Shown: in pieces, positions 1-64,000 of the stretch
How the letters are laid out: the number at the start of each line of letters is the position of its first letter
Numbering within the stretch: position 1 is the first letter of the stretch
Assembly: GCA_943704425.1 (NCBI GenBank)
Contig: CALSCP010002781.1
Coordinates: 22,330 to 86,329, forward strand
DNA from: Ministeria vibrans ATCC 50519
Taxonomy: Eukaryota; Protista; Filasterea
DNA: 64,000 bases
Direction: 5' to 3'
Notes under the pieces: model-generated
Seen by the model: only the letters and a program-made list of their open reading frames with translations
What the model was told of the DNA's origin: nothing
Database searches by the model: none
Translations under genes and position numbers: made by a program

Positions 1-202
<202 letters not shown>

Positions 203-226
203 TTGGGGTTTACACGTGTCTTGCAG

Positions 227-388
227 GAACGGTCATCCGCTGTGTGGTCTCAACGCAGGGCATTACGGATGTGTACACCGATCAAAACGACCTTGTGCTT
301 GACGACTGTAACGCTAATGGTAACGTCCAATTGCAGACCAAGCAAGGCAGCTGTGTGTGTATGTGTGTGTGTGTGTGTATGTTTGTGT

Positions 389-428
<40 letters not shown>

Positions 429-1670
429 TTGTGTGTGTATGTGTGTGTGTGTGTGTGTGCGTGTGTGTGTCTGTTGTCTCACATGTTCTCTCTCTTTGAT
501 TGTGTTTGAAGGAATAACTCATGCCATTGAGCACACCCTGACTCAGGCTGAGGTGTGCAGTGGCACCGTTATGCGGAGTGAGATAGTCTACTACGAGCCT
601 GACGCCTGCAATGACGTGGTTCAACCCCAAACGGGAGTTGGAGAATGCGCTGTTGTGGGTTCTCCAAACGACCGAATCACCATGTCAAGTACGTGCGGAT
701 CCGGGAGATTGTCTCGTCATCTAGGTCACCCGCTTGGGCTCATGTTCTAAAACCCCTTTTCACAGGTGCCATTTTGGGATGCTTCCCCGAGGACGCTCTG
801 GTGACCATGGCAGATGACACTCTGCGACGCATGGACACGCTTGCCGTGGGCGACTCGGTGCGCTGCTTGCGTGGCGCAACGCTCTCCCACTGCCGTGTGA
901 CCACCTTCTTTGACCGGGTGCCATCCACCTCGTACAACTATGTGCAGCTCACAACGGAGACCACGACACAGATGCTGTGGATTTCGAAGCTTCATCTCAT
1001 GTATGTTGCTCCCGCCACCAACTCATCTGCGTGCCGTGAAGTGGACCTCGACGACACGCGGCTCAACCATGTGCCTCATGATGGTGCCTGCTTTACCTTT
1101 GCCGAACGTGTCTCCGTTGGTGATCGCGTTGCTCTCTCGGACGACCTTACGTCGTTGGTGATGGTGACGAGTGTGGGACACGCCACAAAGCGTGGCGTGT
1201 ACGCGCCCGTTGTCGATGGCGGTGGCCGCTTCTTTGTCAACGGAGTGCTGGTGAGCAGCGTACCCGACTGCCCGCTTGGCGAGGCGTTGTGTATGCTGGG
1301 CATGACACCGCTCACCCAGCAGCTAGACACACGTGCGACCGAGGACATCGTGGGCCTCCACCCGTATGTCAAGCAGTGGATCCCCCTGGGTCCTCTGCTG
1401 CGACGTCTCTCCAACGACAATTCCTTTAACGTGAAGCATCTGGGCGATGCACTTGAAGCGCGCAACGCTTCTGGCGACCTGTCGACCTTTGCGGATGTCG
1501 CGTCCCTTCTCGCCGTACACTTGCTCCTGCAGCTGCCCTCTGATAGCATCCTTGCTCGCCCCCTTGCGGCTGTGTCACGCACCCTCCTTGGTCTTTTGGG
1601 CGATCGCCTTTTGCTTGCCGAACCACTGTGGAAGCCTCTCCTCCCATTTCCTGGGAGTGTGTCTTTTTGA
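227..1670 (+). CDS. Hedgehog-related Hog (Hint + sterol-recognition region) protein with an N-terminal fasciclin-like segment; 5' end lies outside the window
   Basis: Exons about 227-319, 512-688 and 766-1670. G|CFP cleavage site (Cys codon 780-782), FFDR (Hh D46 equivalent), ISKLH (TxxH block), GVYAPVV..G.FFVNGVLVS, then GLHPY resembling the Hh SRR motif GIHWY. Confidence 0.85.
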
Positions 1671-2071
1671 TCAGGGGGAAACAAAAGCCAAAACCCGCAT
1701 ATAAAAAAATATAATAATAATAATAATAATAATTATTATTATTATACATAATACAATAATAGTACTTATTATTATTATTATAATTATTTTGGATAGTGTA
1801 TCAGTGGGTTTATAGGCTGACTTCGAGACATTCTCTTTTTTTTGTATATTGTTTCCATCTTGTTTTCACGTAGATCCGAGGACAACACTCTATTTCAATA
1901 ATACGATGTTGTATTCTTAATAATTCTTCTTCTATTTCATTAATAAAAGGGATGTATTCTTCTACTATTTCAGTATTCGGGGGAGTCTTCGCGCGGTGTG
2001 CATGAGGAGGGGGATCGTTCGAAGTGAGGGTTGGGTGGGAAGGTAGGATAGGGATAGAGCAAGGCCACTTC

Positions 2072-3813
2072 CTAGGAATAGTCTACGCTGCGAGTCTGCT
2101 GCTGCTGATGGTGCTGCGGCAGTGTTGGAGGAGATGATGGTGACCGCTGAAAAGCAGTACATTTCACTACTCGAGAGCCTTCGTCGTTGTCTTCATCATT
2201 GTCACTGTCAGCCAGGTTGCTATTGTTGCTACTGCTGCTCGTGTTGCTGGTGTTGGCAGCGGATGTGGTGGTGGTGTTGGCAGCGGATGTGGTGGTGGTG
2301 TTGGCAGCGGATGTGGTGGTGGTGTTGGCAGAGGATGTGGTGGTGGTAGTTGTGGTGTCCATGGGCATCATGCCTTCCTGCATCGTGTCGAGAAAGCTCA
2401 TTACCTCGTCATCAGGCGGCGGAAAGGTGAAATCAGACGACGGCGGTAACGGCAAGTTGGCGAGCACTGAATGTGTCTGAGGAGGTGAAGTCACCACTGA
2501 GCGCCTGTGCGCCGATCGAGAAACGTAAGGTCTGTTCTGCTCGTGTCCGTGGCGGTGCATACGTCGTCCGTATTCCAATAGGCGTTCGCGGCTGCGTTCG
2601 ATTTCGCGTTGGTGTTCGCGTTGGCGTTCGCGTTGGCGTTCGCGTTCGCGTTCGAGTTCGCGTATGAGTTCGCGTCGGCGTTCACGTTGGCGTTCGCGTT
2701 CGGGTTCGAGTTCGAGTTGGCGTTCGCGTTCGCGTTCGCGTTGGCGTTCGCGTTGGTATTCGCGGTCGAGCGCGTACTCTGCAAAGGTGGGTCTTAATTC
2801 TGACCTCAAGGTGTGAGATGTACGCTCGGGCGGTTCCATGTCCCACGTGTAATCAGCGTCAACAGGTCGAGGCACCGGCTGGAAGTCGCTGCGTGGAGGT
2901 TCGCGCGACGGTGGTGTCTCACTCTCACCGTCATCGATGCTCTCGTAGGGGCGTATACGCTGCATTGACTCGGCACGACGCCGGTGCATGTCGCGCTGCC
3001 TGATCCTCATGCGTTCCGCCTCGGCGTCTTCCTGCTCACGTGGCGGTGCTGTCTCACTCTCACCGTCATCAGCTAGTGTACGCCACATTGACTCGGCACG
3101 ACGACGCCTGATCATCATGAATTCCGCCAGGGCTGCGGCTTGCTCAGCATCATCGCTGGCGCCGTTGACGGATGCGTCGCCATCGGGTGGGTGGCTACTA
3201 CTGCCGTTGTATCGATGTGAAATACGCGAACGACGCAGGAGTAGACGATTTCGCGGGGCGGGTGCCTCCACCATCGTTCCAATTTTGAGAACAATGCCTG
3301 TCAGTCGTTCGCGCGCCGCCATGACATCTGCAGTGCGACCTTGAATCGTCGCCACCTGGCCCTCCATGGTGAGCGAGACACTCAGCTCGCCCTCGAGCGA
3401 CTTTGCCGCCCGCGACATTTCCTCGCCCTCGCCATTGAAAAAAAAACGACGCGCGGCGTCCCCATGCGATCCCACCGCAAAATCCAGCTGTGCTCGTGCA
3501 AGCTGCTGGTGTGGCAGTGTGCGCAGGGTCGATGGGACCGGTTCCGCCGGCGTGCCCGTGTCAAGCGAGAAATTTGCCGCCCGCCGAAGCTCGACCGTAT
3601 CCTCATCGTCTTCGTCGTCGACGGCGATGCTCTTGGATTCCACAAGGGCCTGGATCACTGCTCTCAGTGCAAAGTTGCTGATGACCTGGCAGGGGGCGCG
3701 ACACTGCGGACATTTGACGCGCAGAGACGACAAAGGACGCGCCGGATCAGCCGAGCCTGCAATGCCCCGGACACACTGCGCGCACGTCCCATGCCCGCAC
3801 GGGGAAAATATCA
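2072..3813 (-). CDS. RING-finger (C3HC4) protein with long Glu/Arg-rich and Thr-rich low-complexity regions; 5' end lost in gap
   Basis: PCGHGTCAQC...KCPQCR followed by NFALRAVIQ; acceptor tag at about 3814; N gap at 3887-3896 upstream. Confidence 0.75.
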
Positions 3814-3896
3814 CTACATTGGCAGGAAGAGAGCGAGAGGAGCGTCAGTGGCGTCGCAACAACGAACTTTTTTTTTTTTTTTTTTTNNNNNNNNNN

Positions 3897-4006
<110 letters not shown>

Positions 4007-4050
4007 ACAAAGACATGCACACACACACACGGAGATCGAGAGGGGAGTAC

Positions 4051-4276
4051 CTTGTTCATGACTTCTATTTCGCTCGTGTGCATAAAGGTAAACAGTTCAC
4101 GGTTGCTGTCGGCAACTTGGTTGAACGCCGACAAAAGCTCGTCGGTGGACTGAGCAAACAGTCCAAAGACCACGACGTCGCCCTTGGCAAAGACCGCCTC
4201 AGCCTGGTCGATGCTCGTGACCTCAATCGACGACGGCCCAGTCTGCTTCTTCATGTAAGCCACAATGTCCGCCGCT

Positions 4277-4313
<37 letters not shown>

Positions 4314-4824
4314 ACCTCTCAGCGACATAGAAAGCATCACTGTGCTACTTACACTTGCGTCCGCCCTCGTAGGCGCCGCTCAGGGCGCCTGATCGGAAGA
4401 TCTTCAGTGTTGGGTAGCCTGACACGCCAAATCGTCGAGCCAATTCGCCATTTTCGGTCGCATCCACCTTGGCCAACGCCACGGGAGGGTCGTTCTTCTT
4501 GAGAATAGGTGCCGCAGCGTCGTACTCGGGCTCGAGCGACTTGCAGTGTCCGCACCTGAGCGGGAGAGAGGAGCGAAAAAGACGTGTTCACATTTGATTG
4601 GCTCGTCGTTGTGGTGGCAACGCCCAGATTCAAAGGGGTTTTGGGCCGCCAGGTGCACTCCATGGACGCAGCCTGATCGCTTACCAGGGCGCATAGAACT
4701 CGATGAGCATGAGATCGTGCTTTTTCACTTCCGCTTCGAAATTGGCCTCAGTCAAAACGATTACATCCGACGCGGCCGCCATGGCCGCCACAGTCGCCAC
4801 AATCAAGCAAGTAATGAGTTTCAT
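4051..4824 (-). CDS. Protein disulfide isomerase, 5' part only (3' part lost at CA repeat and gap)
   Basis: Signal peptide [24 protein letters not shown]|[27 protein letters not shown] across three exons. Confidence 0.9.
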
Positions 4825-4952
4825 TGGCAACAAAAGTGTTAATAAACAAATGTCAAATATGAAGTGTGAGTGTGTGTGAATAGAGAAAGTTCAAGACAAG
4901 TTATTTCTTTTTGCACTTTTTTAAAGTTTTTTTTCCTGAACACTTTTTTGAC

Positions 4953-6230
4953 ATGTCAGACTCGGATCAAGTAGAATCGCCCGAGGATCTGTTTGTGCGT
5001 GAAAGAGAGGCACATTCGGATGTGCCAATTTTTGTGCATGCATACAAAGCACTTGTGCTCACGATTGAGATGACCACAGGTCCTTACTCTGCCCGTCCTG
5101 CCGCGTCTCGTGCCTGCCGCGTTGCTGACTCGTGCGCACCATTCTTTTTTCTTGTAGCTACGACGATTATGGGGCTGCGAGACCATCTGCAGGCGACGGT
5201 AGACCGCTTGAAAGAGCGCGCCGACTCAGTGACCCTTCAGTCGAGCTGTGAACTCTTCCTCACCTTTGTCTCCAAGACCGACCTTCACGATGACTTTGAG
5301 ACCACGCGTCAAGGTACCCCAGTAGCCAACAAACAGCGCAACGTGCAAGGCGGAAGAGGAAACAATCAATCGCATTGCTCATTCGACCGATTTTCTGCTG
5401 TTTTCAGTCTTGATCAAGCGAGGGAAGCTGCTCATTGAGAAGGCAGCCGCCGGCAGGTCAACCATTGCCGAACTTGGCTTGCCCTTTATCCGCGATGGAG
5501 CTGTAAGCCAGGCACGAGAAAGATGAGGCACTCATTGATTTTCGTTTTGGTCACACAGGTGGTGCTGACACACTCCCGTTCACAATGCGCACTGCAACTT
5601 CTGACGGCCGCCAAACGTGCCCACAAGCGCGTGACAGTGTTGGTGACGGAGAGCCGACCAGCGTGCTACGGCGAGCAGATGGCGAGTGAGCTGCAGGCGG
5701 CGGGCATTCCGGCAACGGTCATCCTTGACGCTGCCGTCGGCTTTTTCATCAGCAAGGTCGACGTGGTGCTCTTTGGCGCAGAGGCTGTGTGTGAGAATGG
5801 CGGCATTGTCAACACCATTGGAACCTATCAGATTGCTGTGCTTGCCAAACAGTTCAATAAGACAGTCAGACAAGAGACAGAGAGACAGAGAGACAGATTG
5901 ACTGATTGACCCATTGGTTTCAGGTTTATGTTGTCGCTGAGAGTCTCAAGTTCAGTCGGTTATTTCCCCTTAACCACTATGACCTGCCCATCTACCAGCG
6001 CGAGGACTCGGGTCCCCTTTCAACTTCAAATATTGAAGTGAGCCGCACACTCACCCCAAAAACATAGACTCAAACACACACGCACACATCCGTTTTCTTC
6101 CTTTCAGGCGACACTTTTGCAACCGACGATTGACTTTACACCGCCACAATTCATCACCCTTCTGTTTACTGACATTGGTGTTGTGCCGCCCGCGTCCATT
6201 TCAGACGAACTCATCAAATTGTATGCATAA
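4953..6230 (+). CDS. EIF2B1: Translation initiation factor eIF2B subunit alpha
   Basis: Six exons; [62 protein letters not shown]. Confidence 0.93.
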
Positions 6231-6289
6231 CAATCCAATGAGACTTTGGTATTATTATTTGTTATGTATATATTCAATTATAATTACTT

Positions 6290-6569
6290 TTACTTGTTGA
6301 ACATTCCACCAAAGTTGAGACCCTCGTACGTGGGACGTGTGGCCAGCTCACACTCCTTGAGTGTGTCTCGAATTGGCTTGCTTTCCGGCTGGAGACGCTG
6401 TGCGTGTTGCAGAACCGGAAGAGCCTTTTCAGAGTGCGACAGACGCAGAAGCGCTGTTCCCTTGCGAAACAGCGCTTTGCTCTGCTCCCCATCAATTTTA
6501 AGACTCTACATCCATGTTAACATAAAGCACGTTTGAGCAGCGTTGTGAGTAGTTTGCACGCCAAGTGTT

Positions 6570-6607
<38 letters not shown>

Positions 6608-7078
6608 TCACACCTTGTCGCACTTGTCGACGCACTTTTGCCAGTCACCCTCCTTCGTATGCACTGCCGCCAGATTGTTGTACATGGAAAGAAGCGCCTC
6701 GCGAATTTGCACCTTGATCTCCATCGAGATGGTGTCTTTCGCCGCCTGGCCGGGAAACAGCGCCATCATGTCCGACTGGTCGAGTCCCTTGATGTAGAGT
6801 ATCGCCTGAAACACAACACACACACACACACACTCAGTCGCCCTTGCGCCTCCCCCCCTCGCTTAGCTGTTACTGTGTGGTAGCACATTTTCGCTTCGTG
6901 GAGCTGCCCCGAGCGGAACATCTCGTTCCCTTTGTCTTTGAGCTGCAGACGAAATGACGAAAATGGTTGGACGACTTTTGTCTCACACATTTTTGAGACA
7001 TACCATCAATCCATATTCAAGCTTAGATTCGACAGAGTCTACGGGAGTCTCTGGTTCGGGGACAACAAAGGTTGACAT
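6290..7078 (-). CDS. TPR-repeat protein (TTC9/FKBP-TPR-like)
   Basis: LKDKGNEMFR, YNNLAAVH, KALFRKGTA TPR motifs over four exons. Confidence 0.8.
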
Positions 7079-7332
7079 AACAGACAAAAGAAAAAGATTA
7101 ATGAAAAGAAAATAATAAAATTAATCAAAAAGCAACGCAATACTTCCGCCGTAGATTGGTAAATATGTCACTTGCTTGTAATTTTGCGTGAATAGTAGAG
7201 TTTTGCAAACGGAAATTTAAACCAACATAAAACTTTTTATGTGACAATAATAAATTTAGGAATAAATGAAGTGAAAAGTATAAACAAAGGTAGTGAGCAT
7301 GCAGTCAATGTGTCTCGGTTTCTGTCTGTTTG

Positions 7333-9561
7333 TCAGCATGAAAAGTCCCAACAGATGAGCATTCCATCATCAGAACCACTCACAATCCTACAACAAAGGA
7401 AAGAGAAGAATAAGCAACGGTGTGCCGTGCGTTGTCTTGAAGATGAAATTGTGCACCTTGAGTCGTTGAAATGCAGACAGGAGACGGGGGTGACGTGGGA
7501 GAGAGAGTGAAGACAAGCACCCGAGTCCAAGTCCCACACTTTGATCGTGAGGTCGTCCGAGCAGGAGACGACGCGCAGCGAGTCAAACTGAACACCGCGA
7601 ACACCCGCCGTGTGACCAAAAAGCGTCTTACGACACACTCCCGTGTCCATATTCCACACCTGTTGCGTATACAACAACGCCAATCAGCAATGTGCAGCTA
7701 CAAGAGTGTACTACCAACTCACCTTGATAGTATTGTCCATTCCCGCACTGACAATCGTGTTGTGGCTGAGCTGCACAGCGCACACTTCCGCCATGTGCCC
7801 CTGGAACACCCGCAGACACACCACCCGCTCACAGTCCCACAGACGCATTGTGTGGTCATCACTGGCACTCAGCACATGCGCATTGTGGATACGCACCGCA
7901 GTGATAAAGTCAGAGTGTCCTACATACCCTCAAATCAGTCAAGAGTGATTGACACATCCACAGAAACAAACGTGCTCCTCAAAGGCACATCTCACAATAT
8001 GCGCCCATTCTCACTCACTTGCTCAAACACACCCCCAAAAACAAAGTCTCTCTCACATACCTCGCAAGAGCTTGACTTGACCGTCGGTAAAGGTCCACAC
8101 GCGGATCGTGCAGTCTGTGCTGCCACTGACGAGCTTCTCATGGTCAAACTGCAGAGTGGTCACACCCGACTCGTGTCCCTATGTTCAATCCAGCTCAAGT
8201 GCACCACTCTCATCGTGTTAGCTAGTGCTCTGCCTACCTCAATGGTGCGTACACACTCGCCACTGTTGATGTCCCAGATCTTCATTGTGGCGTCCATTGA
8301 GCCACTGCGCCATTCACAGTCAGTACCAAACGCGCACGCACCACACGCACACACCACGCACACACCAAGCACGCACACACACCATGCACACACACCATGC
8401 ACACACACCATGCACACACACCATGCACACATACCATGCACACATACCATGCACACACACCATGCACACACACCATTCACACACACCATTCACACACACC
8501 ATGCACACATACCATGCACACACACCATGCACACACACCACACGCACACACTTCTCTGTCACAATGCACTCACCTGATAATCTTCACATTGTCAAATTGC
8601 AGGCACCGCACACTCTCAAGATGACCCGTAAGTGTCAACAGGCACTCGCGACTGCACAGGTTCCACACTCGGATTGTGTTGTCGTTGCTTCCTGACACAA
8701 TCTATTCCCACACACACACAAAAAAACGATTGCGTATGTTAAATTTTTCAAGTCCTTTTTTCTCCACTCAAACCTTCTTGTCGTCAAATTGCACACAGGT
8801 GACTCCCTGCTCGTGCCCCACGTACCGCCGGATTTTATTGTTTCCTCTTCTCCACTACGAACACACACAGAGAAGAGCGTCAACAACCCAAAAGGACAAA
8901 CGCTCCGTTAGTACGTTTGTCTCAATGCGCAGTCGCTCGGCATACACATCCTTCCAGCGTCTCTTCTTTCGCTACAGAAACAAGAGTGAGGTGAGCCAGA
9001 CAAGCGCACGACAACACAACGGGGCTGGTACCGTCTCTTCAGAGCCGCAGGCCCCGCCAAAGCTCGTGGGGTCGTCGGTGAGGACGAGCGGCAGTCCCCA
9101 TCCACACTTGGTGCATTTCTTGTTGATGTGCTGTGCACACATGCGGTGCCACAGCGAATCGTCGTCCGCCAGCGCGTTCCAGCGGCGCGACACCTGCGCA
9201 GCCGCCGCAAGGCCGCGCGCGTCGCAAAAGGACAGGATGCGCTTGGCCAGATTGGTCGGCAGACGCGCAATGAAGTCGACGCGCACGAGCGGATCCAGGA
9301 CCCGGTAGGTGTGCGACAGCAGCGACGACGGTGCCACCTGTGCGTGCGAGACAGCAGTGTAAGGCGCTCGTTCCCCCAACAGTGTGTGTGTGAGTGTGTG
9401 TGTTGAAAATCAAACAGTGCGATGAAAAAAAAAAAAAAAAAAAAAAAAGAAAAAGAAAGAAGAAGAAGAGAGGCCACAGACTTCGCTTGGCGTGTCTTAC
9501 CTGGGTCGCTGGAGAGCCGTAAGCAGACGACACAGTTCAATGCATTCCGAACTTCTTCCAT
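7333..9561 (-). CDS. F-box/WD40 protein of the Met30/SconB type
   Basis: DFIARLP...AAQVSRRW F-box, WHRMCAQHINKKCTKCGWGLPL, WKDVYAERLRIETNW, then about 7 GH...WD repeats across many exons. Confidence 0.85.
8335..8550. repeat. Intronic minisatellite, unit about CATGCACACACAC (13 nt)
   Basis: More than ten tandem copies with minor variants. Confidence 0.9.
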
Positions 9562-9836
9562 CGTCAAAAAAAAAGTGGCAAAATTGGAATTTGGAAAAAT
9601 AATTATCTTTCGTTTGGAGTCGCAGCTTTTTTGATCTGTCGAAAGGATTGGAAAGGAAATACCCAAGGGTGTAGCTCAGTTGGCTCACACGGCGCATTTT
9701 GAGTCAGTAGTCACTAGCCAGCCGTCAGACGTCAGAGTGCGGCGCTACACTTGTATTCGATTCTCGATTTTTTGATTCATTTATTTTGTGATTCATTGGG
9801 ATTTAACTTTTGAATCAAACCTTTTTCTTCAAGACC

Positions 9837-14717
<4,881 letters not shown>

Positions 14718-14775
14718 AGAGAGAGAGAAAGAGAAATCCAATTCAAGTACAAAATTTATGATTCTTTCTTTAAAA

Positions 14776-16541
14776 TTACAAGAGACACAACACATTCTTG
14801 TCGTCCTCATAACAAATGCCATCCAGCTGCATCGCATTCACAACGTTCTTCACGTCTTCCTCCGACGCAACACTCGCCCCAGAGACGGACCTCACCAGCT
14901 CCGCCGTCGTGCGTGGCCGTGCCACAGTGCGCCTCAGTTCATGGATCAGTGTCGTACGCAGTGCGTCGTCACGTCGCCGCACTTCTGCTGTGTGTCGCTG
15001 CTCTGCCAACTGACGCACAAAGTACACACGTAATCGCCCCCGCTCGCCCCACCCCGAGACGCCATCACTCACACTCGGGCGGATTTGCTATGTACACACC
15101 AACAAAAAATAAGTCCCAAATCAGAACGTCAAGTCGCTTTTCGTGATCTCACTTCGTAGAGAGGGTAAGCAAGTCGTTCGAGATCATTGTCAGTAAGAGT
15201 TGCTGCCAGTGCCTTCATCGCCTCATACACATCCGCCAGTACACACCGCTTTGTCGTCTTCTCTTCTACTTCGTCTTCCGCATTCGCCAGATACGACCCA
15301 CACTCAAAAGCGCGTCGCAGTGACTGATTCGCACTCTGTGGTTGAACCGGCAAACCGTTGGACTGTCGCATGGCTCGTACCTCTCGTCTCGTTTTACTTT
15401 CCGCACCCCTTTTTCGCAACGTCTCATCGCCTATCTCTTCTTCACTGTCATGATCGACTCTCTGTCGCTTGGCATCCCTTTCTCCTGCCTCTTCTTCCAC
15501 CCTTTCCTCACATACTGGAATAGTGCGTCCAAGCAACGTCACATTGTCTACCCGCACATAATTTCGCCCCACTCGCTCGCCAATCGCCACTCCGTCGTGT
15601 TCTTCCTCGTGGCTCGTGTACACACCAATTTTCTCACCTAATCATCAATCAGCATGGAAAACAAAGAAGCACTGTTTTAACCTTTGGCGCGAGCATTTCG
15701 AGCGGCGACTTCGGACGCGAGCGAAAGCGCTTCGGGCCTAAGTTGCACGCGAAACGTTTGCAAAGAGACGGTGAGGAACACATACACACACACCACAAAG
15801 ACACACACACAAAGACACAAACACAAACACAAAGCACACACACAAACACAAAGCACACACACAAACACAAAGCACACACACAAACACAAAGCACACACAC
15901 AAAAACAAAGCACACACACAAAGCACACACACAAAGCACACACACAAAGCACACAAACACAGACACAAACACAAAGACACACACCACAAAGACACACACA
16001 AAGACACGCACACAAAGACACACACACACACACACCCATACACACTGATCGTCATCAACGAGACGTACCAGGTGTAGCCTTGGCGTTGCGCAATGACTGC
16101 GGCCCAGAGAATCATGACAGGAGTTCGGTTGACTTGGACAACGTCGATCGCTCGGCCTGCGCGAACTCATACGGCGTCAACAATCGAACAATGGTGCACT
16201 CGAATCGCCTCACCCTCTGCTGTTGCAACTGGAGGAGTGACCGGCCCGACGTCGGCTGCTCTGGCGCGTGCTGCGTCTGCTTCCCGCTTTCGTTTTGCGA
16301 CGACACTTTTGATGCCCGTCAAAACTTTTCGTCGTACGACCGCTGGAAGAGGTTTTAGCGCAGCATCGCCTCCTTGCATGACGGCACTTGGGGTTCCAAA
16401 CCCATTGTCGATCAAAGTTCGGGCTGTACTAAACGCTGCGTCGCCCAGGTTCGCATCGAAGAGGAATTGCACCAAACCGCCAAGGTCGATTTCGCTGGCC
16501 ATTTCCGTTTTCGCTGACGCGTCTGCTGGGTCGCTACTCAT
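14776..16541 (-). CDS. Uncharacterised multidomain protein: SAM/HhH-like N-terminus, conserved NRTPVMILWAAV...LYEQIRP...GWG domain, C-terminal winged-helix-like region
   Basis: At least five exons join in frame through GT-AG introns (AEG|RAIDVVQVNRTPVMILWAAVIAQRQGYTW|PEALSLASEVAARNARAKG|EKIG...LYE|QIRPSVSDGVSGWGERG). Confidence 0.7.
15780..16045. repeat. Compound (CA)n/CAAAG intronic repeat
   Basis: Seen directly in the sequence. Confidence 0.9.
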
Positions 16542-16758
16542 CGCGAGAAGCAAAACAATAATAATTATTATAATACAAATTATAATAATACGAAGGAGAA
16601 GAACACAAACACAATGAATGTATTTACTAATGATAATAATTATAATACGAAGAATCAACTTATTTCTTAAGCGAGGACCGCCTGGCAACCTCAACCAATG
16701 CGCTAGAGATAAAATACATTGCTTACTGAATGTTTAGGGAGGACGATAGTGTTTTGTA

Positions 16759-18340
16759 TTATAATTCAAGTCGATTCATGACGACGGGAGCAGGACAATC
16801 AAATCCGCGATGGCCATGTACACCACAATTGAAGCAGAATGGCTCATGCTCCTCTTCCTCAACGCCCTCTGTATCCTCTGCTTCTACGTCTCTCCCACTT
16901 AAACTTTCATCAGCAGGCGGCATCAGCTCTTCCCCACTCGCACTACAACTCACTAAACACATATTCAATCGGATAGACAATTAGAGAAAAAACAACACTC
17001 TCTGCCTCTTTGTCTCCCGTACCTGAGAAATCCATTTCATCAAGGTACTTGCGCAACTTCCGTGCAGCTCCTGTAGTCAGTCCTCTTTGCACCAGATCCG
17101 TCTCTCCAAACGTAATCAGCTGCCGCAGACTTGTTCCTTCAAAATTTGGCTGAGAGAGAAAGAATGAGAGGCACAAAAACAAAAACACTAAGTTCTTACA
17201 GTGTATTTGTGGAGTCGTAGTGCTTTAAGCAACTGTCCTATTGGTAGTTCGCCCGACTGCCAATCGAGCGACTCACAGCTCAGACTGCGTACACATTGCT
17301 ATGATAAAGACAACAGTGTCATTACACTGTTCCTTGAATCAATTTTTGACTTTTGATTTTACGGGCGACAGAGGAGCAATACTACTTGATTTGCGTGCAG
17401 GACCCGAAGACGAGTCTCGCTTGCCTTTCCCGTCACCCTAATGGCCGTGACATTAAAAAGAAGAAGAGGGGATAAGTAAAGAACAAGGAACCGCCAAAGT
17501 GCATGCCTTTTCTTCGTCGAGATTAAGCAACGCGACGAAATCATTCACAACTGAGTCGTCTGCAGTCCCCGTCAGCTACAAAAGAAAACCAAACAAACAA
17601 ACAAACAAACAAACAAACATCAAAATAGTATCTTCAGACGTGGCTACTTGGAGAGAGGAGTGGTGCAATGGTGGTGTCGTACGTTTGAGCGCAGGTGCCT
17701 CAGAAAGGACTCCTTGTCGCCAGCGGCAAAGGCCGGGTGTTGGAGCGCACGCACAAGAAGAGTGCACAAATGGTCGCCAAACGCCCCGTGAGAACTGTCC
17801 ATGTCCTACAAACAACAACCCCAACCACTCCAGCAGCGGCATGAGATTGCTTCGCAGACAGCGACATGGGGCGTTTACGTGAACTTTGCAAATGAGTTTT
17901 GCGAGAAGGTCCGCAGCCACAGTGTTCCCAGGAGCCAAGAGCGGCACGTACTCATGCAGCGTCTCCATCAGCGTCGTCGGCTCGCTGGGCGTCGCAAAAA
18001 GCCGCTGTAAGTGTTCTAGAACATACACAATGGGGATTGGGTTGGAGGGGAGCGCGATCGGGCGCGTACCCGGCGAGTTTGCGCAATGCTCCAGTGTGCG
18101 CACCATCGATCGGGCCGCCTGTGCCCGCTTCTGCACAATGGAGCTGACGAATCGCAGGTCCAGAGGGTTCAGATGTTGAAATAGGGTGCACAGGACGGTA
18201 GTGCGCTCTCCCGGCCGAAGTCTGCGCGCGACGAGGCAAGTTCATATCGTTTCTCTCTCTCGTTGGTGCGACCGCACGTACCGCCCGAACCAGCGGTCGA
18301 CTTCGCCGCTTTGCGCCACGTATGTTGAAAAAGCACTCAT
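16759..18340 (-). CDS. ZCCHC14/ZCCHC2/GLS-1-like RNA-binding protein (N-terminal homology region, Smaug-type SAM, CCHC zinc knuckle)
   Basis: VDRWFGRLRPGERTTVLCTLFQHLNPLDLRFVSS; LLKALRLHKYT|PNFEG...GLTTGAARKL; CFNCGVHGHRGFDC at the C-terminus. Confidence 0.78.
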
Positions 18341-18614
18341 GCCAGCACGAGAGCCGAATCTACAAAAGGCGTTCACTTGAAGTGAAAAAAGATAAACAAA
18401 AAAATGAATTATGAATCAAGAATGAATATAGATAAAAAGCTAAACTCATTACTCAAACGCTACAAAGAATGCGATCAACTCAGCTGACGCCTGACATCTC
18501 ACATCAGCAATGTGTTTTGTGTAGGATGGTGCCTCATGGTGGCATGTTGCGGGGGTTCACTCTTAATTATTATATTATTTTTCTGTATTGTCATCCGTTT
18601 TGTTTTTTTTTTTT

Positions 18615-19661
18615 ATGTCTCGCCTTACTCTCTATGTGAGCGTCCTAGTGCCCGGGCTAGTGGTCTTAATGACGATCATGGTTTCGATTGCCGTCTCCCA
18701 GCTACAGAACACGCGGAATGAACTAGAAATTGCTCAAACTGTTGACTTTCGCCAAAAACTCCGTCACTGGCAAATGACGGTGGGAAGCGAGCGACCCAAA
18801 GACGTGCCGTCGTCCCATGAGTTCAACTCTCAACTCACTAGCTGGCTGGTGAGGCACGGTGCCGTTCTGGACGCAGCCGAGTTGGCTTTCTTCCGATACG
18901 CTTCCGACACCCTACGCGGCCTGCGTGCGACACGCGACCTCGCGCCGGGCGACCTGATCGCATCTATTCCAATGGAGACAGTGGTATCTGAGGATGCGCT
19001 GATGCTCGATGACGCTTTTCGACCGCTCTTCACCGAGAAGTGGCTGGACCCTAAATACCGTGTTGTTGTTTGGCTTGTCTACGAGGCGCGCAAGGTGCAG
19101 TCGCCCTGGGGTCCCTATATCGATGCGCTCTTTGACTCCTCGTTTCACAGTCTTCCCGTACTCTACTCGGATGAAAGACTTGCCAACGAATCATGGCGCA
19201 TCAAGTTCCTCGTCAAACATCAACTAGCGGACGTCCAAGAGGCCTACCAAAACATATTCCCGCGCATCTACGACCAACCATCCTCTTTATTTGATCCACA
19301 TCAGCCTGTAACTTTTGATGAGTTCCACTGGGCAGCGTTGGTGGTGGGCACGCGTCATTGGACGGAGCCAATAGCCGACCAGAACGGTCGTGAGACCTAC
19401 TTTCTGCAGGAGACACAGCCTGTCGAGGCACGTCCCGTCGAAAGCACCTTGCTATTGCCCTACTTTGATATGCTCAACTTTGGTGATATGGAGGTGTTGC
19501 TGCATGTTAACACCAAATTGAGGGTGTTTGAGCTGCGAGCGGGAAAACCCATCAAGCGTCACGAAGAATTACTCTTCTTCTACCAACTAATGTGTCGTGA
19601 TGTTGCCACAGTCCTGTATGGCATTCATGAAAGCAGTCATTTCCAGGAAAAGTGCGTCTAG
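18615..19661 (+). CDS. SET-domain protein (Rubisco-LSMT/SETD3-like class) with an N-terminal transmembrane segment
   Basis: Single exon; RGLRATRDLAPGDLIASIP, SPWGPYIDAL, FHWAALVVGTR, LLPYFDMLNF, IKRHEELLFFY; hydrophobic residues about 4-27. Confidence 0.8.
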   Translation: MSRLTLYVSVLVPGLVVLMTIMVSIAVSQLQNTRNELEIAQTVDFRQKLRHWQMTVGSERPKDVPSSHEFNSQLTSWLVRHGAVLDAAELAFFRYASDTLRGLRATRDLAPGDLIASIPMETVVSEDALMLDDAFRPLFTEKWLDPKYRVVVWLVYEARKVQSPWGPYIDALFDSSFHSLPVLYSDERLANESWRIKFLVKHQLADVQEAYQNIFPRIYDQPSSLFDPHQPVTFDEFHWAALVVGTRHWTEPIADQNGRETYFLQETQPVEARPVESTLLLPYFDMLNFGDMEVLLHVNTKLRVFELRAGKPIKRHEELLFFYQLMCRDVATVLYGIHESSHFQEKCV

Positions 19662-20362
19662 AAAATGGGTTCTAGTGTGTGTGTTTTTTTTGGTTGTTTT
19701 TGTTGTGAAACGCTCATGATTACAATTGAACTGTATATTTTGCTTTCATTGCAATAAGAAAGAGTAAAATGATATCATTATCATTATGGTGAATAAAACA
19801 ATAAAAAATAATGTAATTATGACGTTCTCATAATATTATTATGCCGTGATGTCTTGTGATTAATCGATGGTAAAATAGTCAATCTATCGCGAGTGCTGTC
19901 TTTGCTCCCTCTCGTCTCTCGTCACTCGTAGTGCTTAGAAAGTGGTTCTGAGCTGTTTGTGTTATAGATTTTTGTTTTATGACCAATGCGATCAGGCCTC
20001 TGAGTGAGTAAGTGACCTCTCTCCTATCTTAGTAAAGTTTTCCACTTCTTATAAAATTAATTATAATGTCTTCTCCTGTTCACAACGCTCTTGCAGCATC
20101 ATAAATCAAGACTCACTCTCCGGAGTTAAGCTATGAGTCTATGACCACTTGTGGAACAAAATGAGCGCAAGTTCGACCGAGGTGCTTGGGTCTCGTGTCT
20201 CGGGAGCTGAGTTGTTTTTGATCGGCCTCGGACTTTTTTCAAAAATGTCGTGCCAAACAAAGGAACAATCGCACAACTCACGCACAACTCCATCACATTT
20301 TTTCTTGTCTTTCGTACCCAACCCCCGTCGTATAGATCTAGACCATACTTCAACTGCCTATC

Positions 20363-21369
20363 ATGACAACCACCTGTTCGCCTTTTGTTCTCGCCCGTCA
20401 CGTCCCCGCCGCCAACGGAATGGGCGCCGAAGCTGAAAAGCTCGAAAACGATCTTGTCGCAATTGGATTCACCATCGCCGGCAAGTACGAGTACAGTGAC
20501 ACGGCCGTCATTATCATTGCCACAAACGACCATCTCAAGGAAGTCGCGGCAAAGAGCACCCTTGGCGCATTTGGCGCTGTGGTTCGATTTTCCGTGTGTG
20601 TTGTTGACGCGCACATTCAAGTACGACAAAACTGCCCTTCGATATTCCCCGCATCCTTCTCACGCCCACGGTCGTATATTAATATGTTTTGATTCCCTTA
20701 CGTTATTCGTACAGGTCACGTACACAAATCCGATGTGGACGGCAGGAATCTGCCGATTGAGCGGGTCACTGGAGCCGGTGGCCACCACCCTCAAAGAGGC
20801 ACTGGGTCACATTCAAGAGTTTGGTACCAAAAAGCCCCTTAGTTGCGAGGCGCTCCGAAAGTATAACTTTGCAGTAAGTGAAAGCGAGAGTATAATAACT
20901 CATATCTTTTGTGGTTCTTATGCTCCCCAATATAATTGTTTTGTTTATTAATTAATTGTCTCAGGTGGGCATGCCTAAATTCACCAACCAAAACACGTTG
21001 TGCGAGCACGAGTCGTATGAGGCAGCCTGTGTGGCGGCTGAGACTGGTCTGCGTGCGGGCAAGGGGCACACACGCTTTGTGTACCGTGTTGATGTACCCG
21101 GCAAGGAGGAGACAGTCTTTGGCGCAGCGGTGCTCGAGGGTGCGGGGGCCGACGCGCTCGTGATCGACCGATGTGACACGGGCGCATTCAAGAGTGTCGC
21201 TCATTTGCCATACGAACTGGTCGTCTCCGGCAAAAAGGCTCTTTCGCTCGACGCCAAGTTTCGCATTGCACAAAGTTTTCCCGACACCTCCATGGGTAAT
21301 TTTATGAAGATTTCAAACTGTCCGTCGGCCATCACGAGCGCCCTCAAGGCTGCTGCCAAGAACACTTAG
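20363..21369 (+). CDS. Protein resembling bacterial hypothetical proteins; candidate horizontal transfer; two introns
   Basis: Exons about 20363-20620, 20714-20873 and 20966-21369 join in phase 0. Motifs YTNP.W, L.KY.F.VGMP.F, AHLPYELVV, KFRIAQSFPD.SMG.FMKIS. Confidence 0.7.
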
Positions 21370-21587
21370 AGCCACATTGAGTGCCACGCCACTACAATGA
21401 CCATTCGAGTACTCTTTTTGTTTTTGTTTTGTGTTCTTCAATAATAAGACGGTCTTTATTATGAATAATGAGTTCTTATTGTTTTTCTGCTTCTTCTTCT
21501 TATTATTATTATTATTATTAATTTTATTAGTAAGAAGAAAGAAAGACGTAGTTCTGTAACATATATCATTGGGTTCTTTCAATGCGC

Positions 21588-23151
21588 TCAACCAACAAAT
21601 CCGTCAAGGTAGTCAAAGGACGAGTGGAGGTGCTGTCGCGCAACGGCCAGCGGACTATCCTGGGTCACGTTGGACGAAACGGGAATGCGGACGGTGGCCG
21701 ACTGAAGAGAAGTGGAGGTGACACGCACCACAATGTCATCAAGAACACCTTCACCATTGCAGCTCGCCAGCACCTGTGTTCGCCTGGACGCGTCCACATC
21801 AACTTGTTGGGCGGCAACCATGCGACCGTCGCTGGTACAGTCTACGTTGACCATGACTACAATGCGTGCGAGACCACCGTACACCTGAGTGGTGGTTGCG
21901 TGCAACATTGTGTGCGACGAAGGATTGCCATTGCCGATGCCAGCCAGACGTCCAGGTCCCGACACAACGGAAAAGGTCACTTGGGCATTCGAACCGGACA
22001 CGAGCACGCCATGCGAGTCCACAACGGACACGCGCACCAACGCCGCGTCCATGCCATCCAACACAAGACGCTCGCCTGTCAAGGTCGCCTTGCTGGGCAC
22101 ATCAAGTGTAAGCGTGAGTGACGTCGCCACTCCGGAGGGCGCCAGCACTTCGTGTCGCGCCATCACTGTCTTCTTGTCCTCCGCAAGTGCCACCAGTGTC
22201 GCATTGTGCACGGCGACTACAGGTGGAGTCGAGCGCCAGCCACCAACCCAACCAGGAGCGCTCTTGGTGCACGCATGCTCCGCCTCGTAGCCAATCCAGC
22301 AGCCGGTACCGCCCTCCATGTACTGCCACACACTGCACAGGGATGTCTCGTCATCGCAGCACGCCTGCTTGCACTCACTCGCCGACTTGGCATGCTTCGC
22401 CGCCTCCAATCCTTTGCACTGCACATCGTTGAGCGGCTCTGTGAACATACAGGGCACCGTGGGCACTGTTTCGTTGACCGAAACAGTCCACACAGTCGAG
22501 TCACCGCGCGGCACACGCATCACCTCCTGTGCCACTCCATCAACGTACAACTGCGCAAAAGGAGTCGACACGAGCCCCTCAATGTCCACCGTGTGCTTCC
22601 CCGACACCACCAGCTGATCTAACAGCGGCACTACGCGAGCGACATGCGTCTCAGGCACCGGTGGGCGTCCTGCATCCCCTGAGTCCACCAGTGCAAGCCA
22701 GTTCACTCGGTACCAATAAGCATGTGCCTTTGGAAATCCCGTCAAATCGAACTGTCCAAAGTTGCACGACACATCGGGCCACGGGTTAGGCTCGCCATAG
22801 TAGTCACTCAAAGTCCACACACCAAGAGAGCCACTCGAGAAGGGCAACAGGCCAGGCGAGTTCTACACAATGTGGCAGTATACAATTAGAAGAAGAAGCT
22901 ACAATTGATAATAATAATGAAATAAAATATAATATTTTATTTCATTATTATTGTATTATTTTTATATAAATTTCTGACCTGCTGTTCCATACAGGAAGAG
23001 ATTGAACGGGCATTAAGTCGCTGTGAATTGCAGGAGCAGCACTCGGAGAGCACAGTTGGATACGACGGCTGTTGCTCATGAAATGTCACAATGGTCTAAC
23101 AATCAAGACAGAAATCAACGATAAAGTCAATAATAATAATAATAATTATTG

Positions 23152-23209
<58 letters not shown>

Positions 23210-24796
23210 TAATAATAATAATAATAATAAGAGTAAGAGTAATAGAAATAATAATAGTAGTAATAGTAATACTAAATTACTAATAATGATGCAATTGATG
23301 ATAAGAAAAGAAATAGAAGAACTGATGCAACGTGAATTGTTTCCTTACATTGTTCTTGACGTGTGAGAAGCCGGCCACGTCAATTGCAGGGGTGCTCAGA
23401 ACTGGTCCACTGTTCCCATTACCCGTTGTGACACGTGTTTGATCTGCCATGGAAGCACGAAGGCGCATTAAAATAATATGACACACTTTGTGCATGTGTA
23501 CCGACAGAATAGACTGCGTTGTGAAAGTAATAGCCCGTCACATTGTTAATCTGATGGCATTCAAACTCATTGCAATAGGACCACATAATAATTGCTACAC
23601 ACACACACACACACACAACCAATCATCCAAAATGAAAGCCATGAGTTTGCTAGTGTCCTTTTGTGTGCGTATCTGACTCACCAGGATAGTTTCGGTGTTC
23701 CTTGACCATGTCGTGCATGTCGGGTGCGTAGGGACGGCCGTAGTTGCGGTTCTCATCCCACACGACCACCCCTGTCGCCGACAGCAGCGCGTACAGGTGA
23801 CGCACGTACGGGTTGTGCGACATCCGCCATGCGTTGTTGCCCAGCGCTCGTCCACTCTATAATAATGATTTATTATGAAATTGTGTGAGAGTGTGTCATT
23901 TGTTCATTTTTTTTTGCGTTCTGGTACTTGGACGTGAAAGAGATTGACGCGTTCGGGAACAGCAACGCCAACACCGGCAAAGGAATGGTGGTGGGAGAAG
24001 CCTTTGAGGTTGACAGACTCACCGTTGACAAAGAGTCCTTTGTCGGGAGTGAAACGGATGTCACGGAAGCCTGCGGTGGTCTCGAGCGAGTCAAACGAGG
24101 TGTTGGAGGCACACGCGACCACATGAGCGGTGACGGTGTAGAGTGCGGGTGACTTCAGCGACCATAGCGTGAGTTTGACGGAGGAAGTGAGGTCAAGTGA
24201 GATGACTTGCGGCGCTGATTGACGTGCAATGGGATTAGAGCGTGTCTGTGCCAGCTGCGTCTTCTTGAATTCGTCCCAGAGGGTCACTTCGGCACAGATT
24301 GCGACAGAGCCCAACAGAATCTGTTCAATTTCAACTGAAGCGTGCACCTGTGAGCCATTGTTACGCAGCACAGGCTCCACAAAGAGTCCATTGAAGACTA
24401 TGTGAGCAGTGGCGTTTTGGCGAATCAAGTGTACAGGGCGGTACAGGCCGCCGCCTTCGTACCAGTGCCCGCTGCCGTACGTAGCGTCCACGCGGATCGC
24501 AAGCACATTGGATTCCTCTGACAGACAAGAAAAACGTTCGAATATGGATAACATAATAATAATTATTATTACCGCCGCCATAGGCAAGGGTCGTCAGGTT
24601 GTCGAGGCGCAACGTAAATCCGGTGTACTCGGATCGATGAAAGCCCAAGTAGACGCCATTAAGCCAAAACTGCGCGAAATGGAAAATGCCCTCAAACTCA
24701 ATGGCAATGATCGAGCCTGACCAGTCGTGGGGCACACGGAAGTGTTTACGGTACCACGACACATTTCGCAGTAGATACCCATGCTTTTGATTGGCG
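21588..24796 (-). CDS. Glycoside hydrolase family 2 (beta-galactosidase-like), 3' part
   Basis: WYRKHF, FEGIFH, WYEGGGLYRPV, GFRDIRF, LKGFSHH, WSYCNE (acid/base Glu), LSECC (nucleophile), WTLSDYYGEP, FGQFDLTGFPK, GIGNGNP. Confidence 0.92.
23125..23290. repeat. (TAA)n intronic microsatellite
   Basis: Seen directly in the sequence. Confidence 0.9.
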
Positions 24797-24852
24797 CTAC
24801 AAAAAGCAAAACAATAAAATAAGGAAAACAAAGCGAGGGGCGAGTAAGAGAT

Positions 24853-24954
<102 letters not shown>

Positions 24955-25447
24955 CGCGTTAGCGAACAAGAGAGAGAGAGCGGGCGAACAAGAGCAGGAG
25001 AGCGAACAAGAGCGAGAACAAGAGAGAAAGAGAGACCTCTGAATTATCCTGCATAGGGCCAATGGCCTGGTTGGACGCCCAGTGAGTACATGCCCAACTC
25101 ATCGGGCTGCATCCACGCACACCCAGCTGATATTGAAAAGGTTTGCGCACACTCTACGTTTGAGAAGATTCAAACATGCTATCGTTGCGGTCTCTCTCTC
25201 ATTATGTGTGCAGGTTTGGCATCTTCTTGTGTCCATGGGCGTCAAGGTACACCCTAACTCGAATGGTCAGCAGCCGTACCCATACAAGCCGCAAGGATTG
25301 CTCTCTGTCACGCAGATTGTCGAAAATTGAACATGATTCATTCTGTCACTTCTGTGAATTTTCATTTTTTTTGGAGCTCTGTCTTCACTCTTCAGTCATC
25401 ACATCTTTTACATATCTCGAGCTCTTGCTCGACGGGGCATGTAAATA

Positions 25448-26039
25448 ATGGGATGCGGTGCGTCACGCTCTATGACGGTCGACGTTGTCGATGCTGTTGA
25501 TCACGATCATGCGCCTGTGAATGAGGATATCGCATCTTCTTCGCCGTTGCCCCGCGCAACCACAACGGATCGCTCCCAAGAGGATCCTGAGCAAGCAACA
25601 ATCACACGGAGAAGTGCCTCAGAGAGCGAACGACAGGCACTGCAGCAAACTGTTTCGCGGCTGTATTTGGAGCTGGAGGAGGCTCGAAAGGAAAATCGAA
25701 ATCTGCGAGGTGCAATACTTCTCTCTCTTTCTCTCTCTTTTCTTTTTCTCCAATCATCTTCATTCAATCTCCCTTCTCTTACTCTCTCGTCTTTTAGATC
25801 GCATTCTTGAACTGCAGGATCTGATATTAAGTGAGCACCGACCGGCTCAGAGTGCGCAGGAGAGCAACGACGCCGCCGAGATGCACTCGCTTGTTGAGAA
25901 TCTGACGCTGGCGCAAGCCAGTATGCGGGAGCTAACTAGAGCATTGCGATTGCGACAGCAACGACTTTCATTGAGCCCCCCACTCGACCGACGTCCGCCC
26001 TCCATCATCGATTCTTCCTCCTCCAGTGACGCAGATTGA
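25448..26039 (+). CDS. Small coiled-coil protein with an N-terminal myristoylation/palmitoylation motif
   Basis: MGCGAS start; two exons (intron about 25710-25797); heptad-rich LEEARKENRNLR|DRILEL. Confidence 0.65.
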
Positions 26040-26162
26040 TCTTCCAAACTCGCACAAACAAAAACAAAATCACCTCAAGTCAATGATCTTCTTCATGTGT
26101 GGCCACACGACAGCTGCGGAGCGAACCGACCTCGAGAGGGAAATGTATTCATTCTGTTTATT

Positions 26163-27323
26163 TTACTTCTTGGCAAATGCAACATGGAGCACATCGGTGG
26201 GCGACAGACGGAATCCTTGCAGCGCATCCTTGGCCACGGTGCTCATCAATTCACTCTCAAACTCAACAAACGCAATGTCGGGTCGTCCAGGAATCATGCG
26301 AACCTCTACGAAGCCTGAAAACCTATTGAAATAAAAAAGAAAGAAAAAAAGAAAGAAAAAAAAAACACACACACAAACACACAAGAACAACAACAATAAA
26401 AATTAGAGACATTTTGTTGTGTTTGCTTTGATGCTTGAGCACATACTGTTGGAAAAGACCGGTAAGTCGATCGGCAGTGGTGTCTGCGGGGAGTGAGGTG
26501 AGGAAGAGAATCTGGTTGGGGGGTTCTTCGCCGGCGGCAGCAGTGCGTCGTGCAGCAGCGCCGCGCGCGTCCGCTCGCTTAGCGGCTGGCCCTCCGGCTG
26601 CGCCTGCGCCTGCGCCTGTCCCAGCGCTCCCTCCAAACTGTGTGTTTCCATCGTCTCCCTCGGCCTTGCGCTTCTTGGACGCGCGCTCCTTGTAGGTGCC
26701 GTCGAGCTTGGCAATTGCATCGCTTTTCGCCTTGGCAAACGACACTTTCTAAGATACCGAAAGGCGAAAGAACGGTGAAAAAGACATCTCATGCTTGTCG
26801 GCTGACGGCACGCGCTCTGACAATAGAGGTGCCAAAGGTGCTTCTCCACACCAGGTCGACACAGACACAAATGGGGAGTCAAGACGACGTTTGTCTTTCG
26901 ATTTCACTCTCTCTCTCTCTCCTCAAACTCTCTCTCTCACACACACACTCCACTCTAGCATAGACAACGCCGCGATAAGCACATCACAAACCCACGCGTA
27001 TTACACACATACACCAGGTGCGCTACGGAAGCAGGGCCAAGAGGGAACGGCAAGAGAGACGAGACCAAATTTTTTCGTACCATGGGCTTCTCCATAAAAC
27101 TAAATCCTTGCATAGCGCGCAGCGCCGTGGCTGCCGCTGCAATGTCTTGGAACACCACAAAGGCCTGGCCGCGTTTCTTGAGTGTTTTCTTGGCGCACAC
27201 ATCGACAATGGGCCCGAACTGGCCGAACAGGGTGTACAGACCCTTTTTGAGCTCGTCCAGCTTGGTCTTTTCGTTGAGGTTGTTAATATACAATGTGTGG
27301 TTTGGGGGGAGGTCTGCCGCCAT
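26163..27323 (-). CDS. SNRPA: U1A/U2B'' spliceosomal RRM protein
   Basis: [59 protein letters not shown]; three exons. U1A and U2B'' cannot be told apart here. Confidence 0.92.
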
Positions 27324-28019
27324 GATGGGAAGCACGATTGAAAGAGAAAAAAAAATAAGAAAAGAAAATAGTCAAGACTCAAGATAACAAACAATTCAGA
27401 GTCAAGTCTGTCAAGAGTGAACTGTGAATTCACTGGGAACACACGATGAATACAAAAGATCAAAACACGAATTAGGTCACGTTCAAAAATCATAAGTGAA
27501 AGTAATAAGAAATTAGTCAGAGTGCAAGATTGATGGACGATGGACGACAAGACGTCGCAGACGGACGAGTAAACACTCAATTAAGTATTAATACTGCATA
27601 TTCGCATACTTTACCACCATAACTTTCAAAAGTGTATTTTGGTGCCTTACTGGGTGAGACGGTGATCATGATTCATGATTTAATCACTCACTCGTGAATG
27701 ACATGAACAGTCGATGTCATGACAGAGAGTCACAAGTGAATGCAGAGCGGTCTTTGATATTTTGACAATAAAATTAAAACAGTCATATCGATCAAGGTTA
27801 AGTAGTCACCAAGAAAAAATAAAGACGACCGGTTTCAATAGATACGAGTGGCTGAGGCACGTTTAATTGAGGATGCTTACCTTTTCTTCGATCGTGAACC
27901 GATTTCGTTGATAATAATTCATAATAATTAATTAATAATAATAATAATAATATTCACTTTTATATTCTCACACCCACCAATCTATTTTACTCCCTACTAC
28001 CGTACCTTATCAATATATC

Positions 28020-29892
28020 ATGACCGAAATGGAAGAAATTCACACCGAAGAGCAGCAGGAGATGGGCGAGGAGGTATCAGAAAAACACACCTATTCGTTC
28101 GTCGCGTTTTCGTCCGGTTTCACCTTCTTTTGCGTTTCGCCGATGCCTTGACTGCATTAAATGGTTATGTATATCGTTATACCTGACGTTCGGCTCATAT
28201 TGGTCGGCGCTTTTTCCTGGGAACGTGTTCACGCGTATAAAATGTTGAGAAAACCCTCGCGACGTGCAAAACGAACGCCACATCGTCTCGCCCTGACTCA
28301 AAAACACCGTGCCTTTCTCATCACCACCACTAAATACGTTTTGTACACAATAATCTTCTGTCGCTGTGCCCATCTGGCATGGATTTTACGAGAAATACTC
28401 AGTGCCACTTTCGTTTCGTTTTCGCTTTTATCCTGTCGCGCGTCGACGCAGGAAAAAAACAATTGCCAATCATTAAGTTTATTAGCCATTTTCATGATCA
28501 TGACTGTGCGTAACCATTACCATTGGTACAAGAAGTACATTGGGAGCGAGAGAGAGAGAGAGAAGCGGACGGCTAGCAGCGCCATGTTAAAACAAAAGAA
28601 GAACAACAGCTGTTTTCGCGCAAAAAATCTCAAACAATAGTAATTATTAATTCTCGCTTCCCTCTTTATTTATTTTCTCTAGTCTGTCAACTTTATCAAC
28701 GTTGAGGAGCTTCAAAAGCATGGAATCAATGTTGCAGACATTAGTAAACTTCGCTCGGCTGGAATCAGCACAGTCTTGGTCTGACGAGAAACAAAAAATT
28801 TAACATAAAAGATCAGACATCAACTGAATAACAAAATAACTGCTTTCTCATTAAAAGGGTGTTTTGATGGCTACAAAGAAGCAAATGACAGCAATCAAGG
28901 GCATCTCCGAAGCGAAGATGGAGAAAATGAAGGAGGCAGCGGCGAAGATGACCGACTCGACGTTCATGTCAGCGCACGAGTACTTCCAGCAACGCCAAAA
29001 CATCCACTACATCACGACTGGCTGCAAAGAATTTGACACGCTTTTGGGAGGAAAAGGCATCGAGAGCATGGCAATCACAGAGATTTACGGCGAGTTCCGG
29101 TACGAATTAATTATACTATTATCATTACTATTGTTATAATAATTATTATTATTATTATAATAATTATAATAGTAAAAATTGTAATCAACTTCAATCATGA
29201 ATATTATTAATAATAATTATATCAATCAATCATAATAATTTATATGTATGCCTCCCATTAATTTACATTTACATTAATGTTTTTATTTTTAATGGCGATC
29301 ACGTTGGACGCTGATTAATTATGTTTGTTTTAATATTTTGTAGTACTGGAAAAAGCCAAATTTGCCACACACTCGCGGTGACAGCGCAGCTTCCCGAGTC
29401 CGAAGGAGGCGCCAGTGGTCGAGTTGCCTACATTGACACAGAGGGCACGTTTCGTCCCGAACGTCTCGCTGCCATTGCCGAACGATTCGGCGTTGATCCC
29501 GAGGCGGTGATGCAAAACGTTATGTTTGCGCGCGCGCTCAACAGCGAGCACCAAATGGAGCTCATCAACCAGTGTGCCGCCAAGTTTGCCGAGGACGGCA
29601 GCTACCGCCTACTCATCATCGACTCTATCATGGCCATGTTCCGCGTTGACTTTTCGGGTCGTGGCGAGCTGTCGGAACGACAACAGAAGCTCGCGCAAAT
29701 GATGAGCAAACTCACCAAGCTGTCCCTCGAGCTCGATGTCGCCGTCGTCGTCACCAACCAGGTCACTGCCGACCCCGGTGCTACTCTCTCCTTTGTTGCC
29801 AACATGATGAAACCTATTGGCGGCAACATAATGGCACACATGTCGACCATTCGGTAAAAGCGATTGACACTCATACACACAACTAAAATCAA

Positions 29893-29930
<38 letters not shown>

Positions 29931-30130
29931 ATAATAATTATTAGTATTATCTTTTTCTTCTAATAAAAATAATTATTAATAATTATAATTATTATGTACT
30001 ATGTAGCTTGGCTTTGCGCAAAGGACGTGCCGAGACACGCTTGGTTAAAGTTGCTGACGCGCCCAACCTGCCAGAGGCCGAAGCGACGTTCATGATCTCC
30101 CCGGGAGGCATTACAGATGCGTCCGATTAA
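28020..30130 (+). CDS. DMC1: Meiotic recombinase DMC1
   Basis: Five exons; [25 protein letters not shown]|[30 protein letters not shown] and TADPGA are DMC1-type rather than RAD51-type. Confidence 0.9.
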
Positions 30131-30324
30131 AAAATAAAAAGAGAAAAAGAACACATTTTCATTTATTATCAATAATACTAATAATAATTAAATTATTTTT
30201 ACAAGCGAAAAGCGTCAAGGCACAAAAAACGAAAAGATTATTATTATTATTATTGTTATTATTTTAAAAAAACAAACGCTGTACAATTTTATGTGCTCTC
30301 GCCTCTCTCAAACTGTCCAATCTT

Positions 30325-32843
30325 TCACACTCGGACATAGCGATTCGACAGACGGTTTCGCTTGGAACTACCGAGTGCAGCATACTGGTTGATCGCATCA
30401 CTTGGAGGTAGGCTGGGAGGCGCACCAGAGAGGGCAAGGGACGGCGAGGCTCCCGTCACCTCCGTTGCCGGCAATGGAGCTGTGGACGCCATAGGTGGTG
30501 CGCGTCCCTTAATCACAGGCTGATGCGCTGCTTTGGGGGCACTTCCCAGCGCCATGTCAGACGGTGGAGGCGCCACAGGTTTGACTGGCTCGGAAGACTC
30601 CTCGCCGGGAAACACCCAGCGTTTCTGTTTCTCGTCGTATTGCGGCGCCGGATTGTCCGGCAAGTGAGCCTGCGTGTAATTTTCGGAGGTGCTCGAGCGT
30701 CGTGTGACCGAGCTGAAGACAGAGGTAACAAAGGAAAAGAGCGAGTTGCGACTGCCACTTCGCTTCATCTCGCTACCATTCTCACCCTCGCCGTCAGCGC
30801 CCTCTTTCGACTTGAGGTCGGCCGAACTTGTACTTGCAGCTCGAGGGCGTGGCTGACTCCGCTTAAATCCAAGATGGTCTTCTTCTTCCTCCTCCCCACC
30901 TTGTGACACTGCAGCCTGACTGTGCGTCGCCGGTGTCGCCGTCGATGGTGGAACAGCAGAAGCACCGGCAGCTGGTGCGTTCAACGACACGCCCGGGGGC
31001 AAAAAGGAAGCCATGTCGGTCGACTGGGCGCCGAGCATGACAAAGCCGCTGAGGTCCTGGTCAACCTCTTCGGACTCTGTCGCCGTCGGCTCTTCCAATG
31101 TACCGTCAGCAACAACGGGCATGAACGACTGGTGGTCACTCTGAAAAGGCACTTCCTGTGTGTGTTGCGGAGGCTGCTCCTGTAGGTGCTGCTGCTGCTG
31201 ATTTTGTTGTTGTTGTTGTTGTTGGTGGTGGTGCTGCCACGACTGAGTCTGATCGGGCACAGAAAACAATGATGGCTCGCTGGCCGTGTCGACAGCCCAA
31301 CTCGCGTTAGACTCTGTCGCTGTCAACGTAGGTTCTTGTTGCCATGAGGACGTATCGTTTGGCGCAACTGACGAAACAGCAAAAGAAGGAGTCTCGTTGT
31401 TGTGATGATGATGCGACACAACCGACGGTGGTTCGGCGTCGGTCGCAACACCTGTCAGCTCCACCACGTCGCCTGAGTTGTCCGAGGTGAGCGCAGCAGG
31501 TTGCCAACTTGACGTGCGGCTGTGCGTGCCAGTGGCAGGTCGAGTAGAGTCTTGACTGGTGCTCGCGGGGGTCGTGGTGCCCGACTCGCCATGAATCAGA
31601 CCGTGTAGGGTGTTCTCAAAGGTACTCAGGAGACCGCGTGTGCGTCGTGCCAGCCACGAGTTGCTCTTGCCCACCTCAGGATTGTGCTGCTCGATGCGAC
31701 TCATCAACTCGGTCAAAGTCAGCACAAAGTATGCATGGTAGTGACCCTGGGCCGCCTTGGCACCACTCTTGACCTCGCGCAGCACCTCCTTGGTGTAGCG
31801 CAGCGCACGCTCAAGATGCCCCAAATCCACCAGATACCGCGCATGGACAAGCTTGGCCCACTGGATCGTAGGTAGTGTCGACTGAGGGTTCGCCAGACGC
31901 AGCGCGTATTCAAGGACCTCTGTGCGGTGCAGCGCCACCATGTCCACACGGAAAAAGTCACGCGCGAGTTCTTGGCCCACCAATGCGATGCGTCCATTGA
32001 CGTCGAGCGCCGACGACAGCTGCAGACCAGCCGCAATGTAGCACACGTGTGCCTCACTCACATTTCCCTGACTGCGCAACTGATCACCGATGCTCACCAT
32101 AAGTTCGCGTGACCCCTTGGCGGGCGCATGCAACAGCGACGCGATCAGCGCCGACCAGCCACCCTGCACGTGAGACACCTCAACATTCGCCAGCACGGCC
32201 GACTCGCTGTGCAGCGCAAGCAACGGCTGCAACACGCTCTGCTCACACACGACGCGCTTGGCAAACGCGGCAGCAACGCGGCGAATTCGAGCGCCAACGT
32301 CGCCGGTTGACGATGGCAATTGCGATGCAAGCGCAAAGGCATAATCCCACAGTCCGTGCCGCATTGCCTCGTCGACTGCCGCGTCGTGTTGGCCGCACAC
32401 AAGATGCTTGTCCAGCGATGCAAGGGTCTCCGTGCGAATCTTGCCCGTCACAACAGCCTCGCGCTCGACAGGCGCAGGCGCATCGCCAAGGTCGGAGACA
32501 CTCGCAAGGACACTGGCCAGCTTGGTTCCGACTCCACTGCCAGGAGATTCGACAAGGGTTGCGAGCACATTCCAAAGGATGCGCTGTGCGGTGTCTGAGG
32601 CACCCTTGCCTTGCGTCTGACAATGGTTCACCACCTTGGACTTGGCAGTGGATGCGAGAAGGGGACCGTCAAACGCTGCCGCAAGGCGCGCGTCGGGCGA
32701 ATCGGCCAGGAGAGTCCCCAGTGAAAAAATCTCCACCTTGGAGCCACGGACACGCACAAGCTGACCACCGAATCCAATGGAGCACGCGTGAGAATGGCGC
32801 AGTGTAAGTCGTTCGAGAGGGTCTTGCGCAGGCATCATCATCA

Positions 32844-32881
<38 letters not shown>

Positions 32882-35170
32882 GAAGGGTGCATGTTCGAGG
32901 AAAGGTAGCTGTTGGTGGGATCCGCAGTTGAAGGAGCGCTCGTGTGTCCTGCTGTGAGTGGCACATCATCAAAGTCGTCGTTGAGAGGTACATTCTGATC
33001 GGCATCCGTGCTCATGGGGTACTCGTAGTTGTAGTTGTCGTAGTTGTAGTTGGTGTAGTCAAAATCGTCGTTGACAGTGAGGTCGGCGGGAGGCAGTGGC
33101 GCACCAGACGTGTCGTCCGTAGACGGGTAGGGGTCGAGCGATGAATAGTCGTAAGGCGAATTGTACGCGTAGTCGGCCATGGGCGGAGCAGTCGAGTCAT
33201 CAGGGGCACTCCAAGAGTGGACTTGCGCAAGAGGGTCCGTCGCAGTGGGCGCTGCACCCAAGTCGACATCTTCGTACGCGGGCGGTGGTGCGTGTTCGGT
33301 CTCCTGAGCAGACTGTGTATCGAACTGCTGCTGATCGTACTGCTGTTGATCGTACTGCTGTTGATCGTACTGCTGCTGATCGTACTGCTGCTGATCGTAC
33401 TGCTGCTGATCGTACTGCTGCTGATCGTACTGCTGCTGATCGTACTGCTGCTGATCATACTGCTGTTGATCGTACTGCTGCTGATCGTATTCCTGTTGGC
33501 CGAACTGCTGTTGATCGTACTGCTGCTGATCGTATTGCTGTTGGTCGTGCTGGTCGTCCTGCTGCTGTTCGTACTGCTGTTGATCGTACTGCTGTTCGCC
33601 GTATTGCTGTTGGTCGTATTGCTGTTGGTCGTATTGCTGTTGGTCGTATTGCTGTTGGTCGTATTGCTGCGGATCGTACTGCTGCTGATCGTACTGCTGC
33701 TGATCGTACGACGACGGTTGCGACTGCTCGTCGTACTGAGGCTGTTGCTGCTGCTGCGGCTGCTGATCGTCCTGTTGAACATCGTGCTGAGACTGTTGCT
33801 CCATTTGATGTTGCTGCTGCTGCTGCTCTTGATCATGACGCGAGTCAGAGGGTGGCACCTCACCCCAAGCGTACTCGTTGGCGACAGCGAGCGGCACGGC
33901 CTCGGTGAATCCAAGGCTGTCACGACCATCGTCAACGTTCACCTCGTCAGCGGAGGCGGGAGGAAACAATTGGCGACCCACATGATGTTGTTGATGCTGC
34001 TGCTGCTGCTGCTGTAGCTGCTGAGATTGTGTGGCATCAAGCACCGCAGCCGGACGGGGAGTACAATCGGGTGTGTCGTCGTCGTAGTCAGCCACGAGAG
34101 ACAGAGCTGACTTGGCTTCGCCTGGGATAGCCTGCGCCTGCTGTGGCTGGGGCGTTTGACGGGGTGGAACAAGGGCAATGCGGCCTGCATCGCGAATGGC
34201 CTTAGGCGTATCCAAGATGATAGGTGCTGTTTCGCCAAAGATTCGCTCCTTCCGCACGTCACCAGCACTCTTCCCGGCGAAGAAGTCTGCCGTGGCATCG
34301 AGTTGTGAGCATGTAGAATTCACCGGATGGGCATCAGGCAACGTTCCACCACCAATCGCATCGGCAGACGTACTCGAGGTCCATGCAAACGGTGCAGTGT
34401 GTGCCGCTGGCGTCCCCCAGGCGTACTCGGTTGAAGATTCGGTCTCGCACTGCTGAGTGTCCCACGAGACACCGTCGGCAGGAGCGGTCGTTGTCACCTC
34501 GTCATGCAACTCTGTCTCAGTCTGCGGTGGATGGGGCGCGCCCAGTGATGGAAGTTGGGCGGTAGACTGGACCGACGGAAAACTTGCAGCTTCAGTGAGC
34601 TGATCTTGTGAGGGCTGCTGATGGGCGTTCCACGACTGCTCGGGAAAAGATGTCGGCGCTGCCGAAGGCTGAGAAATTGGAGCTGCGTCTTGGGCAGGCG
34701 GATTTGAGTACTCGTGAGCAGGGTTGGTGGTGGTGGTCGTCAGCGGAAAAGGGTTGTCTTGCGAGGGCTCGCTTGTCGGCTGGGATTGCCACGACTGCTC
34801 CTGCACCGGGGCAGACACAGTCTCAGGTTGCCACGACTGCTGCGGCGGCGGAGCAGAGTTGTCGTGCGAGGGCTCGCTTGTCGGCTGCTCCTGCACCGGG
34901 GCAGTCGCAGTCTCAGGCTGCCACGACTGCTGTGGCGGCGGAGCAGACACAGTCTCAGGTTGCCACGACTGCTGTGGCGGCGGAGAAGTGTTGTCGTGCG
35001 AGGGCTTGCTTGTCGGCTGCTCTTGCACGGGGGGAGTCGCAGTCTCAGATTGCCACGACAGCTCCTGCACCGGGGCTGACACAGTCTCAGGTTGCCACGA
35101 CTGCTGCGGCGGCGGAGCAGAGCTGTCGTGCGAGGGCTCGCTTGTCGGCTGGGATTGCCACGACTGCTCC
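30325..35170 (-). CDS. SEC16: COPII scaffold Sec16-like protein; 5' end lost in gap
   Basis: FGGQLV, LWDYAFALAS, AHVCYIAAG, HRTEVLEYA, KLVHARYLVDLG central domain; C-terminal A.LPD...YDEKQKRWV motif. Confidence 0.85.
33320..33710 (-). repeat. Coding 15-nt tandem repeat encoding YDQQQ (more than 20 copies) inside Sec16
   Basis: (gatcgtactgctgct)n on the + strand. Confidence 0.95.
34760..35170 (-). repeat. Coding tandem repeats QQSWQPET/QPTSEPSHD inside Sec16
   Basis: Repeated ccacgactgc and gcgagggctcgcttgtcggctg blocks that run into the gap. Confidence 0.9.
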
Positions 35171-35179
35171 TNNNNNNNN

Positions 35180-35236
<57 letters not shown>

Positions 35237-35266
35237 AACAAAGCGAGAGGCGAGTGCGTCTCTTAC

Positions 35267-35425
35267 TCTGGGCTGAAATGCGAATTCTCCGCGACAAAGT
35301 CGTGCGGAGCGTCCACAATAGGCCATTGCGCATCCGCAAAGGAGCGGTTTGCAAACTCAAACTGGGTCTTCAAGTCAAACTCGCCTCTGCGCAATCCGCC
35401 GGAGGGCCAGTTGCCGCTGGAGCTC

Positions 35426-35508
<83 letters not shown>

Positions 35509-36185
35509 GGAGGAGGGAGGAGGGAGAGAGAAAGAAACAAAGTGATAGAGAGAGAGAGAGAGAGAGAGTCAGAGTCAGAGACAAACAGAGACAGACAGAG
35601 AGAGAAACAAAGTGATAGAGAGAGAGAGAGTCAGAGACAGAGACAAACAGAGACAGACAGAGAGAGAAACAAAGTGATAGAGAGAGAGACAAAGTGATAG
35701 AGAGAGAGACAAAGTGATAGAGAGAGAGAAACAAAGAGATAGAGAGAGAGAGAGTCAGAGAGTCCGCTTGTTGTTTACCTTAACGCACGTTGCATTGGCC
35801 CATCCATGGAGACACGCCCTGTCGCCGTCGTGCTGCCATACCTTACAGTTGACATCGTAGCAGCACGATGTGGCGCAATCGTACGCAGAGAAGCGATCTG
35901 GGTCGTGTTCCATGTTCCTAATGTCCAAAGTCAACAACGCAACCCAAAAAAAAAACAAACCAAAAAAAACGGAAAGCCGCAACCAATTGCGTCGTGAGCG
36001 CCTTACACACAGTCGTATCCACCAATGTCTTGCGGGTAGACGCAGTCGGGGCAGCCATGGACGTCTCCGGTGGGTGCGTGTCCAAAGTGAAACCGCCACC
36101 CTCGATTGAAGGGAACCGCCTCAGCAGCACACATGCTCACTGCAGCACACAAGGCGATCGCCACCCTGCACGATAAGGAGACCAT
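35267..36185 (-). CDS. Glycoside hydrolase family 2, 5' part (signal peptide, N-terminal sugar-binding domain with a Cys-rich insert)
   Basis: MVSLSCRVAIALCAAVSMCAA signal, FNRGWRFHFG, FADAQWPIVDAPHDF. Exons 36185-36007, 35917-35779 and 35424-35267. Confidence 0.85.
35520..35750. repeat. Intronic repeat family (AAACAAAGTGATAGAGAG)n; other copies at about 12640-12735, 13000-13080, 54335-54580 and 56990-57165
   Basis: The same core CTATCACTTTGTTT(C) is embedded in CT tracts in introns of four genes. Confidence 0.85.
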
Positions 36186-36376
36186 GACTGATGACGGTCT
36201 TTGACTGCCGAATAATTTGTTTTGTTTCAAAGTTCATTCTTTAATGAATATCATAATCAAACCTTTTTTTGACAAAACTCTTTGACCGGGCTCTGACGTC
36301 TCTTTTGCGACGTGTGAGACCCTTTCCCTCCCCCTGCCTCACTCGACACCGCTCGTTTCTTGCCCCTACAAAAGCG

Positions 36377-37920
36377 ATGGACGTGCCGGAGAATGCGCCG
36401 CAACGTACAACTCATTCCACCGTCGTCTGCCCTCTGTTGACCTCGTTCACGGCTGGCGCTGCCCTGTAGATTGCCCGGGAACAGAGAGCGAAGAAGCTGG
36501 CAAGGCCGACTCGTGCCAGGGATGTCCCAATCGCGAGATCTGTGCGTCGAGCACTCCGCGCGCGCCCGACCAAGGTACTCCCCGTTGCGATTGCTTCAGC
36601 TTGCCTCACTGCCTCCCCCCTCCCCCTTCCTCCAGCGCTGCCTGACATTCGACACCGCCTCGAGTCAGTGAAGCACGTCATTATTGTTCTCAGCGGCAAA
36701 GGCGGTGTTGGCAAGACGAGCGTGTGCTCTCAACTGGTGAGCTCTCTCAGGCGGGGGGTCTTTCTCGGCTCTCAACCTCGCTTCCTCCACCTAGGCTTGG
36801 ACACTAGCTGAGGACAAAAACGTTGAAGTGGGAGTGTTGGACGTGGACATTTGCGGACCGAGCGTGCCCATTGCGCTTGGGTGTCAGGGCAATCAGGTGC
36901 ACATCAGTCAGAGTGGTCTGTCGCCAGTGTATCCCGAGGAGAACCTCGCTGTCATGTCAGTTGCCTTTGCGCTCGAGCGAAGTGATAGTGCCGTCATTTG
37001 GAGAGGACCCAAAAAGAACGGTTCGACAGGCCAAATCACGTGTACCACACACTAATCACACTATTACATATTCGTTCAGGAATGATCAAGAGCTTCTTAA
37101 AGGACACAGACTGGGGAGATCTCGACTATCTCATCATCGACACGCCACCAGGTCTGACAGAACGAGAGAGGAACAACTACACACACTTATACGCTCATTT
37201 TAATACGTTCTTTCTTCTCTCACTACCACTTTTGTTTCTTTATCACGTTGTTTCTATCTCTCTATCTATCTTATTTATCTATTATAATATACATCTCTCT
37301 ATCTATCTTGTACTAGGGACGAGCGACGAACACATTTCACTGATCGACTATCTGCGTCCCACTCACTCGTCTGTGCACTCTCTGATTGTGACAACTCCTC
37401 AGGAGGTCGCACTGAGTGATGTGCGAAAGGAGTTGGACTTTACTCGCAAAGTTAATTTGAATGTCATTGGCATTGTTGAAAACATGACGCATTTTGTCTG
37501 TCCTAAATGCCATGTAAGATCAGAAAGAGCAAAACTGGGGGTTTTTTATTTAATAATAACCAATAATAATGATTTTTTTGTTAGAAATCGACTGATGTGT
37601 TTCCGGGCACCACAGGTGGAGCAGAGTCACTTACAGAGACGTACAAAGTGCCGGTGATTGCGCGCATTCCACTTGATCCGCGAATTGGTAAACTGAGACT
37701 ATTTTCTGTTTATTGTTCAGTCTGTGTGTGTGTCGTCTCTCCGACACTCACTGTTCTTTTTCCTCTCTTTTTTTCTTCTTTTTTGAAAACCAAAGGTGAA
37801 GCAATGGACAATGGCGAGTCAGTATCGCGCGCACTGCCCAACTCCCCCACAAGTACTGCCTATCTTGATCTTGCCCAGCGCGTCAAGACCTTACTTCCCC
37901 CCACCCAAATGGATGAGTAG
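36377..37920 (+). CDS. NUBP1: Cytosolic Fe-S cluster assembly factor NUBP1/Nbp35
   Basis: HCPG...[11 protein letters not shown]-terminal motif, [42 protein letters not shown]; eight exons. Confidence 0.96.
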
Positions 37921-38004
37921 TAATCCTCCCTCTTCCTCTCTTTCGAATTGAAAAAAAACGAAAATGTGTAGAGTACGAAAAACTATAGTAAACTGTTTAT
38001 TGAT

Positions 38005-41000
38005 TTACAGCTGCTCCTTAAGCGAGTACATTGCTTCAAAGAGGGCAGTGCGGTCGAAATCACGTGAGTGCGCGTGAATAAGACTGGCAATCTGAGCGCG
38101 CACGGACAAAAGCGCATGTACAGTGTAGCCCCGTGTCGCAATGCCAAAGTCATTGGACACTCGTTGCAGTGAGTGGTCCTCGGGAATCACAAACGGAGGC
38201 ACTGTGAACTCCACAGGCGCCTCCTCTTCTTCCTCTTCCTGCACCACCTCTCCCCCCGCTTCAATCCCCTCATCGTTCTTTGCTTCTTCTCGTCCGTCCT
38301 CGTTCATCTCCAACGGAGGAGGAAGCGCCTCAAACCCACCCTCATCATCGCCCATATCCATTGTATTCTCCACACTCGTCTCTTCTCCCTTCTCTTCCTC
38401 ACCTTCCTGTTTCTCTACCTCACCCTCCATATTTCCTGCATCTTCTTCCTCTCCCTTTTCCTTCATCTCCACCTCATTACTCGCTTCGTTTTCCTCTTCC
38501 ACTTCGCTTCCTTCTTCCACCTCATTACTCGCTTCATTTCCCTCTTCCACTTCGCTTCCTTCTTCCACCTCATTACTCTCCTCCTCCTCCTCCTCCTCCT
38601 CCTCCTCAACCCGAACTCGCTTGCGCGGCGACTCCTTCCGATTCTCCTCCTCCCGCAGCAACGATCGTTTCCTCACCTGGCGCATACCACCTTCAACAAC
38701 CTCCTCCGCTTCATCCTTCTCCTCGAATGTTGGCGCACGCGACAATGCCACCGGGGTCAGCACCAGTGGTTCGTCGTCGTCATCGTCGTTCACGACCTCA
38801 CAGTCGTTGGGGTTCGTGTCGTGCGCCGTAAGCCGGACGGACGACTCGCCCTCCTTGCACTTGATCACACTGCACTGGTCGCAGTGCCATTCACCACGCG
38901 GCACCACCGTCATGTTGACGCAGGCCAAGTGAAAGGCGCGCGGGCACTTCTCGCAGCAGATCAGCTCGCCGAGTGAGCCACACAAGTTGCACACGTCGTC
39001 GTTGAGCTTTGCCGTCTCACACGTCTCACAGCTCCAATCGCCGAGAGGCACACGTCGCAAACCCACACACTTGAGATGAAACGAGCGCGGACACGACTCG
39101 CAGCAGAGAAGGTTGCCTGGCAAGTGACACACATGACAGAAATCGTCATTCTCGTCCTCGTTGCACACATGGCACACCCAATCGCCGCGCGGCAACGACT
39201 TGAGACCCACACACGCAAGATGAAACGATTGTGGACACCGGTCGCAACAAATAAGTTTACCTCGCTTGTTGCACACCGCACACACATCGGCATTTCCATC
39301 GTCACCTGTCGCTATTTTATGCCCGCGCACAATCTGCACCGAGCCTGGCGTTTTCGCCTTGACAGTGGTGCCACCACGGATTCGACTCGCAGACGGTGTT
39401 GAGGTGGTAGTAGTGATTGTCGTTGAGCTTCCGCCGCGCACGTAGCGCTGGATGGACTGGCCTCGTGGGGCGTTTCGTCGCCGTGACACACCAGCTGCTC
39501 CCCTTGTCCCTCCACCGTCACCGCCATTGGCACTTGGCACACCAGAAATTTTCGATGATCCTATCGTGGTCGAGTTAGGTACAATGTTCGCGTCGATGCG
39601 GCGTTTGTCAATGGCGCGAATTTCGCGCTTGAAGGTGTTGGAGAGACGCTCAATCATGGAGTAGGCTTCGTCGCAAAGAGTATGCGCGTGAAAGATGACA
39701 CGTGACGGGTCGTTGGGCGGATTGTACTCGATGGTGTTCGTCACAATGCACTCAATGTCGTGCAGGAAGGCCTCAGGGGTGGTGTACTCGCCGGCGTCGC
39801 AACGACGCAGCATCGTTTCAAGGCAACACGGCGACTTGATGATGCTGTAGTAGTCGGGAAAGGTCGCCTTGGAAACGGGTGTGCTGAAATGTCGAAAGTG
39901 GCGCTCGCGTGCAAGGTAGTTGATGCCCTCGCGCAAGAACATGCGCAACTCGCGCAAATCTGCCATATCCGACTCCTCTTGTGCCTGACGCTTGTGTTCA
40001 CCCTCCGCCTTGATCTTGGCTGCGACGTATGGGTCGACATCAAGTGCAGGTGCAACCGCCAGCTTGGGTGGACGTGAGCGAGGACGGGGTGCGTAAACGC
40101 CGTCAATAAGACAGCCGGAAGGAGGCGTGAACGCAGGCTGGAGCGACACTTCGAAGAAGCGAGCGCGAGAGGCGTCGTCAGGACGCGACAGAGTCACAAT
40201 GCTCGCGGGAGCCACATTCAGGAAGGTGATGATGTCGCAAGGGAGGTGCGAGACAGGCGAGTCGACGGTGGCGAGAAGGAGCACGCCCAGGCCGGCCGAG
40301 TGCAGCTCGGTCAGGAGTTGTGTGAGGCACACGAGCGTCGCGGGTGCGCAGTGCGTAAAAAGCTGGTTGAGACGCGGTAAAAAAATAATGCAGGGGGCAG
40401 CACGACGGGCTTCATGCACGAGACGTGCACACGACTCTTCGGGTGAACGCGAGTGAGCGTCGGAGAGCAGCGTTGCGAGGGAGATAGTGAAGACGGTGGC
40501 CCCCTCGAGAGCATGCAAGATGGCTGGCCCAACAAACTCGCAGACGGCGGCACCATCCTCGGTGTACGTCCCGTTGGGATCGTCAAGGTCTTTGGGACAA
40601 ATGAGTACGGCAGGACGCCACGCGAGCATAGCCGTCATAGAGGGTCGTTGAGCGTTCACCAGTTGCTCAGCGACCGTCTGCTGCTGTAACTGCAGCTCAT
40701 CATTGTTGTTGTTGTCAAGACCTTCAAGTGTGCGACGGCGACGGTCGCCCGTGAGTGCCGGACAGAGGGTGCGAATGAGACGCGTGGCGAGGTCGACGGG
40801 GTCGCCAAGAAGTGGTGCAAGGTCGAGGGTAAGCGGACGCGCGGGTGAGGTGAGGGCACGTGCCGAGGCGGGCACAAGTGTCTGCATGGCAGCAAAAAAG
40901 TCGTTGCACGTGGGCTGCACTTGCTCTGGCTCAATGACCAGCTTCTGTGACGACGCGTATATTTGTGGGTAGTGGCGACGCAGAGCAAAGAGACACGCCT

Positions 41001-42934
41001 CCGAAGTGAGAGCCTTCAGATCGGCACCGCAGTAGCCGACGGCACGGTCGGCAACGGCAACGAGAAGCTCGTCGGGAAGTGGTGGGTCCCACGCACGCGT
41101 GTGAATGCGCATGATGTCGCGACGCGCGTCGCGTGTGGGCAGTGCAAAGGCAAATTCACGGTCGAAACGACCGGGGCGACGCAGCGCCGGATCGATAGAG
41201 TCGATGCGGTTGGTCGCGCCAATGACAACAACCTGACCACGGTCGTCGAGACCATCCATGAGAGCTAGAAGGGTGCTCACAATCGACGCGTGGATCTGGT
41301 CTTGGCGACTACTCCGCACGGGTGCCAGACCGTCAATTTCGTCAAAGAAGATGATAGCGGGACGCATCATGTAGGCCTGGTCGAAGAGCAGGCGCAACTG
41401 ACGCTCGCTCTCGCCCACCCATTTGCTCAGACAGTCAGCCCCCTTGCGCATGAAGAAGGCGACGCGTTTGCCGCCATGCGAGCACTCGTTCGCCAGCGCA
41501 CGCGCCAAAAGCGTCTTGCCCGTACCCGGCGGGCCATGGAAAAGACAGCCACGGGGTGCGGCAATACCAAAGCGCGCAAAGAATTCGGGGTAAAGCAGCG
41601 GGAAGACAACCATTTCCTTGAGCGACAGCACGTGCTGTTCAAGCCCACCCACCTGTGCAAAAGTGGTGGTAGTGTCGAGTGACATGGGGTCAATGTCGGC
41701 GAGAGAGCCGCCACCGGAACGTAAACGCTCCTTGTAAGCCTCGCCAAATTCACGACGGTCCACATTGATAGGCATAGTTTGGCTGCGACCCGCCAGAATC
41801 GAACGGGCCTTGCGACGCACAAAGCGGTCTTCGTCCGCACTGTCATTGGACGACGACGACGACGAGCCGGTGTCGTCCGTGGACACTCCAGAGGCGCGAC
41901 GTCGCGGTGAGTGTGTGCGCGACGTGCTGATCTTCTTCTTCTTCTTCGGCTTCCACCGACTGTCACTGTTGTTGTTGCTCTTATAGTTGTTGGTTGCGTA
42001 ACGAGACGACACCGGCAGTTGCCGTCGACCTTCGTAGCGCGATGATGGTGTTGTGTTCTTGCCGTTGAGTGTCTGATGAAACACACTGCGTGGTGGTGGA
42101 TCTTGTACACCAATTTGCGCGTGAGAGTGCGGGTCTCCACGCGCCGATGGTTGCAGGCGGACAATCGGAGGCGGTGCGGCGCGCAAGCGGTACGTTCGTC
42201 CTGTTTCCTCTTCCTCTTCGTCTTCCTCTTCCTCCTCTTCGTCTTCTTCTTCGTCTTCGTCTTCGTCTTCGTCTTCATCTTCGTCTTCTTCATCTCCTAC
42301 ATCGGATTTGTCTTGGACAGGCAACACCTTGGATCGTGTGACACGGCGAATGGGCAATTCGTCTTCGCTACCGTCGTTGTCGTTTGAGGCGTAGCCGTCC
42401 CCGACGACGCTTCGAGGCGCAGTGGTCGCATGCGTGGGCCGTTTTTCCGCTAAGCTGCGCGAAGGCGGCGTCGATGATAATGCGGCCAGTTGGCGTCGAG
42501 TGATGCGTCGCGTCTCCGCTTCGTCTTCTTCTCTTTCGCCGTTCTCTCCATCCACCGGGCCCTCTCGAGCCGCTCGCCCTCGTCGCCCGTCGCCATAGCA
42601 CTGGCTGTGGCCGCTGCCAGAGTCGGGGGTCGACCGGAACAGTCGCAAGGGAGCCTTGGCGAAACACGACTCAGGCGTGCCCATCTGACTGCGCGTCGTT
42701 CGTCGCTCCTCTGGCGAGCCCAGAGCGTGCTGACGTTGCTCATGCGGCCCTGTCGTCGCCTCTCTACTCGACTTGAAGCGTGATGAGCGCGCTGGCGCTC
42801 TCGACGGTTCCGTTTCTGCAAAAACCGAATCGCTCTCAAATTTGCCCGCCAAAATATTTTTTTTTCTGATGAAAAGGGAAAAGAACGAGAGGGAAGGGCG
42901 GATTACCTGCCGATCGATGTGGTCGCTCCTTCAT
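38005..42934 (-). CDS. ATAD2: ATAD2/Yta7 AAA+ ATPase with bromodomain and three tandem PHD fingers
   Basis: GPPGTGKT, FFMRKGADCLSKWVGESERQLRLLF, DEIDGLAPVRSS, PDYYSIIK...YN bromodomain, three CxxC...CC..CP.(S/A)FH..C...W.C..C units; probable short first exon 42934-42907. Confidence 0.95.
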
Positions 42935-43408
42935 TCCAACAAGAGACTATACACGTAGAAAAAGCAATTGTATTGTAATTCGTATCTATTTGTGACATAT
43001 TTAATATTTGTGACTGTGTTAAGTGTTCGATTTCACATTTGAAATAACAGTGGTAGTTTCCACTTTTCTTTAAACATAAATAAACTGATGGCTTGGTGGT
43101 TAGGTCTCAGACTAGGGCTCACTAGGCCCGCCCGCTCACTAGAGTATGTTGTCTGGCTGTTCCTACAACGAGTTTCACACACTCACTCCCAGACGTACCG
43201 TTTCAGTCTCTTATCACTGATGAGTCGTAGACTCGTAGGACTTAGAGTCTTAGACAGACGCACACAGAGTCACAGTGACACAATGCACGCGTATTTTTGG
43301 GTTTGACCAAATACCAATTTCGATCTCTGATTATTCATATTCACATTCACACAATACACATTTTTCTCTGATTACTGGTACGTCTATTCGATCAAGGCCA
43401 ATTCAAGG

Positions 43409-46400
43409 ATGAGAGGCAAACCGGAAGCAAACACGGAGACGATCCAGGTCGTTGTGCGATGCCGACCGAAAAATTCAAACGAAACAAACTCACCGGTCAT
43501 TGTTGGATGCAACAAGTCATCAGTGGATATCAAGCAGACCATCGGCGACAAGCAGCAGACCAAAACATTCAACTTTGACAAGGTACCTGTCGCCCACGCG
43601 CATCCAGGAGATGCCTTCGTTTTTGATCTTTTTTCTTTTTTGTTATGGCGAACCTGTCAAAAAAATTCAAAAATTGTCAACTTTTCATTCAAGCGTTATT
43701 CTCGCTTAATCCCCTCCACGTCCCTTGCATGTCATATAAATGAACTACAAGTGCGTCATCCTTGACACAGGCTTCGCATTCAATTGCCTATTCTCCGAGA
43801 ATGCGAAACTGCACTGTTTCAAAAAAAAAGGACACACAATAATACTTTTCAAATACTTCTCTTTTAGGTGTTTTCGCCGCAATCCACGCAAGTTGAAGTG
43901 TACCAATCCGTTGTGCAGCCTATGTTGGAGAAGGTAAGATGGACCAAATTCGCACGGCTATTGTCTAATTGGGCTTTTTGGGTTTAGGTGGTCGATGGCT
44001 ACAACTGCACTATTTTTGCGTATGGACAGACTGGAACTGGGAAGACGCACACGATGGAAGGCAATATTGAGGCAACAGCATCGGAGTTTAGTGCCTTGGA
44101 CGACTCGAGTGCGGGAATCATTCCGCGCACGCTGCATCAGCTCTTCGAGATGCTTGACGCGCAGCAGAACGAGTACTCAGTGCGTGTCAGCTTTATTGAG
44201 CTGTACAACGAAGAACTCCGCGACCTTCTTGCGTCGCCCGCCGCTCTAGCCACCACTGGCGATCGTTTGCGCATCTTTGAAGACTCTGCTCGCAAAGGCG
44301 CCGTGGTTGTTCAAGGTACTTACAATCAAAAATGTTCTCAAGTCACTCATATTTGTGTCGACGAATTTTTTTATATTTTGTGCGCAGGTGCCGAAGAAAC
44401 GATTGTACACAACCACCGAGAGGTACATGCGCTGATGCAAAAAGGCGCAAGTGTGCGTGCAACAGCAGCCACCAAGATGAACCAACAGTCGAGTCGCTCG
44501 CACTCGGTCTTTTGCGTGACGGTGCACGTCAAGGAGTCGACAACGGACGGCGAAGAGCTCCTCAAGATTGGCAAGTTAAATCTGGTGGACTTGGCTGGCT
44601 CGGAGAACATTGGACGGAGCGGGGCACGTGATGCACGCGCGCGCGAGGCCGGCAACATCAACCAGTCGCTGCTGACGCTTGGACGGGTCATCTCGTCGCT
44701 GGTGGAGCACTCACCACACGTGCCCTACCGCGAAAGCAAACTCACACGACTCCTGCAAGACTCATTGGGCGGCTCAACCAAGACGTGCATCATTGCGACC
44801 ATCTCACCCGCTCAGAACAACCTTGAAGAGACCTTGTCGACGCTCGACTATGCGTATCGTGCTAAGAACATCAAGAACCGCCCCGAGGTCAACCAGAAGC
44901 TAACCAAGCGCGCTCTCATTGGCGAGTACGTTGCCGAAGTGGAGCGCCTCAAGCGCGATCTGGCCGCCGCACGCGAGAAAAACGGCATTTTTCTGAGCAA
45001 GGACAACTTTGACGAGATGGAAACAACGCTGGCGACACAGAAGAGTCGCATTGACGAGCTGGTGGCGGAACTGGCGGGCGTCGCGTCCGAGATGGAGAAA
45101 GTGCAGGCGCTGTTTGTCAAGGCGGAACGCGATCTTAAGGACACGCGTGTGACCCTCCAGACAACCCAGGTGGCGCTCGACGAGAAGGCACAGCAGCTGG
45201 AAGTGACCAAGGTCGAACTCAAACAGACGACGGTGGAGCGTGAAGAGCAGCGCTCGGTGGCTCAAGAGCACGCACAGACGGAAGTAATGCTGCAAAAGCA
45301 GGCGAGTGAGCTGTTGTCGACGGTGCGCGAGAGCACAGCGGACATTGACGCACTTCACGGCAAGATTGCACGCAAAGCGGCCGTCGAGTCGCGCAACCGA
45401 ACGGTCGCCGAACAATTTCGTGACTCGGTGCACACTTCGATGGAGGTACTTGGGCAAAGCATGAGTGAGTATGCCGAGGCGCAAGCGACGCAGGCTCGCG
45501 CAACGGCAACTCTGCTCAGCGAGTTTGCCGCGCGTGCCGAGTCCGCCTATGGTTCGCTCGTGTCGGTGCTCGCCGAGACGGACACACAGGCACAGTCTGC
45601 TACGGGCGCACTGGACACCCTCACTGCGGAGTGTGTTGCAGAGCGCAACGAACACTTGAGGACGAGTGTTGCACAGGCGTCGCAGGCGCATTGCGCGGCG
45701 ACCGAGACTGCCATTCGTGGTTTTCTGCGCGACACGCACACGCCACACATGGCCACACTTGCACGTCTTGCAGCCGATCAAGTTGAAGCCGTCCGTCAAC
45801 TCACGTCCCTCATGCAAACACACATTGCTTCGTCGAGTGCCGCCATGTCATCTTTTGCACAAGAGCACACCAGTCGTTTGGCGGCTCTTGACGCGACCGT
45901 CGTTACCGCCACCACGACCATTTCACAGCGCATCGAACATCAACAGGCGACGGCTGCGGCACAAGCCGAGCACGAGCGTCAAACCAACGCGGCAATGCAC
46001 GTCAATGCCATCGAGCAGATCTCCAAGGTGCTTCAGGGGCTTCAATCCCACCAGATGGCGTCGTTGGATCGCTCGCAACATGCCCTTCGTGTCGCCTCTG
46101 CAGAGACCACCGAGGCCGTGTCGCATCTTTCAGCGCGCGTGTCAACAACGGTCTCGCACGCCCAGCAGTCGATTCAGCAACACGAGGCATCTCATCAAAG
46201 TTTGCAAGCTGCAAGCACGAATTCTCTATCGTCGTTTGCTGAGAGTACCACTCAGAACACCTCGTCCGTCGAGCAGACACACACGGCTTTGAGCAGCGCC
46301 ACAGATGCGGTTTTTGCCTCGCTCGCTTCGGTCACCAAGCAGCACAGTGGGAATGTGGTAGCCGCAGTTGACGCAAACAGCGCCGCCCTTGACTCTCACA

Positions 46401-46933
46401 TGCACAAGCACCGCACGGCCACACACGAAGCGTCTAAGACCCTATCGGATGCTCTCAAGGGTGTCTCGGGCACCATCCAGGAGCGTGAGCACGCCGTAGA
46501 TACTCTCTGCGAGTCAGCCGATGGCATTTTTACCGAAATGCAACGACTGTCGCTCGACCAGCGCCAGTCGGCGCTCAAGAGTAAAGAGACGCTCAAGCAG
46601 GAGACCGACGTATTTGTGGCCGACAAGCTGGCAGTGGATGTGCCCACAGGCGCAACGCCTCTCAAGGATCGTGCCTACCCCCACCCGACCGAATTTGCCA
46701 AGACGCGCGCACACCAGCTTATCATCACGGACCTGCATGCGAAACTCATGAATCTGGAGCAAGGAGGGGAAAACGACGATGAAGATGAGAAGGACAAGGA
46801 GGAAACGAGTCCGTCGCGCAAAGAGAATTCCGCGGAGAGCACTGCAACGTCCGTAGCGCCCTCAAAAAGTCGCTTGCCCACAACACGTACGACCAAAGTG
46901 CCGCTGAGGACACTGTCCTCCAATTGCAAATAA
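43409..46933 (+). CDS. KIF11: Kinesin-5 (Eg5/BimC)
   Basis: [45 protein letters not shown], long coiled coil, BimC box PTGATP. Confidence 0.96.
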
Positions 46934-47030
46934 GAGAAATGAGAGAGAAAAGGAAAATTATGCTTGAGGGTGTGAATGAAGGAGAGANNNNNNAATTATG
47001 CTTGAGGGTGTGAATGAAGGAGAAAAAAGA

Positions 47031-50000
47031 TTAATAAACGTTGTTCATGAGGACATTGTAGCGCATGAGACGCGAGTTGACCTCGGCGGACACACGATAG
47101 CTGATCATGCCAGCAAAGGTAGTCAAGGCATCCGCTTGAGCGCGCAGACGGTCTAGGAGGGTGTCGGCCACGGGGTGATGGTGCTGCTGTTGCTGCAACT
47201 GCTGTGTGTGTCGATGTTGTTGCTGAGTGCGGGTGCGCTCGTGCAGTTGGTAGACACAGTTCATTGTGGATGTCAAAATCGCTCCAATGTTGCGCCGGAT
47301 GTCGTCGGCAACCGTGCGGAATTGATCCACCTTCGCAGTAACCTAGAGAAAACAAGTAGAGACGCACAAGCACACAAAAGTCAAGACAATATACCAGGAG
47401 ACCAATTAGGCTTACCTGAGCACTTGAAGTGGGGAGGAGAGCAATGCTTTCAGAGAAGGAGAGCGCCTCCTCATAAGCACTCGAGTGATACGAGTCAAAG
47501 AACTACAAAAATAGAAAAGAGGGACATTCCAATTTCAGTTGCCTTGCCTTTCCCAAATTCGAGTGTTTGTTACCATGAAAAGTTTGAGGAGGGTTGAAAA
47601 AGAGGCGTAGAGTTCGGCCAAGGGACGCAAATGGAAGACGTTGAGGGAATGGAAGCGATGATCGATGCGCAGAGCAAGGGTGTGGATAGAGGCGCGCAGG
47701 GGCGACGACGACGAGGGCACGGCAACGCACTGGCCCAGTTGTGTGTTGAGCAAAGTCAACACACTTGAGTAGTTCTAACAAAAAAAAAGATTGTGAGTGC
47801 GCTTGTTTCAAAGGATTTTGTTGTTTACCTCTGCAAGGTCGTAGAGAACAATAGCGTCCTCAACACGGCCGTTCTCTTCGCAGCTCTGTGCAACTGTGTC
47901 AATGACATCCGACAGCTCCTCGCGAGTCTTGACAAACCGATCGACACACCCAGGCTGAAACAAAACAATTATTATTATTATTATTATTTTTTATTTTTAT
48001 GATAGTTATTGTTATTATATGAAAAGGTTATTATAGACACGTTGTTATAGACCAAAATAAAAAATATCACGAAAATCAATTCTCAGAGAGTATCTTGAGG
48101 GGTTTTTATATATATACCTTTCGAGAGCCGTCGGCATTGAGAGAGCCGAGAATAAGCTGAACTTCGTTGGTCTCGAGAACCAAGTCGCGAATGGAGAGGA
48201 TGAATGCGTTGGAGTTGTCGGTGGAGACGCTCTTGAGGAGGTGGAAGTACTCGAGAGCCTGGCGGGGGTCGGTGGACGAGAAGGAGCGTGCGTACTGGAT
48301 GAGGAGACGCGCAATGTTGAGGTCGCAGTGGGCTGTGCGGTCTGTGGCGGGCAGAGTGAGCAAATCGCTGTGAGCATTTTTGGCGACGTGGAGCAGACCG
48401 TAGTGATGAAGAGCAACGCCAAAGTGCGTTGCCTCACAACGGTACGCCACCGACGTCCAAAGATACTCGATAGCACGCTCAAACTGGGCCGTGAGCAAGA
48501 GGGCGCGAAAGTAGAGAAATACGGAGACGCCCGGGCGCGAAAAGTAGGCAGCACCCACTTCGGGACCGGACAGCCACTGTTGCAGGTCGGTGAGAGTGTA
48601 GGAGCCGTCTTCGCGAACGAAGCTCAGCTTCAGCCACAAGAAATCCTCCATCGTCTCAAAGACGGACCAGGAGACATTCTTCACGTCAAATCGACCAATA
48701 ATGTTCATGACGGCAAGGCGGAAGGGGTCCGACTGCTTCTTGTTGCCGGCCATGCTCTCGAGCAACTCACACGACTTGCGCGACAGCGACCGCGACTCAC
48801 TGCGCACATACTCGGACAAGAACTCGACAAATTTGTGGTCTTCGTGCGCCATCGCATCGCGACCATCCTCACACACGCGCAGGGCAAGCTCGCTATCGCC
48901 GCAGCGCTAAAACAAAAAAAAAGAGAGAATAGAATAGAAAAGAAAAAAAAAGAAATTATTGTTAATTATTATTAATTATTAGTGTTGGTGTTTTGTTTTT
49001 CTTTTGGATGTGGTTGTCGTTGTTGGCGGGTTTCTCGTACTAGAGCGTAAAAAACAATGGCCCAAAAAGAAAGACCGTTGAGAAAGCCTTCAGTGTGTTC
49101 GGGAAGAGGCACACGTGCGTACTTGACGCGCAAGAAGGCCTTGATGTGCGCGAGGAGAGAGGGAGCGCCACCGAGACGACCGGCATCGCGTGGGTCCTGC
49201 TCAATAGTGCCCTTGATGTGTTCAATGTACTGCTCGTGGAGGAAATCGAGGGCGCCTGCAACGTGGTTGGCGCGCAGCTGTGCATCACCGCGTGAGTAGG
49301 CATCCTTGAACTCGCTCGGTTGCAGTACGCGTCTCTATAAAAAGCGTGGACAAGAGTGAGAAAGAGTTTGTGGGAAAGAAAGAAAATAAAAAATAATAAC
49401 TAATAATGATTGAAACTATTATGTGCTTGTGTGTGTGTGCATGCAAGGTCCAGTACCTGAAACTGTCGGTTGCGCACATCTGTTTCGCCCACCATTCGTG
49501 TCAGAAGACTCCAGCAGCCAATAATTTCTGCCTTGGCCTGTCTCTCCTTTAGAAAGAAAGGGATGGATAGAACCGGATGCAATGTATATGCGTGTGAGTA
49601 GAGCCAAATATGTCCCGCCGTGCGTAAATTCTTACAACATCTTCAACGGTTGCGGCTACATCCAACATCCAATGGAGCAGTGGTGCAGGCTGTGAGTCGA
49701 GAAGTGCATCGTTGAGCTCAAAGACAACGCGAGCATACTTGAGCTGACGTGACGAGAGCCCACGACTGCCAATTGTAGTGTTGTGCTGTTGAGTCTGGCT
49801 GCGCGACATGGTCGTGTCCATCATGGTCGTGTCCTATCAAAACGCCGAGGGTGAGTGCATTTATTATTTTGACTGTTATCTCGGGTCGTGGTGTGTTTCC
49901 TACGTTGGCCGCGTGCATGCTTGCGTCTACGTCGAATCTGCGGCCCAGTGCTTCAAAGATGTTGCGCTTGTCGCTCTCCCAGTCGCTCTCGATGCTCTTC

Positions 50001-50946
50001 ACAAACGATCGGTTCACATCCTCAATGGTCTGTGCACGCGAGTGGGTGTACAACAAGACAATTAGTCTGTGATAAAAAAACACTGTAGACTGGGAAAGCA
50101 TCCGTACGTTCTTCTTGGCTTCTTGGATTGCTGTAAGAATGAGCATGCGGTGAACATGGCGAAGGTAGCCCTACAACAAAAAAAGTGTCGGAGCACATAA
50201 TTGGACTGTTTGTCATCTCTGCCTTACTTGAATATCTTTTCTTGGCTCTGACGCTTCAATAGTCGTCTGAAGATCAATCTGGTGCATCATTCGGGTGTGG
50301 TGATCGGCATCAAACCCTCGAGTGGCCAACAAAAAGTGACTACAAGCGACAAGAGAAAGAGAGAGAGCACAATGAGAGAGTTGAATCAGCGACGAGACAA
50401 AGAGACTCCGGGAGAGAGCCAGAGCCAACGACCCTAAGAAGGGTCTCCCACCACAGACACCATCACACACGCTCACGTACGCTTTGGTCGTGTCGGAATC
50501 GCCAGAGCGTGAAACTTTCTCGGCAAGACGTCGCGAAACGAGAGCCGTCTGGTTGACGCCACGCTCCATGCGCGGCAGTCCCATGGTCATCTCATGCGCA
50601 ACGGTGGGCGGTACAATCGCTTGGGCCTGCGACGGAGGCGGAGAGACACACAGAGAGAGAGAGGGAGAGGGAGAGAGTGCGAATCAGTGGAGCGTTTGAA
50701 AAAAGACGAAAAAAAAAAAACGAATCGAGTGATTTTTCGGGAGAATTTCAGTTGATCGTTGTCAAGCAGGGAGCAGTATTACATCAATAGGTTGGGTAGA
50801 GGTGGGGTGGGAGGAGAAGGGACTGGAAAGGAGCAGCGTACGCGTTGGAAGGTGTCGCGAAAGTTGACAGGGGCATTTGCGCTTGCCGAAGACGCTTTCG
50901 TTGAGGTGCTCTCGGTGCGCTTCGACAAGGACGGGAGTGAATTCAT
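47031..50946 (-). CDS. NUP93: Nucleoporin NUP93/Nic96
   Basis: LPRMERGV, HFLLATRGFD, DWESDKRNI, FLHEQY, MEDFLWLKL, LLLTAQFERAIEYL, YARSF..TDPRQALEY, ALTTFAGMISYR; many exons; exact start uncertain. Confidence 0.92.
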
Positions 50947-51247
50947 CTCGGACGCACTGGCTCGGAGTGAAAGTTTAGAAGATGAATAATAATAATAAAA
51001 ACTGAAACAAACTTGATTATTAGTATTTATATGGTACGTGCAATCAAATGTAAAATACAATAATAAATAATTATACCAACAGACTTTTTAATACAAAATC
51101 CTGACTTTTGTAATTATTTTCTGGATTTTGTATTTTTTATAATGAAGTTTTTTCTGGATTCTGTTTTTTGCCCGTTGAAGATGCATTACTTTTCCATAAA
51201 TGGATTCAATAATTGATACAAAAGTGAGAAAAATCAACTTGTAATAT

Positions 51248-52212
51248 TTACAATGCCTTCGTCTTCTTCGATGGCTGAGACTGCTGCTCCGTCTCACTAG
51301 CACGCTTCTTGCCTTTGCCTCTGGCCTCCTCACTGGTCGACGGCTCGTCTTGAGCAAACGTGACCTTGCTCGTTCCATTTTTCGATGTGGCTGTTGCCTT
51401 GGCGCTGCCACTGGTCGCAGCAGCTGTAGCAGCGGGCGCGACTGCCTTGGCAATGGCACTGGGCATGGACGGCACAACTTTGCTCTTTCGTTTTGGCGTG
51501 GTCGCAGCAGCTCCGCCCGTTGTGTTAATGCCCTCGAGCACTGCATAGTTGATTTTGGACGAACTCTTCTTCTGGTTGATGCTCTTGCGCACCAGATCCG
51601 ATGGGAGTTCGTTCTCGGCCAGCGCCTGGTTGCGTCGTCGTCGTCGTCGATTCTTTTTCTCAGGACGCACTACTCCCTTGACGTTGTCTTCAGCCTTGAT
51701 TCGCTCGCGTTCCTCCATCGCAATGAGGTACTCGCGATTGACCAACTCCCACGCTTGCGTGCGCGCCCCTGCCTGTGTCTGGTCGTAGATAAATCGATCT
51801 TCGTCATCGAGGTCGCTCAGCGACGACGTCGAGTGCGTCTCCAGTCCCTCTACTTCCTCCTCTTGCTGTTTGATGCGCGACAGCATTTCGGCCAGCTGAG
51901 TCGTCGTGGGACCGTCAGTGCTAGTTCCAGTGAACGGAGCAGAAGCAGAAGCAGAAGCAGAAGCAGCGGCAGCCGCAGATGCAGCCGCTGGGATACTGCT
52001 ACCACCACTTGAGGCTGTTGTGCTGGTGGGCTTGAGACCGGCCTCGGCAATGGCTGCAAGACTCAGAGTGGTTTTGGCAGCTGCTGTCATTTTGGCGTCA
52101 CTGAGCGACGCAATATTGAGTTGCTGGAACTCAGGTTGTTTCGCAATGCGTTCAAACTCACGCTGAGTCACATCCGTGACACCATCCTTGGCCTCTAAAG
52201 GCACATCATCAT

Positions 52213-52246
<34 letters not shown>

Positions 52247-53709
52247 AGCAGCAGTACTAGTACTGGTACTAGTAGTTGTAGTAGATGAGGCAGTGGTTGT
52301 GGGAGGTCCCGTGATGGCCAGAGTCGTTGCGGGTCCCTCAAGAGCACGGCGCAGTTCTTCGGCGCGTCTCCGTCTTGCGGCGAGAAACGACGGAGGATCC
52401 TGTTCCGTCTCAAGATCGATTGTCTCAAATTCGCGTGTGGTCAGTTTGCCACTGGGCGTCTCTTCAAACTCGTCCAGACGACGACGAAGCGTGTTGTTGT
52501 TGACCCGCACCACATTGATTATTTCTCCTTGGGTGCGCCGGAAGCCATGTAAACGCGCCGCAATCAACAGAGCTGCAAGAGCAATAATTTAGAGACGGCA
52601 AGAGACGAAAAATGAATGGCTTCACCTGCTCCGCAGATTCCGGCAGGACGACGACCATACTGAATCCAATCTCGCTTCATACGACCCACCAGACGCAGTG
52701 CTGTGTTCTCCACGTCCGTGGCCTTGTCGCCAAACTCGAGTTTTGACGCGAAACGGCGCACGTAAAGTGCAGGGTCTAAACGACAACGGCACAATTTAAT
52801 AGCTTGCTGTTTGTCTCCTTTTTGGTACCTGTAGGCGGTAATTTGAGTTTAAGAATGTGACATAGTTTGATAAAGGCGTTGCCGAGGACGTAGACATTGA
52901 TCTGCAGGGTGTCACTAAAGTCCAAGAGCATGTGAGGTGTCTTGTCAAGACGACACACAATGTAGAGACAGGAGGCGACCACCAGCTGAGTGCGACGGCC
53001 TTGGATGAAGTTGTGCGTAACTGCCAGCTTGTAGTACTGTTGCGCCTGCTCAACGTGGTGGGTGTTCATGTGGAGCTGAGCGGCCACTTCGGCAATGCGT
53101 TTGCGACCGTTGGCCAGTGTCACCTCGCGCGACTCACGCCCATAGCCGTGTCCGTAGCCGGCGCCCGCACCGAATTTGTTAACGCCTACCAAAGAATAGA
53201 GTGTGAGCGCGTGAGTCCAAAGGAAAGACGGTCAAAGCGAGCGCAAACGACGTCTGACATTTCCATACGGAATATAAAAAGGTGTTTTGCGAAACACACG
53301 TCGCTCGCGTTCGACGCTGCGAGTTTCATAGTAGGAGCGGCAGGTCAAAGGATGGCCACAGCCACGTGGGAGTATGTGCAACGGCGCGTTGAGCGGCCAA
53401 CGAGTCGCGCGTCAAAAAGTGTTGTGCTTCCGCTCTTCGAATGGCCGTTGGATGGCGCTCCACAAAAACAACAACGAGCGGAGGCACGGGGCGGGCGCGA
53501 CGGGCACGCACACGCACTCCGCAACAACGTCTACCTGATTGAGGGACATACTGGCCCATGACTTGTCCGCCCGTGCTTGTTTCCGCAAAGGTAACTTCGC
53601 TCACAATCATTTGGTCGTCGACCACTGCGCCACAATTGGTGCACACAGCCGAGCCGCGCGACATGTCCTGGTCGATGTCGCCGCCTCCACAATTGGAGCA
53701 CGACACCAT
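51248..53709 (-). CDS. BRF1: TFIIIB subunit BRF1
   Basis: CSNCG...VCTNCG zinc ribbon, [57 protein letters not shown]. Confidence 0.95.
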
Positions 53710-53909
53710 GGTAAAATGTGAAAGAGACTGAGATCTAAAGTGAGAAGTGATCAAGTGAGAAAACAGAGAATTCACTCAGACTCGAGTATTGAGAATTTGA
53801 TTGAGATTTGAGATTTGATGCTGCACGTCTTATGCTTGTGAGTTGTGATGGTAAATACTAGATACTAATACTAATAATAATTTTAATTCACAACACATTC
53901 TTTCAGCTT

Positions 53910-54452
53910 TCACAACTCGGCAAAGGCATATTGATGATCAGCAAGCTCCAAATGGTCCTTGAGGTCTTGGAAGATCTTGTTCCAGTCGACGGGCTGGCCA
54001 GGTGCCGCGGGAGCGCCCATACCGGGCATGGTCTTTTGCATGGCCTTGGCTTGACTCGCCTCTACACACACACATAGACATACACACGCGCGTTTAATGT
54101 ACGAACATTTATGTGTTGTGTACCACGTACCATTGTTTTCACCGAGGACCAGAGAGTGAAGGCCAGACATGCCGAACATACAGAGAAAGTACCAAGAAAG
54201 CGAGGAGACCCAGGAGGCGTCGAGAGAGGGCAGGTCGACACCACGCTGAGGAAAAGGCAAGTCAATAATTGAAGATGCACATACACACACAAACACACAA
54301 TCATCATAATTATATAAACACACACCAAACTCTTCTCTCTCTATCACTTTGTTTCTTTCTCCCTCCTTTCTCTCTCTCTATCACTTTGTTTCTTTCTCCC
54401 TCCTTTCTCTCTCTCTATCACTTTGTTTCTTTCTCCCTCCTTTCTCTCTCTC

Positions 54453-54536
<84 letters not shown>

Positions 54537-55041
54537 CTTTGTTTCCTTCTCTCTCTCTATCACTTTGTTTCTTTCTCCTTTCTCTCTCTCTGCGTGTACC
54601 TGAAGCATCGTTTTGAAGCGGGTGGAGAGGGTGAATGGCACGCGAACGAGAACAAAGCCGGAGAAGAAAAAGTTGATCCAGGCCATCAGCAACACTTGCG
54701 GGCCAAACGACGAGAGATTGTTCTTCATCATGGTCGACATCATAGAGGGATCTGTCATGGGGTTGCTGGCGGCAGGACGCTTGCGAGTGAGTGCGCCCTA
54801 ACGAGAGAGTAAGAGAATATGATGTGATGTGAGACTGAGTGGACTCATCTCAACACATTTTTCTGACACGTACTGCTGCCTCAACGGTCATGCCTGCGCG
54901 TCGCATGAGAAACGACCGCTGTGGAATGCTGTTGCGATTGGCAATGAGCAGCTGAGCTCGCTGCGCGATTTGGCTGAGAGTAGAGACAAAAAAAAAAAAC
55001 TATTTTGCCATACTCAATCNNNNNNNNNNAAAAAAAAAAAA

Positions 55042-55072
<31 letters not shown>

Positions 55073-55323
55073 CAATAAGAAACGCATGAGACTCACACGA
55101 GCGAAGGGGCCTCTTACGCATCCTGCTGCTGTTGCAACGTCTGCTTCTTGGGTGAGTTGATGAGCGTCACAACGTTGTGCCTACAGAGCAGTGTCTCTGA
55201 GCGACCGAAATTTGACGAAAATCCATTCACAACTCACCTTAAGATGCCCACAAGAAAAAGCACCACAAAGAGCGGTATGAGAACCCAGTTGCGAATCTCC
55301 GCGTCCAGCAGAAGCGAGGACAT
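53910..55323 (-). CDS. EMC3: ER membrane complex subunit 3
   Basis: [41 protein letters not shown]|[18 protein letters not shown]; spans the gap at 55020-55029. Confidence 0.93.
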
Positions 55324-55490
55324 GGCTGAAATTAAAAATATTAAATTATTATTCATATTATTTTTTACACTCATTTCTGAATTCTGACTATCTTCCTCAT
55401 TAGGGCCTAGTCACATTGCCAACTAAATCATCTTGCCAATTGATATACGCGACACGTGTCTGAATCTCTCCTTCTTTTTATATTACTATT

Positions 55491-57457
55491 ATGACTTCGG
55501 TATTCTAAACAAAACTAAACAATAAATCCAAAAACACGGCAAGACTCACCCAACTGGCGCAGTTCGGAGGTACCATCACCTCTGTCGTGGTCTCTGATAT
55601 TCGTTTCCCCACCGCCAAGGGAGCACACGGCACTGACGCAATGGTAATGCGGTGTCTTCAAAACTATCCATCCTTTGTTTACTTTCGTATAGCACACAGA
55701 TCCAGACTACTCTGCGGCCTACGTTGAAATTGTGGTTGACTCGCATCCCAACGTGGTGGGACATGGGTTTACGTTCACTCTTGGACGCGGTACCGACATT
55801 GTTGTGCTGACAATCAAAGAATTGTCGAAATTGGTGGTGGGCCGTCGGATTGACGCGATCTTTTCGGCGTTTGGCAAGTACTGGCGCGAACTCACGAGCG
55901 AAAGCCAGTTGCGCTGGATTGGACCCGAGAAGGGCGTGGTGCACCTAGCAACGGCAGCCGTCGTCAATGGTTTGTGGGACCTGTGGGCCAAGCTTGAAGG
56001 AAAGCCGCTTTGGAAGGTACTAATTTAGTGCGTCTTTTTATCTTTATATGCAAAAGCCCCACCTCCTTGTGCCCACACGGACGTCTGTTTGTAGCTTCTG
56101 GTTGACATGCCCGCCGAACTGCTGGTGTCCACTATTGACTTTCGTTACATCACGGACGCCATCACACCCGAGGAAGCGATTGCAATGCTGAACGAAATGC
56201 GCACGTCGGCACCCAAACGCGAACAAGAGGTACCGCCACCAACCTAGGAAAAGGGCAGTTCTCTTTATTTTATTGTAGATTAAAGATGAGGGTTACCCGG
56301 CCTACACGACATCGTGTGGCTGGCTGGGCTACAGCGACGAGCTGATTCGCTCACTGTGCAAAACAGCACTGGGCGAAGGGTTCACGGCCTTCAAGATGAA
56401 GGTGGGCGCCGACCTGGACGATGACGTGCGCCGCTGTGCGGTGCTGCGCGAGGAGCTAGGCGACGACATGCTCTTCATGGTTGATGCTAATCAGCGCTGG
56501 GAGGTTCCGCAGGCCATTGAGCACATGAAAAAACTCGCAAGGTAAGAAGGAAGACGACACCTATTCTCGAGTTCAATATTAACGCTATAACCCTAATAAC
56601 CACAATGGAATTTCCAGATTCAACCCGTATTTTATTGAAGAGCCAACGTGTCCTGACGACATCGTGGGCCATGCACGGATTGCCCGCGCACTGGAGCCAC
56701 TCGGGATCAAAGTGGCAACGGGCGAGCACTGTCAGAACCGCATCATGTTCAAGCAGCTGCTGCAGCAACAGTCGCTCGCCGTGCTGCAGATTGACGCCTG
56801 CCGTGTGGGCGGTGTTAATGAGAACCTGGCAATTCTTTTGCTGGCCCGCAAGTTTAACACCCCAGTTTGGCCCCACGCTGGTGGAGTGGGCCTCTGTGAA
56901 CTTGTGCAACATCTCATAATGTTTGATTATATCGCGTAAGGAGAGAGCGAGACAGACTTTTCTGTTTGTTTTGTTCTAATCTCTCTCTCTCTCTCTATCA
57001 CTTTGTTTCTTTCTCTCTCTCTCTCTATCACTTTGTTTCTTTCTCTCTCTCTATCACTTTGTTTCTTTCTTTCTCTCTGTATCACTTTGCTTCTTTCTCT
57101 CTGTATCACTTTGCTTCTTTCTCTCTCTATCACTTTGTTTCTTCTCTCTCTATCACTTTGTTTGTTTCTCCCTCCCCTCTCTCTCTCTCTCTATTCTCTG
57201 GAACCTGTCACTCTTTATGCATATTTTTTTCTTTTCCTATCCTACGTCTTTTATTACATCTCTCGTCTTGCAGAGTGTCTGGCTCGAAGAACCGCTGTGA
57301 GTTTGTCGATCATCTTCATGAGCACTTTGTGAGTCCGACCGTTGTCGAGCACGGCTGCTACCAGTGCCCGCTGGCCCCTGGCTTCTCGTCCGAGATGAAG
57401 AGCGAATCTCGCGCTGCTTTTGCCTTTCCCAATGGTGTAATGTGGAAGAACCAATGA
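55491..57457 (+). CDS. ENOSF1: L-fuconate dehydratase (enolase superfamily, ENOSF1/rTS)
   Basis: DIRFPT...GTDAM|[65 protein letters not shown]. Confidence 0.95.
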
Positions 57458-57538
57458 AAACGGAAAGAGTTGCGTATATATTACTAATGATAGAACCAAT
57501 GAAATGTCGAGAGTTACGTATTTACGTATTGATGAATA

Positions 57539-58272
57539 TTACACAACAGTGACTGAAATGCGCGACATTGCAATCCCTTGCACCTGTTCTTCGCAATCGT
57601 CTGCTTCGTCTTGTGGTGGTTGCTGCTCGTCCGGGGGAGGGTGTGGGGTCCACCAGTAGACTGGATACTGGCGTGTGACATTGTTTACCAGCAGTGCGAC
57701 GGTGACCATGACTACAGCGCCGAGCAGCACCGGCGCGACAATGTAGAACCACGAGAGAGTGCGCAGTGCAGGTGCAGTGGCGATGAGGGCCGATGCGCCA
57801 CCGGGCGGGTGGAGAGTTCGGGTCAGCTGCATCACTGTGATGGCGATGGAGACACTTAGTGCGTTGGCAATCCACTGAGTCGACGCCGACGGAAGGATCT
57901 TGGCAACGCTGACGCCAACAAAGGCCGACAGCAAATGGCCACCTAGAGTGGAATGAGAAGAAGGGGGAGTTGGTTGGCAAGCGAGCCACAGCGTCCGTCT
58001 GTACCAATCACATTGCGCGGTTGTGCCAGAGGTGCCTCAATCGCCGCATACAAAAGGACCGCCGTTGCCCCAAACGACCCGATAAGAAAGACCGTCTCTT
58101 GACTTGCCCAGATAGTGTTCACATGCTGCTCCAGCACCGCCAGCGTTGCGATTGAGATGATGGACGCGACAAAGGTTGTCAGCAAAATCACAATTCGCCG
58201 CGGAGGCGGACGGCGCGTAGCCGAGCCACGCATCCTGCCCACATACTGCTTCAAACTCTCCATTATACCCAT
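57539..58272 (-). CDS. HPP-family integral membrane protein (includes nitrite transporters)
   Basis: GSFGATAVLLY...PLAQPRNVI|GGH...TLHPPGGASALIA, RQYPVYWW. Confidence 0.92.
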
Positions 58273-58436
58273 TGGAGCATATTCTTTGAGCAAAATGAAA
58301 AATAAAGATTATGAATAAGGAGAAGGGACTCAAAGTGGGAAGAGTGCGAAGTCAGCTGACATCACTCACATCCTCAATTTGACTCATCTTATTCACTTTG
58401 CGTGTTTGTTTTATTTCTTTTCTCACATTAATTTTG

Positions 58437-59558
58437 ATGAATCGAGTGCGCGACCACCTGCGAGCGTTGAGCAAGGGCGCGGAGGCAACGGAGAGCCTCG
58501 TCTTCGAGAGCATTTCGGACATTTTGGATGACAAGGCAACGGCGGCGCAGACGGGCGCGTTGCTTGCGCTGTTGGCAGCTCGTCCGCTCACTGTGGACAT
58601 TATCAGCGGCTGCCGCTTGGCGCTACGCGACCATGCCATTGCTGTTCCGGTGATTGGCACGGCGGAGGCGCCCGTGGTGGACATTGTGGGCACGGGAGGA
58701 GACGGACACGACACGATCAATGTCAGCACCACGGCAGGCATTGTGGCCGCCGCCTGTGGCCTGCGTGTCGCCAAACACGGCAACCGAGCAGCCAGCAGTG
58801 CATGTGGCAGTGCCGATGTGCTGGAACACCTTGGCGCGCGCCTGATGCTCTCGCCAAGCGAGGCAAAGCACGTCGTCGAGACAGCCAACTACTGCTTTCT
58901 CTTTGCACCCGCCTACCTGCCCTGCCTCAAACCTGTTGCTGCCATCAGACTAGAGTAGGGAAAGACACAAAAGGAGAGAAGGAGGGCAGTTTGCTGTGTG
59001 TATTGATGTGCTTGTGTGCCGTGTAGACTTGGCATTCGGACTGTGTTCAACGTGATTGGACCTCTCGTGAATCCGGCCACACCACAATTCTGTGTCGTTG
59101 GAGTGTACACGTCGTCGTTGGGTCCCTTGATGGCGACAGCACTGATTCGTGCGGGCGTCGAGCGTGGCATGGTTGTGTGTGGCGCAGAACAATTGGACGA
59201 GATTAGCATTGCGGGCGACACACACGTCTGGTCGTTTGACGTGCGCCAACATGGCGACACCGTCACTGCGTCCACCCTCTCCCCAGCCGACTTTGGCATT
59301 GATGCGTCACCATTGAGCTCTGTTGCGGGCGGTGATCGCGAAGAGAACGCGGCGACACTGCGAGCCATTCTAACGGGGACGGAACGCGGACCCAAGCGGG
59401 ACTTTGTGCTACTCAACGCTGCAGCGCTTCTGGTGGTGGCGGGCAAGGCCGAGTCGTACGAGGGTGCAGTGGGCCTGGCTCGCGCTGCCATTGACGACGG
59501 ACGTGCTGCGACCGTTCTTGAACAGTACATTCGACTGTCCAACCAACGTGAAAGTTAA
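58437..59558 (+). CDS. trpD: Anthranilate phosphoribosyltransferase
   Basis: DIVGTGGDG..TINVST, KHGNRAASS..GSADVLE, LGIRTVFNVIGPLVNP, LDEIS; one intron at about 58955-59026. Confidence 0.96.
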
Positions 59559-59745
59559 ATGTTTGTGACGAAAAAAATCATTCGTAGTGCGTTGCGTTAT
59601 TGTATTTCAAAAATAAATAATAATTAGTATGACTTTAAATAATAATAATAATAATTAGTATGACTTTAAATAATAATTATTATCATTTGTAATGCGTTGC
59701 GCTATTGTATTTCAAAAATAAATAGTATGACTTTTTGCTTTTTTA

Positions 59746-61326
59746 TTACACGGCAGATTCGAGTTTGTTTCGACTGACAATTTTTGCGCGAGAGGAACGG
59801 CGGACGGGGGCAGGGAGAGACACAGACGGAAGAGGGGTGGTAGTGGCACTGGACGGTGGCTGTGTGAGGGTGAGGAGACGACGGAGGCAGATGTCGTGTG
59901 CAGCGGAGGAGAGGACGGAGAGAGAGTCGGAGGAGGGCCCGGCGGCACTGGTGAGGGCCATACGGTGAAGACGGCGAAGGGGCGCCAGGGCTTTGGTGGT
60001 GCGGTCGCGCTTCTCCGGCGAGCTGAGGTGCTGCATGCCGTCGCGGATGATAGCAATGTCTTGCATGTAGGTACCCAGGTAAGGGACGGCCGGTTCGCTT
60101 GTATTACGCAGAAGATCACGCAGCGTCGCAAAGTTGCGCTGGAACGACACAACGGCACTGACTTCGCCATAGGCATCAAGGTACTTCTGGGGCACAAGGG
60201 CCCATGCACGCGGACACGCTGCCGACTCCATGGCGGCCACCAGGGCCACGGCAAGCGAGTAGTTGCGCACCTGGTGCGCACACAGCAGCACCCGCACAAA
60301 GAACTTGAGCAGCGACGCCCGTTCGCGCTCACTGGCCGCTCCTGCAAGCTCAGCCTTAGCCCACGTTGACAGTGTGTTGAACCGGTCAATGTAGGCCATG
60401 ACAGTGGGAGCTGCACTCCGTTTCGTATCTTCGTTGCTCCACTCGCCACTCTCCAGTTCATTCAACTGTGTGAAAAGCAAAAAAAACAAAACAAAAAATT
60501 AATTAGTGCATCAGAATGCATTTCGTTAGTGAGCACATACGTTGAGGTCACGAAAAATACATCGATCTTGGTTGGTGAGCACTGCGGTAATGTCGTTGGC
60601 ACTGCAGAGAAGCAGTTCGTGATTGGAGGAGGACGTTTTCTCGAGTGAGATGCGCTGTCCGTGTCGCATGGAGAGCGACGATGAGGGCGAGGTGAGCGAC
60701 GATGCTGCTGCTGCTGCTGCAGTTGATGATGATAATGATGATGTTGTGGTTGTTGTACTGGCTGGAGGTGGGGGCGAGAAGACGAACATACTGCGTCGAC
60801 GGCCCGGCGACTTCGCGTTGCTACGCGACGACGAGGACGCCGGCCGTCTCTGAGTTGCCTTGTCGCTCGTGTCCAGATCTTCGGCGGAACGGAACGATGA
60901 GGGTATCATCATGTTGAGCATGGAAGACGTGGTAGCAAAAGACCGTCTTGCAGTGGGTGCAGCGCGTTTGAATTTAGTTCGTTTGGTTGAGCGACTCGCT
61001 TCGACAAGTTCAGCGCTCTCTTCGCTCTCGATCTGTGCCTCCGCATCACTCCCCGGATCGTATTCGGCAACTAGAGAAGACTGTCGACGCACAATACGGC
61101 AGCGGGCAGGCCGAGATGCATCGTTGGGCGCTTCGTCTTCGCAAGATCTGAGAGATCAAAGTTGCAGAGAAGTCGTGAGAACAAAATGTCTTTTTTTAAA
61201 TAATAATGGCACGAGCAAAATCAAACGGCGAAAGAGAAAGAAAGACAGTGCGGATCAACATAACACTGCAAGACGGCAACAACAATGCACGCCAGTCACA
61301 CGGACGCTGAGGATTGCTTACTGCAT
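59746..61326 (-). CDS. RasGEF (CDC25 homology domain) protein
   Basis: ITAVLTNQD..IF, IDRFNTLSTW, RASLLKFF, RNYS, PAVPYLGTYMQD; putative micro first exon ATG CA|gtaagc at 61326. Confidence 0.85.
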
Positions 61327-61706
61327 AGTTTTAGAGTTTCGATTGTGAGATGAGAAGAAGAAAGAAAAATAGTGAAAAAAAGTTTGTTGGAAACTGCGCA
61401 AAAAATGTGATACTATCCGCATGTTTCTAGCGCGGAAGAGGCGTAAACTGTACTAATATGCGCCATTCAATGCAGCGACAGACGAGATAAAGTCGCCAGA
61501 GTCGCAGAAACAATCGAAAATTCAAAAATCGTACTCTTCGCGACGTCGCTTTCTCGTACGCCACGTCGCCTTCTCTTCGACTCGCGACCTCCTCGCAATT
61601 GTCGCACTAGCACGAACTCGAATGGGCTCCATATAAACCACAGCCAAAAAAGATCTAATTTGAAAATCCAAAAAATTGATCTTCAATCAAAAAGTTCAAA
61701 CTTTTC

Positions 61707-64000
61707 ATGAAAAAACTCTTCAAACGATCCAGCTCGTCAAAGGGCGCTACCGACGTCTACCAGGCGCTTCCAGCGACTGCAAATGCTGCGCTTAGCCCCA
61801 CGGCGGGCAGCTCTCTGGCTTACGACCACATCAATGTTCGTTTGAGACAAAGAACGAAAGAAAGACGACAAATAACTTCTTCTGGCCCTTCTCCGTCCAC
61901 ACCCACCACCCCCATGCCATCAAAACCTCCTATGTGCCCCTTTGAACTTCCTTCTCGCTGTGTTTTTTGACTTCTATCACTTTGATTTGTCGTTTTTTGT
62001 ATTCTTTTTTTTTTAAATTTCATCACTCAATCTGTGTCGGTTTTTGCACGCAGGAAAAGGACTTCCCTTCGAAGGTACACAGGTATGCCTACAGCGGGGA
62101 CGACGAAAAGCTCAAGGTATATAATGTGCAAACATAATTTTTTTTTGTTTCTTTGTTTTCTCTCCTCTCACAACGATAACCCGCTTTTACACACCTTGTT
62201 TCCTTTCCACTGTGCCTCCTGTGCACTTTGGTATAGAGCGCAATCAAGTCGAAGAAGTCGGCCGTGAACCAATCGGATTCTCAGGTAAAACATAACTGAA
62301 CTATACGAATTTAGATGTGACACACACACTCAAGCAGCGTATGAGGCCCACTTGGAATACATCGCAATCGCCATCACACACACACACATCGAAAACAAAC
62401 GCACATAATAGAGGATGCTACTCGCAAAAACAAAAAAACAATCAACACAAAACACATTCACCCTAACCTTAACTTTACGCCTAAAAGTTAACAGTCTCAT
62501 TTATTACACGTATTGCTTTTGCAGAAACGAACACCCCTTCACCTCGCCTGCTACAATGGTCACGAGAAAGCGGTCGATCGACTTCTTGCTGAGGGTGCCC
62601 TGAACTCCCAGGATTCTAGCTCGTACACACCCGCCATGCGAGCGGCACAGGTTCTACCCACCACCTCATTCCTCTCTAACTGTGCTCACATTTTATGCTA
62701 TTTGTCCCCCCTTTTTTTTTTTTTTTTTTTTTTTTTGCAAAGATGGGTCATGCTAACTGTATGCGCAAGGTGTGGGACCGTGGCATTGCGACTGCCGACG
62801 AAACCAATTCAGACAAACAGACGTGTGCGCATCTGGCGGTGCTTGGGCGTCACCAGGCGTGTCTGGACGAGTGCATCACTTTTGGCTGTGACCTCAACCT
62901 CGGCGATAAGGAAGGCTCCACACCTCTCATGGTGGCGACACAACTGCAACTGCGTGAATACGCCAGCGTGCTTTTGGCACACGCACCAGCACGTGTGAGC
63001 GTGGACGCCACAGACTCGTATGGACGCACGCCACTCATGGTAGCCGCCGAACGAGGCGACCTTGCCTTTGTCGAGCTGTTGCTCACCAAACAGGCTGATG
63101 TACGCCTGACCAACCGCGATGGTTGGTCGTCACTGGACTATGCGCGCATCAATTCACACCAGAGCTGCCTCAACATGCTGCAGTCGTACGTGCGCACCGG
63201 TGAAGTGCGCAGGGCTAGCATCACCAGTGCAACCTCCTCTGTCGCCAGTAGTCTCCCGCCCAACCCATGGGCTGACTCAAATCTCACTCAGCAGCAGCAA
63301 CAGCAGCAACGTCTACATCGTCTCGAACTACAAAACGAGTCGATTGGTGGCTTTGCGGCAATGCCCGCTAGTGCGGACGGAGACCACAACACGGCGTACG
63401 ACGAAGACTTCGACGGAGGCGACGACTCCTTCAAAATCAGCGAGGACGACGACGCCAAGAGTCGTGACGACGACGATGACGATGGCAACACCGCTGGGGA
63501 CCCCTTTGCGGACGACCCATTACCGCCCCGACGCTCGCTCAACAAGGCCAGGCTGACGTCGGCCGCAGTTGCAGCTGCCATCACCACCACTGTTACCCCA
63601 CCCACGTCGCCCACATTGCCTCCAAAGCCCCTGGAGTCCCTGCGCCGTCTTCATGATACAGCTTCCAAGGACGACAGTGGCGACTTTGACGATGGTAATC
63701 TTTTTGATGACTCGCCGCGCCAGAGCAAAGTCATTCATTCCTCTGACACTCGTCCAGTCTCGCTCATTGCCGCGATGAAAGCAGCTGAAGAGAGGAAAAA
63801 ACAACAACGGAAACAGGAACAACAAGAACAACAGGAACAAGAACAACAGGAACAAGAACCGCAGTTGGTGCCGACAGAGCATGAGGTTGTTGTGGACTAC
63901 ACAACGGAACACGACACGTCGCACCACGATGTGCCAGCCACATCCCTGGCGAAAGAAAATGGCAATGTAGACCATGACGATGCGGTATCGTCCAATTGGG
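61707..64000 (+). CDS. Ankyrin-repeat protein (ANKRD26-like N-terminus), runs off the window
   Basis: MKKLFK, KRTPLHLACYNGH, GSTPLMVA, GRTPLMVAA, GWSSLDYA, then an acidic low-complexity region. Confidence 0.8.

Follow-up and report, generated by a model that had tools for sequence, protein, structure and literature searches.

A probable secreted Hedgehog-type autoprocessing precursor with lineage-specific cargo, and not a fasciclin fusion, in a non-animal genome

The variety of N-termini among the Hog proteins of protists has been on record since 2008 (Burglin 2008, PMC2362128). Hogs in which a signal peptide is followed by an unrelated, often Cys-containing N-terminus were described from alveolates, red algae, mosses, jakobids, cryptophytes, Glomeromycota and choanoflagellates, and in nematodes the cargo families occur both with and without a Hog (PMC2362128). 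In Drosophila Hedgehog established roles have been assigned to C258, D303, T326/H329, C400 and the SRR, D303 being the general-base Asp needed for sterol transfer (PMC9163320). The locus described here was initially read, from its sequence alone, as a fasciclin-like ectodomain fused to a complete Hog module, and a Hog system lacking the Hedge domain was thought to be undescribed. The latter opinion was wrong, as Hogs with unrelated N-termini have been described from many protists, fungi and nematodes (PMC2362128). Our analysis shows that positions 227-1670 very probably comprise exons 6-8, the 3′ part, of an expressed eight-exon gene for a secreted Hog-type autoprocessing precursor of 573 residues. 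The order within the precursor is signal peptide (residues 1-21), N1, N2, the predicted cleavage site Gly277/Cys278, the Hint domain and a helical, hydrophobic tail of 135 residues.

The window, which is the whole stretch of 64,000 nucleotides analysed (G000:C2781:22330-86329), belongs to an assembly of 29.7 Mb in 2860 contigs. This is not an animal-sized genome, in agreement with the initial ascription of the locus to a non-animal cell. The three exons found in the window (Table 1) are bounded by canonical splice sites (cag/G at 226/227, G/gtaacg at 319/320, aag/G at 511/512, A/gtacgt at 688/689 and cag/G at 765/766). Translated one by one, they read ...DLVLDDCNAN (229-318), ITHAIEHTL...ITMS (514-687) and, within 768-1667, AILGCFPEDALV...FFDR...SKLH...GVYAP...GLHPY... 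up to the stop, with AILGCFP, TFFDR and ISKLHL in the last of the three. A Gly codon is split at the first junction (g319 and ga512-513) and a Ser codon at the second. Since the first intron is in frame and free of stops, the adjacency of NANG and ITH depended on a predicted splice; unspliced read-through would give a poly-(Cys-Val) insert.

That splicing does take place is seen in the transcript. A public, intron-less JGI contig of 1880 nt (L028) contains an ORF at 130-1851, with in-frame stops preceding its ATG on the upstream side. The ORF is the source of P0114, a JGI protein of 573 aa which was found in a profile search with alignment A1 and agrees with exon 8 at every residue of the latter. 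L028 matches each of the window exons (Table 1), and the exon model and its motifs are therefore real and transcribed. P0114 reads contiguously across the junctions (...CNANGITHAIEHTL...ITMSSAILGCFP...), which confirms both splice junctions of the sequence-only reading. The motifs that it had quoted (G/CFP, FFDR, SKLH, GVYAP and GLHPY) were all present. All analyses of the contiguous protein were carried out on the public record P0114/L028, while the window exons were translated separately.

Table 1. Positions of the gene, of the predicted features of its product and of related loci. Plain numbers refer to the window; other locations are given as contig of genome G000 and position.
Feature	Position	Strand	Details	Basis
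Upstream exons	C821:1901-2434, C2:64-414, C428:402-692			Transcript mapping
Exon 6 of 8, coding	227..319	+	P0114 ~182-213, in N2; last base is the first of the split Gly codon	L028 676-770 vs window 226-320, 100%
Intron, 192 nt	320..511	+	Mainly (GT)n microsatellite	Missing from L028
FAS1-H2-like motif, NANG/ITHAIEHTL	310..540	+	Spans the intron (310-319 and 512-540)	Motif-level likeness
Exon 7 of 8	512..688	+	Cys-containing end of N2 before the cleavage site	L028 769-948 vs window 511-690, 100%
Intron, 77 nt	689..765	+	gtacgt...cag	Missing from L028
Exon 8 of 8 (last)	766..1699	+	Coding to the TGA at 1668-1670; 3′ UTR to at least 1699	L028 944-1880 vs window 763-1699, 99.7%
Predicted autocleavage site, Gly277/Cys278	777..782	+	Codons gga tgc	Aligns with GCFP of human SHH (G197-C198)
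Hint domain, P0114 278 to ~439	780..1265	+		Pfam PF01079, Foldseek, VIA, residue alignment
Asp322 (FFDR)	912-914	+	Within Hint	
Ser346 and His349 (S-K-L-H)	984-995	+	Within Hint	
SSV in place of SCY	1254-1262	+	Reads V-S-S-V-P-D-C, with a Cys four residues beyond	
Helical Leu-rich tail, 135 residues (ARR/SRR-like)	1266..1667	+	Includes GLHPY, 1353-1367	
N1 loci	C2104, C1260 (two copies), C1906, C2124:4636-4848, C678, C2330, C654, C1345			
Cyclase-type and Patched-family genes	C2362:24843-25352; C1244:12325-12792			

L028 maps to the genome exon by exon with 97-100% identity, and the gene is therefore expressed with eight exons. The five exons upstream of the window were located on small unplaced contigs, two 5′ exons on C821, one on C2 and two on C428. 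They belong in a scaffold gap of 2291 N immediately upstream of the window (L009:7510-9800, window -2290 to 0), which has (CT)n on either side. Recovery of these exons, which the sequence-only reading had called for, also supplied the signal peptide, recognised by eye. In the 10 kb read upstream, the region beyond the gap held an unrelated SH3-domain gene and no exons of the Hog gene. This neighbour lies on the forward strand (L009:6562-6816; Pfam SH3_2, E 5e-6). Just before the gap, a short ORF (L009:7199-7297) begins in a favourable Kozak context and encodes what looks like a signal peptide (MAGAANAMKVILLLSHCFTLVHS). It was considered as the first exon and rejected, because the transcript starts on C821. 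On the other side, a minus-strand ORF of 580 codons (2072-3814) is convergent with the Hog gene. This ORF combines a RING-like, Cys-rich start (CGHGTCAQCV...CPQCR) with long Glu/Arg repeats and with TTTTSAAN repeated in tandem, and no Pfam family matched it significantly. Exon 8 alone, used as a query, matched only paralogue fragments, and it gave no matches in a scan of JGI metagenomes. A search for exact matches to the 341-aa ORF gave none.

Exon 8 matched the Pfam Hint family (PF01079) far beyond chance (E 2.2e-22; 80.1 bits with a cut-off of 29.7), and the outcome was the same with full-length P0114. The Vint match of exon 8 was marginal (E 0.18). In a phmmer comparison with PDB sequences, GCFP, TFFDR and ISKLHL were aligned with G197-C198, TFLDR and LTAAHL of human Sonic hedgehog. 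The Gly-Cys pair with the motif A nucleophile is present at the domain start (LG/CFP), and Cys278 is nearly invariant, being conserved at 90% or more in alignment A1. S-K-L-H is aligned with T-A-A-H, so that motif B (TxxH) is found with its His kept and with a conservative change of Thr to Ser. The general-base Asp (Drosophila D303) is also present, and the alignment of the paralogue subfamily (A4) shows no variation at D322, S346 or H349. The domain does not end in motif J (S-C-Y). Non-metazoan Hogs often have another residue for the Cys of this motif (PMC2362128), and the SSV found here does not therefore exclude Hog membership. Set against the residue roles in Drosophila Hedgehog (PMC9163320), P0114 retains the nucleophile (Cys), the general base (Asp) and the His of the active site. 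Its Hint domain also has a subfamily-specific insertion (AP.N.S..CR..E..DA.L.P.PH...C).

The AlphaFold2 model of the exon 8 protein, built with 61 aligned homologues, had a pLDDT of 85.9 and a pTM of 0.85. It consists of a beta Hint domain (exon residues 1-166) followed by six to seven helices (172-288). The top Foldseek match was the Drosophila Hedgehog autoprocessing domain (6tyy, 1at0; TMt 0.88, E 2e-10), and VIA-align superposed the model on 1at0 with Z 19.9 and an rmsd of 1.8 A over 141/145 residues. The Hog module of P0114 is thus genuinely of Hedgehog type and, as had been supposed, complete, in that Hint is followed by a C-terminal helical region.

In the same model the helices of the tail have a pLDDT of ~78-89, which drops to 64 past residue 280. 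Leu makes up 23% of the tail, the hydrophobicity of which is borderline (KD19 maximum 1.62). The tail is common to four paralogues besides P0114, with identities of 33-38% on C2104 and C1670 and 73% on C2175, and includes the conserved stretch PLTQxLDTRxxEDIxGxHP[YF]. Given this conservation, it is under selection. By analogy, the tail would hold the positional role of the Hedgehog SRR, that is, of an ‘ARR’. Its length is double that of the SRR, and the two are similar only in P-L and G-x-H-x-Y patches, too weakly to score, so that sterol specificity is a guess. The best ESM look-alike of the tail was a cluster of Hedgehog Hint C-termini, at 0.88, which is below the reliability threshold and serves as a lead only.

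P0114 begins with a sequence (MPIMLRIRLLFIVALVSTAHA) that is, by eye, a typical signal peptide. The mature N region of 256 residues is 25% Ser and Thr, and has 12 Cys and one N-glycosylation sequon. Its first part, N1 (residues 29-147), aligned with the entire cargo domain of the paralogue P0003 (E 1e-12), and the alignment stopped exactly at the cleavage Cys of the paralogue. N1 is a lineage-specific, beta-rich domain that is also the cargo of two paralogous Hog proteins. The N1 family was found at about ten loci of the genome, among which, besides the P0114 gene, only those on C2104 and C2124 also had a Hint match in a six-frame Pfam scan. Most N1 loci were on contigs with no Hint match, and the C678 copy had an in-frame TAG. 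The second part, N2 (residues ~146-277), is Cys/Thr-rich and contains the H2-like motif. No paralogue of N2 was found in the genome, and its comparison with N1 ruled out an internal duplication (BLASTP E 4.4). Nothing related to the N region turned up among 5.8 billion proteins (within the length window) or among PDB sequences, and exon 7 had no matches in the ESM Atlas.

Six Hint loci were detected by six-frame search of the genome, on C637, C2781, C2124, C32, C2104 and C1670. The Hogs on C2104 and C2124 carry a domain of ~115 residues of no known family. The C32 paralogue (L013, G000:C32:35721-39242) has thrombospondin type 1 repeats directly before GSCG/CF, and its Hint alignment reads LV--RRH, without the Asp of FxDR. 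A contig from Logan accession SRR23272272 (L027, 2194 nt), from a near-identical organism, spans a gap of 865 N upstream of the C2124 paralogue and has a signal-peptide-like exon (MQSILFNLLLVYLLIGCVSA) preceding the cargo domain of that paralogue. A partial duplicate of window 1172-1645, with 84% nucleotide identity, was found on the minus strand of C2175 (L002, G000:C2175:17357-17829), just downstream of an EGF-repeat transmembrane gene. The duplicate (L002; L026) has only the last Hint strands and the tail, and the N-terminal part of Hint was not detected there. Near its 3′ end, the genome copy is not read in the same frame as a near-identical ENA metagenome contig (P0001), so that the duplicate may be a decaying or tail-only copy.

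By analogy with Hedgehog, Cys278 would attack the carbonyl of Gly277 in the secretory pathway and bring about an N-to-S acyl shift, in which His349 and Ser346 would assist. Asp322 may then activate a hydroxyl nucleophile, kept in place by the tail, for attack on the thioester. This nucleophile would most likely be a membrane sterol or other lipid alcohol, and otherwise water. The expected product is a freed N1-N2 fragment of 256 residues, possibly tagged with a lipid through an ester at its C-terminal Gly, and the cargo may act outside the cell. The changes from SCY (C400 in Hedgehog) to SSV and from Thr to Ser in TxxH count against a Hedgehog-like mechanism. The genome also encodes an oxidosqualene/squalene-cyclase-type protein and several Patched-family proteins of the RND/sterol-sensing type. 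These genes make the availability of sterol and of RND-type partners plausible, as context and not as evidence. It is doubtful that this lineage built its own modular system of cargo with or without a Hog, independently of nematodes, in which the tail might recognise an adduct other than cholesterol. Were this so, surface proteins of a unicellular eukaryote would receive their lipid or membrane tag by a new chemistry.

The initial proposal of a fasciclin (FAS1) adhesion domain as the ectodomain that the Hog would release is highly improbable. It arose from the likeness of an NGxxHxIxxxL motif to the FAS1 H2 motif, and locally this likeness holds: NGITHAIEHTL, which is of H2 type (NG-v-v-H-x-I-D-x-v-L), is present in the transcript-derived P0114, and NANGITHAIEHTL following L-V-L-D-D resembles the H2 end. 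Although a strict form of the pattern (NG[ILVT][ILVT]H.[ILV]) is rare, with no occurrence among the 128,000 residues of the six-frame translation of the window, the likeness is limited to one short motif. We built a FAS1 profile from the eight FAS1 domains of the same genome, which themselves score 134-166 bits. A segment of 61 residues round the motif scored 4.8 bits, equalled by 35 of 2000 shuffles, and HMMER placed it at profile positions 90-126, the correct register for the H2 end. Residues 22-277 as a whole reached only 1.7 bits, a score equalled by 244 of 2000 shuffles, and use of the profile on the exons one at a time, again with shuffles, had likewise led to rejection of FAS1. Pfam searches at E up to 10 with P0114, with the exons singly and with the unspliced ORF gave no match to Fasciclin (PF02469), and Hint was the only family matched by P0114. 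PDB sequences likewise gave no matches to the N region, and no H1 motif was visible in residues 90-200. The would-be FAS1 body of ~90 residues overlaps N1, which is homologous to the non-FAS1 cargo of the paralogues. The AlphaFold2 model of residues 22-277, of low confidence (pLDDT <35 for 154-273), has strands and coil and no helices, and would also speak against FAS1. Within the genome, C1730 was the sole contig with Fasciclin domains, and these lie far from any Hint. The partner domains among the 61 homologues scanned included HH_signal, AIG1, trypsin and cadherin-like domains, with no Fasciclin. Profile searches and modelling thus bore out the Hint half of the proposed fusion and not the FAS1 half. 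The H2-like motif is an isolated resemblance with no FAS1 domain around it, and the part that would be released is a lineage-specific domain.

Other explanations concern the state of the gene and the chemistry of its product. The gap immediately upstream and the truncated, tail-only duplicate on C2175 could suggest a dead or fragmentary copy, either a pseudogene or an assembly artefact. There is very little chance of this, as the transcript is intron-less with a complete ORF of 573 codons, every exon including the missing ones was matched, and the catalytic residues are intact. Inteins and BIL-type elements have the same fold as Hint and occur among the structural matches, and the domain could in principle splice or rearrange its flanks instead of acting as a Hog. 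The probability of this is negligible: the best Pfam family is the Hedgehog-type Hint, Intein_splicing was not found in the Pfam search, and both Foldseek and VIA placed the Hedgehog domain ahead of inteins, BIL and Vint (VIA Z at most 16.1 for inteins and BIL and 11.6 for Vint, against 19.9). Nor is there a C-terminal Asn with a nucleophile, or a C-extein, since only the helical tail and the stop codon follow VSSV. A more serious alternative, although still unlikely, is that the Hog cleaves by hydrolysis or with a nucleophile other than a sterol, and is a maturation protease that frees a soluble, untagged N1-N2. The loss of SCY and the strong departure of the tail from the Hedgehog SRR in length and sequence are consistent with it, and Burglin coined ‘ARR’ (adduct recognition region) precisely because the adduct was unknown for Hog domains outside Hedgehog (PMC2362128). 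However, the Asp that serves as general base for transesterification in Hedgehog is conserved and invariant in the subfamily, and a long hydrophobic tail selected in five paralogues is hard to explain with water as the nucleophile. We therefore prefer a Hedgehog-type precursor that would transfer its N1-N2 cargo to a sterol or other lipid alcohol.

Compared with known systems, P0114 is an ordinary member of the protist Hog proteins. Like those described in PMC2362128 (from Cryptosporidium, Jakoba, red algae and mosses, and the choanoflagellate Hoglet), it has a signal peptide, a lineage-specific Cys-containing N-terminus free of known domains, Hint and a C-terminal region, and it shares with many of them the replacement of the motif J Cys. 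Database Hogs outside the organism are only distantly similar to it (best E 2e-13, 28% identity), and it is set apart by the subfamily insertion in Hint, the 135-residue tail and a cargo consisting of N1 and the orphan N2. It is like the animal HhC (Hint and SRR; 1at0, 6tyy, 7e2i) in fold, in G/CF, in the Asp of FxDR and in the His of xxH, and its G-x-H-x-Y patch is reminiscent of the HWY motif of the SRR. Unlike animal Hedgehog, it lacks the Hedge domain (HH_signal), has Ser in TxxH and SSV for SCY, and ends in a tail roughly double the SRR in length. The resemblance to Fasciclin/FAS1 (PF02469) is confined to 13-20 residues at the H2 end (D..x..NG-h-h-H-x-I-E-x-x-L), whereas the rest of the domain, a Pfam or profile match, the H1 motif and the helical half are missing. 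P0114 therefore reveals no new architecture with a known adhesion domain.

Points of modest interest are the insertion in Hint, the long conserved tail and the occurrence of the N1 family with and without a Hog. In the last respect N1 is like the nematode Warthog, Groundhog, Quahog and Ground-like families, being fused to a Hog in some copies and apparently free of one in others, as judged by the six-frame Pfam scan. The nematode cargo domains are unrelated to it, however, and the host of P0114 is unicellular with a small genome. The gene, known with its transcript, complete exon structure, intact catalytic residues and relatives in the genome, adds a further well-documented case of Hedgehog-type autoprocessing for the maturation of secreted proteins outside animals. 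With its invariant general-base Asp and long conserved tail, the subfamily is a reasonable substrate for asking what non-animal Hogs attach to their cargo.
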